A stretch of DNA of 64,000 bases. It comes from Basidiobolus meristosporus CBS 931.73 (lineage: Eukaryota > Fungi > Basidiobolomycota). Positions 1 to 64,000 of this stretch are shown here, one piece after another (position 1 is the stretch's first letter; each line of letters opens with the position of its first letter). The notes under the pieces were generated by a model. That model was given only the letters and a program-made list of their open reading frames with translations. It was not told the origin of the DNA and made no database searches. The stretch spans positions 62,001 to 126,000 of the forward strand of contig MCFE01000152.1 in the NCBI GenBank assembly GCA_002104905.1, given 5' to 3'. The translations under genes were made by a program, and so were the position numbers.

Positions 1-514
1 TTTTGAAACATTAATAGGCACACACAGGGGTTGCAGCACTTATTCAAGAGCAGTGCTGAAGAAAACACACTGGAATATGGCAAGGATTTATTCCAAAGAT
101 TGGCAGATGAGGAGCTAGATCTTGCAGTACCAGCTGAGGACCAGGACATGTGGGAACCAGTGAATGAACAGTGGCATAAAGCCATTGGGTTGTATACACA
201 AGAAGTAAGAGAAACAGTTGAGTCAGGAAGTAAGGAGTGGGAAACAAAGGCACTAACCAATCATTGTACACAAACATAGAAGGTGATTGATTGTCTAGGA
301 TCAGAAAATGAGCAAATTGGCAGGGAACCAATTAACAGCCATTAATATATTTCTGAGATGAAAAATCCTGACTCAGTTTTTTGTGATATATGTTGTGAAA
401 TTATTTTTCAACAGTCTCTGCACAGCGTCCTGATGAGATCAGTACCTCTTAGTCATGGGACTTTTAATTTGTAACGGCCTTTTGATCGGATCATCACAAT
501 AATTTTTCATAGGG
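1..514 (+). mobile_element. Right end of a CACTA/EnSpm-like element (accessory-ORF tail plus right TIR)
   Basis: 1-514 aligns with ~31441-32138, lacking a ~200-bp internal segment. ORF 31..279 matches the C-terminus of ORF 30683..31825. It ends in ...AATTTTTCATAGGG, the inverse of the CCCT(A/G)TGAAAAA terminus. Confidence 0.8.
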
Positions 515-2196
515 AAGAGCTTTCCACTGGGAGCAATGTATTTGCGTTTCAGCAACATCCCTATACTGGTGACCAGGTTTTACATAGGGCATTTAAGCTA
601 AATGAGCCCTTTGAGATACTGGAGACATTTGAAAAAACTGGCATGACATTACAGAGTATCTGCTACTGTAAGTATATCTTACAAGCTCCAATCAACATTG
701 ATACACATATTCATCTATGCAAGTAAAAGGACTGGATGAACTGGATATATATTTATTCAAGTGGCCTTCTGATGCAATTTCTACAAGGAGCAAATTGAAA
801 GCATTGGGAGTCATATGCAGACATTGTAGGAATACTTATCCAGAAACAGATCACCAATGGCAACTTGATGCATCTACAGCTTTTATGCAAAGCATCTGTA
901 ACAGTATTTGAGCAGCTATACTACAAACATATAGCTGAACACATAGATCTCTGCCGCTACTGTATCCATTTGCTACTCCATCTTGCTTGATGTGCTGAGT
1001 ATATTGGGCTTGCTTCACCTTTTGGGAGTTTCCTATGGAGCAGGTGTGTGTGGTGATAGGAAGACAAGTCAAGTTGCAGGTACTACTGTACCCCAATCTC
1101 ATCAAGAATATTACCTTCAAGTCTGTGATGGATGTGATGAGTTGGCACATGGAGGACAGCCAGGAAGAGTTGCAAAATACAGAGGACAGATATGCACATG
1201 GTGACACCTCTGCCTGTGGCATTAAGAAGCTAAGCAGCCCCTATGTGTGGATAATCAGTTGAGTAATGCAAAGTTGGGTTGGGTGCAACAAGCAACAAAT
1301 TCCTATTAGGAATACTCTACCAAAGTATGCCAGGTTCCTCTTGGTCACAAGCCCATTTCTACATTGTTCAATACAGAATTCACACAAACAAGAGCCAGAG
1401 TGCACCTATAAGGGGGACTAGAATCCAGCAGGGAGAAGGAATATATTAGCTAAATACCAGGAAGTTTTTTGTTTGATATTCAGGAGGTATTTATGGCAGA
1501 AGTGGTGGCAACCATTCATATGTTTGCAAGATGTATATATTACCAACTATACAAGGTATATGACAACTTTGCAAGTATCACACTAAAAAGCTGTAAAGTA
1601 GAGGCAATAGAAGTATGTCAACTGTGGCAGGTGTGCAGGTTTGTAGAGGTTAGTAGGCAGGAGGCCATGGTATTTATAGATTTTGGCTATATGTGGAATA
1701 CCCATTGTAGTAGTGGGTAAGCAAATAAAGAGGGGTGATTCTACAATGGAATATATGAAATGCACAAGGGGAGGTTTAAAAGGAAGTACTATTGAGTACA
1801 TTGGTAGGGTTGAATTGCACAGAACTAGCTATAGGCCACCTCACTGCCAATATAACAGCATCAGAGGCGTGCTAAGAGGCTGTCAAAATACAGTTAATTT
1901 TTCTACTATACAAGGCAATTGGATGTACTGGGGTGTTATATACACTCAAATAGTCATAGAGCACACTATGACTGCAACAATGACATGCTATGCTTAGCAA
2001 AACACTGTACAGACATTGTCATGTTCTTTAGGCTTATTTGGTGGTAAAATAAGCCAAATGCTGTTGTGATCCCAATATACAATTGTGTAGATGGTCATTA
2101 ATTCCAAGCTGCTAGTAATATTGCGGTATCCCAATGAGATCTTGATCACCAATCCCGATTGTATCCACCTGTGGGACCAAATTGTTTTTCATAGAG
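515..2196 (+). mobile_element. Decayed CACTA (Tnp2-type) transposase 3' part and left TIR, opposite orientation to the element ending at 514
   Basis: Reverse-complement homology to ~26141-27830. It ends in TTGTTTTTCATAGAG (TIR variant) at 2196. Many stops and frameshifts. Confidence 0.8.
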
Positions 2197-4565
2197 CATG
2201 GTGGAGAGAGAAACTGGTGAAATAATCAAGGAAAATGCATTGACACTGTTGGAGAATATACCTTGAAACTCTTCATCCACTTCTGCAAAATTCATGGGAA
2301 AAAGTAAGAGACTACTGTACCATACTCCCCACAGTAAAATGGCGTAGTGGAATGTGCAAACAGATTAATAGTTGATATGGCAAGATCTTTGATCCATGAT
2401 CCAAAATTATCCTATAATCTTGGGTGGAATCAGTTGCCACAGCTGTATACCTTCAAAATAGGAGTTATAACAGAATACTTTGTGATTCAATTCTGCTTAA
2501 AGTACAGTATGGACATAGACCAAGTACAGAGCTTGTGAGAATATTTGGGTGTGCAGCATATGCTAACAAACAGCAGGGAAATAAGTCAAGATTTTGGCCA
2601 AAAAGTGTAAAATGCTCAATTTGGGCTACTGCAATGACAGTATAGCATACAGATTCTACAATACCAAAGCAAAGAAGCTGAGCAAGTCAATGGATGTGTT
2701 GTCTCACAGGAAGTCACAATATTTACAAAAAATAACATTAGATGATATAGAAAATATGAACTCAAGTCCAACAACAGTCATGCTTGAACCAGAGCAAACC
2801 AGTTAGAGCTTTTCCCCCCAGAGGATGCTACAACCATGGGTCAGCCTGAATCAGTGCCCAGGGATATTTCCAAAGTGATCATTTCAGTATCTCTAACCAG
2901 GAGATCCAACCTAACTACAAATAGCCCAAGCTACTATATCAATGAGGGGACAAACTTTGCCTTTACCTCTTCAGTCCATGTTGATGAGCCCCAGGCTGTA
3001 AAAGAAGCCCTAAATAGCCCTCAGACAAAGTTTTGGAGATCTGCAATGACTGAGGAGTATCAGACCCTGATGGAAAATTAGACTTAGGGGTTAGTCAAAT
3101 TACCAGTCAACCAAAATCAATTGCATGCAGATGGGTCTTTAAGACAAAATACACAGCTGAAGGTACAATCAAAAGATATCAAGCAAGACTTGTGGCCAAA
3201 GGATATTTGCAAACAAAAGGGCTTGACTATACTAATACCTTTGCACCAGTAGCCAAGTTTAATTCCACAATATTAATATTGGCTATTGCAGCCAAATAAA
3301 AGTTTTTATATATCAAATGGATGTATAAACTGCATTTTGAATGTAGAAACTGATGCGTACATATACATGGGACAGCCTGATGGGTATATTAACCAAGATA
3401 ACCCCCATTTGGTCTGCAAACCCAAAAGATCTCTATATGGACTCAAACAAGCACCAAGAGCCTGGAACTGCACAATAGATTTGTATTTGGAATAATTGAG
3501 TTTCAAGAGAAGTAATGCCAACTACAATATATACTATAAGCCATAGAGAGCAAATTCTATTCTATTAGATATATATGGATGATCTTACTATAGCTACCAA
3601 TAACCTACAAACATTAGAAGAAACTGTATCCAGCCTATCTAAAGAGTCCAAGATGCTTGATCTTGGAGAACTCAGTTGCTACTTAAAGATAAAGTTCTTC
3701 ATAGACAGAAGTACCCAAACTATTACTCATAGCCAATCCAAGTATACTCAAGATATATTAATCAAGTACCAAATGGAAGTCTGAAACTGGCTGCTACCCC
3801 AATGTAGACAAACCTTGACTTAGTCAAGACTCAACCAAATTAAGAGTGCTTGGAGCCATCTGAAAGTCCTGACTTTCCTAATCAATACATGACTGGCAGT
3901 CTGAAATATATCATGCTTGGAACATATCCAGATGTCTCATACTCAATGGGAGTTGTTAACCAGCACAATGAGAAGTATAGGTCTGATCCTATTGCTACAG
4001 TTAAATAGATCTTTGGATATCTAAAAGGAACTGCTGGTATCTGCTTAGCATGCACTTATAAGAACTCAGAACAGGATCTTGTTGGATATTCTGATGCTGG
4101 TTGGAGACTAAGCTCAAAAGATAGAAGATTGACCAGAGGATGCACCTTTCTATACTGTCAAAGAGCAATTTCATGGAATTCAAGAGAGCAACAAACTGTA
4201 GCACTTTCTACCACAGAGGCAGAGTATATTACGGCCTGTGAAGCTATGAAAGTAGTAATGTGGTTAACAAAGCTTTTTGCAGATTTGGGCCTATGTCAAA
4301 AATGTCTTTTACTTTATTGCAAGATAATCAAAGATGTATACAATTATGTAGAAACCCAACTTTTCATGCTGGAACTAAGTACATAGGAGTTAAACATCAT
4401 TTCATATGAGGAGCTAATGATAACAACTTAGTTAGCTTAGCTTACTCACCTTCAGATGAAATGATTGCAAACATATTGACCAAACCTTTGGCCAGAAACA
4501 AGTTTGTAGTATCTTTGTTCAAAATTAGAACTAGTCATTTAGAGCATTCAGATGAGTGGGAGTAT
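2197..4565 (+). pseudogene. Ty1/copia pol remnant (integrase, RT, RNase H)
   Basis: Copia motifs include TVPYSPQ*NGVVECANR, QARLVAKGY, SLYGLKQAPRAWN, YMDDL and SREQQTVALSTTEAEY. Domain order is INT-RT-RH. A PPT (GAGTGGGAG) precedes the LTR. Confidence 0.9.
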
Positions 4566-4903
4566 TGTAAGAAACTTGTAATTCCACTTAAATTATCACC
4601 TAACTTAGTCACATAGATCATTATCTTCAAATCCTAGTGAATTCTGGCCAAATCCCTTGTTGGAAGTTACTTAGGGTTAGGGTAATATCAGGTACCCAGA
4701 ACATGAAAATAAGATTGGTTGTCCAACAGCCCTAAGCTTTACACACATGCTCTTGGGACCTTCCTAAGTCTATTCTACATGTTTGCAATGCCAAGATCAT
4801 GTAAAAGTATAAATACTACTTTCACATTCAATAAATCATTGAGTCAAAACCACATAATATACTTGTCCTCCCAATCACCTGCAATATCTCCTAAACTTTT
4901 ACA
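4566..4903 (+). repeat. Copia 3' LTR (~338 bp, TGTAA...TTACA)
   Basis: Follows the PPT, has TG...CA inverted termini, and homologous copies recur across the window. Confidence 0.85.
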
Positions 4904-5292
4904 ACCAGAAGTACTTTGGGTAGCAGATACTAATTAACATCTTGCTAACTCTTTCAAATTTTGGTGGTATCTCTAAGGGCTCATTCAGCTTGAGATGCCC
5001 CATGTATAACTTGGGCATTAGTGTAGGGATATTGTTGAAAATTAAATGCATTGCTCCCAGTCAAAAGCTTTTGCTTCAATAGACACCTGCTAGTTTAGAT
5101 ATCTCAGATTTCTGATCAGTGCATATTGCAGCCAATGGCTTAAAGCTTACCAACTTTGCTGCAATTGCATGCTGACTTCTGTACATTCCCTCTGTGTGAA
5201 TATGATCTTCTTAGTGTTGGTGTCTGGATTTTAATAATGTGTGTGAGTTATGGAGTAAATTCCCTGTATCTTGCACATTCAGCAGTAATACC

Positions 5293-5670
5293 TGTGGGCT
5301 ATTACTGACTGTACTTTGTGAGTGGGAGAGCTTGTAGGTCAAGTCAGTACCACTTGGATCAGAATAGCTTTCAATAGAAGGTAGCAAGGTAATAAAGACT
5401 TGTGTTTATTCCATCCAAATCCTCTTCTCCTTTTACTTGGTTCAATTGGATAGGCATATATATATCACTTGGGGGGGTTAGATAATAGATAATGTGTTAT
5501 AAAATAGGGGTGTGAGCACCTTCCTGTTATGGTAAGTGTTCTAACTACATAAGAGCAGGGATAGGAGGGAGGGCATGTTGTGGATTCATAGGGAGTATAC
5601 TGTGGGACTTCAGGTAGGACTTTGGGGAGAACTCTTGGGCAAAGTGTGGGTACAATAATTAGTACTCACA
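5293..5670 (-). repeat. Ty3-A 3' LTR
   Basis: Direct repeat of 19878-20253, visibly diverged. Confidence 0.9.
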
Positions 5671-5681
5671 TATCCCAGGGG

Positions 5682-6925
5682 TTAAGAGGGGGCTTTATCC
5701 TCAGAGTTCTTTGACCAACTTGCTTCTCCAGGGTCAGTTTCATTTATGGAGCATGAGGAGTCACCATAGTACCAATGCTGCTTGTCACCTGCAAGGGGGT
5801 TGCAGGCAAGTACCTGACACCATTTGGTGGCTGAGTGGGGTGCAGCTTGAGTTGCTTGATGGATGTTTTCCACATAGCCAAATTGTTTGCAAACCATAGG
5901 GTTCTGGGTAAGTTCCTTGGGAGGGTTGGAGAGCAAGAAGAGGTGCAATAGCACAATAAAGTCTTGCTTCTTTATCTTAGAAACATTGTTGGGGCTTGTC
6001 CTTTTTGGGTCCAATATGCCAGCAGGGGACCTTTGAAGAGGTCATACACTTGGTTGGCAGTCACCCATTGTCAGTAACAAGTTTTTGCTCCTTCCAAGAC
6101 ATATTGTTGTTCTTCCATAGAAACTGTGGCACAATTGAGGCACTTTTGCACTTGCCTCATGGCTTCTACAGAGTCCATGGTGGTTTCTTTGGCTTCTTGG
6201 AGCTGGACTTTGTACTGGTTCCTGAGTTGTCCTACAGTAAACCACTGTAATAGATGTAATACAGCAACTTAGTGGATTGCATGTGTTAACAAGCCAGTGT
6301 ATTTAATCAGTCTTCATATCTTCTCTAAGATGGTTTCTTCTTGGAAATGAGCTTCAAGATGTTTGCAAATTTCTTGGTGGAGTCCTTCTATTGGGGGTTC
6401 TACTTCTGGTGCTCTTGCAGCTTGTACCAGGTCTGCGTATACTTCAACAACTGTGGTACCTATTAATGGCAAGTATGCAACAAAACAGGTAGGCTCTCAA
6501 GGTCTTGTGAGGGCACAACAGTTGATTCCTTGTGTCTTCTGTTTGACTGTGTCCAGTATGGATACAGGAATCAGTGCAGCATCCTTCTCCTTAATGATCA
6601 AGGAACCTCCTCTTAGGTGGGACACCATCTTCTTGGGTAGTATCTCCATGCTTTGTATTGGCGTATGTAACTTGTCTTGTCCCTCTCTGATTGTGTCTTG
6701 TATCAACATGACTGCTCTGGCAAACAACTCTTCATAGGTGGCTCTTGTTGCACATAATGCTTGTACCATATCTCTCAACACTTGCAGGTTGGTCTTGTTT
6801 TTGATATCATCTTGATTCTTGCTGATGGGTGGGTATTGCCTATTTTGGGTGAACTGTTTCCTTTGGCGCTTTCCATATGCATTCTTTTGTTCTCCCCTTT
6901 AGGCAAACTTCCTTGCGCATATCAT
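5682..6925 (-). pseudogene. Decayed extra ORF (~390 codons) between the Ty3-A integrase and 3' LTR, unknown function
   Basis: A single frame from ATG 6925 to ~5744 is broken only by isolated TGA/TAA stops and includes ORFs 6497..6781 and 5744..5956. A possible frameshift near 5990 leads into 5682..6014. Confidence 0.6.
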
Positions 6926-7039
6926 TTGTACCTATATTGGCTAAAATCTCCTTTAATAAACTTTGTATTTATCCTGTGTCTTCCTCTATCCTTTTCTTGA
7001 TAATTGTTTAATCACACTTTGGTTTCAGTGATGATTGGT

Positions 7040-10000
7040 GGATCATCATGAAACAGTTTCAGATGGGCTGGCGCTATGTTGCTGATTGTTTCATTGTTCA
7101 GGGTGATGGTGTACTTTGGCCCATGGTCCAAACTAATAACAGTGCAAGGGCCAATCCATTGGGGTGCAAATTATGGGCAAAACTTGAGGCCTGCAACTGT
7201 TTGGTTGTACCACACTTTATTGCCTGGTTTCCACTTTTGCCCTGTTAGTTTCTCATTTTTGGGCGGAGGGGGAAGGTGCTTGTCAACATTTTCAAATACT
7301 TTTATGTATAGGTGGGCAATACAATGTATCAACCTTTCTACATAGTTGTTATTTGTTGTTGTGGGGACATCATTCATTGTCAGTGCAGCTTCTTCATGCC
7401 ACTTGGGCCTTTGTCCATAAAGAACTTTGTATGGCAGAAACCTGTCACTTTATTTGATGTTGTACATATTGCTAGGAGTGTCAGTAGGAGCAGCTTGGCC
7501 CATGACTGGAGAAGTTCCCAGTGGAGCTTCTCTAGTATGTGGCAACAAATCTGGTTCATCCTCTTAGTTAATCTGTTGGTCTGGGGGTGATATGCAGCTG
7601 TAAAGACCTGTTTCACGCCCATCATTTTGCACACATAGGCCACTGCGTTGTTCAGGAAGGAACCACCATTGTTGGACAGGAGTATCTGAGGATATCTGTG
7701 CTGGCAGATGAGGTGTTCTAGAATGTATTGGGCAGTTGTCTCCTGATCTTTATTTTGGAGGGCTTGGACTTCTACCCATTTTGAGAAATAATTGGTAGCA
7801 ATTATTATATACTGTTCTCCTTTCTTTGTTTTCATAAAGGGGCCAACAAAGTCAATCCCTACCTGGTGGAAGGGCAGGTCAAGCAGTATTGGTGCAGTTG
7901 TCCCTATCTTCTGACTCCGGTTAATTCTTTTACAGTTGAAGCTTCTTTGTAACGTGTTCACAATGTCAGTCATCATTTTTTTCCAAAAAAACATCTTTCT
8001 TAACATCTTATATGCTGTCAGGGGGTTAGCGTGTCCTAATGATATAAATGCTTCTTGTATGATTTTGTTGCAGGCAGTTACTGGGGGTACCTCAGCTCTG
8101 AACTGTCCTTGGGGGAACCATAATTGGTTTTCTTGTACTTTGTACTGACACCTTTTCCTTCAAAAGTCTCTCTTCTGCTTGTTTGTAACAACATGTTTGG
8201 GATACTTCCCTCTTCTTTGAAAGCAGATTACATCCTTGTAGTCATTGCTGACACATTTTTGGCAAACAGGATAGCAACTGAGGAAGTCTGCATCTTGGTG
8301 TTTGTTGCCAGCGCAATGAATTATTTTGAAGTTGTATTCTTGTAGTTGGAGGGCCCAATATGCTAGTTGACAAGTAAAGTCTTTAGTTCTCATCAGCCAG
8401 ACCAGTGCGCTGTGGTAGGGTCAACATACCTCCCACAGAGATGTTTATTCATATAGTCATTATGATATACTTATCCATATTTTATCTTATCAACATTATC
8501 CCATTTTTCTTTTGTCCTTATTATCAGTATTATCCCCATATGATGTTTACCCTGATTAGTTATTAGCATTAGTTATCCCAGATGTTATTCAGCTTTGTGA
8601 TCAGTAGATGTGTCTATATAAGGCAAGTACCCCTGTCAGTATTGTAACACATGACCTGGGTCTGTGTTACCATCCCTGCCATTTCAATACCATATATGGT
8701 ATTTCTATGTTGAACAGGATTCAGACTACTGATTCCTGATTGGTTGGATGTGCTGTGCCCTTTAGAACCTTCCAGGACATTCTTGGCATATTTTTAGCTC
8801 ATAGTGATGTCATCAAGAATTCCACTGATTCCTAGAATCTTCTAGAACCTTGTCATCAGTAATGACTTGGCAATCAGGAAAAGTATTTAAGGGAAAGCAA
8901 TCCCTCATCAATAAATCATTGCTTCTATCAGTAACACTTCTACCTTATTGATTAGCAGTTGATCACTGCACCTGCCTTCAACAGTACATCTCAGACCTGC
9001 CATCAAGGAGCTTTTCAGGGTAGTGCACAAGACACACAGAGGCCTTTGGAGACACTTGGAGCACCTAGGAAGCTAGAGAAGCAGGAGCTTTTACCATAGA
9101 GACATATTGACAAAGACACCAGCAGTTTAGATACAGAGGTTATTGCACCTGTCAGACACCTCACACACCTTGAGTTGTGTAGCTTCTCTCAGGAGTACCT
9201 CTACACCACCACAGCGCTGTGGTCTGTTACTATTGTGAATTGGCAACAATGTATATATGTATGGAATTGTTAAATTGAATAAGTAACAGCCAGACATTCT
9301 ATTGTGGTAACAAGGTAGTGATGTTTATATTTGTTTAGCAGATGGCTCACGTAAATTGGGTGGAATTTGCTGGGTTGGTGGTATTGTCCCAGTATGGCAC
9401 CTATACCAGTGAGACTTCCATCACAGTTAATGAAAAATCTTGCATCCCAATTGGGAAAAAGTAACACTGGCAGTGATGTCAGGGAACATTTCAGCTGATT
9501 GAATGCTCTTTTTTGAGGCTCCAACCACACAAAACACTGGCCTTTTTGCGTCAATTTGTACAGGGGGGCTGCTATTGTTGCCAAGCTTTTGACAAAGCGG
9601 CAATAGTAGCTGGCTAATCCTAGGAATCCCAACACTGCATTAATATCCTTTGGTGTAGGTGTTTCTTGAGCAGCTTTTAGGAGCAAAGTAAATGGGTGTG
9701 TCCCATCCGCCAAGATCTTGTGGTCCAGGAACAACAATTTTGTATACAGGAAATGGCACTTCTTGGGATGTAGTTTGAGTGGGTTCTCTAGGAGGGCTGT
9801 CAGGATACATTGCATGTTGTGTATATGTTCTTCTACATCAGGGGAATATATTGTGATGTTGTCCAGATACACAAGAGTGCATTCCCATTGTAAATTTCCT
9901 AGCACCTTGTCAGTCATCCTTTGGAATGTTGCAGGGGCATTGCACAAGCCAAAGGGTAGTTGGTTCCATTTGTATAATCCAAACAATACTATAAAAGCGG

Positions 10001-11590
10001 TTTTGGGTTGATCTTCTGTGGCTACTTCTACTTGCCAATACCCAGAGATTAAGTCAAGAGGGCTAAAATACTTAGCTCCAATTAATCTGTCCAAAAGGTT
10101 ATCTATTAGCGGTAGCAGATACATGTCCCTCTAGGTGACAGCATTCTATTTTTGGTAGTCGTTGCAAAAGTGCTGCTTTCCGTCTTTCTTTGGAACTAGC
10201 ACTACTGGGGATGCCCACAGAGACTGGCTCTCTGTAATGATGTCATCTTATAATAAAGTTTCAATTGTCTCTTTGATGTAGTCCATGTCAATTTTTGAGT
10301 TCCTATAGGCTTTTTGCTTGACAGGGTATTTGTTGGCAAGGTGGATTTGGTAATATACCCCCAGTATATGACCAATTACTTGGTTCTTAGAGAATACTTG
10401 GGCAAGCGGGCATATTCCTTCTAGGAACTTGTCTTATAATGCAGGTGGTAGACTGGGGTTCATGTCTAGTTGGGGGGTTCTTCTTCTGGTTCCTTGTTTC
10501 AGATGGTCCTTGGTTGTTTCTGTCAACTTCCTCCAGGTTTAACAATGGCACTCCTCTGGGCAATGTCACCGTGTGTTGCCTGTTGTTAACTACTAAGCAC
10601 TTCAGACTTTGCATTTCAAATTTTGGCAGTATCCATATTCTAGGGATTGAGATTCCTTCCAGTTGCTTGGATGCCTTTGCTGAGTTATCATTCTTCCACT
10701 TGTCAAATAAGGTATTGGTGTCTCTAATGAGATCACTGTCTCACTGGCAGGTGGTATTTTGATCACCTTCTGTGTGATGATCAAAGGCTGTGACGGTTTC
10801 ACCTCTTCAATTGTCGCACTCTTGCAATGCGCCTTGCTCTCATTGGTGATATGAATCAGTGGGATACTCTTGGTTTCCCACCTGAGTTCAGATGCACTGT
10901 ACAGTATATCCATCTTATGTTGGATAAACCAACTCTCACCAATGAGTAAGCTGTTGGCTGCAATGGGTAGGCCCACAACATCTTGGTGTATAATCAAGAT
11001 GCCTAGCCGGATGGGGCAATTAGGCACCACTCCTACTGTTGTGTCCAGTTGCTTATTTGCTAGCCATACCTGAATGGTGTCATTGGGGACTATATCTGAC
11101 TTTATATGTTCTGCTAATGATTCTTACATGATTAACATAGAGAATCCTGTGTTGATAAGGACAAGAATCTCCTTATTCTCTATATGTACCTTTATGTATG
11201 TACCTTTATTTGGTTTTTGAAGGACTGTCTGGTAGACATGATGTGTCATTATCTCCTTCAGTCTCTCTATCAGTTCCTTGACTAGAGCTGGGGCTAGCCC
11301 CAGTAAATTAGCTATTGGGAGGGTTGCCTTGGTTTGCTCTAGTACCTTCATTATGGGGAATAGGCTGTGGGAAGATGTACTAGCATTCTTTGTTTGCTTC
11401 AACACTTCTTCTCAAGGCTCATTCTGTATCTCTTCACCTAATTTCATATTCTTTCCTTTTGATGGTGTGGTGGTGTATAGGTCCAAGGGAGAGATACATC
11501 CAACACTTCTCAAGTGTTTTGTGTGTGGGGTGTTCACTGGGTGCAATAACCTCTGGCAAAAGCTTGCTAGGAATACTTGGGTTCTGTCTC
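7040..11590 (-). pseudogene. Ty3-A pol (PR, RT, RNase H, integrase), disrupted
   Basis: ORFs 11124..11405 (protease, LINTG), 9270..10124 (RT/RH), 8160..8393, 7380..8006 (rve) and 7171..7377. Removing the 8411-9213 LTR restores IVTDHSALVWL. Confidence 0.9.
8411..9213 (+). mobile_element. Solo LTR (803 bp, TGTGGT...ACCACA) with 4-bp TSD GCGC
   Basis: Perfect 6-bp inverted termini, GCGC at 8407-8410 and 9214-9217, and it interrupts the RNase H codons. Confidence 0.9.
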
Positions 11591-12061
11591 TAATCTAATG
11601 TGATGGGGAATAAAGCCACAAGCTTGTCAAGGGAAAACTATTGAGCTACAATCCCTAACTTAGTTGGCATCTTAACAAAAGTATGTGCGGGGTTCAGCAT
11701 CCTTTGAGATGACAATGTACTAAAGCTTCCAAAGTCAAAACAACTGTAAACTCCACCAGCAGGGACTTGATAAGAATGCAGCTGTGGTCAATAGCTACAA
11801 AGACCAAAAAGTATCTTTGCCTGTACAAGAGCAAACTTGGAAAAGAATCAAATATAATAAAAGATATCTACTCTGAGTATTCCTCACAAGTAGTGTCTCC
11901 AAGGTCAGTTGGCTGTCAGCACAGTTTCCTGGGAGTGTCCTGTGGTCTGGGGTTGGAAGTTCAGACAGCAGCAGGTAGCAGTGATCATACTAGTCAACAA
12001 GTTGGTATATTGATAAAAGGGATGAGGATTTATTGTTGGGGGATAGCCTCCCTCATATACT

Positions 12062-15000
12062 TGTTGTGCATCAACATTTAAAACTTTGCCAATTTTACTC
12101 CATTTGAAAATCTAGTACCCTAACTGATTTTCCCTAACCCAAACATAACAAATCCCAGTTACAGTTTATTTGATCCCACCTCAGAATCTATTTTTAGCTA
12201 TCACACCTGATCTATTTTCAAATGGTCATCACGTTATCAACCTATCTGCCAAGCCTTCCCAGGTGATCAGTCATCTGAGATCTATCCAACCACTGTGCAG
12301 TTGCCAAGACATCAGTTGATTGATGATGTAATTTTCATTTATCTTATGCACCTATGAACACCCAAATTGATTTCAATCAATCCAGTCCCTTGGCGCTTAC
12401 TAATTCAACTTGATCAGAAAAGTATAAATAAAGTGTACTGAGCCTTTTGGTTTAGTGTGTATCTCAACAAAATTAAGATTCTGTCTCAGCAAAAATAAGA
12501 ATCCAACAATTCCGTTCTAGTTTCTATCCAAGCCTAGTATATCTAGCACTCCAAAGAACACCAAGCCTAGCCTGCCTAGCAAACAAATATCATTGCCTTT
12601 ATAGCCAACCCAGCTATATCCAAGACCAATATTAGATCAGAATCTTTCCGCTAATATTTCCGCCACTCTCTGACAATTCTAAGATTCTGCACTTAATTGT
12701 CCCTTTGGTTCAGTTAAACCATTCAAGAGTTTTATTACACTTTCTCTTGGATACAACATTTTTTTTGTTGAATTCCATTACATTCAGCCAATTAGAAGAT
12801 GTCCTCAGCAGCAAGCAATCTAAACCTTTCCATGTTGGAAGAAGCCAGAAGAAATCAGGAAGAACTTACTGAACAGCTTGAAAACATCATGCTTGAAAGA
12901 AATACCATGATGATTGAGCACTCAAAACTTGCCAAAACAAGATCTGATAATCACTGTAGAGATGAACTCCTTGAAGTTATATCCGGTTACCAAGATGAAA
13001 TTGGAATAATTAAGGAAGCACTGGAGAATATTGCCATAGTAATTGACAGCATTGAAAATCCACCAAGCCTTGCTCTGCATCAGCCACCAAGAAGTCATGC
13101 CTTTGAATCCTCCAGATCTACATCTCCTTCTAGACCTGCCCCGGTGGTTGTCCCAAGATCCTTGCCTGTTTATGCTGAAGGCACCAATGCCATCAAGAAT
13201 CCAACTGAGTTTCTTTACAAGTTTAGTCACGTCTTAGCTGCACACCAGCTAGACCCTGACACCAACTGGGCTAGACTTCTGCCTCTCTGTCTCACAATGC
13301 AAGATGCTGACTGGGTTGAAGTGAACATTCCTTCCAATAGTACGTGGAAAATTGCCCAAAACCTCTTTTGCAGCCATTTTAAAGATCCTCTCAAGAAAGC
13401 ACATCTGAACTGCGACTTATGGAAAACTAAAATGCAAAAAGGTGAATCTGTGCAACACTTCTGTGATAGATTCCAAAGACAAGTGAGATTAGCTGGAGTT
13501 AGTGATGATAATCCATCGCTTACTGCTCATTTTCTTTCAAACTTTTCACACCAGCTACAGAGCAATATTGCCATTGTCAAAGCATGCAACCCTGCATGTA
13601 CCTATGACCAGATCTCAGAGATATGTACACTGGCAATCACCTTGACTGCAGCTATTAGCCAGACTTCAGGCAGCTCAACCCAATATCCCACAACAGCCAG
13701 AAAAGAGACCAGTCATGTGACCAAGAAGCAGTCAACCGCTACTAAGCACTGTGAGCTTCATGGAAAATGCTATCATTCTACCAGTGAATGCAAAGGCATC
13801 ACCAAGCAGTCAAACAAGTCAGGAAACACCGCAGAAAAGCAGCAAAACACCAAAACTGATAATCCATATGCTGATGACAAGTGCTTTAAATGTGGAAATA
13901 GGGGACATAGATCACCTGCCTGTCCTGAGAAGAACTCCACACCATCAGCCAAAATTACCCAGATCCTTGATGATCATTCAGCCAATGATACAATGGGGTA
14001 TGAAGAAGTATATGAAGAACTTACAGTTCAAGATTATCACAACCTCTTTGAGTTTCCGGCTAAAATTGCAACTGTCCAAGAAAAGAAGCAACCAATCACA
14101 CAGCTCAAAGCCATAGAAGTGCCACTCACCCTCAATGGCCAATCATACGTTGCACTACTGGATACTGGATCATCCAACTCTATTGTATCACCCAATGTAG
14201 TCAGAGAACTCAATTTGGAGATAGAAAAACGACCAGGAAAAATCATTCTTGCAGCTAAGGATCTCTCAGCCCCAAGAATTGGCATTACCAACCCAATCAA
14301 CATACATTGTGGCTCAGTAACCATAATCCATCAGATGGAAGTGATTGACATACCAGATGGACCTCAGGTAGTCATTGGTCTGGACACCTTCACCAAACTT
14401 GGCTTTCACATAGGCAGACTACTGGTTTCCTATCCAGGAATCACTAAATCTCAGCCACTCATAATGGATCAAATCCCAGAGATTATCTCATCCCAACCGG
14501 AAGAAGAAGAGTTAACCCCAGCTTTTCAAGAATATTCTCAATCAGTCAAATTAGATATTCAGCCAGCCATATAGAGAAATCAGGCCATTCCAAGGAACAG
14601 CTTCTGCACCATCCCAGAATCCATTGTTACACTAGAGACCCCACCTGGTGAGTCAACATGGAGGAGGCAATACCCAATTCTGCATTCATGTCAACACTTA
14701 GTTGATGAGATAGTCCAAAAATGGGCTGACAATGGAATTATCACTCAAGCCCCTGTCAACACAACATTCAACAGCCCTTTGACGCTTGCACCAAAGAAAG
14801 ATGCTGATGGAAATCTAACCCTGAAGAGACCCTGTTTGGACCCCAGACCTCTGAACAAGCTTCTCCAAGATGACAAGTTTCCAATTCCAAGAATCCAAGA
14901 TATCTTTTCCGCACTATCAGGAGCAATAGTATTCTCCAAGTTGGACTTGAAGGATGCATATCACCGATTCCAGATCCATCCTGATCATCAGCATAAGACT

Positions 15001-17980
15001 GCCTTTACTTGGAATAATATGCAATGGATGTTTCAGGGAGCTCCCTTTGGCCTAAAGACACTTACCAGCAAGTTTCAGAGAGTCATGACTATAATACTCA
15101 AGAATGCACCATATGCATTGGTATTTGTTGATGATGTCATCATATTCTCCACTAACCGTGATGATCATGCAACCCATGTCACTGATGTAATCAACAGACT
15201 GACAACTGCTGGACTGATTCTCAATGCTGAAAAGTGCAGTTTTGCCCACCTCAAAATCAATCTACTTGGATTTATAGTGACACCAGCTGGCCACCAATTA
15301 GATCCTTTCAAACTGGTCAATATCCCAGAATGGCCAAAACCCACTAGCGCCAAGCAACTTCAACATTATCTTGGAGTATTCATCTATTTTAGGGAACACA
15401 TACCACTCATGTCCTCATTGAGTGCCCCATTAGATGCATTACGCCATAGCCCTGATCTCACCTCAGCCTGGAACAAGACTCATGACCAAGCCTTTGAGTC
15501 ACTCTGCCAACTGCTTCCACAAGCACCCACCTTTTCCTACCCAGACTTTACTAAGCCCTTTGTTGTTGCTACAGATGCATCTAATGTTGGGTTAGGGGCA
15601 GTCCTCTATCAAGATGAAGACCAAAATCCGCCTCACTGGATCTCTTTCCAAGCCAGGTCCCTACAACCTGCTGAGAGAAACTACTCTGCTACCAAGAAGG
15701 AGCTACTTGCCATAGTCTTTGCCTTGAAGAAGTTTCATCAGTATCTATGGGGTAATCCTTTTACCTTGTACACTGACCATCAAGCCCTTGTCTATATCCA
15801 CACTCAGAAGACTCTGACTCCAATGCTTACCAACTGGCTTGATACTCTACTTGATTATGAATATACAGTTATTCATTGCCCAGGAATTCTCAACATCCTT
15901 CCTGACCACCTGTCAAGACTTTTTCCAACTTCACCTTGGGAGGGACATGTGATTACTGATGTAATCAGTAAACTCTCTACAACTTCCAAAATAATTCCTC
16001 AACTGGATTCAGCAACTTAGAAAATCCCACCTGAAGAACAAAGGAAAACATTGATACAGAGGAGTCATTTACTTGGCCACTTTGGAGCTGACACACTTAT
16101 GAAGAAGCTACACTCTGATGGATATCACTGGCCAAATATCAAAGTTGACTGCTTAGAATTTGTCAAGTTGTGCAGAGAATGTCAACTTTACAATATCAGC
16201 CGCCATGGATTTCACCCTTTGAGCCCCATCCATGCAAGCCTTCCTATGGATCATATTGCAATTGATCTGGCTGGACCTTTCACCACTAGTGATGATGGTA
16301 ATCACTACCTCTTTGTAATTGTGGATGTCTGCACACGTTTTGTCTTCCTCAAAGCCATCCCAGACAAGTATGCGGCCACTATTGCACAAGAACTATTCAA
16401 GCTCTTCTGCCTTTTTGGATTCCCTAAGGTCATTTAATCGGATAATGGAACAGAATTTGTGAATCACGTGATCAAAGCCCTTTGCCAGAATAGCGCCATT
16501 GATCATTGTCTGATCACTCCATATCATCCCAAAGCTAATGGACTGGCTGAAAGACATGTTCAGACCTCAGTGAACATCATCAGGAAATCTATCAAAGGTA
16601 TCAAGAAGAATTGGGACAAGTACATTCCGACTGTACAGTATGCTATCAACACCAAAATTGCCACTCTACATGGATCAACCCCATTTTCCTTGATGTTTGG
16701 AAGAAGATACAACCACTTTGGAGACTACCAGAATACAGAGTTAGCAAGTTTGAATACAGATAAGCTAAAGAACCGGCTTGAGTACCTTACCAACATTGTC
16801 TACCCTGCTATCAGTGCCAGAAGTAAGGCCTCTCAGCAAAAGATGACTTCAACATACGCCTCAAGACACAGGAACAGCAGCTTCCCAGATGGGTCATATG
16901 TCATGACACTAGATCCAATCCGGCAATCTAAGCTTGACCTCAAGTATGAAGGACCATTCAAGGTTGTCAGACGCACTACTGGAGGATCTTATGTACTTCA
17001 AGATAACACTGGAGCACTGCTACCCAAGAACTTTCCACCTTCCTCACTCAAACTTATTTCTCAAGACCCAGTAACTTTGGAATCCTATGAAGTTGAAGCT
17101 ATTTTGGACCATGATGGAGAAGAACCAAATTGCCTTTATTTAGTCAAGTGGAAAGGCTATGATGCCAAACACAACACCTGGGAACCTTACACCAACTTTG
17201 ATGATGTTGCCATTATCAATCAGTATTGGAGCCGCAGAGGAACCCAGAAGGTATCAAAAAACTCCTCTTCCAGAAGGAAGTGATGTTGTGCATCAACATT
17301 TAAAACTTTGCCAATTTTACTCCGTTTGAAAATCTAGTACCCTAACTGATTTTCCCTAACCCAAACAAAACAAATCCCAGTTACAGTTTATTTGATCCCA
17401 CCTCAGAATCTATTTTTAGCTATCACACCTGATCTATTTTCAAATGGTCATCACGTTATCAACCTATCTGCCAAGCCTTCCCAGGTGATCAGTCATCTGA
17501 GATCTATCCAACCACTATGCAGTTGCCAAGACATCAGTTGATTGGTGATGTAATTTTCATTTATCTTATGCACCTATGAACACCCAAATTGATTTCAATC
17601 AATCCAGTCCCTTGGCGCTTACTAATTCAACTTGATCAGAAAAGTATAAATAAAGTGTACTGAACCTTTTGGTTTAGTGTGTATCTCAACAAAATTAAGA
17701 TTCTGTCTCAGCAAAAATAAGAATCCAACAATTCCGTTCTAGTTTCTATCCAAGCCTAGTATATCTAGCACTCCAAAGAACACCAAGCCTAGCCTGCCTA
17801 GCAAACAAATATCATTGCCTTTATAGCCAACCCAGCTATATCCAAGACCAATATTAGATCAGAATCTTTCTGCTAATATTTCCGCCACTCTCTGACAATT
17901 CTAAGATTCTGCACTTAATTGTCCCTTTGGTTCAGTTAAACCATTCAAGAGTTTTATTACACTTTCTCTTGGATACAACA
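12062..17980 (+). mobile_element. Full-length, recently inserted Ty3/gypsy chromovirus
   Basis: 697-bp LTRs (12062-12758, 17284-17980; TGTTG...CAACA) with 6 differences counted by eye, TSD ATACT, and PPT AGAAGGAAG. Confidence 0.97.
12799..17283 (+). pseudogene. Chromovirus single-frame gag-pol (CCHC, PR, RT, RH, INT, chromodomain) with three in-frame stops
   Basis: ORFs 12799, 14779, 16051 and 16459 share one frame, with stops at 14572, 16018 and 16435. Motifs: CFKCGNRGHRSPAC, LLDTGS, FVDD, ATDAS, HIAIDLAGP, SDNGTEF and YEVEAILDH...YLVKWKGY...TWEP. Confidence 0.95.
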
Positions 17981-18474
17981 ATACTTTTTTTACTGTTTAA
18001 GTGATTACCCATCATGGTGTTCCAGAAGGTTTCAATAGAAATCTTAATGACATCAGAATGACATTGGAATGACATCAGAATGACCTAAAAACTTCTAAGT
18101 ATGTTCTGGAAGGTTCTAAGAGGCTCAGCATATCCAGCCAATCAGGAATCAGTATTTTGAAACCTGTGTAACATAGTGATACCTTGTTTGGTATGAAAAT
18201 GGTAGGAATGGTGACACAAGTTGATCATGTGTAACTGGTACTGGCGCAGGCACTTGCCTAATATAGAAGCCCTGACAGTTGGTAATCTTACATAGAGTGA
18301 GGGATAACTTATGGAACAAGGTAAGCAGGAGTGATAGTCAACCAGCTTATGGGATAGTACTGATCAGGTAAGACAAATGAGATAAAACTAAAATAAGTGT
18401 AGTAGAGATATAGGGAAGTTGAAAATATAGGAATGAGCACATCTGTCAATGGGTGTCACTGTGACCCCACTACA

Positions 18475-19830
18475 ACAGAGCCTCTACTACAGGTTCCTTT
18501 GCCTCCTCTCTAGAATCATTATGTCAACGCTTCTTCTGCCATACTTTGACTGTTCTGACTGGAGGGCTTAAATCAACTGAGTCCTGTTGGCCACCTGGCA
18601 AGGGACTCTGTCTTTTGATGCCTTCTTCTCTTTTGTGTCTAATACAGGTTCTTGTTTGTACCATTTTTCACATTTGTGGGCTTGGTGGCCCACTTCTACA
18701 CATACATAACATGGGTACTGTTGTTGCAGTTGTTCCATCTGTTGGGTCAGGGCTTGTACCTGGGCCTTTAAATCTACAACAGCTTCCCAGAGTTTATCAC
18801 CTTCTTTGGGGAATTCTTGGACATTGTTGATTGAGAGTTCTTGGACCTTTCACCATAATTTGTCATGATCACATGACAACCATGAACACCCATGCCAAGT
18901 TTCAGCTTCCTAGCTCAATTTCTAAGAGATTCCTTCTGGAACCTTCTACCACCTTCCAGAAATTTCCTGACCATTCCAAACCCTTGTTACACAATGGAAC
19001 ATTCCATGGGAGCTTCCCATCATATTTTTCATAGTCCAGTACCATATATGGAAATACCAGGTCACATGACTTAGTCACATGATCAGGTGACCTAATCCAT
19101 TTCCCCATCCCGTCTCAGTGCCTTGCCTTCTATATTATTATCCCCAGCACATTGTTGTGCCTCACCACACAACCCCATTAGTATTAGCCAATATCTCTCA
19201 GCATCAGTATAATCAAAAAGTATATATAGTCCTATCCCCCCTTAAGTATTCCTCAGTCTGATAAACACAGGTCTTGAATAAACAGCCTTGCCTTGGAAAT
19301 CTGCCTTGCCTTGTTGATCCACACCTAAGTCCTTTCCTGGTCCTGCCTTGCCTAGCTCTACTCTCCTGCCTTGTGTCTATTCATTACATAATTCCTCTAA
19401 CTCTCGGTCTTTTGGTGAGGCAACTTTTCCTTTCTTACAGGGGATCCCTGTCCTTTGATCATTTGTATCACTATATGGTAGCCCCCATAGCAAGATGACC
19501 CCTTGTACTTGTTTGACCAACTCTTGCAACATTTTACATCCCTGTTGTTCTTTGGATGCCCTACATCTTATTTGGTCATCTAAGCCCATGATGTAATATC
19601 TTATGTGCTGTTGTTTGGCAATTTTGTCCTTTGGGAGACATCAAACTTGTTGGAGAAACAGTTCAGTGTATACTTCATAGCACTCACTACTTTTCTTCCA
19701 TGAGGACAGTAGAAGGGCTTACTTTCTTATTGTTGTCCCATCCTGCATCAACTGCAACTCTCCCAAACTTATCAAACCTCTCAAGGGCTTTCTCTCTCTT
19801 TCACTTGTACGTTTTTAGTTTTATTGTAGT
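18475..19830 (-). pseudogene. Ty3-A gag remnant, interrupted by solo LTR 18861-19388
   Basis: Retrotransposon gag-like text (YIMGLDDQIR) and a CCHC knuckle. The reading frame rejoins across the TAATT TSD. Confidence 0.75.
18861..19388 (+). mobile_element. Solo LTR (528 bp, TGTCA...TTACA) of a third family, TSD TAATT
   Basis: TAATT at 18856-18860 and 19389-19393. Contains a TATA-like TATATATAG and an AATAAA. Confidence 0.85.
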
Positions 19831-19877
19831 AGTCATTACCTCACATGTGCTTATTTCTGCAGAGATGGCACCAAATA

Positions 19878-20253
19878 TGTGGGTTATTACTGACTGTACT
19901 TTGTGAGTGGGAGAACTTGTAGGTTGAGTCAGTACAACTTGGTTCAGAACAGCTTCTAATAGAAGGTAGCAAGGTAATAAAGACCTGTGTCTATTCCATC
20001 CAAATCCTCTTCTCCTTTTACTTGGTTCAATTGGATAGGTATATATATATTACTTGGGGGGCTTAGATAATAAACAATGCGTTATAAATTGGAGTGTGAA
20101 CACATTCCTGTTATGGTAAGTGTTCTTACTAGATTAGGGCAGGGATAGGAGGGAGGGTATATGGAGGAATCATAGGGAGGATACTGGGGGAATTGGGTAG
20201 GACTCTGGGGAGAACTCCTGGGCAAAGAGTGGGTACCACATTTAGTACTCACA
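19878..20253 (-). repeat. Ty3-A 5' LTR
   Basis: Direct repeat of 5293-5670, followed on the minus strand by PBS TGGTGCC. Confidence 0.9.
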
Positions 20254-20822
20254 ATACCATCCATTGTGCTCTGAAAAGCCAGCAATCTTGCTGATGGCTG
20301 GGGTACCTCCAATGCAGATCATAATATGCGCTTTGAAATGATGGCCATTGAGTAGTATCCTACTGTAAAGCATACAAAATTCATCAGCAATGTGTACAAG
20401 TAGCTGTCCAGGTTGGATGTTGATTTAGGCCCAGATACCAGTGAAACCACCATCAGATTTTTGCTCTGCTAATGTAAGATAAGTGGCAAATTAAGGTTGA
20501 CAAGAGTTAGTGACCAACTGGATTTGCTGCTAAAGTACTTGCTTAGTGAGAATCCATCAGGTGCCAAGGCAGAGGCATGGTCATACATACCTTCAAGTAG
20601 CCCTTGTTTCTTAGGTGCTTGTAATGATTGCCATCAAATAGACTTGTTTTGTTGGATAGTGCCACATAGTGCCAGCCTGTTTATGGTGCCGGATTGATCT
20701 GGCACTCTACGGCACTATCTGGCACTATAATTTCTACCATGATGCTAGTGGTATGATACAGTTACTTGTAATTTTACTCAATCTTACTTATGTTGCTCAG
20801 AATAGTGCTTTCCTTGCATTAT

Positions 20823-21707
20823 TTACCCATCATAATGCTCCAGACACATTTCTCTCAGTGGATGTCTTCTTGTATGAACATACTGTGCATTAATAAGTAT
20901 CTTAACTATTTTACCTATTCTGCTGTTTTTACCTATATATGACTTTCCTCTGTATTTACCTGCCAATATGCTGAATCTCTTCAGATATCCAAATGTATGC
21001 TCTACCCTTACTCTGAAATGATTAAATATCTCATTGTAAAGCTTTGGCTGCCTGCTAAGCACACCATTCATTGGCTTCCTATAAGCTGTAATATATCCTA
21101 ATCTCTGACAATCCTCTCCTATATAGGCTAAGTCTGCCATACATTTCTCCCCTCTACTGAATTCAGGATGATTCTCTACCCAGACTGCTTTGTCATGCCT
21201 ACTTCCAGCAAATGGCCCACTAAACCAGATGATGTTACCCTCAATGTCAGAGAGTGCTTGAAACTTCACACAGTGTGCCTTGTACTTGCCAGAATAAAAG
21301 TGCCTCTGCCCTCTAGGAGGTCTGTTAATCCTCACTGGAAAGGTATCCAAAATACTCCTGATATGGAACCTGTTGCTGAACACTCTGGGATATGGAAGTC
21401 TATTGGAGCTTCTGAACCTAGTATTCCAAGCTTGCTCTAAGTCATTCATACCCTCTGCAAGGTGGTTCTCCATTGCTGTCAGCTGGGAATGAAAGCTTCT
21501 AGGACTTTTGTTGCCATGGATGGTGGGATGAAACCTTGTAGGGCAATAGTTCTTGTAATAGCAGAGAAGCTTAACAAGAGATCTCCTTGAGTAGATTGGG
21601 GTTGATGGTCCACAGTACTTGGAATAGATCCCTTCTAGTGTGTCAAAAGGAAATCTAGTGGTAGTGATGGGATTGATGAGAAAAGACCATTCAGATGAGT
21701 AAGTCAT
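20823..21707 (-). CDS. DDE_Tnp_4 / IS5-like transposase, 294 aa, uninterrupted
   Basis: Motifs LDTF..I.RP, YSGKYKAH.VKFQ, GSRHD, ADLAY.G and RVRVEHTFGYLKRFSIL, with the D-D-E triad present. Confidence 0.92.
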   Translation of the reverse strand: MTYSSEWSFLINPITTTRFPFDTLEGIYSKYCGPSTPIYSRRSLVKLLCYYKNYCPTRFHPTIHGNKSPRSFHSQLTAMENHLAEGMNDLEQAWNTRFRSSNRLPYPRVFSNRFHIRSILDTFPVRINRPPRGQRHFYSGKYKAHCVKFQALSDIEGNIIWFSGPFAGSRHDKAVWVENHPEFSRGEKCMADLAYIGEDCQRLGYITAYRKPMNGVLSRQPKLYNEIFNHFRVRVEHTFGYLKRFSILAGKYRGKSYIGKNSRIGKIVKILINAQYVHTRRHPLREMCLEHYDG

Positions 21708-22066
21708 ATTAAAATTGATGGATGATTGTATGGAATTGGTTTGAATTGATTCAGCACAATCCGCGTTATTTATCTGATTTTTAATACATTATGGTTAAAT
21801 CTCCATCAATTGCCATGTATCCCATCATTATGTTGCAAAAATCATCCGCAAACAATGCCTTGGTACTTTTATTAATACATTAATCATAGGTCTATAATCA
21901 AATAGGAAATCTGCGATTGATGTGATCTGATCTGTGTCAACGTGATCCAAGATGCATCATGCATAATATATGGAAAATTCAACAATCACATTAGTTTTCA
22001 TATATATTTGATATAAGACCAGGTTGATGCCAATATACCGCTGTATAAGTATCCAAATCCATTGCT

Positions 22067-23329
22067 ATGGTCCCCATACCAAGCCTCAACTCATCTTTAG
22101 TACAACCCAGACAAAACCCATCCCCCAGCTCACAGGCGCGGTCCGGACCAGAGAAGTCAATGTTGGATCTGTTTGAGTTCTTGCCAAATTATTTTAGTAT
22201 GGCCCAAGTGTCTATGATGAGCCTTCATACAGATATTTGGGCACTACTGATTAATCTAGCAGAACTAGATACCTCAGAGAGTCAACAAAGATGGAAGAAT
22301 TTGAGTAGAAAGCTGTGGCATGAGTTCTACATCAAGATGCCAGCTGATGTATGTAAAAAGATATATAACAAGACAAGTATTGAAATCAAGAATGAGCTGA
22401 GAGTGAGGGGATTTGACAAAGAAGCCGCACAGGAACAATTTTGCACGCAATTTGCACAGTACAGGCTGGATGCGTCCGTTTGTGCCTCAACTTTGGGAAC
22501 CAAAGAGATTTTGTATGAGTTTTTGCCTCAAATGACTAATGTACAATGTGATATATTAGTAGAGCTGAGTGGCTTCCAAGAGCAATATATACAGGACTCA
22601 TCCAGGCAACAGCTCCAAAGTATCAGACAGAGGGTAAGTGAATACCTTGAGGAATCAGATGGTGAGCTTCAGGAGGAAGAATACAGACCGCGAGCAACAT
22701 TGTCCAGATTGCGCCAGCACGCCTTGCTGGATTCCCTACCATCTCTTGCAGCCACAGCACGCCGGCACACATCAGTCCAGACCACGCCAACACCCTTTAC
22801 CAGAACGCCCTGCGTTGAGTCAATGCGCATTGAGTCAACAAATGTTGGGTCAACATGCGCGCTTCAGAGCAAAACTACAAGAACTTGCCAAACTGCTCAT
22901 TTAGACACAAGTCCATTGGAGCAGACCAAGCCGCGTCAACATGCAGCATCACATTGAACTCAGCCAAGGGCCATCTCAACGCATCAAGGCGTGCCTGCGC
23001 GTGCTGTTTTGCCTGACCATCAGCAAGTTACTTCTGGTGAACTGACTGATGATGACCAACATGAAGTGCCTCAACCACCAAAGCCCTTGGCAAGTAAATG
23101 AACACGTTAGCGCGTGGCACTACAGGCCGGTTCAGTTAGTTCAGTCAGAGCAATTCAGTGCGGCCAAGCTGCAGCATTGCACTCATCAACTAGGAGGCAA
23201 AATACTGACTACAAATACACAAGTAGCCAAGATAATAGTCATCCAGGAAGTAGTATAGGTGTGCAAAGTGAGTCACTACCAAATGCTCCAGTAGTAATCC
23301 CTGTGAGAAAAAAACCCAGGAGAAGATGA
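22067..23329 (+). pseudogene. Partner ORF of the IS5/PHIS-like element (~420 codons, 3 premature stops), unknown function
   Basis: ORFs 22067..22957 and 23114..23329 share a frame, separated by TGA, TGA and TAG. It contains a SAP-like segment (TSIEIKNELRVRGF) and a C-terminal basic RKKPRRR. Confidence 0.65.
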
Positions 23330-25037
23330 TGCAATTGCTTTGAATTGCTCACATTTGTAATGATCCCAACGATCCTTTTTTTTTGCAATCCAAATTGAGC
23401 CATTGCAAATCAGTGATCATCAAATTTTGGATATAAGTAATATCAAGGTCGTCTCACATTTGAGACAGAACCCCTATAAATAAGCACCCTGCATATATAT
23501 ACATCATCTGTAATACCAGTGCAGCTATTGGATCTGTTTTGCACCTACACAATTGCTTGCATGCTAGCTATGACACCTTGTCCAATCACTAGGATCAGGG
23601 ATTTACTTGCTCAATGGGCAAAATGGGATATTTGATGGTGAATCAGGTAGCTTTTTCAGTAGTCAATGAGCCAATTGGGGGCTGCCAGCTTCAGGATACT
23701 TCTGGACCAGTTAACCACTGAGATACTGTCCAATTGGAGTGAGGGTAACCAAAATGGTAAGTATCAGTGTAGTTTATAGTGTGATACACATTTATTTCCA
23801 TTTACATTAAAGAAACATATCCAAATACCGGATTTTACCTGCCATTATAGCGGTATCCAATTGCGCACGTGATGCAAACATTACAAGTTGGCGCAATCAT
23901 CCGTGCCAACCTCATTGTGTCAGATTGTGCCATAGTGTGCAAGATTGTCCCGCATAGTGCGAAATTGTCCAAGAATGATCCTGCCTTCTGGTAGCTATAA
24001 TATTGCACCCAATTGTTCTTTACAACCACGGATTGCGCCATGCACCCTGGCATGGTACAATGGAACAAGTCTAGTATATTGAAAATGTTTGTGCTTGATT
24101 GATACTGGGTGCGGTATTTCAAAACTTCACAGTATTTGTTGGACTGTGTAAGCTTCTTCAGATGGTGCATAACTGGAATATATCTGGAGTGTGAACAATG
24201 TTTTCCTCCAATAGTGGTAGATTCCTGACAAGTTGGACACCTTGCAACAGTGGCATTTTCTGATGTAAATGCCATGCAACTGCTAATACATGCTGTCATC
24301 AGGACAGTGTCTGGGTCATATGTTACAAGCTGTAAGATAGTTGTCCTCTTGTATCATGAACATGGTAAGTTGCATCCTGGAATGATTTTGGCAAGAGTTA
24401 GTAGTAAATTCTCAAAGCCCCATTACTGATATTTGTGGAACCATACAACTTCTCTTGCCAATATATCACACCATTCACCAGTAGATGGATTACTGGGCTC
24501 ACTTGGCTTCATTAAGTATGCTTAGCATGTCTTTTCTACCGGTGTCATCTCATTGCATAAAAGGGGCTTGCTAGACTCATGTAGGGTACTGTTTTTAGGG
24601 GGGATAGGCTCACAATCCATCAGTGAGCTTTCTTCTTCAGAGCTCTCACTTTGCATGCCATATTAAAAAGGCTGAGGTGAGCATTGTAATAGAGGTTGTG
24701 GCACCACATACACACATATATGTATTGCTGTTTCTCCTTTGGTTTGACCCACTTTCATATATATGCTGCCAAAGAATAATTCCAGGAAATTGTGCCTTTA
24801 CATTAAAGAAAGGTGTATCCACAGTGGATCTTGTGTCTTCTAAGTTTGAGCTTTATGTGGAATACCCATGTCAGTACTGGCTATGCAAATGAATATGGGT
24901 GATTCTACAGTTGAGTGTATGTTTAGTGCAAGGGGAGGTAGAAAAATGAAATGTAATTTGGCAAATTGGTCTGATAGCATTGCACATAAGATACATATTC
25001 TTGGCAGCTGAATATGTCTGGCAAGTGTCTTTTATGC

Positions 25038-25380
25038 TGTGAGAGTCTTGGAGATATTGGAAGTGATTGGGAGGACAAGTAGATTATATGGTTTTCACTT
25101 AATGCTTTATTGAATGTAAAAGTAGTATTTATACTTTTACATGGTCTTAGCATTGCAAACATGTAGAATAGGTTAAGGACAAACCCAAGAACATGTGTGC
25201 AAAGTTTGGGGCTGTTTGGACAACTTTGAGAATTTTCATGTTCTGGGTATTGGTTATTTTGGTGAGAATATTTTAAGTAAATCCCAACAAGGAATTTGGT
25301 CAATATTCTCTAGGATTTTAAGGTAATGATCTAAGTGACTAAGTTAGGTGAATACTTAGGTGGAATTACAAATTCTTACA
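25038..25380 (-). repeat. Copia 3' LTR, second copy
   Basis: Reverse-complement homolog of 4566-4903, preceded on the minus strand by PPT GAGTGGAAG. Confidence 0.85.
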
Positions 25381-25394
25381 ACACTTCCACTCAG

Positions 25395-26140
25395 CTAAAT
25401 GTCCATACTGACTAGTTCTGATTTTGACCTAAGATATTCAAACATGTCTCTAGCTAATGGCTTGGTAAATATGTCTGCAATCATTTCATCTGTAAAGCAG
25501 TAAACTAAGCTAAGCAAGTTATTATTGATTACTTCTTGTATGGAATGATATGTAATATCTATGTATTTGGTTCTAGCATGAAAAGTTGGATTTCTACCTA
25601 ATTGTATACTTCCTTGATTATCTTGAAATAAAGTAATAGGTGATTTTTGACATAGGCCTAAATCTGTAAAAAGCTTTCTTAGCCACATTGTTTCTTTTGT
25701 AGCTTCACAGGCTGCCATATACTCTGTCTCTGTGGTAAAAAGTGCTACGGTTGGTTGCTTTCTTGAATTCAATGAAATTGCTCCTTTAGAGTAAAGAAAG
25801 GTGTATCCAGTGGTAGATCTTCTGTCTTCCAAAATTTGTCCCCAATCCACATCAGAGTACCCTGCAAGATCCTGTTCTGAATCATTATAAATGTATCTTA
25901 AGCAGATATCAGCAGCTCCTTTTATACATCTAAAAATCCGCTTAACTGCTGCAATATAATCAGATCCATAGTTCAGATTATGTAGGCTGACAACTCCAAC
26001 TGAATATGAGATATCTGGACGTGTTCCAAGCATGATATACATCAGACTGCCAACCATAGATTGATAAGGAAAGTCAGGGCTCTCAGATGGCACCAAGCTC
26101 TCTTGATTTGGTTGAGTTTTGACCAAGTCAAGGTTTGTCT
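25395..26140 (-). pseudogene. Ty1/copia RT C-terminus and RNase H remnant
   Basis: Motifs YQSMVGSLMY, TRPDI, GYSDVDWG, RRSTTGY, SRKQPTVAL, QDNQG, KYIDI and ADIFTKPL. The first 18 codons of ORF 25395..26195 derive from the adjacent CACTA end. Confidence 0.92.
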
Positions 26141-26379
26141 CCCTGTGAAAAATAATTTGGTCCTGTGGGTGGATCCAATCCAGATCATCTGTCAAGATCC
26201 CGTTTAGAGACCATCATAATAACAGCAGCTTGGAATTAGTGACCCTCCTGACAATCTTATAACAAGATCATAATGGTGTTTTGCAAATTTTACAGCCAAA
26301 TAAAGGGATAAAACTTGACAATTTTTGATCAGTGCTGTGACATTATTGCATGGTATTGTTGCGGTCTTTCAGCGCTCTA

Positions 26380-29303
26380 TTACTATTTTAAGTGGATCCA
26401 GTTGGCCAGGACTTCCAATTGCCTTATATAGCAAGAAACTTGACAGTATTTAGACGGCCTCACATCAAGACTCTGATGGCATTTTTTTGGCAGTATGATG
26501 GCCTTCTGCTGGTTCTGTATAATTCTACTGTACCTATTTACCAAATGGTATTTCCATTTTCTACCTCCCCTTGTGCAATTCATATATTGCACTGTAGAAT
26601 CACCTTTTTTTATTTGCTTACCCACTACTACCTTGGGTATTCCACATATAGTTCAAATCAAAAAAACTATGGCCTCCTGCATACTAACCTCCACAAACAC
26701 GCACACCTGCCGCAGTTGGCATACTTCCATCACCTCAACTTTACGGCTTTTTAGTGTGATACTTGCAAAGTTGCCATATATCTTGTACTGCTGGTAGCAT
26801 ATACATCTTGCAAATATATGATTGGTTGTAGCCACTTCTGCCATGAATACCTCCTGAATATTGGCAAGGAACTTCTTGGTATTTAGCCAATATATTCCTT
26901 CACCCTGCTGGATTCTAATCCCCCTTATAGGTGTGCTCTGGCCTTTGTTTGTGTGAATTCTGTATTGAATGGTGTAGAAGTTGACTTGTGACCACAAGAA
27001 ATCTGGCATATCTTGGTAGAGTCTTCCTGAAAAAATTAGTTGCTTGTTGCACCCAACCCAACTTTACATTACTTAACTGATTACCCACACATTGGGGCTG
27101 CGTAGCTTCTTAATGCCATAGGCATAGGTGTCTCTATGTGCACATTTGCCCTCAGTATTTTCCAACTCTTTCTGGCTGTCTTCCATGTGCCAACTCATCA
27201 CATCTATGATGGCTTGAATGTAATATTCTAGATGAGATTGGGATATGGTAGTACCTGCAACTTTACTCATCTTGCTATCTCCCCACACATCCGCTCCATA
27301 GGAAACTCCCAAAAAGCGAAGCAAGGCCCAATATTCTCCACACACCATGCAAGATGGAGTAGAGAATGGATACAGTAGCAGCAGAGATCTACATGTTCAG
27401 CTTTATGTTTGTAGTATAGCTGCTCAAATCCTGTCACAAACTCCTCACACAACAGCTGTAGATGAATCAAGTTGGCATTGGTGATCTGCTTCTGGATAAA
27501 TATTCCTACAATGTCCACATATGACTCCCAATGCTTCCAATGTACTCTTGGTAGGAATGGCTTCAAAACACCACTTGAATAAATACATATCCAGTTCATC
27601 CAGTCTTTGCATTTGTATTGTTGCATATGCATATGAATATTAATTGGAGCCTGTGTGAAGTACTTAGGATAGCAGATACTCTGTAATATCTTGCCAATTT
27701 CTTCAAATTTCTCCGGTATCTCAAGGGGCTCATTTAGCTTGAAATATCCCATGTACAACTTGGTCATCAGTATAGGGATACTATTGAAAAGCAAATGCAT
27801 TGCTCCCAGTGGAAAGCTTTTGCTCCAACAGATACTCTTTATCTTAAGTATCCAGTTTCCAATTGATTCCATATTCCAGCCAATGGCTTATAGCATGCCA
27901 ACTTTGCTGCAGTTGCATGCTTACTTCTGTACATTCTTTCTGTGAAAAGATGATGTTCTTAGTGCTGGTTTTTGGGTAATAATAATGTATGTGAGTTATG
28001 GAGTAAATCCCCTGGATCTCACACATTTGACAGCAATACTGTCCATTGTGCCTGGAAAAACCTGCTATCTTGCTGATGGCTGGGGTATCTCCAATGCAGA
28101 TAATAATATGTGCATTCACATGACAGCCATTTACTGTTATCCTGCTGGAAATCATACAAAATTCATCCAGCAATGGATACAGGTAGCTATCCAGGCTGGA
28201 CAGTGATTTAGGCCCAGATACCAGTGAGACTACCATCAGATTGTTGCTCTGATACCGTAAGATGGGCAGCAGATTCAGATTGATGAGAATCAGTGGCCAG
28301 CAGGATTTGCTGGTAGAGTTCTTGTTTAATGAGAATTCTTCAAGTGCTAAAGCAAAGGCATGTTCATACATACCTTCAAAGTAGCCCTTGCTTCTTAGCT
28401 GTTTGTAATGTTTGCCATCAAATATACTGGATATGTTTGCACTTAATTGATACTGAGTGTGGTACTGTATAGCTTTGCAATATTTGTTGGACTGCATCAG
28501 CTTCCTCAGACAGGGTATGACCAGAATATATCCAGAGTGTGAACAATGTTTTCCCTCAATGGTGGTGGATTCCTGACAATTTGGACATGTTGCAATGGTA
28601 GCATTTTTGGATGTCAATGCCATGCAACTGTTAGCACATGCTGGAATCAGGACAGTCTCTGGATCATATGTTGCCACCCACATGATGGTTGTCCACTTGT
28701 ACCATGTACATGGTAAGTTGCATCCCAGTATGATTTTGACAAGAAGTAGTAATAAATCCTCAAGCCCCTGTTACTGATATTAGTGGAAACACACCACTTC
28801 TCTAGCCACTACATTACATCATTCACCAGTAGATGGATTACTGGGCTCACTTGGCTCCATAAAGTATCCTTGGCATTTGTTTCAACAGGTGTTGTCTCAA
28901 TGCATATAGGGATTTGACTGGTCTCATACAAGGTACTGTTGTTGGGGGAGATAGGCTCAAAATCCATCAGTGAACCTTCTTTGTCAGAGCTATTACTCTG
29001 TGTGCCATATTCAGAAGGCTGAGGTGAGCCTAAAGGTGTCACAAACTCACCTGACTCAGTTTGTGCAAGGTGACAAGGATGGCCAGGTGCCAATATAAAA
29101 GTATCAACTAGGTGGCAAGAAAATGTTGGTACAGTGGTGACCAATGAATGGTCAAATATGACTTGGGTGGCAAAACACTGGCTGTGATCCTTGTAATACT
29201 TCCTATGCTGTCTGCGTGCTTCATGGCTGAGAGGCTTGCCACAATAGCCACATGGTCTTTTTTCTCTTCTCTTACAGCGTTGAGTCACAGCAGTCTTGTC
29301 CAT
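26380..29303 (-). pseudogene. Tnp2-family (Transposase_21-like) transposase, fragmented
   Basis: Motifs WPLILINLNLLPILRY..NLM...GPK...DSYLYPLLDE, IGDTPAISK.AG, CCQMC, HSLLHLA..V...GPC.AFWEFPMER. The 3' boundary is approximate. Confidence 0.85.
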
Positions 29304-29891
29304 GGGGCAAACAGTTTGACCTTCAACAACATAACACTATTATATCACTTTTTGGTCAATACTCATGTGAACTTAAGTCAGGCATGTATTTGAGACATTG
29401 CACCTACATGAATGCAAGATTCAATGATGACCCGCCATAGTGAGTATTATAAATAAAGCTGTGACACCACATACACACGTATATGTAACACTATTTCCCC
29501 TTTGGTTTGACTCATTTCCATATATATGCCTCCAAAAAATAAAGCAAAGTCATCTGGTTCTCAACCAAACCCCACTGCTGATGTCAACAGAAGAACAGTT
29601 GGACAACAGCTTGCTTTGACATTCAGTGCAACAAGCAGGGCTACATCCAAAAAAGGCCCTGTGGACAGTGTGCTCATTGAAGGTAACAATGCGGACTCCT
29701 CAGGCTCTGAGTCAAGTAGGCAATTGAGAACCTCTGTGGAGCCACAAGCAGACTGTTATGCTCAGGCAGATGAGAATGTAGCAAATGCAGTACCCTCAGC
29801 TGAAGATCAGCAAGTGGCCATGATAACATCACCACCACCCATATTAGCAAGTATGTTGTCAGCTCATACTGAAGCATTAATGAAGCAATTA

Positions 29892-30100
29892 GACTTGTTC
29901 CATTGTGCCATTGATCATAGTACCAGAAAGTGCTGTATATTTTGCTATTAATTTGATATTTTAGGGTTGCATGCATGTCAATTTTGATCCCAAGTTGGCA
30001 CTGTTTGGCACCATCAGGCACTCTGTGGCATGATCAGGCACTATCTGGCATGCTATGGCATTATTGGGCACTATGATCAGCTGGAATGATGGAACAAGTG
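29892..30100. mobile_element. 209-bp MITE of the IS5/PHIS-like family, TA TSD
   Basis: Starts GACTTGTTCCATTGTGCCAT, nearly identical to the inverted right end of 20641-24071, and ends ATGGAACAAGTG. TA flanks both sides. It holds eight GGCA motifs at 10-bp spacing. Confidence 0.88.
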
Positions 30101-30692
30101 TATTTGGTGCAATGGCTGATAGGATAGATACAATGGCCCAGAGAAATCAGGAAGTAGTCCAGAAACAGGATGAGCAAATAACACATGTAGAGCAATCAAT
30201 ATCCCAGGTAGAGAAAGCAGTTTCTTTTCTGCAAAGAAGGAACTCAAGTGGCTCAATGTCACAGCCAAGAATTGAGCCATTTCCCAATGTAACAGCAGAG
30301 GAACACTGTACAGTCTTTGAAGCACAACAACAGTGCCCAAAGATAAAGCCCACAGAAAAACCTATCACAGCGTGGGAGGGAGACAATGTGGTGTTAATAC
30401 CCAAGCCTAAAAATCAAAAGACATTGAAGATCCATGAAGCTGTTGAGTGCAATAATGAAGAGTGGGCTAATATGCAAGAGGCCATCAGAAGTCTAGCATG
30501 CTATCACCTTAAGGCCAGCATACCATGGGACCATCAGGAACTCAAGGCCAAGCAGAATGCACTAGACTTGTTCCATGAGCATTATCCTGGATTCAAATAG
30601 GCAAACAGTTTTTGGACCAGCACTGGTATACTAAGAAAGTATCTTAAGAATAGCAGAAACAATCAAAGGCAGAAGAACAAGGGTGCCATGGC

Positions 30693-31106
30693 TAAAAACC
30701 AGCGGCTTCCTCAAGAGCCTGTTACAAGCAGGGCCAAAAGCTCCAGACAAGCGTCAAAGAGATGTCAGGCAGCTGGAAGAGTGCCAATTAAGGACAATCA
30801 GGCAGACATGGATGCACCAGCACAACATTTATCAAGGAAAAAGCAAAGTACCACTCAAGAAGCACCCAGTCAAAGTAGCAGTGGAGGACCTGGCTGTGAT
30901 AAAAACCAGCCGCTTTTACAGGAGCCTGTCACAACTACGGTTGAGAGCTCAAAACAAGCTGAAAAGAATTGTCAGGTTGCCAGAAGAGTGCCAGCAAGGG
31001 ACAAGCAGGCCAAAACAGATGCGTCAGAGCAGAATTTATCCAGGAGAAAATGTAGTTCTTTACAAAAAGCACTCAGACAAAGTAGCAGTGAAAGACCGGG
31101 CAGTGA
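30693..31106 (+). repeat. Diverged 207-bp (69-codon) tandem duplication in the CACTA accessory ORF
   Basis: Units start TAAAAACCAG at 30693 and 30900. The peptides KNQRLPQEPVT...SSSGGPG and KNQPLLQEPVT...SSSERPG align. Confidence 0.85.
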
Positions 31107-32175
31107 TAAAGGAAAAGATAAAGGGAAAATGTCTACCCAAGCCTGAGACAGGGAGGCATGCAAAAAAACTGCAATTCTTGCCAATTGATTCCACAAGCCA
31201 GGAACAGACTGAATCCCATCATAGCCAAGAAGAATTACAAACAAGAAAACAGCTGCTTTCACAAGAGTTGGAAGCGCAGCCAGTTGAGCTACACTCCAGC
31301 AAGGTAGATGAGTTTGATGAAAAAGGCAATTTGTCTACCACAGCCTCCACAGCTTCCATTGTTGACAGAGTGGAGATCCCACTGGCAGACAAGGCTACAA
31401 CATCAAGAGCTCAAAAGACTATCACAATGCCTTCAGTGGAGTTTTGGAACATTAATAGGTACACCAAGAGGTTGCAGCACTTCTTCAAGTGCAGCGCTCA
31501 AGAAAACGCACTGGAATATTGCATGGATTTATTGCAAAGACTAGCAGATGTGGAGCTGGACCTTGCAGTGCCAGCTGAAGACCAGGATGTGTGGGAACCA
31601 GTGAATGAAAAGTGGCATAAAGCCGTTGGGATCCCACCAAAGTTGTGGAACCAGAGCATTACAGCAGAAGTACCTATTGAGTGGTGGATTTTAATGGAGT
31701 TACTTGTTGAGTGCGGGGTTGGGCTTAATGTTAGAGTAGGGTATAGAGGCTTGTATAGGTCAATACAACTGGTAATTGAGGTACAACTGAAGTTTCAATG
31801 GAAATATATCAGTTTGTATGCATGAAAAGTAAGAGAAATGGCTGAGTCAGGAAGTAAGGAGTGTGAAAAAGAGGCAATAGCCAATCAATTCACATAAATG
31901 TAGGAGGCAATAGAGTGTCTGGGATCAGAAAGTGAGCAAATTGGCAGGGAACCAATCAAAAGCCACTTATACATTGTTGTGATGAAAAATTTTGACAAAG
32001 TTTTTTGTGAAATCTGGGGTGCAATTATTTTTCAACAGTCTCTGGATGGTGTCCTGATGAGATCAGTACCTCTTAGTCACGGGACATTAACTTTGTGATG
32101 GCCTTTTGATGGGATCATCTCAATAATCTTTCATAGGGTCAGCTTCTCAACTCTCAGACCTGGCTTACCAAGAAG

Positions 32176-32327
32176 ATATCTCATATGTTCTGGGTACCTG
32201 GTATTTTGGTGAAAATATTCTAAGTAAACCCCAACAAGGAACTTGGTCAGTATTCTCTAGGATTTGAAGGTAATGATCTAAGTGACTAAGTTAGGTGAAT
32301 ATTTAGGTGGAATTACAAAATTTTACA
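32176..32327 (-). repeat. Truncated copia LTR
   Basis: Reverse-complement match to the 5' half of 4566-4903. Confidence 0.8.
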
Positions 32328-32638
32328 ACATTTTAATGCCTTCCAGATATTCCTTACTGTTTTGCTTCTGAACATTGCAATACTGATTGCTAAGACATAT
32401 ACAGTTGGAGGCACCTTGTTCTTTCTTCTGGTGCTACAAGACTTCTTCTCCTATGCCTTTAACAAGTCATTCTACTACTATAACAATATACCTGATGCCT
32501 TTTTCCTGTGGGATTTTCTTCATCTTCACCTTGCCGACTGGGTAGCCCAATCATTCAAACTTTTCAATAGAGGGAAGAATTCCAGTGATGGCAATAGGGA
32601 GCATTCCAGAGAGTAACAGCTTGGGGTTCATATTTCTT

Positions 32639-32983
32639 TGTCAAAGTCATGTAGATATTCAAAGTGCTTTAGTAATCAAGAAAATTGCAAATTTTTCACT
32701 TAATGATTTCTTAGATGTGAAGGTGGTATTGATACTTTGACATAGGTTAAGTGTTGGCAAAACAAGAATGTATATTGTGCCTAAAAAGATTGTCAGAGCT
32801 TGTGTGCAAGTGTGAGACTCGTTGGACAACTCTGAAAACCTCTTGTTCTGGGCAATGATGTGTCAGTGAAGAAGTTTGAAGTAAATCCCAACAAGAAATT
32901 TGGCTAGAACCCTCTATGGCTTGCAGGAAATACAATAAGTGACTATACTGGGTAGATATTTAGGTTTAATTATGCAATTTACA
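32639..32983 (-). repeat. Old copia solo LTR
   Basis: Diverged reverse-complement homolog of 4566-4903 over ~345 bp. Confidence 0.65.
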
Positions 32984-33371
32984 GCAAAAAAAGGCACTCC
33001 CATAGCATATCAAGATTAGCATGTATTTATACAATTAAAAAAATATTCAACTTGTCAAAATTGAAATAGTACATAAATATTAGTAATTATTTTGTATGGA
33101 AGCTGTAGAGAATAAGTTAGACAAACTAGCATACTTTACTACAGATGAATGATTGCTAACATATTCACCAAGTCAGTGCCCTAAAAAAATTGAGAAAAGG
33201 CCTGCTTAATACATTCATGATATCCACTGAATTCCAGGTTTCTTTAATATCAGCCAAAAATCAGATGACTTCTAAGTTTGAGATTTTCATTGGGCTAGCT
33301 AGAGACAAATATGAATATATTAGGCCATGATTGGAACTAGTCAATGAGAATAGTTAGCTGAGTGCAGGTAT

Positions 33372-33713
33372 TGCAAATTTTGTTATCACCCCTAAATACT
33401 CACCCAACTTTGTCCCTCAGATCATTGTCTACAAATCTTAGGGAAATCTGCCCAAATTCATTGTTGGGGTTTTCTTGTCAATACTTTATGCTCTGGGTAC
33501 CTGATGTTTTGGTGAAAATATTGTAAGTTATCCAAGCAGCCCCCAGCACTGTACACATGCTCTTGGGACCTTACTAAACATATTCAATGTGATTGTTCTG
33601 CCAAAACCATGTGAAAGGAAAAATATTACTTTTACATTCAATAAACCATTAAGTGAAAGCCACATAATCTACTTGTACTCCTAATCACTTCTAATATCTC
33701 CAAAAGTCTTAAA
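33372..33713 (+). repeat. Old copia solo LTR
   Basis: Homologous to 4566-4903 (e.g. CACATGCTCTTGGGACC, CACATAATCTACTTGT). Confidence 0.75.
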
Positions 33714-36700
33714 ACACAAAGCATATTCTCAATGTTTACCCTGCGAGGGCCATACAGCAGAAGATGTATGAAGATTGGTAAGCTTATCAGGTCTCAGACA
33801 ATTAGATCTCAATGCCAGAATAACATGGGGCAATAATGGTTCATAGAACCAATTCCAAATTTGTCTAGGTGCAAATATGGGGGAAATTGTTTAAGAGTGA
33901 GGAATGATCGTAGTGCGTAACAAAGAATGATTTACACCTCTTGCATTGGATAAAAATCAAGATCAGACCCAACGTATAAGATAACGATTAGCTACGAAAC
34001 CTTGTCGTTATGGATGACTTGGTGCTCCACTGATCATTTGCAACCTAAATCCCAATACTTTGTAACATAGTGATGCGAGACTAATTGATTGAGGTGTAGG
34101 TTGCAGCCTAGCTCACGTGAGTACGAGATGTATCAGAGTGAATACTCGTAAGTCAGCCTATCCGGGGGCGACTAGTCAAAAAAGAGGCCCCATATCGGGG
34201 CAAGTTTGTATATAGTTGTTCTGAAGCATTGCAGTGAGCGTGACCTAGATATGGGAAAGGAATTTTCAGCATTCCAAATACTTCCTGATCTGAATAACCA
34301 AGCTGTGTATCCAAAATAGTCCATCCAGACACCATAGCACTAACCCATACTACTGATGATAGTGCCTAACTGGTACGGATGAGGGTAGTGGCATACATCA
34401 AGAAGCAAACCAGTTGACTGGCCATGGCCTGATACGCACGCATTGGATCAGTTTAATCTGTTAGATCAATGTGAATCAAATTCCTACCTAAATGGCGGGA
34501 TATTCAAGATAGACATTATTCGGAGCTCTGTTTTGACTAGCAGATCAGGCTTCGAAGGCACTGGGGGTTGATTTGGTACTGGGGCTTGACCCTTGTTTTT
34601 ATGGATTGATCCTACCGCCAAGGTACAATCCAGCCCTTACCATTTCTGAGGATATGTAGGTAATAGCCAGTTCAGATGATAGGATAGGATCTATGGTGTG
34701 CGGTGTGTGGTGTGGTAGATCGTACGAGGGTGATTCACTTTAGTGTCATCTTCCAACTCCTTATTGCACTGGACCAGATCTCTGACGAGTGGGGCCACAA
34801 CAATAGATCAGCCAATCATCTCCCCCAACTGCCGACACCGTGAATGAACTTTAAATGCCAAACAAATTGGACCGAAGGGTTTCATTGTGGGATCTGTTTG
34901 ACATAGTAAGTTGGGTTATATATAAACCAGCCTATGGGCAAGCGATGGAACAAGCACAACAAATGGCTTTGCATAACGAAAACCTTGTACTTGTGCCCAC
35001 TAATATCCAGCCCATCTCAGTCAGACGTTTGGAACTGGATCGACAGATTCCAGCGATTGTCCTAAAGCGCCGCAATGCCATTGCAGTTTCACCGCCTGAC
35101 TCACTGGCGCCTCACTCATGGCGGATCCATTCTCCATACTGAAACTAAGTGGACTGAGAGACCTGACCTGAAAATCACCACGCCTTAGCAAAATAGAGAA
35201 AATTCCTTCGAAGCAACATAGATGACCCAGTGTATCGTAAATAGGAGATCTCTCCCCACACTGACGAGACAATAAACATACCAAATACGAGTTGATATTT
35301 GGCCAACTAACTGTTCTACTCGCTTCCAAATATGGGCTCCTTAATCGGGTTCTCACCAACACCCTAGGCCGGTGATTTCCAGCTATTACCTTTATACAGA
35401 TTCAGATTCTTTGTGCCGGGCAGGGAATAATAGATTTCAGCCTCTGGAGTCTATGTCCGCCTTTAGGCCAACCCAGCTCCAGGTAATGGTTAATGTATAC
35501 AGGCTCCGGAGCACAGCGATCGTTCTGATATATATGTAACCTGCATGCCACGGTTTACTCCGATATCAGCCAAGGTCTAGGATGCTATGGGAACCCGCCC
35601 TGACGGGCACTGTAGTCATGGCTATTGATTCTTGAGGCTGTCACCAATATATATTTGGAAGGATAGAGTTCAGACCAATCAGCCTGCTCCTAGCTGAGCT
35701 ATTCTTCGATCCCAACTGTGCACGTAGGAGCTAAATCCGGCCTCTGAAGAGCTTGGATTCTGTGCGTTCAGGAGTACCACTCTGCGTCATTTCATAGGGA
35801 AGTGTGGTTGGCAATCCCGAAATAGGGCTGAACTATCGTATGGTAACGCTCGAATCTCTGTAAACTTCAGCCAATGCTTCAAGAATATGAAGGGGATAAA
35901 CATCACGAATTATGGGTTTATTTAGATTCCTAAACAACAGAAACGGTGCTACATGACCAATAATTGCTGCCTATAGGACGTCAGCTCCATCGGATTTGAT
36001 TATCTTGAAACCAGTTTCAAGATCTAGTAAGTTGTAGATCATGTCCACCTCACGAATATCTAAGAATAATCCGCTTGGGCACGGGCGAAGGACACATGCA
36101 GCCATTGAACAGTCGGCTCCATGCACTTGACGCTGTTCGCCTACTAGTGCCTTAGTGCATAGCAGTAAGTGCAGCTTTTGGGGTTTTTGGCGGAGAGTTG
36201 GCGGAGAGGCGTTCGTCTGATTTCGGGATTAGAGAAACCCCTTTCCTCCCCTCAATGTAACCCTATAATATATAGCCTATTTTCCCCTCGTGACACATTC
36301 GATTTATCAAGCGTTCACAGATCGCACAAACTGCACCTCGCATCTCTCCTGAGCTTTCTTTGGCATCCAGAACCAGTACTAGTATCAACGGGACATGGTC
36401 TTCGAGATGGGAATAACTGGATCAATTGTATTGGTGAGGTTTATCATCAACAGAACAGAACCCACCATGCATGCAGCTCATTATTACCTTAACGATCAAT
36501 ATGATTCCAAACCTATTTCGTCACACCCAGCGTAGATGTGGCAGGAGTAGGCTGCTATTTCGATCGTTGGTCACTAACTGTATTCCGAAAATGGTGTTTA
36601 CAGTAGTCCCAGAGTTCCTGGGGTCGCCAATAACCTTCGACTCACCAATACAATGTGGCCCAATTGAGAGATTTGCATTATGAAAAAAATGAGTCAGGCC

Positions 36701-37024
36701 ACATATACTTGACGTCCGCTCGAGGTTACTGTTGCTTCTTTATAAACTTAGAGTAATCGGGTTGCGATCATAAAGTATCTTTCAAACCGCATTAAGGGCA
36801 TCTCCACCGCAAATAATCAGCTCGACTTGACCATGAGAAGCATACCATCTCTAAGTTCGTACTCAGGAGTTCCAGAGTATGTTGTTAGCTACGTGTCCGA
36901 GCAACCACCACTATCCTTGCCTTCGTCAAGCAACGGGGTCTCCATACATCTCTGCCTTCACGAATCTCCTGAATTCTTTAGCAATCCGAGACTAAATGGA
37001 ACGAGCCTGCTGGAAGAAGCAACC

Positions 37025-37669
37025 ATGTCTATTCCTACGGAGGGAGAGTTTTTCTTCGTACCTGAAGGCTTTGTACCTATCCTGATAGTCGAATCGTTAA
37101 CCTCGGTAATAGAATACAACTACCCGACCAATGCAGTCCCTTCGACCCAGCCCAGATTCCCCGGTCCGGTTTATTCCGCCTCGATCCACACTCAGCCGAC
37201 TGGGAATGTACCTCCTCGCGATGTCAAGGCCCTGCATCCAGGAGCCTCAAATCCAGCCAAGACGAAGGGCCCGAAGCTCAAAAAGGCGCCACGACCTACC
37301 AATGCATTTATCATTTTCCGCAGGGAGAACCATGGACGCATATTCCAGCAGAACCCACATCTATCCAACAATGATGTTTCCAAGGCGCTGGGGAAAGAAT
37401 GGAAGGAACTGCCGGAACACAAGAAAGATATCTACCGTGAAAAGGCGAAAAACCTTCAATTAGAGTATCAGCACAAGTATCCCGACTACAGATTTACCCC
37501 TCCAGCACATCGCCAAAAACGCGCGAAAACGCCCAAGTTAGTCAGCGATTGCATGGAGCACACTTACACCAAGCCCAGCCATCCAGCCCCAGACACTACA
37601 ATGCACACACGTCCTTCACAAAGTCCTTTTCATATATTGTATATTCCGAAGGTGGGCAGCTCCAGCTAG
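37025..37669 (+). CDS. Sequence-specific HMG-box transcription factor (SOX/TCF/MATA_HMG class)
   Basis: PRPTNAFIIFRRENH...NPHLSNNDVSKALGKEWKEL...YREKA.....HKYPDYRFTP. First ATG at 37025; the open frame extends back to 36827. Confidence 0.88.
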   Translation: MSIPTEGEFFFVPEGFVPILIVESLTSVIEYNYPTNAVPSTQPRFPGPVYSASIHTQPTGNVPPRDVKALHPGASNPAKTKGPKLKKAPRPTNAFIIFRRENHGRIFQQNPHLSNNDVSKALGKEWKELPEHKKDIYREKAKNLQLEYQHKYPDYRFTPPAHRQKRAKTPKLVSDCMEHTYTKPSHPAPDTTMHTRPSQSPFHILYIPKVGSSS

Positions 37670-39379
37670 ATGTGGCCATACACAAATTTGCAGGTCTTGC
37701 ACCAAGAACACTCTATATACACACATGAATTTCGGGCTTCGTCTACAAGTACTATGACATTCCATCAGGGTGAAGGTGCACCCATGGAATATTCCTGATC
37801 AGAAGAGCAATCATTCGCATTGAATGGCCTCTAGATGCTCAATTTGCAGGATCCCATTGACGGGGGTGTTGGTATATTTACGAATGATCTCGCCTAGAGC
37901 GCACATTCACTCTGAATTGGATGTAAATAAACCTGACAAACCTCATATGATATCCATCTCCAAACAAAGCAAGGCTCTTACGTCTTCTCAGCTTCCAACA
38001 GATTCCTCTTGCTACACGCCACCAGTCCTTGCTGATAAGCCTGGCTTCAGCAAAAGCCATTCGACATCACCAAATCTATTTCGGCCCAATATGAACGTGG
38101 CCCACCCTATGTTAACATGTATGGAAGGCCGCTCAAAGATCTTGCCATCAGTAGATAATCTGGCACATTTAGCCGTTGCTAAATATATTTTGTCTAGTTT
38201 GGTCTGAACCAACCCACCTGACAGATCCACTTGTTGATCTTCAACGACGATGGAATCACGATACTCCTGCCTAGTTGGATACCCGGCTTATGAACACGGG
38301 TTCCAAGTATTTTGGTACAACCATGGTGCGAGATCGATGCAACTATTAATGACCTGCGGCTTATTGTTTCGGATAGGTTTGAACAATGAGAAGTAAATAT
38401 TAGTATAGCGTTTATTTCTCATATAGTATATACTGATCGCCTAGTATATTTACCACACAAATATTCTTAACAGCCCTCCCGATATGCCAGAAGCTCAAGC
38501 CACTGCTCAGATACCATTCTACTGCAATATTTGGGTTTTGTTGGTGCATAGTTATTTTCCACCAATCACATCTAGTCCCTTTTTCATCCCAACTAGGCAT
38601 GATTGGCTATATCCTCTATCTGATCTAAATGATAAAAATTGCCCTCTGGTCATTAGTATATTATTTTTAAGATTCTACATATATACTAGACTCAATTAGA
38701 TTTGTGGATGTAAGTGGAAATACACCATAGGTATATCTAATAGAGCTTTGAATAGCTGAATACAGAACTGGTCCACATTATAAATCAGAAATTGCCACCT
38801 ATTCATGTTGCAAATTTGTAATTCAACCAGACTATTCTATTAACTTTGTCACTTAAAACATAATTAACCAACCTTAGGGTTTCTTCCCAAGCTTCTTGTC
38901 AAGTGTCACCTCAAATATTCTGCCAGGATGTCAGATACCCAGGGCTTGAAAAATTTCAATGCTGTCCAAAGTGTTGCAATACTTTAGGGGCTTTTTGAAG
39001 TAATTTGGAGAACTAGAAGACTTGTACAGTATTTGCTGCTTGTTACACCAAGTTCAAGGAAGGCATTTGTACAATTGAAAATGGTTAGACTGGTGCAAAA
39101 AGGCTGCTGCCAGCTGTGTGAAGCATTGGTTGCTATTGAGCAGATTTAAAATACCAATGCTTCCAAACCTTCCTCAACTAAAGAATTAGCTGATGTCCTA
39201 CAAGCCAAATTAGAAGTAACTAAATCCTATTTTATCAACAAGTTGAATGGAATCTTGACTATGTGAATTCTTTGGTGTAAGCCAAATTTCTACTACAGTC
39301 AATATATTTCTGAATTACTTCACTAAACACTATTTATTTATTCAATACAGGCATGTATATATACCTTAGTAGGGTATAA

Positions 39380-39563
39380 ACAACAAGTGTGCAGAGTGTG
39401 AGGCTGTTTGGATAACCTTGATCTTTCCTATTTTCTGGGTAACTGATGTTTAGGTGAAGCTATTCCATGTAAATCCTGACAAGTAACATGGCCAGAATTT
39501 TCTAAGATTTGTAGACTGTGATCCAAGTAACCAAGTTTGGTGGATATTTAGGTACAATTCACA
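39380..39563 (-). repeat. Degenerate partial copia LTR
   Basis: Weak reverse-complement similarity to the 5' half of the 340-bp LTR; boundaries are approximate. Confidence 0.55.
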
Positions 39564-39761
39564 ATAACAAGTTCACCCATATTGATGATGTTGCAAGATT
39601 CTATGGAAAATTGATTGTGATCTTGGAAACTAGAGTTCCTTAATGCTCACCAGTTACTTTACCAAGTTCAAAATGCCAAGTTTCTTATTGATTTCACAAG
39701 AACTTTATTGAGCATAACATAGGAATGTTCCAAAAAAGGTCCCTGGAGGTGGTATACATGA

Positions 39762-40104
39762 TGTAAAAATTCGTATTTCCACCTAAATATTCATCTAACT
39801 TAGTCACTTAGATCATTACCTTCATATCCTAGAGAATACTGACCAAACTCCTTGTTGGGATTTACAAAGAATATTTTCACCAAAATAACAGGTACCCAGA
39901 ACATGAAAATTCTCAGAGTTGTCCAAACAGCCCCAAACTTTGCACACATGTTCTTGAGACCTTCCTTAACCTATTCTACATGTTTTTTATGCCAAGATCA
40001 TGTAAAAGTAGAAATACTACTTTTACATTTAATAAATCATTAAGTGAAAATCACATAATCTACTTGTTCTCCCAACCACTTCCAATATCTCCAAGACTCT
40101 TACA
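39762..40104 (+). repeat. Copia solo LTR (343 bp)
   Basis: TGTAAA...CTTACA, clearly homologous to 4566-4903 and 25038-25380. Confidence 0.88.
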
Positions 40105-40146
40105 ACAATACAGTGCATACAGGTCTTTAGATGGGTTCAAAGATAT

Positions 40147-40361
40147 TGTAGATTTTGTAATTACACCTAGATACTCACATAACTTGGTTACTAGGATCAT
40201 AGTTCAAAAATCTGAGAGAATTTTGGCCAAGTTTCTTATTGGGATATACTTAGAATATTCCCACTAAAGTAATAGGTACACAGAACATAAGAAATCTCAA
40301 GGTTATTCAAGCAACCACTAACTTTGCACACATATTCTTATGACCTTCCTAAGCATATTCT
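40147..40361 (+). repeat. Truncated copia LTR in tandem with 39762-40104
   Basis: Homologous to the first ~215 bp of the LTR. Confidence 0.7.
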
Positions 40362-41182
40362 AACTCCCAGGAACAAGCAAAAAGATATATATATATAGGT
40401 CAGGTAAATACTATATATGTAGGAGTAGGCTAAGCATTTAAAACAATAGATGCATGTAGCAACGTAAACTAGTCGCTGATAAACTACTTATGGAACATTA
40501 GCAATTTCCTTGTGTCCTAGTTTCACCTGCAGCTTTAGCTTTGTGAAAGTATCCTCTACCAGGCTTATTCTATGATATTATTCATACAAATGCGCCACCA
40601 ATGGTTTCAACAATGAAAACCGAGACCCATTGTTGCATCCGGTGGCTGCCGCAGCATCACTAGAACAGTCCTCCATATCACGTGCTAGTTCCACGAAAAA
40701 CCATAACGGCTCATGCCGATGAGAAGCCAATAGATTTGGATTACATAATCCAAGCCAGTGTATATGCATCGCGTTCTTACCACTATCTATAGCCAATCAT
40801 TTCAATCAAAATCATGACAATCCAAACTAATACCACGAGCGGCATTCATGGAATATGAAACCAACATTTTCAGCATGCCAGTGAGCTAGGATTCACAATC
40901 ATCGGCAGAGCCAATCACTCCCGTAAATTCCGGCGACGGTTCACCTTTTTTAACTTCTGGATTCGAGCCTAGTGCGTTGAATCACGCGTCGATAAACCAT
41001 ACATCACCAGAATGATGGTTAGGTGGACACCGGTGAGCGTAAGATGGAAAAAATCCCACATATACTTTATTTTGCTGTACGGTTGGAGGAGAATGACGGT
41101 GATGAAAGTATGCTGCTAAAACTAGCTAGACTTCTATACATAATATACAGAGCCAGAGAAAGACAGTAGACAAGAAAAATGC

Positions 41183-41620
41183 TTATATAGTGTAAGTTTC
41201 TCCACGAAGTCTTCTCGCCAAGTAAATATCTTTGGTTTGAATGGTAACACGCTTAGCATGGATCGCGGCTAGATTGGTGTCCTCAAACAGGCCCACTAGG
41301 TAAGCCTCCGTTGCCTCCTGAAGTGCAGCAATGGCAGTACCTTGAAAGCGAAGATCACTCTTGAACTCGCTCGCAATTTCACGGACTAGTCTTTGAAAGG
41401 GAAGTTTGTTGATAAGGAGCTCGGTGGTTTTTTGATAACGTCTGATTTCTCGAAGGGCAACCGTTCCAGGTCTATACCGGTGGGGTTTTTTCACCCCGTA
41501 TGTGCGTCTGCTTGCTGTAACGGCATTCAGGGTGTTCTTACGTGCGATCTTGGGGATCAGCTGCTTTCTTGGCACTTTACCGCCGGTTGACTTTCGCGCG
41601 GTTTGTTTGGTTCTGGCCAT
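41183..41620 (-). CDS. Divergent histone H3 variant (145 aa), intronless
   Basis: [21 protein letters not shown]...[22 protein letters not shown]...[11 protein letters not shown]...[18 protein letters not shown] at 41620. Confidence 0.95.
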
Positions 41621-43282
41621 AATAAACTGGTAGCTTTGTGTGTGTGTGCACGTGTGTCTGCTAAATAAATAAAATGAAGTGCAATCTGTTGGAAAGAGAA
41701 AGTTAAACACCTGCCGATTTTTTTGATCGTAATATATATGCTTTTGACAAATGGGGGTTGTAGCCAATGATCATGCCTCTCGATATAGTTGCCTTTAATT
41801 CGAGTTTAATAAAGGGTCATGAGTGAATCAGATGCACTTTAACCAATATAAAACTGGTTTCTCTAAAATTGATGCATTAGCATTTGTATTGTCACTATGG
41901 ATCGAGGAATGTTCTATGGAACACCTAATTCCACTCTAAAGAGCTCTTTATGGCCAATATGCATGTCACTTGAGGGAAGTGACTTGCCTAGGCTCAGCAA
42001 TGGCAATGAAGCTGATTCAGCTTGCAAATACTTCTGAATAGAAGGTTGGTTTCCCAAGCTGAATCATGTGATAGGAATTTCATTCACAAACACAGCAGAT
42101 GCCAATGGGGATAAATGGAAGTAGTAACCCCATTGATTCTTGGATTAAAGCTCAGAGCTTTGGCACAGTAAATGCAATAGTCTCTTATAATTGGATAGTA
42201 TACTACTTGACAAAGCATTACCAATTTACTTATAGGCATTTCAATATCCAATAATATTAGGGAGATTCCATACCAGTACTGTGTTAGGGAGGTGCATGAT
42301 TGCCTACACTCCAAAGTATGGGGTTTCAGTACTGATGTGGAAGATAGTGATTTAGATCATCAGATAGTACCACAAGCCCTTACACCAAATTTGAAACTCA
42401 CTGATAGTGCAGTTAAAGCAGCATGGTGCATTTGTAAATGGAATACAAGGGTACCAGAGTATTTGTATTTTTGAAGGTGTTGGTGTCTTTCTTTTGCTTG
42501 CAGAGCCTAGAGCATACCTTAGCATCCTCCGAATATCCTTCTGCCCGCAGGTAATTCATACCTAGTGGGCTTCATTTGGGTAGGTGATCATAAGCGATGC
42601 GCTCATGCAATTTCAAAATATATCTCCATCATCACAAGCTATCAATGACTCAGCTTCCGAGTTGGGCTTCCGTAAGGGATGAGGGATGGTGAAGATTCTT
42701 CTGGAATGATCAGAATTCACGATTTGCCTGATGGCAATTTTGGGGTGGGATATGATCGATTTTGGGAGCAATATCCAATAATATCGGCAAAGCGGATCGA
42801 GAATAGATGCGGTTGATGGCAGACATTTGCACAAAAAGCCCTGGTCAACCAAGTGTTTCAACTTAAAAAATCAATAGGATTGTCCCATCTTCTAGGTTCA
42901 TCCACATTTTGATAGGCAGTTGCTGTGGCACATCCATTCTGCTAGTATTGATACTTGTCTACGCCATTCATATCTGTAGAAGGTAAGGTGGATTCACACA
43001 GTCTTTCCTTGCCTACCTTGAGTTTCGTGACACGATTTCCAAGCCGTAGTTACTGGCACTTCCCACCATTCAGTTTTTCAAAACGGCCCGCTTCTCCTTT
43101 CATCTTGACAACTGTATTATTGAGTAGTAGTGTTTCTAATTCGCGCTCTTTAAATACCAGAACATCATCTACCGTATCCACGTAGCCACACTTCAGTCGG
43201 AGCCATTTCCATTGTATTGCTCGCACTTGCGCGTCCTTATTGAGCAGCCCGTTTTCCAGACCATTCTATAATTTTAATACTA

Positions 43283-46200
43283 ATGGATCCATCCGATACC
43301 ATCCTCGACAAAAGCCCTCCACAGTATGGTACTGCAAGTTTTCTTCAATCTTTCCTGGTTGTCCAAACTAACCTATCTTGATGTCTTCCCTTACAGAAGC
43401 GTCTCCCTCTCCCTCAGAGCAGTATGATGCTATCCAGCCTCTTGTAAATTCGCCACTTCAAGTGGGGGAGACTCGATATCTACTTGACTTCAAGTGGTAC
43501 GAGGAATGGCAGGAATATGCCACAGAGAAGTCTCTGGTTTCACCTGGACCTATCGACAACACCTCTCTCTTTAACGACAGCTCATTCACTACGTTGAAGG
43601 AATGGTTGAGCGTCGATATTGACATAATCCCTGTTCCCGAGGATGCCTGGGAGAAGTTGGTGCTTTGGTAAGGGTTCTTTTATATCGGGTGGCAAGCAGA
43701 AGCAGTCTGGGACTGCACCCTTCTGTCTCTACCTTCACAAGCCATATTAATCCTTTGACTCCGAAGGTATGGTTCTCTCACACCCGAGATTATCCGCCCG
43801 GTCATCAAAGGTTCTGCACAAGAGGCTATCATTGAGGTTTACCCTTGGGAGGTCAGCTTAGTGCGTATACTTCCACCATCTTCTTCTCTGCTCAGCAAAA
43901 AGGCACTAAAGTTACAAATAAGTAAAGGGTGCACGATTTCGGATCTCCGATTCAAGGTGATTGACAAACTGGAGATTGAGGGGGAAATGAAGCTCTGGAA
44001 GTTCGGGGAGGATGTGCCAGAAACCTCCTTTATCAAAGCTGATCAGCTGGAGAGTGCCCAGCCTATCGAGGCCAAATTTGACAGCAAAACCATCCAAGAA
44101 TTTGGACTTCACTTGTACGACGCAATAGGCGTAGAGGTGAAGGAGCATGGGAAGTGGCCCACCGGATACGTACCTCAACCTGTGGTTGCCTCTTCCAATG
44201 GCCTGCCAAACAGCACCCCCAACTATACCATCTCCTCATATTCGCCTAGAGCCACTATCCAGCCCTCCAAACCCCGTGGTGTCACCGGGTTATCCAACCT
44301 GGGCAACACTTGTTTCATGAACTCTGCTCTCCAATGCTTGAGCAACACCAAGGAGCTTAAAGAATACTTTGTCTCTGGAATGTACAAGCATGAGCTCAAC
44401 AAGACAAATCCTCTGGGGATGAATGGGGAGGTTGCCGAAGCGTTCGGAAGTTTGGTTGAGAGGTTGTGGAGCGGGATGAACAGTTCTATTGCGCCCAGAG
44501 AGTTCAAATTGACCATCGGCCGATTTGCCCCTTCGTTCATGGGCTACCAGCAGCACGACTCGCAGGAGTTCATTGCGTTCTTATTAGATGGTTTACATGA
44601 GGACCTGAACCGAATCTACGACAAACCATACATAGAGAAGAAGGATTCCGATGGTCGACCCGATGCCATTGTCGCCGAGGAACACTGGCAAGTTCACAAA
44701 TCTCGTAACGACAGTGTCATCGTGGACATGTTTCAGGGCCAGTACAAGAGCACCTTGATCTGTCCTGAGTGTAACAAAGTCTCGGTCACCTTCGACCCCT
44801 TCATGTACTTAACTCTTCCCATCCCTGTCTCCAAAGAGTTAAAGCTTGAGGTCCATTTCGTCCCTCTCGACCCAGCCAAGCGCCCTCTCAAGCTCAATTT
44901 GAAGATGCCCCATGGAGGCACCCACAAGGCCATGAAGGAGAAGATAGGCTCCATGCTAAATGTTGCTCATGAGAATATTGTCACGTGCGAGGTCTATACT
45001 TCCCGCATCTACAAGGTCTTCGAGAATTCGGACAAATTGAACGAGATTGGTGTGAGTGACACGATTTATGCATATGAGCTCCCCGTAGCCTTCCCACCGA
45101 ATCGTGGCTCTGGGTGTGTCATTTTGTCAGTGCTGAACGCGTATTCCAAGCAAATCTCCACCTCCTCCTTCGGTGCCTCCCGTGCTATCCCCGACTTCTT
45201 CGGCGTGCCACTTCTTGTGGCCTTATCAGAAGACAAGATCTCAGAAGACGGCCTGGAGGAGGCTGTTCTGGAGCAGTTGGCGAGGTATACTACTGTCGAC
45301 TTGAGGTCTTTGACTCCAGCTGAGCTGACTTCACTCAAGCGTGAGGATACCACAAACGATGTTGAGATGGACGATGTGGAAACCAACCAACAGCGTATAG
45401 AGGAGATAAACGACGAGGAGCTTGTTACCAAGGAGGAGGATGTAGCGCCGTTGGAGGAGTCGGATTCGGAGACCCCGGTGAAAAAGTTCAAGAAGGCGGA
45501 TCCCAAGCTATTCGAGATGAAAATCAGCAGCCAAAGCTCAGGCCGCAGCATTCCCGCCAACTTCACCCTGTCCAATTTGATTAGCCTTAGCAAAAGGAGA
45601 CAAGATGTGGACGAGGCCAAAGAAGTCACCCAGCTTCCTTTCCTCAAACTTGGAGACACGATTGTCTGCGAATGGGAGCGTGAGGTCGCGAACCATGTTT
45701 TCGGTGACTCTAGAAATGAGATGGATACCGATGATGTTAGAGGCGGGCTTTGGAGCACGTTCGAGGTCTTTGTGGACCCCAACGAGAAGCCGGTCGAAAA
45801 GTCCCAAGAAAAGAAGGATATCACGCTTGATGACTGTTTAGAGGAGTTTGTCAAGGAAGAGCAACTAGGGGAGGAGGATCCTTGGTATTGTCCCAACTGT
45901 AAGAAGCACCAGCAAGCCTTGAAGAAGTTTGATCTGTGGCGGTTGCCGGACTTTTTGGTGGTCCATTTGAAGCGGTTTTCACACACGCGTAGTTGGCGTA
46001 ACAAAATCGACGTGGTTGTGGATTTCCCCATCAACGATCTTGACCTGTCCTCTCGCGTGCTCGGGGAGAGGATTGATGAGAACGGCCTGATATACGACCT
46101 GTATGCCATCTCTAACCATTATGGCGGCTTGGGTGGTGGGCACTACACCGCATATGCATACAACTCCGAAGAGGAGCGGTGGTACAACTTCGACGATTCC

Positions 46201-46476
46201 ATGGTAGAGCCGGTCAACGTGGACTCCATCAAGACCACTGCGGCATATCTGCTGTTTTACAAACGTAGAGGCGCTAAATTCCAGCTCCCTGACCTGGCAC
46301 AAATCCAACGCCAGCCGGAGCCAGAAGCCACCAACGGAGATGCGGACCAGATGCAACTCACACCATTCAACCCCAGTGTCGGAAACCCGGATCAGATTGG
46401 GTACAGCGATGATGAGCTGGACAAGGACATGGAGATATCGATGTCGGATAGCAGATCAAGCCCGGATTTCATGTGA
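43283..46476 (+). CDS. Ubiquitin C-terminal hydrolase, USP4/11/15 (Ubp12)-like, DUSP plus split USP domain
   Basis: Cys box GLSNLGNTCFMNSALQCL, QHDSQEF, His box HYGGLGGGHYTAY and NFDDS. Inferred introns at 43329-43396 and 43668-43766 restore the DUSP ...WYG...EVYP. Confidence 0.93.
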
Positions 46477-46766
46477 GTTCTTCAGCCTGCGAGCAGCTTC
46501 CGTTTCCAACCTCTATTTATCAGCGCATTCTATGGCTAGTCTTTTTCCAGAAACTATGTACTACTCATTGATAAAAGAAATATTCCACCTTCATAAAACG
46601 CGGGGTCACATATTGTATTATTGGCCTAGCATAGCTCAAAAATCCAGATTACTTTTATTGTACGTGGGTTGGAACAGGGATCGGAGACATGTCTAGCATT
46701 AATTTAACTCTATACCGAATGTTCTCGTTAGCGGTTGATCAAAAAGATATCACTCGATGTTGGTGG

Positions 46767-49700
46767 CTATTCTTTGGAGGCCAGGTGCCCGTTGTTCCTT
46801 TCGAACCAGTAGTCATTGGTAAACCTCCAAATCCTTGATCTCGTGTCCCGGTCTCGATCCTCAATAAACCATCGCGGGTGCCACTGGGCGCTTGGCGCAG
46901 GCCGTTTCTCGAGCTTCTGGTTTTCCAATCTACTCTTCTCTATCTGGCCATTTTCGAAGTATCTTATATCGTGCCGTAGCCTGGAGTCGGTGTCCGGCAG
47001 GTATGGGATTAACCCGATGGGCAGTTCGTTCAACGACATCATGAATGGGGAGATGATGCTCTGTTGACTCTCGACTCGCCAGAGTAGCCTCACACTAGGG
47101 TCGGCGGACGATAGGGTGCATGGACAGGTATCACTGGGGAAATCACTCAGCCGGTATTGGCTTAATGGCTTCACCTCCTCTTCGGTGTCTAGGCTGGAAA
47201 CCATCTCCCGAGCCACCAGGTACTCATTCCATTTGCCGTACATTTCCCAAGTAATCTTACTGTCAGCTGATGCAACATACCCCTCAACCACGTTCATCTC
47301 GCCTTGCAGGGTGTGGGGCTTGAATCGCAAGAGGCACATTTCATTGGTGGTGTGATTCCTTATGATCATCTCTCCATAATTCTCCACCTCCACAGCTCCC
47401 ATAATGAGATTGTGGATTTTGGTGGTGACTCTATTCCAGCTGTAGCGCTCTTCCCTTCTAGGCCTCGTGGGATGGCTCGCCTCGTCAGCAGCAGTGGGAA
47501 GTCTTAGGTAAAGATGATTGGTCCCTTCGGCAGAGACATCAACGGATTTCCCGCGAAATTTGCTCTTCAGTTCCAATTCCGAATGTAATTTGTAGTTGAC
47601 CGATTCGCAGTGGCTTGCAGAGATGGGCTGGTTCGCGAACGGAACAGGGAGTTGAGAAGGTGTCAACAGCACCACGAAGAGGAGAAAAACCACCTACCGG
47701 GTTTGTGCAAACCTGCTCGGACATATAGCGGTATCCCTTGTCTCGGTTTACGTATTCGTATGTTTCTCCCTGGGATGGCACGGATGGTAAGCACATGGAG
47801 TGGCATCCAAATTAACACTACTTACTAATAAAGGGTTGAATGGTTTTCGGAATCGTTTCTGGGTACTGGCGTAGCTGCTCATGGCGAATATCGTGACCCA
47901 GAGCAGACGCTCGGTAGAATCCTCTTGCGCGGCTGCCGTATCTAGAAGCTCACTGTATTCCATCTGCTCGGCAAATCTCTGCAACATCGACAGAGGCTCG
48001 TGTAGCTGAATGGGGAAGTTCATCCGATGGAGGTCCTTCACCATGGATCCTTTCATCACTGTCCACAGTGAGACGTCTTGGATATGGTAGAGTGGGATCG
48101 ACAGGAGTTGCCGAAATTGAGTTGGATATCCGCTACTCGACCGTAGAATAGACCTACTCAGATTCTGGTTGAAATCCTGGAGCGACCTGATCATCTCGGT
48201 GGTCAACCCGGAGTCTGTGGCATCGTAGAACTCCTCTTCCACCTCCCCGGACGCTTCCGGGCTGCTTTGGTGCTCCACATTTCCTAGCACACCTGTCAGA
48301 TCGGTATTTTCCGTACTTCTGAATACAGATTGTAACTGGTGGTTATCCGCGACCAACGCCCGGAAGCTCTCGGTCCAGATATCCAACTGCCGCACCTCCC
48401 GGCGATACTTCTTGGACCAATACATCTCCCTTTCCGAGGCCATCCGGATCACCTCGCTGATGTGCTTTCGAATCTTCTTGAACGAATTTCGCAACCACAC
48501 CTCGGTCTCTTTGTCCACGGGGCAATTCTTGTAGACCAAATCCATCCTGTCGCGATACCTTTCCCATTCGTTGAAAACACTGGAGACAGAGCAATGGTAC
48601 TCCTCTGTGGTTGGGAGGTCGAGCTCTTCATCGGAAGAGTAGGAGTAGGTGGAGTCCTGGGTGGAGACAGAAGAGGCCCTTTTACTTTGTTCCCGTACGC
48701 TTCCAGTGGAGGAGGATTCAGATGTCTCCGGTGTGCTAGGGGAATTGCTATCGACACCAAGCTCTCTTCTGTTGCTAGGGGCTGCATCTGGGTCCTTCAA
48801 GTTTCCTTCGTCCAAACGTTGTTTGGATTTTGTCAATGCCAATACCCATCTTTTCACTTCCATCGCATGGTCAGCGCGTAAGCGGTACTTGGCAGTCCCA
48901 GGGCCAATAACATCAAACCTGGTAAGGTCGTTCGGGTCTATCCATATCCTGGCAAAGCGGAGGTTGATCGCTCCTCTGCAGGAGTTCTCCGCCTCGTGGC
49001 GGCTCTTGTAGTAGGACAGAACCCCTAGAGAATCCGAAGCATCAGAGGGACATATTCATCTCTCTATGACATATGAGGAAGCCCACCGTTTTCCAAAATG
49101 AACCAGCGTCGCTTGTAGCCGGTCGTGAAGTTCATCCACTTCATCAGGGTGCCTGACAGTCGAGGATGGTGCCCAGGGGCGTGCGGGTTTGAATCATTCG
49201 GCACTAGGTATAGTGATGTGGTTAGGCCCAAGAACTGCCCAGCATCTATGGGCGACTCAGTAATCTCATACCTTCCTTCAACACCCCTTTGACACGGTCG
49301 CTTCTAGCCACATCGATGGGCAACTTGCCCATTCTATCTCTTGCAAACACATTCGCCCCCCTCTGCATCAACCAGACCACCAGGTCGGCATTTCCCAACC
49401 TGGCCGCCTCGTGTAGTGCGGTGGAACCGGTTCTGGGATCCTGAAGGTTGAGATCCACCAAGTTGCGCGTTCGATTGTTCTCGTAGAGCTTGGCTAAGCT
49501 GGCAAAATCCAGCTTCCTTACGAACTCGGCTACTCGTTGGTTAGTATAGCGTACAAACTCCTGCCTGTTTTCTGTGGAAAGCAGTGATGTTTCCGGTCAA
49601 TGGATTAGTATCCCGGAGATGAATGGATTGATGTTAGACGGCCGTGAGGGGCGCGTGATTGCTGCAAATACCTTCTATGCACTGGATGATCTCTGAACAG

Positions 49701-50182
49701 TTGGTCATGTCAATTGCTTGGTATCCGTCGTTGTTCAGGCATGTGTCATCGACCCTTGAGCAGTTCATTAACAAACGAACAATGTCAGGTCGGCAGGATT
49801 TGGCGGCCAGATGAAGTGGTGTGTTGCCATGCTGGTCTGGTTGGTTGATGTCTAGCCGAAATTCCGGATTCAACAGATACTCTATCATGGAGTATCCGCT
49901 GCTTCCGATGGCAACGTGAATTGGATAGATCTTATCCAAGCTGCCCTCGGCTCTGGACACTTGAAGTACCTTGGCGACTTTGACTCGATCGGCTGAAAAC
50001 AAGATTCGTCAAAACCTTATCTCGGCAGTAAAGAGGCGCTCCTTACCTTCCCGCAACGCCTCCAGCAACTGAAAGGTGAGTATAGCGTCATTGATGTCTG
50101 GGGCCTTTGTGACGGAATTGGCATCGCAATGCACCGATTGAATGTCCTCGTGCCTTGAGGAGTGTCTTGATCTTGCCGACAT
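46767..50182 (-). CDS. Oxysterol-binding protein-related, Osh1/Swh1-type (ankyrin, PH, ORD), multi-intron
   Basis: Ankyrin repeats (GNTPLHLAA, GSTALHEAA), PH domain (KWMNFTTGYKRRWF...LSYYK...CRGAINL) and ORD (EPLSMLQR, KPFNPLL|GETYEY, DSRLR). Exon ends are inferred. Confidence 0.9.
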
Positions 50183-52321
50183 TGTGGATGCAAATGTGTC
50201 GGTGGCAAAATGAAATCCTATCGAGGGCTCTTGACAGTGTACCGATGAAGCTTCGAGTTCGGCGAGATTCGCTCCAAGCACAATGAATGATATCCGCCTC
50301 GTGTAACTGTGATCAATGGGAGAGATGTGGTAAGGTAAGGTATGGTAATAAAGGAGTGCTGTGGAGGCCGGCACAATCAATTCAGTGGGCGAGTGAGTGA
50401 GAAGTTGGGACAAATACGTGAAACAGAGGTGTCCCAACCATACTTATGTGGAAATTTCAGGAGATGCTTGGCACTAGGCCCGCATCAAACCTGAAATTCG
50501 TGATCGTTCATTCAGCAAGTTCTAAATTCTAGGGCTAATTGCCAAATACGTAAGGTGTCAGAAATGACTGCTCTAACTTTAATCCCATACGACCGAGTGT
50601 GTCTTATTTCCCCATTCAACCCTTTTAGAAGCAAATTATAGCCAAACTCCACTTATATTATACTTGAATATGCTTGATTGCAATTGCCTTGCTCTCCCTA
50701 GCCCTGTTTGATTAGTCCACCGGAATTGATCAGCTGTATTTGAATCGTTGTCATTCTACTGACGGACCCAAGATGGCTAATCACCCACTCATTTGTCTAT
50801 ATTTTTCCCCATCGGAAGGATCACGGGGACTTCATTTACTCCAAGGACATGAACGTGCGTGCATACCAGTTTGCTCCTTACGAAAGATGTCAATGTACAC
50901 CTCCCTATACCTCTGAAACGTGCGAGGTCCAACAGGAATCTTGTCTAGTGAGCAGCGAGTTCTTGAGGCATTAACAAACACAAGGATATGTTGAAACCAC
51001 CAACCATCCCATTCTTGCATGGATACAGGAAGCATTCATATGAAATTGACGCATCAGTTCAAAGGAGTCAGGTGACAAGAGATCTGGAAATCGTCGCAGA
51101 CTGTGGCCAACTCAAGAGTCCAGCGATGGCCAGGAAAGGGAACCAGTCAACTGCAGGAGGGGCGTCTAGCCGCCCTAGGAGTGGAGGTGCCATAGCTCAA
51201 GATGTCTGCAGGCAATGCACAATCCTGTGAGTCGCCATCCCCTCACACTATACTATGAAGAGCATGAAATGGATGCGCACTTATCTGCTATCTCCTTTAT
51301 CTTATCAAGGGTTCCAGCCATCTCTTCGTATGGCGCCACTTGCCTCGATCCTGTTGGGATTTGGAAGCATCGCAGCCAAGCGTCAAGCTTCTTGGAGCCG
51401 CCTAATCTATCGACAATTGCCTGAGGTGTACTTATGCGGCTGCTGGCTGACCTCAGCAGGTTGGTGTCAAGTCAGAGAACGCAGGCTTAATCATCTCCCT
51501 CACATTGTAGCGGCTTCCACCTGATGTGGAACAAGGGATTGCTTTTGTTTAGCAACTCTTGCATCTGTGGAGTAACCCGAACTGTTCCCCAATAATGGAA
51601 GTTAATAAACCGTTAGGTATCAACAAATCCAAAATCACCGTGATGTCACTTCCGATGTGCACGGCTGGTCACATTCTCCCTACTTGGGCATCGCTGATTG
51701 GCCACACCCAAGACAATCCTGAGGCACTACCATCAAGTGTATAAAGGCTCATAGGTTGGAATAGACCCAACATGCGCTGCTAGATGCCTTTACGGGATAT
51801 CAGTGAACACCTTATGATATCACGCCAGTGGGATTCGCCAGCCACCTGGCTGCGATTGTGGCAAGGCATCCACATGTGCATAAATCCACAGTCGAACGAA
51901 GTCCTACCAGCTTGTCGGAATTGCTAGCATTCAGCACACCTGGTATCGGGAACGATGGATTTAAGGTTTGGGATGTTGGAACCCTAGCACATCATACCAT
52001 CCATAATCCAAGCCACCAACAATCATGCCCAAGGATGCGGTCCAAATCGACAAATTACTTGGAGCATACGAATTCCGATTGCTCGCCATGTCACCATCCA
52101 TAACCAGCGCTACCTCGGGCCGTGAGAATCAAGCTCTTCCATACAATGCACACTCGTCAATGTTCGTTGGGTACCCGAATGGCTGACGAATTTATTTAGA
52201 GATACAGTCCATAGGGACTAGCTTGATTAGTATGAACAGGGGAAGATGCGAGAGTCGCTAGACGCTCTTCAATTCTAAAAGGGATATAGTGCATGTCAGC
52301 AGTATGTGAACGATATATGAC

Positions 52322-52720
52322 CTAGTAGGCTGCTTGATCCGCAGCGATTGTACCCAAACAGCAGCATTCAGCGCATTGAATTGCCCCACAGCAAGCAAGA
52401 GTATAGCAAGGGCAACACAAGGGATTCTCGAAAGCACCACGGCAACACCACCAGGTCAATGCAAACACGATAATGATGAAGAGGGCAATGGCGATCCCAA
52501 TCACGATCCAGTGATACCCGTGCTGGGTGAAGCTGTTCTGGCGTTTCAAGAGGTGGCCATGGCTCTGTGCGGAAGAATCTATCTCGACGGAGTTCACCAC
52601 GAGAAAGATGAGGAGCAGAGTGGTGAATACTCCGGCGATGATCTTTCTCTTGTTGCCGCAAAGAAACTCCCATCGGCCACGAGATTTATGTTGGCAGCTG
52701 GAAGACTTCTCTATGTCCAT
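52322..52720 (-). CDS. Small membrane protein (132 aa): two hydrophobic helices, KR-Q site, Cys-rich tail
   Basis: Hydrophobic IIAGVFTTLLLIFLVV and WIVIGIAIALFIIIVFALTWW, LLKRQ between them, and tail CCRG...CCPC...CCG...CAECCC. Confidence 0.7.
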   Translation of the reverse strand: MDIEKSSSCQHKSRGRWEFLCGNKRKIIAGVFTTLLLIFLVVNSVEIDSSAQSHGHLLKRQNSFTQHGYHWIVIGIAIALFIIIVFALTWWCCRGAFENPLCCPCYTLACCGAIQCAECCCLGTIAADQAAY

Positions 52721-53084
52721 TTTGGAGATGTCTGGGAGTGTGACAGGTCTGTAAGGTATGGCGGAATTCATATTCTCGACTCAAAGATTTCTCTGCTGGC
52801 AATGGTTGGAAACGGCCATTCTTATATACCTTTGGATGGAGAGTGAAAAATGCTCATGATGTAACATGCTCTATACGTCATATGGTAAAATTTCCATATG
52901 GAGCAGGCACTATTTTTACCTCCATGAAACATCAATCAATTGATGTTGGAACCATTATTGAGCTGTAGACAATGGATTTATTTTGGACGCAACTCCTGTG
53001 CTGATGATACATCAAGGACCCTGATAATCATATTGTATCGGGGCCTATTGGAAATTGATTCCCAGTGAGAGGAATGGTTGGTGG

Positions 53085-56346
<3,262 letters not shown>

Positions 56347-59300
56347 TGTTGCGAGCTCGAACTGCTTGGGAGGGGAAGGGAATCTTTGGTATGTTCAGGA
56401 ATCTGAATTAAGCTAATCTATCAACTTCCTCTTGGCTGTCTTCGCTGCAGGTACTATTCACCCCTTGTAACGTTGCTGAAGGTCCTAAAATACCAATCGC
56501 AAATCTGATGAATTGATTTTCGATTTAATCCTTTCTTGTGATTTATTTCAGGAGTTAGCATTGTTCCTAATTCATGATTGATTACGACGATTATGGATTG
56601 CATGTATACTGCGAGTGATATCCTGACACCTTACCACTCCAGTCCAGGCGGTCTATGTTGTACTAAAGTAGATCAAGTAGAAACACCCTGAAATATCGTT
56701 GATAGGCCAGCTTTCCCACTACTGGGAAGTGGTTTAGAAACAAGAATAAACCATTGGCACCCATTTAGCGACGCACTGACTGGTTGCAGGGAATCTATAC
56801 TGCGAATCAGATAGGAAGCCAACGCTTGCTCAAGCAATTGAATGGATACAGCACTTGCTATTCTGAGCTCTCTTAGCAGTACCTCTTTCGCTCCACACCG
56901 CTATATGATCTCCACCCTATATAGCACCCATTTTCTCGTGTACTATCTATTTTTGCCTTGATGAGCCATCGTGTTTAGGATAGACAATTCCGCCCTGGAT
57001 CTCGAGCCAAATACCCACACTATTGTAATAAGCACTGTATATCAATCCACTGCCAAGCGCTGAACGACGGGGAATCCGCCAATGCAATCGAAGTAGCCAT
57101 ATAAATAAATAAGGCGGCATTCCTCAAACCTCAACCGACGCTGCCAGTGGATATGATATCATTGAGGCCGATAGCAAGAATTTACGAATCTCACCAACTC
57201 CCGTTGTTTTTCTCCCTATTTCTGGATAATATCCTGAGTCAGCCGGAAGGCCAAGCGAGACGCTTCCCTGATTTTAGATACACTGCTCCGATTAGATTAC
57301 TCAATCCACTCTGATCCAAATAACGAAGCCGTGGTGATCTGCGCATTGCCTCAACTCCAATGCCTCGACAGTCATCTTATCACGACAAAGGTTTGGCATC
57401 CAGCCTATCCATAATTTAGGTTCGACTCTGATTCCCTGTTTCGTCATTCCATTCCACCCACCATGTGGAGGAGCATCAGATTCAAGAGAGGGCCGCCCTT
57501 AATTACTCGACTGGTGTGACCTCACAATGACAATGCAAGATATGTTGACATAACTCGACTCCCAGTATCCCCATGAAATTGACATCAACACCAGTGGTCC
57601 CACTTGTGCCCATACGCTACAATAAACAAATCGGCTTCATACTCAGTCACTTCCTTTGGAAGGAAGCCACCAGATTACCAACATAGGATCCCAATGCCCA
57701 GGAACTAAGCATTCTTCGGGGAGGCATACACACTCTCTGCCTCTGGTCAAAGGGCTGGCGCTCCCTCCCTGCAGCAGGAAACGAGCGGATTGCTCACCTT
57801 GACGCCCACATTTGCAGTCCATCTAGAAAGGCTTGGAGTATCTCTGCCTCGTTGATAAAAGCACACTGGTTGTTCAAGACGCCCGTGAGACAGAGGCATC
57901 ACGATTGCAAGCGCGTGTTGGATTGGACTGAGTTGGTAAGGGGAGTACTCGGAATTATCCGAGATTATCATGATATGGCCAAATCACGACTCTGCTCTGC
58001 ATCAAGTGCCTTGCTTTGTTTGGGTTGGGAACCGATGGATGATATAATCGCTGACATGGTAGCACTAAAACCCCAACCGGCTGCGTTACATATACTCACT
58101 CCACTATACCTAATGCAACCACTGTGAGGATACGATGATGTAGTGTCTCAAGTATTAATACAACGTTATGATATGAGGCATGACAAATCGTACTACCGAG
58201 CACTGACGGTCCATTTCTGGAACAGCATATTGATCGCTGCGCAAATGTGGATCGGTGATTGTACTTCATGTGTGTCTGTGCCAATAAGTAGAGCGTTCAA
58301 ATGCTCTGCTTTATGTATTTTGACGGATGAGTAGGGATGAAGTCTGGGTCAGGCTTTCCAGGTGCAAGTGCTCTCGCATTTATTTCGTGTCGTTGGTGTA
58401 TAGAGATGAGGGGCTTACGGATCAAAGTACTTCCAACCCATATTGCAGGGTGCATTTCTCGTGTGACTCACTGGCTTGACTAAAACGGTGGTTGTGAAAC
58501 ATCAAACTTGGTTTGCTGATACTTTCGGTGATCTGTTGGCTGAATCCAATCTCATATCGCGTATGCGTGCGAGGGTGGGGATGGGGACATATACAGAGAG
58601 TAAAAAGAGTAGTAAAGCATCTCGTTATCGGCTCGATGCATGGATTTGGTGATGGGAGGACTGGTGGGATGATATGAGATCTACTTCCTCGTGACACCCT
58701 TCGGCCTCCTACTAATGTGCTAATGAATCAATTTGAAACTCAACCAGACACCCACCAGCGCTAATGTTCAAACCTATGATGTAAGCCCTACAGCATCAAT
58801 CCCTTACCCGAAAGTCGGCTGGGTAACATTGTGCGATAGAAAGAATTGAGCAGTCTACTCCTTCAAGGCTGCAACAGAACAGTGAGGAGAGCCAACATAG
58901 AGCCTAGCTAACTTGGTAACAACAACGAGAGAAGCTGCATCGTTAGGGATATGATGGGGTCAAGGGAAGTCTTGAATATTCTCTTTGGATGATCTTCGCT
59001 TTAGCATCATGCGTACAAGTCCCTCTTCCAGATCTGAATTTGAAAATTGAAACTTACCTGTTTAGGACTTTATCTACCCATCATGATTTCATCGTACTGC
59101 TAGCAGTATCTGGAATATTTTGGCTTTCTCGTCCACTCCGGTGAAACGAATGAGCTCATAAGCAGGCATTTCCCCGAGCCTCGTGATATCATTCGCGACC
59201 TCTAAAATATCTGCGATTCAACCGACTAAAATATTCTTCTGAATAGAGTGAGATTGATTAAGAGACGATAGGTAGGTAGCCCTCTCCCTACATATTCACA

Positions 59301-59671
59301 GAGACTAGGTCCCTTGTCAACGGCGTGTAACATATATTGCGTGGTGTCTCTCCAATTGGTATGTGTTATACAGAATTTAGAACACTCAACTTAATTCACT
59401 ACCATAATGGCATTTATACAGTCCTTTGAAATAGACAATGTTTAACAATACCTGGGTACTGTGGATTTGGTTGGACCAATAACTGTGACTTGTATCTACC
59501 ATCTTACCAATCCCTCCCTAGCAACCAGCCGAGTAAAAGGAATAGCAACTCTTCGCTAGCGGACAACTAGATTGCACTCACCATATAAATAGGCTCATTC
59601 CTCTCACCAACTTTCTTCAACTACTAGTTAGTTTTCTGTGACTATCTCCCATCACGGATTTCATCGCACAA

Positions 59672-60826
59672 ATGGCTACTACAGTGCCCTATGTAAAGGT
59701 TGAGAGCTCGGCCTATCAATTCCCATATGTCAACAATATCCTCAAGTCACAAAATCTCTTTGCCTCATCAGTTACCAGCATAGATTGTGACAAAGGTAAC
59801 GACAGTCCTGAAACATGTATATACTTCAGAGCGGTACTAACTCAACCCATCTTTCTAACCTCAGATGATAGTATAAAGACGAGTGTAACTTATGCACCAT
59901 TCAATAGCTCAACAGCCACTGCAAAGAAGCTGGATTTGGAGCCTAATCCATTTGAGCAAAGCTTCCTTGCATCCTCGAGTCCAGGTAACAACGGTGTTAC
60001 CGCAAGGAGTACGAACCTTCTACCACCTGTTTCATCACTTGAGAATCCTCAAAGCTCAGCTGAACTCGATTGGAACCAATCCTTAAGAGCAGGACCTCTA
60101 TCGCCCTCGATGTTGTTTGGTCCTCAACCAAGTGCCGCCAGGACTGCAATGAAACCTCAATCTTTCCTGACCAGTTCGACAGGCTATAGCGATATCTCTT
60201 CTACCCCATTAGTCTCCGGCGATTTCCATGGACCCGTGCAGGCATATCATGATGGCGCCTCTAGCAAGCTAGCTCGCCCGGTTGTTACTGGTTGGGCAGA
60301 ACCACTTGGGATTGACAGCAACAATATCCCAGGTTCAAACAAGCGCAAAAGCATCGACAGTAATATCTCCGATTGGAGCCCTGAGAGAGAGTTCTCCCGT
60401 CGTAGCAGTGTCGATGAAGTTGAATCCAAAGTGAAACCAGACATGACACCAGAGGAGAAACGTAAACTCTTCTTGGAACGAAACAGAAAGGCCGCACTCA
60501 AATGCCGCCAACGTAAGAAGCAATGGCTAAATAATCTTCAGATCAAGGTGGACTATTTATCTCAAGAAAATGAGTCTTTGCAGACACAAGCCACCTGCCT
60601 GCGAGAAGAAATCATCAATTTGAAGACACTCCTTCTTGCCCACAAGGATTGTCCAGTAGCACAAGCAAATGGGGTTATTGGGCTGGACAACCTTGTATCA
60701 ACACTTGGTAACCAAACCTTAGAAATTCAACGGAGTCTTTCTTCAATGGATTCATCAAGATCTGATGTTGCTTTAAACTCGGCCAGCCCAATAGGAATAA
60801 TCCCCAATACCATCATCAGATTCTAG
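59672..60826 (+). CDS. atf1: Atf1/Aft1-type bZIP transcription factor
   Basis: KLDLEPNPFEQSF (OSA-like), SLRAGPLSPSML (HRR-like) and bZIP EEKRKLFLERNRKAALKCRQRKKQWL...LLLAHKDCPV. Probable 69-nt intron at 59796-59864. Confidence 0.92.
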   Translation: MATTVPYVKVESSAYQFPYVNNILKSQNLFASSVTSIDCDKGNDSPETCIYFRAVLTQPIFLTSDDSIKTSVTYAPFNSSTATAKKLDLEPNPFEQSFLASSSPGNNGVTARSTNLLPPVSSLENPQSSAELDWNQSLRAGPLSPSMLFGPQPSAARTAMKPQSFLTSSTGYSDISSTPLVSGDFHGPVQAYHDGASSKLARPVVTGWAEPLGIDSNNIPGSNKRKSIDSNISDWSPEREFSRRSSVDEVESKVKPDMTPEEKRKLFLERNRKAALKCRQRKKQWLNNLQIKVDYLSQENESLQTQATCLREEIINLKTLLLAHKDCPVAQANGVIGLDNLVSTLGNQTLEIQRSLSSMDSSRSDVALNSASPIGIIPNTIIRF

Positions 60827-61579
60827 ATTGTGATACTTTTATCAGCCTGTAGATATATTTTGCCTTGATTGGTGCCAATGATCCTGCTTTTCTTATGTAT
60901 TTTGATTTATCTTACGAAGCATTGTAATTGTATTCTCCCTGTTTATCGAACCTTTGTGTGATTAAAATTTTGAATCTATATCATGGAAATGCACGGCGAA
61001 TTATAGAATCATCATCTTCCTGATCGCCATTATTTAATGCTCATCCTTACACGTACATTCATTGGTCTACGGCTGAAGGCTCAGAACCAATCATGAGAAA
61101 ATGAATCCATCGTCAGTTTTTTTTCTCCGGTGGCAATCCAGTATATATAAGGCCATAATTCTTGACATTTAGTTACTCACTCAAATTGCGTTCAAGCATT
61201 ATGTAAGGTATGGTACGATTTCATTCTATTTGTTATTTCCTGTTAAATTCCCCCACCAGATATAAGTTCTCCACTTTGGATGGGACTACGAACCAGGATA
61301 CATTGACATTCAATCATCTCGGGCACAACGCTGATGATATCATCATCGTTGCCGAGATGTTGATACAAGTATTTTTCACCTACATTGGCATTTGTGCTAA
61401 CTGATTTCTTTATCCAGGCCACACCCGTTCGATGATGTATATATACTAATTGTTGTAAATAAATTCACATGATTTAAAAAAACAAATCTCATTTGAAAGT
61501 TTTTTCAGTCGCGATGTCGAAAGTGTGATCGTGTAGAACGTCATGGTCTACGGGATTTGCATCTTCATTGTACAGACAA

Positions 61580-62890
61580 ATGGACGGAAATTCTCCTGAC
61601 GAAGTCGCGTTTCTCGAGGAGGCTTCCCCGCAGATATTGAAGGAGCAGGCGGTTGCTCTGTTGAAAGAAATTGAGCCCTACCAGGGGAAGATTGCTGGGA
61701 TAAGTAAATTAGAGCGAGGCATCGTTGCTGAGCTAAGCTACCTCGAAAAAGTAAGCTTCATCCGTTCGACACAGGGTATCGTCTATTCCAACCTTTTTAT
61801 ATTTGTGTAGACTCCTACCGACGAAATAGACCTAAACTGCACGAACTTGAAGTATTATTCGGCTATCGTAGAGACATTGAAGCATTCTTCCCGCCCAATT
61901 GCAGTTTTAAACGGGTATCGTTACTATCCCAAGCAAACCAAACATCTCCAGAAGGTGCTCGTCGATGTTGTTGCAGAGGACGGCCAAAAATGGATCAAAG
62001 TCAGCAAGCTTTATAAGCGTGGAGGCCACAAGTGCTCTGTAGAGTCCGATTATTCCGACTTTGAGGATCCTTGGCCTCACTCCAAAGATTCCCCACTTCT
62101 TCGATACGCAAGAAAGATGCTTGAAGCGTCGAGACAAAACCTACTCCACTTTAAGCCGCCAAAGATTGCATTTGTCAAGTATGAAGAGATTGAAGACTCT
62201 TTGACATTGTACTTGAGATCGGTGGGGATTCTCATAGAAGAGCCATACAAACCGACCTCGCGCACAAGCTTCATACCTGACCGCTACGAACACTATTGCA
62301 CAGAACTAAACCTGGATGTCACCTCCTTAATAGCACTGGTATCTGATTTGACGCACTCACTGACTCGTCCTATCGACCCACAGGTCTTCAAAGAGAAACC
62401 ACTAATGGATCAGGCAAGCCAGGAGCTGAGTGAACCCATACTACCAATGTTCACCAGATTATTTTATACACGTACACTGTACACTACCCGAAGTGCGTAC
62501 ACCAAGTTTTTCGAGTTAATCACTCTTATCGGTGGCGAGAGAGAAACCATCCGCGCAAATCAGATCTTCACCAAAGTGGCCATCCCGTACCAAGGCTCGA
62601 GTGAACTGTTTTGCAGTTGGAAACGGCTCGGGTTTTCTGAGGTTCCCTTTGTCTCAGTCATAGAGGATCAACCTAGCCCACGTTTTTCTGAGCTCTTCTC
62701 ACATCCCAACAGGCCCAAGAAGTTCACCGCATTGACGATGGCGGTGTTCGGTACCGGCGATCAGCTGAAGATGACCACTGTTACTGGAAAATCCTCGACA
62801 AGTCGTTCACTAGAACAGATCGAGTTGAAGAGCTGGAGTGTCTTTGAGCACAGTCCTCGAAGCCTTGTTGAGAAAAGATTGTCTTTATGA
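61580..62890 (+). CDS. DUF1308 (UPF0415/C7orf25-like) protein, one intron 61751-61810
   Basis: Motifs VDVVAEDGQKWIKVS, LNLDVTSLIALVSD, GTGD...TTVT and HSPRSL. A GTAAGC...TAG intron keeps the frame. Confidence 0.8.
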
Positions 62891-63306
62891 TAAGCATGGG
62901 TTTCTTCCAAAATAAATAGGTCTCACCCGTAGCCTGTTGCCAATGGATTTCCCAATTTTACATCTGCACAACTTCTTCCACCACCTTTCCAAAGCTTTAT
63001 AAAGCTATTCACTAAGGTTTGCCAAAAGTAACAAACCCCATTTATCCCTCAGCAAAGCAATATTTGTGAAGCAGCCTAAATCACACCAAGTCACCTCCAA
63101 GCTCTCTCAGGAATAGCTTGTTGTCAATGTTATGATCCAACTGTATGTGATATCTTTGGTGTGGCACCTATGCTGGTGGCTAGAAGTTGGGGATTTGCTT
63201 GCCTGCTACTAGTGACTGAGGTGTGTGGCAGTCGCTTTTTTCAGAGGTTTCATCAGGAATTAGAAGTGATATGGTAAACATGAGTGGCAAGTATGTTTAC
63301 ATGTGT

Positions 63307-63639
63307 TGTCAATTTCATAATTACACCTAAATATTCACTTGGTCACTTACATCATGGTCATCAAATCTTCGATAATCCTGCCCAAATTCCTTGTCGGGAT
63401 TTTGAATATTTTGACCAAAACATCAGGTACCTAGAACATGCAAAATTGTTAAGTTGTCCAAACAGCCCCAAACTTTGCACACATGTTCTTGGGACCTTCC
63501 TAAGCATATTCTACATGCTTATTTTTCCCAGACCACATAAAACTATAAATACTACTTCTACATTCAATAAATCATTAAGTGAAAACCACATAATCTACTT
63601 GTTCTCCCAATCACTTGCAATATCTCCAAAACTCTTACA
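63307..63639 (+). repeat. Copia solo LTR
   Basis: TGTCAA...CTTACA, homologous to 39762-40104. Confidence 0.8.
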
Positions 63640-64000
63640 ACAACATGTTGGTATGCTGGTGAATCAAGTATTGACCAAGGATCTATACTTCCTGTAGAAT
63701 CTCGTGAAATTAGCTATTAGGATGATTTTGGGAAGGCCACGGAAAGGCGTGCGCAGCATTTGGGGCTTTCGGGCGACTTGAAAATCCTCTCTTCCTTCAA
63801 TGTTTCCATAATCCTGAACAATCAGCACCAGGAACACGAACTGAATTCCAAGTCGAAGTTAGTGAAGAATTGGGAAACAGATCCTCCTCGACCATTTCGA
63901 AATCCAGATTATTCTCCAAGACATTGTTTACTGTTGAATGGCTGGCAGGTGCTAAACTAATCATTGGAAACCCATTAATTAATGGTACCCTTGAAAAGGC

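Follow-up and report, generated by a model that had tools for sequence, protein, structure and literature searches.

This locus of Basidiobolus meristosporus raises the question of whether the transposon it carries duplicates a TA dinucleotide upon insertion, as the original prediction had it, or a longer target, and whether it stands for a fungal lineage that has not been described. The element occupies positions 20640–24072 (3433 bp) of the window, i.e., the whole stretch of 64,000 nucleotides that was analyzed, and it is inserted in the gene for a CACTA-like transposase.

Ends and structure of the element

The inverted ends that had been predicted are present, with GACTTGTT at 20641–20648, its reverse complement at 24064–24071, and TA adjoining both. 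The perfect inverted repeat comprises 9 bp, AGACTTGTT (20640–20648 and 24064–24072), and the corrected ends, AGACTTGTT...AACAAGTCT, thus lie one base further out on each side than the GACTTGTT boundaries. When the inward stretch is included, 17 of 24 positions match between the two inverted-repeat ends. The end that characterizes the family is the 13-bp AGACTTGTTCCAT, seen in a MITE in the same window, at the right end of the 20640–24072 copy and in a 61%-identical relative (L003), whereas the left end of this copy has three substitutions compared with the AGACTTGTTCCAT of the relatives and the MITE. L001 and L003, two relatives with 61% identity, likewise have repeats of TAGTGCC with 10-bp spacing, comparable to the subterminal motifs listed in Table 1.

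Table 1 Features of the element, its empty site and related ends (positions in the window).
Feature	Position	Strand	Details
Left target-site duplication, AAT	20637..20639		Same as AAT of the paralogous empty site
Left terminal inverted repeat	20640..20663	+	9-bp core AGACTTGTT at 20640-20648 plus imperfect stretch
Subterminal GTGCC / GGCAC motifs	20659..20725		Six copies, mostly 10 bp spacing; element positions 20, 30, 47 and 62, 72, 82; candidate protein-binding array
Transposase gene	20823..21707	-	294 aa, uninterrupted ORF; DDE_Tnp_4, D121/D192/E236
Spacer between divergent genes	21708..22066		AT-rich, 359 bp, GC 0.32
Partner gene frame	22067..23329	+	Open at first, then continues past stops
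Right terminal inverted repeat	24049..24072	-	Reverse complement begins AGACTTGTTCCATTGT; 20/21 positions as in MITE left end
Right target-site duplication, AGT	24073..24075		One substitution from AAT
Paralogous empty site, AAT	28421..28423		Within uninterrupted CACTA-like Transposase_21 ORF 27844-28683, minus strand
MITE with ATT / ATT duplication	29888..30104	+	211 bp (29891-30101); duplication copies 29888-29890, 30102-30104
Solitary 13-nt end AGACTTGTTCCAT	30564..30576	+	ACT precedes

The transposase is intact as predicted, its 294-aa ORF being open throughout and containing the D-D-E triad. It matched Pfam DDE_Tnp_4 with an E value of 3.5e-22 (79 bits; cut-off 24.8), and the only other Pfam match was DDE_Tnp_1, with no N-terminal domain detected. 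The three catalytic residues are invariant across 24 relatives, and the length of the protein is the same in two of its relatives (P0001 and P0003). CpG is absent from the whole gene (885 bp).

The divergent second ORF (hereafter, ORF2 or the partner) is also present, with 296 aa open at 22067–22957. Its frame, of roughly 421 codons in all, contains three stops (TGA at 22955–22957, TGA at 23099–23101, and TAG at 23108–23110) and ends at 23329 with a basic KKPRRR tail. This copy is decaying, with the three stops in the partner frame, the left-end substitutions and one mismatch in the duplication, while its transposase ORF is whole. The spacer between the two genes is a putative bidirectional promoter.

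The N-terminal part of the partner is 60% identical to a partner fragment from L003 (E 2e-18), and the divergent two-gene layout is common to three relatives (L003, L006, and L129). The divergent partner gene is conserved within the family. No Pfam match was obtained for the partner ORF even at E ≤ 10, and the same threshold gave none for ORF2 residues 40–135, for its C-terminal piece, or for the partner proteins of the relatives; searches of NCBIfam, a word search, and ESM Atlas features likewise returned no match for the partner ORF. The partners encoded by L129 and L006 resembled neither ORF2 nor one another, and the AlphaFold model of the partner had a pLDDT of 39.8. Inspection by eye showed a helical stretch with the pattern W-x17-W-x7-W at partner residues 58–84.

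Length of the target-site duplication

An uninterrupted paralogue of the host repeat at 28034–28906, 7.8 kb away, provided an empty site with which the models of insertion could be compared. In this test, which used one paralogue of about 81% identity, a 3-bp A-N-T duplication scored 73 and was the only gapless model, against 68 for TA and 66 when both TA were kept. The TA model required a 3-bp gap precisely at the junction. The offset arithmetic agrees with the 3-bp model (7784 − 4348 = 3436 = 3433 + 3). Comparison with the NCBI assembly yielded no additional empty site, the window being 100% identical to it over 20.4 kb. Two further models were rejected: a Spy-like one having 10-bp ends without duplication, which scored 70 and needed a gap, and a 5-bp duplication, for which the flanks differ (AAATA and TAGTA).

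The flanks of related elements were read as well. In the 61%-identical relatives, the end ...AACAAGTCT is followed by ATT (L003) or AAT (L005), and in a 35% relative (L006) the end ...ACAAGTCT is followed by ATT. A full 5.9-kb relative (38%) on a metagenome contig (L130) has ATT on both sides, and two others (L131 and L133) have it on the single side visible in each. Across the 11 ends read, an A is found three bases before the terminal A in 10 and the adjoining T in all 11, and the middle base agrees across both clean pairs (the MITE and L130). One related insertion site (L129 and L132) has GGT instead of A-N-T. Most of the paired duplications are ATT, and the same pattern would arise from a 2-bp duplication within a target of A-T-TA-T-T.

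The empty site favors a duplication of 3 bp, A-N-T, though a 3-bp indel at the junction is possible. The atypical TA duplication was thus not borne out: the boundary moves by one base, the duplication is 3 bp by the empty site, and A-N-T is found at the MITE and at the ends of the relatives, the GGT site excepted. The apparent TA consists of the final base of the duplication and the first base of the inverted repeat, and it was read as a duplication because the ends had been set one base too far in. As a product of boundary placement, it is removed as a false lead.

The competing view places the ends at GACTTGTT...AACAAGTC and has TA duplicated inside a wider A-N-TA-N-T target, in which case the element would come from a PHIS lineage that duplicates TA, whether this is a PHISTA-like or a new one. 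Such a lineage has precedent, given that fungal PHIS elements with TA duplications exist (PMC12730594), and it would suit both the TA that adjoins GACTTG at all ends read and the difference between the 3-bp flanks of the 20640–24072 copy (AAT and AGT, one substitution apart). Nonetheless, we regard it as very unlikely: it needs a 3-bp insertion right at the junction of the empty-site alignment and an ad hoc 6-bp target to explain the outer A and T, the middle bases agree in the MITE and L130 pairs, and PHISTA elements have extra genes and GGGGG-starting termini. Moreover, a TA duplication, even if true, is no longer new for fungal PHIS elements (PHISTA; PMC12730594).

Cognate MITE and solitary end

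The mobility of the family that had been predicted is supported by the cognate MITE with its perfect duplication. The ends of the MITE match the 13-bp AGACTTGTTCCAT with one mismatch, and eight GGCA motifs within it are spaced exactly 10 bp (29997–30070). Removal in silico of the MITE along with one copy of the duplication restored an ORF of 291 aa. No paralogue of this host ORF was found within the window, and a word search with its right-hand piece gave no match.

The solitary end is possibly the remnant of a lost copy, and no partner end was found for it. When metagenome contigs were scanned for exact 16-mer matches to the end sequence of the family, at least 120 were obtained; none of those listed carried the subterminal motifs or had a plausible second end to pair with, and the matches listed are due to chance.

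Assignment and comparison with known systems

The element is very probably a cut-and-paste DNA transposon of the Pangu/Harbinger2 type, within the PHIS superfamily, an assignment made by structural features. The prediction of an IS5/PHIS-like transposon (PIF/Harbinger-ISL2EU-Spy) with two genes, a DDE_Tnp_4 transposase and a partner ORF, was upheld. The proposal of an undescribed lineage did not hold, as the structural features are those of the published Pangu group, which has been reported in fungi. Given that the A-N-T duplication is that of Pangu/Harbinger2, we consider the element to be an ordinary new family of a described group.

Pangu, which is Harbinger2 in Repbase (PMC12730594), was characterized by Han et al. 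(2015, Mobile DNA 6:12; PMC4482050) as a group of elements of about 3.5 kb (mean about 3487 bp) with an A-N-T duplication and terminal inverted repeats of 11–40 bp that usually start with AG or GG. These encode a DDE-only transposase (216–537 aa) and a second protein that lacks known motifs, although two published Pangu partners bear Myb_DNA-bind_4 (PMC4482050). In the fungal Pangu_Tsti, for example, a transposase of 268 aa is accompanied by a motif-less partner of 317 aa (PMC4482050). Both ascomycete and basidiomycete hosts of the group had been published (Talaromyces, Tuber, Tremella, Melampsora, and Puccinia), and its fungal members include a MITE family of 199 bp (PMC4482050). The terminal motif AGACTTG was absent from the published Pangu supplementary files that were searched.

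In the mechanism that we propose, the compact DDE transposase (D121, D192, and E236) would cleave the element at its AGACTTGTTCCAT ends. For integration it would cut an A-N-T target with a stagger of 3 nt, the repair of which would give the 3-bp duplication. The apparent TA would then be the T of A-N-T joined to the element's own terminal A. The partner may act like the Myb-like partners known from PIF/Harbinger and help to bring the transposase to the GGCAC arrays, which are helically phased and lie near the ends.

A bolder extension, which we consider unlikely, is that the AGACTTG family, together with its relatives from metagenomes, represents a deep branch separate from Pangu and next to it. 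Here, a minimal 294-aa transposase without a DNA-binding domain of its own would depend wholly on a fast-evolving partner that reads the 10-bp phased GGCAC arrays. The transposase gene would in that case have lost its CpG as a way of evading the CpG-directed mutation by which the CpG-rich partner gene is being broken.

The transposase could also be a separate deep lineage nearer to bacterial IS5 than to Pangu, i.e., a new group that duplicates A-N-T and whose likeness to Pangu is convergent or ancestral. The compact protein of 294 aa with no detected N-terminal domain is compatible with this, as are the few close relatives (18 at E ≤ 1e-30 among 1.8 billion representatives, nearly all on metagenome contigs) and a weak match of the core to bacterial IS5 models (NF033581, E 2.5e-12). 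However, that match reached 46.7 bits, far under the NCBIfam cut-off of 140, all the structural features of Pangu are present, and Han et al. had already set Pangu, with transposases in the size range given above, beside bacterial IS5 (PMC4482050); we therefore give this possibility very little weight. The catalytic core is similar to that of bacterial IS5, with 27–35% identity by tblastn in the core alone, and IS5 elements use an A-N-T target too according to Han et al. (PMC4482050), whereas the element analyzed here resides in a eukaryote and has a second gene.

The boundaries of the element are real, because they coincide to the base with a break in the host gene whose paralogue is uninterrupted, bound the MITE with its duplication, and end related elements from independent samples in which the flanks differ; a 9-bp inverted repeat arising by chance around relic genes of a larger repeat, with no discrete mobile element, is practically excluded, even though the 8-mer GACTTGTT is not significantly enriched by itself (6 matches in the window vs. 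2.7 expected).

The assignment would add a Pangu/Harbinger2 family and its cognate MITE to an early-diverging fungus and extend the fungal range of the group, with little importance beyond annotation. A modest opening onto the role of Pangu partners is offered by this partner protein together with the phased arrays of GGCAC.

Canonical PIF/Harbinger elements have TWA (TTA/TAA) duplications and a Myb/SANT-like partner. They share with the element a DDE_Tnp_4-type transposase, two genes, a 3-bp duplication, subterminal repeats, and MITEs, but the flanks here are AAT, AGT, and ATT, never TTA or TAA at the empty-site boundary, the transposase is shorter, and the partner has no Myb/SANT domain detectable with Pfam at E ≤ 10. 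Spy elements make no duplication and insert between AAA and TTT, flanks that were not seen at the element, the MITE, or L130. Tc1/mariner elements duplicate TA, in contrast to the 3 bp read here, and no Tc1/mariner family was among the Pfam matches. ISL2EU elements are distinguished by an AT duplication, GG ends, THAP/HTH_Tnp_4 on the transposase, and a YqaJ partner (PMC4482050); none of these domains was found in the element, the ends of which start with AG. A related DDE core within PHIS is nonetheless common to the element, ISL2EU, and Spy.

PHISTA elements, described in 2025, are PHIS elements of fungi (Pucciniales) with TA duplications and a third protein, often with a TET/JBP gene, and sit near Nuwa (PMC12730594). 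The element resembles them in being a fungal PHIS element and in that a boundary placed at G leaves TA adjoining its ends. It differs in having two genes only, in the AG start of its ends, where PHISTA consensus sequences begin GGGGGTATC (GGGGG), and in the one empty site, which supports 3 bp and not 2.

The closest resemblance in structure is to Pangu, with which the element shares the A-N-T duplication, short ends starting with AG, a DDE transposase without other domains, a motif-less second ORF, and its size (3433 bp, compared with the Pangu mean of about 3487 bp). Its host, by contrast, is a zoopagomycete, a group absent from the Pangu survey of 2015.

Transposase and partner gene

As originally predicted, the transposase ORF is uninterrupted. 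Its best Pfam match is DDE_Tnp_4 (E = 3.5e-22, with 79 bits and the cut-off at 24.8); DDE_Tnp_1 matches less well, and no further domain was found. The D-D-E triad is also present (D121, D192 and E236, unchanged across 24 aligned relatives), and the ORF is whole, equal in length to those of its relatives. Its core scored 46.7 bits against the bacterial model NF033581 (cut-off 140), and plasmid IS5 copies were 27–35% identical by tblastn, over the core only. An exhaustive protein search with the transposase gave 1379 relatives at E ≤ 0.001 and 18 at E ≤ 1e-30, nearly all on short metagenome contigs. The closest relatives (P0001 and P0003, from Logan assemblies) are 294 aa long and 61% identical. 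CpG is absent from the 885 bp of the transposase gene, and AGA and AGG alone encode its 28 arginines; the partner ORF contains 21 CpG and includes CGN codons.

The second ORF, correctly described as divergent from the transposase, has an N-terminal part that is 60% identical (E = 2e-18) to a partner fragment beside the transposase of a 61% relative. The divergent two-gene layout recurs in relatives more distant than these, on contigs L006 and L129. By these two signs, the partner gene is conserved within the family. Its frame continues in phase beyond the ORF, across three stops, and ends in a basic tail, and an ancestral gene of ~421 codons may be taken as a candidate length. TGA accounts for two of these stops, each of which could derive from a CGA codon. 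The partner matched nothing in Pfam, NCBIfam, the word search or the Atlas, its read-through frame being searched in pieces; the read-through with X at the stops was used for tblastn against the window alone, and the structural model was too poor for use. By eye, the tryptophan spacing of residues 58–84 recalls Myb-like helices, which offers a lead; two published Pangu partners carry Myb_DNA-bind_4 (PMC4482050).

Element ends and target duplication

Inverted copies of GACTTGTT lie at the ends as claimed, with TA adjoining each. Such an 8-mer alone carries no significance (6 matches in the window vs 2.7 expected), and the case for true ends is built on the comparisons that follow. The sequences flanking the element are repeated in the window, and the second flank copy is unbroken at the insertion point, where an open 279-aa ORF matches Transposase_21 (CACTA/EnSpm-type; E = 8.7e-13). 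This copy therefore represents a paralogous empty site, ~81% identical to the element flanks. The site as it stood before insertion was reconstructed in four ways, and each version was compared with the paralogue by alignment. Ends at 20640 and 24072 with a 3-bp duplication scored 73 with no gap at the junction, compared with 70 and a 1-bp gap for 10-bp ends without duplication, 68 and a 3-bp gap for ends at 20641 and 24071 with a TA duplication, and 66 and a 5-bp gap if both TA were kept. The coordinate offsets agree with a 3-bp duplication (7784 − 4348 = 3436 = 3433 + 3). Based on the alignment and the offsets, the element is 3433 bp long with ends AGACTTGTT...AACAAGTCT, flanked by AAT at the left and AGT at the right; given that the empty site reads AAT, the right duplication copy carries one substitution.

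The window contains three diverged CACTA/EnSpm-like copies with a Transposase_21 ORF (~80–90% identical), and the middle one is interrupted by the Pangu-type element. It also contains what looks like a young Ty3/gypsy chromovirus (flanking 300-bp repeats 99% identical; ORFs for gag, zinc knuckle, aspartyl protease, RT, RNase H and chromodomain) and encodes a histone H3 variant protein. An exact match to this protein lies on contig MCFE01000152.1 of the Basidiobolus meristosporus assembly GCA_002104905.1, where the surrounding 20.4 kb agree at 100% identity with window 31183-51620, which places the window at contig positions 62001-126000.

Window coordinates of the element, its copies and other features.
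Feature	Position	Description
Two-gene transposon	20640-24072	3433 bp
Left inverted 8-mer	20641-20648	GACTTGTT
Right inverted 8-mer	24064-24071	reverse complement
Left subterminal array	20659-20725	GTGCC at element positions 20, 30, 47; GGCAC at 62, 72, 82
Transposase ORF	20823-21707	minus strand, 294 aa
Partner ORF	22067-22957	296 aa
Partner frame, in-phase limit	23329	stops at 22955, 23099, 23108
Left flank and its repeat	20252-20596; 28034-28379
Right flank and its repeat	24070-24779; 28418-29542
MITE	29891-30101	211 bp
MITE GGCA motifs	29997-30070	eight
ORF restored on MITE removal	29511-30597	291 aa
Lone family end	30564-30576	AGACTTGTTCCAT
CACTA/EnSpm-like copy, first	4572-5670
CACTA/EnSpm-like copy, middle	19878-20639 + 24076-24990
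CACTA/EnSpm-like copy, third	27657-29542
Apparent Ty3/gypsy chromovirus	12062-17583
Region encoding a histone H3 variant	within 31183-51620

Other copies and relatives

The cognate MITE is bounded by 13-bp ends, AGACTTGTTCCAT, that differ at one position; its ATT/ATT duplication is perfect, and its left end matches the right end of the element at 20 of 21 positions. Removal of the MITE and one duplication copy restores an ORF, indicating that it is a discrete insertion. The joined host flanks were used for this reading-frame check and for tblastn against the window, and pieces for database searches; a word search with the right-hand piece of the interrupted ORF found no relatives. A lone exact 13-nt family end, preceded by ACT, lies 463 bp to the right of the MITE, with no partner end or further similarity found.

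The transposase-side end was reached in two contigs of the 61% relatives, where ...AACAAGTCT is followed by ATT (L003) or AAT (L005). The 35% relative (L006, a 9.6-kb metagenome contig) ends in ...ACAAGTCT followed by ATT. The 38% relative (P0019; L129–L134) has ends AGACTTGTAATCATTTAGC / AGAGTTGTAATCACTTAGC; its L130 copy is complete with ATT at both sides, L131 and L133 have ATT on the single side each reaches, and one insertion site, common to L129 and L132, is GGT. Over all eleven ends read for this element, the MITE and the relatives, with the solitary one at 30564 included, T always adjoins the terminal A, and A occupies the third position out in ten. At ~5.9 kb, this metagenomic 38% relative carries three genes; the third ORF (724 aa; L129:3801-5975) resembles JmjC hydroxylases faintly (E = 0.0038, short of the cut-off) and recalls the oxygenase genes of fungal transposons in PMC12730594.

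The TA duplication of the original prediction is replaced, as that TA comprises the final T of a 3-bp duplication and the initial A of the element. Duplication of TA within an A-T-TA-T-T target could imitate the ATT pairs that make up most of the duplications, and the only empty site on hand is a diverged paralogue, so a slim chance is left for it; however, pure TA duplication does not predict the outer A and T at the flanks of the ends, and we consider it very unlikely. The 3-bp A-N-T duplication is the reading adopted here.

Proposed mechanism and classification

The element has a catalytic triad, conserved ends and a 3-bp duplication. The transposase would cleave at the AGACTTG ends and attach these to target DNA opened at A-N-T by cuts staggered by 3 nt, and the partner protein may help to bring the transposase to the ends. 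The subterminal GTGCC/GGCAC array is a plausible candidate docking site; the GGCA motifs of the MITE recur at exact 10-bp steps, one helical turn, and the 61% relatives (L001 and L003) have TAGTGCC repeats at the same spacing. The left end of this copy is three positions off the family end and its duplication one position off, and, given also the broken partner frame, it is probably unable to move by itself any longer. It might nevertheless still supply transposase to other copies.

Placed by structural criteria against published descriptions, the element is a real transposon and most probably a new family of the known Pangu group. It has neither the TWA duplication of canonical Harbinger, nor the AT duplication, THAP/HTH domains and YqaJ partner of ISL2EU, nor the AAA|TTT target without duplication of Spy, and it does not fit Tc1/mariner. 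PHISTA, the rust-fungus PHIS lineage with TA duplication named by Kojima 2025 (PMC12730594), has consensus ends beginning GGGGG and extra genes, and the element has none of the three. Pangu, equivalent to Repbase Harbinger2 according to the same study, was described by Han et al. 2015 (PMC4482050) as a PHIS group whose A-N-T duplications were verified against paralogous empty sites, and which is spread over animals, algae and fungi and lies beside bacterial IS5 in the tree. Its ends are 11–40 bp and usually start with AG or GG, its mean length is ~3487 bp, and its two ORFs encode a DDE transposase without other domain and a protein without known motif. The fungal families in Table S3 of that study come from Talaromyces, Tuber, Tremella, Melampsora and Puccinia, and include one compact family (268-aa transposase, 317-aa partner) and one 199-bp MITE family. 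The element shares all structural criteria of Pangu (A-N-T duplication, AG ends, length and two ORFs), and the lineage, initially suggested to be undescribed, probably belongs with this group.

Follow-up and report, generated by a model that had tools for sequence, protein, structure and literature searches.

Our analysis of a 64,000-nucleotide stretch of contig MCFE01000152.1 of Basidiobolus meristosporus CBS 931.73 (hereafter, the window) identified a histone H3 gene, here called variant B, that probably encodes a functional, lineage-specific and non-centromeric H3 paralogue of Basidiobolus, as judged from its sequence and from comparison with its relatives. A preliminary description of the window, made from its letters, had already proposed an H3 variant that is not centromeric and whose K27–K36 segment is rewritten, and both the translation and the alignments support this proposal.

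The reading frame of variant B is uninterrupted from its ATG to its TAA (Table 1). The longer frame of 194 amino acids given by the open reading frame lister is simply an upstream run to a TTG, and variant B and its counterpart in Basidiobolus ranarum both start with ATG-GCC (M-A-R-T). The product matches the Pfam Histone family (PF00125, E = 4.4e-41, residues 10–139). It also matches the H3.2 and H3.3 chains of the PDB in a phmmer search (E ~2e-63, residues 1–141), which identifies it as a histone H3; the alignment contains one gap, seven residues long in the PDB chains, directly after ARK(27) of variant B. The exact protein is on record from the same contig (assembly GCA_002104905.1, strain CBS 931.73), and it is the sole member of its own 90% cluster. 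The gene was also described as intronless and solitary, which is borne out by the unbroken frame and, within ±8 kb, by the called genes, which include no partner H4. Variant A, the second Basidiobolus H3 variant described below, is intronless as well.

Table 1. Positions of the features discussed in the text (window coordinates unless another sequence is named)
Feature	Position	Strand	Details
H3 variant B CDS	41183..41620	(-)	145 aa + TAA, intronless; annotated gene on MCFE01000152.1; ATG at 41620, TAA at 41185-41183
Rewritten, lengthened K27-K36 linker	41495..41536	(-)	codons 29-42
TATA box, ATATATAT core	41730..41739	(-)	110-119 nt upstream of ATG
Inverted CCAAT box (ATTGGC, gene strand)	41763..41768	(-)	~145 nt upstream of ATG; weak, motif match alone
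Candidate polyadenylation signal AATAAA	41066..41071	(-)	~112 nt past stop
Coverage by public run X1 (2015)	41248..41689	.	two short contigs, 41248-41399 and 41373-41689
Copies of ~350-nt repeat	38813-40362, 4566-4905, 25035-25383, 32185-32331, 33391-33716, 63311-63643		
B. ranarum H3 5' end, unannotated	JASJQH010008862.1 (L004), 2-97	minus	first 32 codons, contig edge
Variant A	B. meristosporus ORX91269.1 (P0240); B. ranarum KAK9764741.1 (P0067)		

The translation and the alignments confirmed that K4, K9, S10, K14, K18, K23, K27, K36/K37, K56 and K79 are present in variant B, as the preliminary description had listed. Its statement that S28 is lost and that seven residues are inserted between K27 and K36 agrees with the asparagine found at position 28 and with the +7 seen in the alignments, and the substitutions R63N, P121T and Q125Y are likewise all present in the translation. 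Two further statements held in part. Residues 86–90 indeed read G-T-A-I-A, but a canonical H3 of Coemansia likewise has A90, and only S86G and S87T are unusual in this patch. Similarly, the C-terminus is altered, but the reported TYTI extension consists of the substitutions R134T and A135Y followed by no more than two additional residues.

We compared the residues of variant B with those of five canonical early-diverging fungal H3s; identity to canonical fungal H3 is 79–83%. Canonical proteins, such as those of Coemansia reversa (P0381), Piptocephalis (P0377) and Powellomyces (P0088), share with variant B the fold, residues 1–20 and K4/K9/K14/K18/K23/K27/K36/K56/K79, whereas variant B differs from them by 12 substitutions across the fold (among them R63N, Q76S, S86G, P121T, Q125Y and R134T) and by a rewritten segment 21–35 with +7 and +2 residues. 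The states specific to variant B are A24I, S28N, D77E, S87T, P121T and the C-terminal Y-T-I. Extension of the K27–K36 linker is common in fungal H3 (+7 in Kwoniella and +2 to +4 in Coemansia). The linker of variant B carries two arginines and a tyrosine directly before G34-V35-K36, with the tyrosine in place of G33, and reads S-R-R-T-Y-G-V-K when counted back from K36. A search with the tail only (residues 16–55) against 5.8 billion proteins returned no protein other than the query with the tail of variant B, and the next match (E = 9e-3) belongs to an unrelated, protist-like group of H3s. Replacement H3s of the H3.3 type are characterized by signature residues at positions 31 and 87–90, by expression outside the S phase and by a dedicated chaperone. 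At positions 87–90, variant B reads T-A-I-A versus the fungal S-A-I-G/A, and its position 31 falls inside the rewritten segment.

A search with the full-length protein returned thousands of H3s, among which a single one, a 144-aa 'histone H3.1' of B. ranarum, is specifically similar to variant B. The 90% cluster of this protein also contains B. meristosporus ORX91269.1, which is variant A. The preliminary description had called for an H3 phylogeny, and a maximum-likelihood tree of 23 H3s (the three Basidiobolus variants and 20 others) grouped variant B with the variant A proteins of B. meristosporus and B. ranarum in a Basidiobolus-only clade with 99/98 support. In addition to this monophyly, variants A and B have ten derived positions in common (A21I, T22P, G33Y, S57T, R63N/S, Q76S, S86G, A/S96T, Q125Y and R134T), and the basic pair and the tyrosine that replaces G33 are present in both. 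These states were judged to be derived by reference to other early-diverging fungal H3s, not to a canonical Basidiobolus H3, which was not found in our protein-cluster look-ups. In the tree, the terminal branch of variant B is short and the stem of variant A is long, which places variant B closer to the ancestral state than variant A.

Since the two variants reside at different loci, variant B is a paralogue, and not an orthologue, of variant A. The variant A locus is syntenic in both species and contains genes for a CDP-alcohol phosphatidyltransferase, ATP synthase subunit J, the H3 and a protein kinase. Variant A resembles variant B in being intronless and solitary, in having a mid-tail that is longer by 7–8 residues and in its position in the tree. 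However, it is only ~80% identical to variant B, has lost K23, G34 and V35 and carries Q19H and L20I, whereas variant B keeps K23 and G34-V35-K36 and has P121T and the C-terminal Y-T-I. Synonymous sites are saturated (dS) in all pairs, and therefore only dN is meaningful for the comparison of A with B, which gave a dN of 0.13 for the whole protein and 0.06 for the core. Even the two variant A genes, with a dN of 0.05 and 75% nucleotide identity, show saturated dS.

A survey of the literature found no paper describing H3 variants of Basidiobolus, neither A nor B. Zoopagomycota are said to possess H3 variants (PMC6703697, citing Talbert 2012), and no Basidiobolus-specific text could be traced behind this statement.

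Variant B lies at the border between the repeat-rich half of the window (1–40.4 kb) and its gene-dense, GC-richer half, ~50 kb from the contig end in contig coordinates. The genes called within ±8 kb encode an oxysterol-binding protein, a DUSP-UCH ubiquitin hydrolase, the H3 and a small protein with an HMG box. The hydrolase, a Ubp12-like ubiquitin-specific protease (USP), is arranged head-to-head with variant B, with the two start codons ~1.7 kb apart. The HMG-box gene (98 aa, ~37244–37537 on the plus strand) is located 3.6 kb downstream of variant B; by Pfam, its product is an Nhp6-like architectural protein of chromatin.

The hydrolase gene served as a synteny anchor between the two species. 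Its B. ranarum orthologue (P0241; 87% identical, partial) is located on the 4.4-kb contig JASJQH010008862.1, and the beginning of an H3 gene, absent from the annotation, lies at the far end of this contig, ~2.3 kb upstream of the hydrolase gene on the opposite strand, the remainder of the gene lying beyond the contig end. The 32 codons present include Q-L-I-P-K-[I/L]-A-R-K, as in variant B, versus H-I-I-P-P-N in variant A; this fragment is therefore the orthologue of variant B. The presence of a syntenic orthologue in B. ranarum shows that the A/B duplication is older than the split of B. meristosporus and B. ranarum, and the saturation of synonymous sites between the two species indicates that the variant B locus is old. 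We conclude that variant B has occupied its present locus, with its own promoter, since the two species separated. The suggestion that the gene may be a retro- or transposed copy was thus not supported, because the B. ranarum orthologue is found at the same place, head-to-head with the same USP gene and with its TATA box equally far from the ATG. The sequence also speaks against a processed pseudogene: no A-run follows the AATAAA, the TATA box is conserved, a syntenic orthologue exists and pN/pS, as described below, is 0.03.

Two other features of this locus were observed. A second DUSP-UCH paralogue (P0242) is present at another B. meristosporus locus and is 54% identical to the one adjacent to the H3 gene; compared with the 87% identity between the species, this value indicates that the duplication of the hydrolase is also old. 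Within the otherwise diverged H3–hydrolase intergenic DNA, a 135-nt block (window 42851–42985; 1877–2009 of the B. ranarum contig) is 75% identical between the two species. It ends in a splice-donor-like AG|GTAAG and may represent an unannotated 5' exon of the hydrolase gene. An Rfam search over 40300–43900, which includes this block, gave no match.

Evidence on selection came from public run X1 (2015), two contigs of which cover codons 1–124 of variant B and 69 nt upstream of the ATG with 91–97% identity to the window over the aligned stretches. The sequence of the window itself is absent from this run and the annotated proteome contains no near-identical paralogue; the contigs therefore most likely derive from a close relative or another strain. 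Among the 11 listed coding differences, ten are synonymous and one is nonsynonymous (R38K, a conservative change), which corresponds to a pN/pS of 0.033, given that the 124 covered codons contain 92 synonymous sites and 280 nonsynonymous ones. The binomial probability of observing at most one nonsynonymous change among 11 differences under neutrality is 8e-6. Even if four further differences near the contig ends, which are unlisted, were all nonsynonymous, pN/pS would still be 0.17. The only differences in the linker are a synonymous change in T35 and R38K, and variant A has a lysine at the position aligned to the latter. Variant B is thus under purifying selection in the B. meristosporus lineage. 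The preliminary description had named a dN/dS near 1 together with a lack of expression as the mark of a decaying pseudogene, and the low pN/pS excludes such decay in this lineage and points instead to a functional gene.

Within the genus, the tail is constrained to different degrees. The tail of the B. ranarum orthologue (M-A-R-T-T-Q-T-P-R-K-S-T-G-A-Q-E) carries K4T, A7P, G13A, K14Q and A15E, and its first 20 codons contain six nonsynonymous changes versus none in variant A. These changes, which fall among residues that hardly vary elsewhere and remove K4 and K14, suggest that either the function of the copy may be changing in B. ranarum or the copy may be in the course of being lost there.

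Run X1 is classed as RNA by guess and consists of contigs, and it therefore cannot prove transcription. Its upstream end, at -69, is ~40 nt past the TATA box, a distance compatible with the start of a transcript, but such contigs cannot define transcript ends. No X1 contig corresponds to the hydrolase exon in the stretch compared, which would be compatible with an RNA library and equally with a DNA library that is very incomplete.

In both species, the ATATATAT core of the TATA box lies at aligned positions ~110 nt before the start codon, whereas the sequence around it has diverged. A scan for bacterial-type promoters and terminators was disregarded because the host is a fungus. Direct reading of the DNA after the AATAAA of variant B revealed no poly(A) tract. 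Six GCCAAT motifs, all on the plus strand, occur in the 1.4 kb around the H3 gene (40726–42106), where ~1.3 would be expected; over the whole window the enrichment is marginal (59 versus 43 ± 7 expected). The 5' leader contains a (GT)n-like tract (41637–41652) that is 13 nt shorter in the close relative and is thus a length-variable microsatellite.

The stretch from 40363 to 43800, which contains the H3 gene, is unique within the window. The preliminary description had placed the gene near solo LTRs; the repeats closest to the gene belong to a dispersed element of ~350 nt, lie 0.8–2.4 kb downstream of variant B and at least 820 bp past its stop codon, and could not be confirmed as LTRs. This element is present in at least six copies in both orientations with 68–92% identity and may be a SINE, MITE or solo LTR; a stack of three partial copies follows just downstream of variant B. 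The sole clear LTR retrotransposon in the window (12062–17583) is apparently young: its 300-nt direct repeats, 5.2 kb apart and surrounding three long ORFs, are 99% identical.

Several other explanations of variant B were weighed against these data. It is conceivable, but in our judgement unlikely, that variant B is a redundant extra H3, functional and expressed but with tolerated substitutions, kept for dosage or for a particular expression window and without a special role in chromatin. Such a gene would retain every major modifiable lysine and the full fold, as variant B does; the length of the K27–K36 linker varies commonly in fungal H3, and purifying selection is compatible with any functional H3. 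However, the ten derived substitutions are common to two paralogues whose separation predates the divergence of the species. They affect G33, R63 and Q125, among others, which are normally invariant, and thus argue for a selected and distinct property. Roles of G33 and R63 are documented (PMC4973290, PMC13085070).

That variant B is a decaying or silent retrocopy, or a transposed pseudogene in a transposon-rich subtelomeric region, appears highly improbable. The gene is indeed solitary and intronless and adjoins the repeat-rich 1–40.4 kb with the ~350-nt repeats downstream, the sole run with matching sequence consists of contigs presumed by guess to be RNA, and K4 and K14 have been lost in B. 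ranarum. Nevertheless, the frame is intact, the differences from the close relative are almost entirely synonymous, and both the position and the TATA box have been conserved in a species with saturated synonymous sites; in addition, there is no poly(A) remnant, the surrounding DNA is unique within the window, and the core dN to variant A is as low as stated above. CenH3/CENP-A proteins, which like variant B are paralogues within the H3 family, have an unalignable N-terminal tail and a longer loop 1 and have lost Q68, F84 and T107. None of these defining features is found in variant B: its first 27 residues match canonical H3, its loop 1 is not extended, and it retains Q68, F84 and T107. The preliminary description had argued on similar grounds that the protein is not CENP-A. 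The idea that variant B is the centromeric H3 of Basidiobolus has next to no probability and was rejected by sequence; weak, sub-threshold Pfam matches to the CENP-S and CENP-T folds might seem to point to it, but any H3 gives such matches.

The closest characterized fungal parallel to variant B appears to be H3V-CTG of Candida albicans, which is also a lineage-restricted, non-centromeric variant present beside canonical H3, with tail changes at ~31–32 (PMC6703697). H3V-CTG differs from canonical H3 at three positions only (31, 32 and 80) and has been shown to function in the control of biofilms (PMC6703697), whereas variant B differs from canonical H3 at >25 positions, is of independent origin and is known from sequence. 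The H3 G34R/V/W oncohistones offer another comparison, because they also place a bulky side chain in the G33–G34 step beside an intact K36 (PMC4973290). Unlike these oncohistones, variant B is a germline-encoded natural variant with the change at G33 (to tyrosine), and its effect on fungal Set2 is a predicted one.

If variant B is indeed a functional paralogue, a mechanism can be proposed for its action. Given its complete and highly conserved fold, variant B should pair with H4 and enter nucleosomes, where it would replace canonical H3 in a subset of particles. In B. meristosporus, these nucleosomes would still be able to carry marks at K4, K9, K14, K18, K23 and K27. K36 is kept but may be shielded in cis from methylation by Set2/SETD2-type enzymes. 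In the SETD2–H3 structure, G33–G34 passes through a tunnel with room only for glycines, which have no side chain, and the small, uncharged residues 29–35 of H3 lie in a positively charged channel (PMC4973290); the tunnel limit explains how G34 oncohistones prevent the methylation of K36 in cis (PMC4973290). The predicted shielding follows from the Y-G of variant B at this glycine-only step and from the two arginines in the normally small and uncharged segment. The S28N substitution would remove the phospho-switch beside K27, and the K27–K36 spacing is 16 instead of 9 residues.

Changes in the core may also have consequences. H3R63 contributes to the DNA contacts by which RNAPII is obstructed at SHL(-1) (PMC13085070), and R63 is lost in both variants, which leads to the prediction of a weaker barrier: R63N would drop one DNA contact at SHL ±1, yielding a particle that is easier to unwrap and that obstructs RNAPII less. 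In animals, the 86–90 patch distinguishes H3 variants for chaperones (Table 3 of PMC3380720). S86G/S87T, located where helix 2 begins, and P121T/Q125Y, at the start of helix 3, may alter chaperone handling or the H3–H3' interface.

A broader scheme, which we consider distinctly unlikely, is that Basidiobolus possesses a private, co-adapted set of variant histones (the two H3 variants together with a divergent H4 and H2A) that would build an alternative nucleosome resistant to K36 methylation and with looser DNA near SHL 1, possibly for use in one life stage (zygospores, meristospores or capilliconidia) or in a compartment of the unusually large nuclei of Basidiobolus. If true, this set would parallel, in a fungus, the histone sets that animals and plants reserve for the germline.

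To our knowledge, most fungi are thought to carry only one non-centromeric H3, and natural fungal H3 variants are therefore rare and useful. Variant B should be annotated as an H3 variant and not as plain histone H3. The rewritten tail changes fast between species, as illustrated by the B. ranarum orthologue, whereas the core is constrained, and the two variants may provide a testable case of a tail that keeps a lysine yet would be insulated from its writer. The two old and selectively maintained Basidiobolus paralogues alter G33, R63 and Q125, residues that are normally treated as invariant and of which R63 contacts DNA at the main RNAPII barrier, and variants A and B thus represent natural experiments on positions known mainly from oncohistone and structural work.
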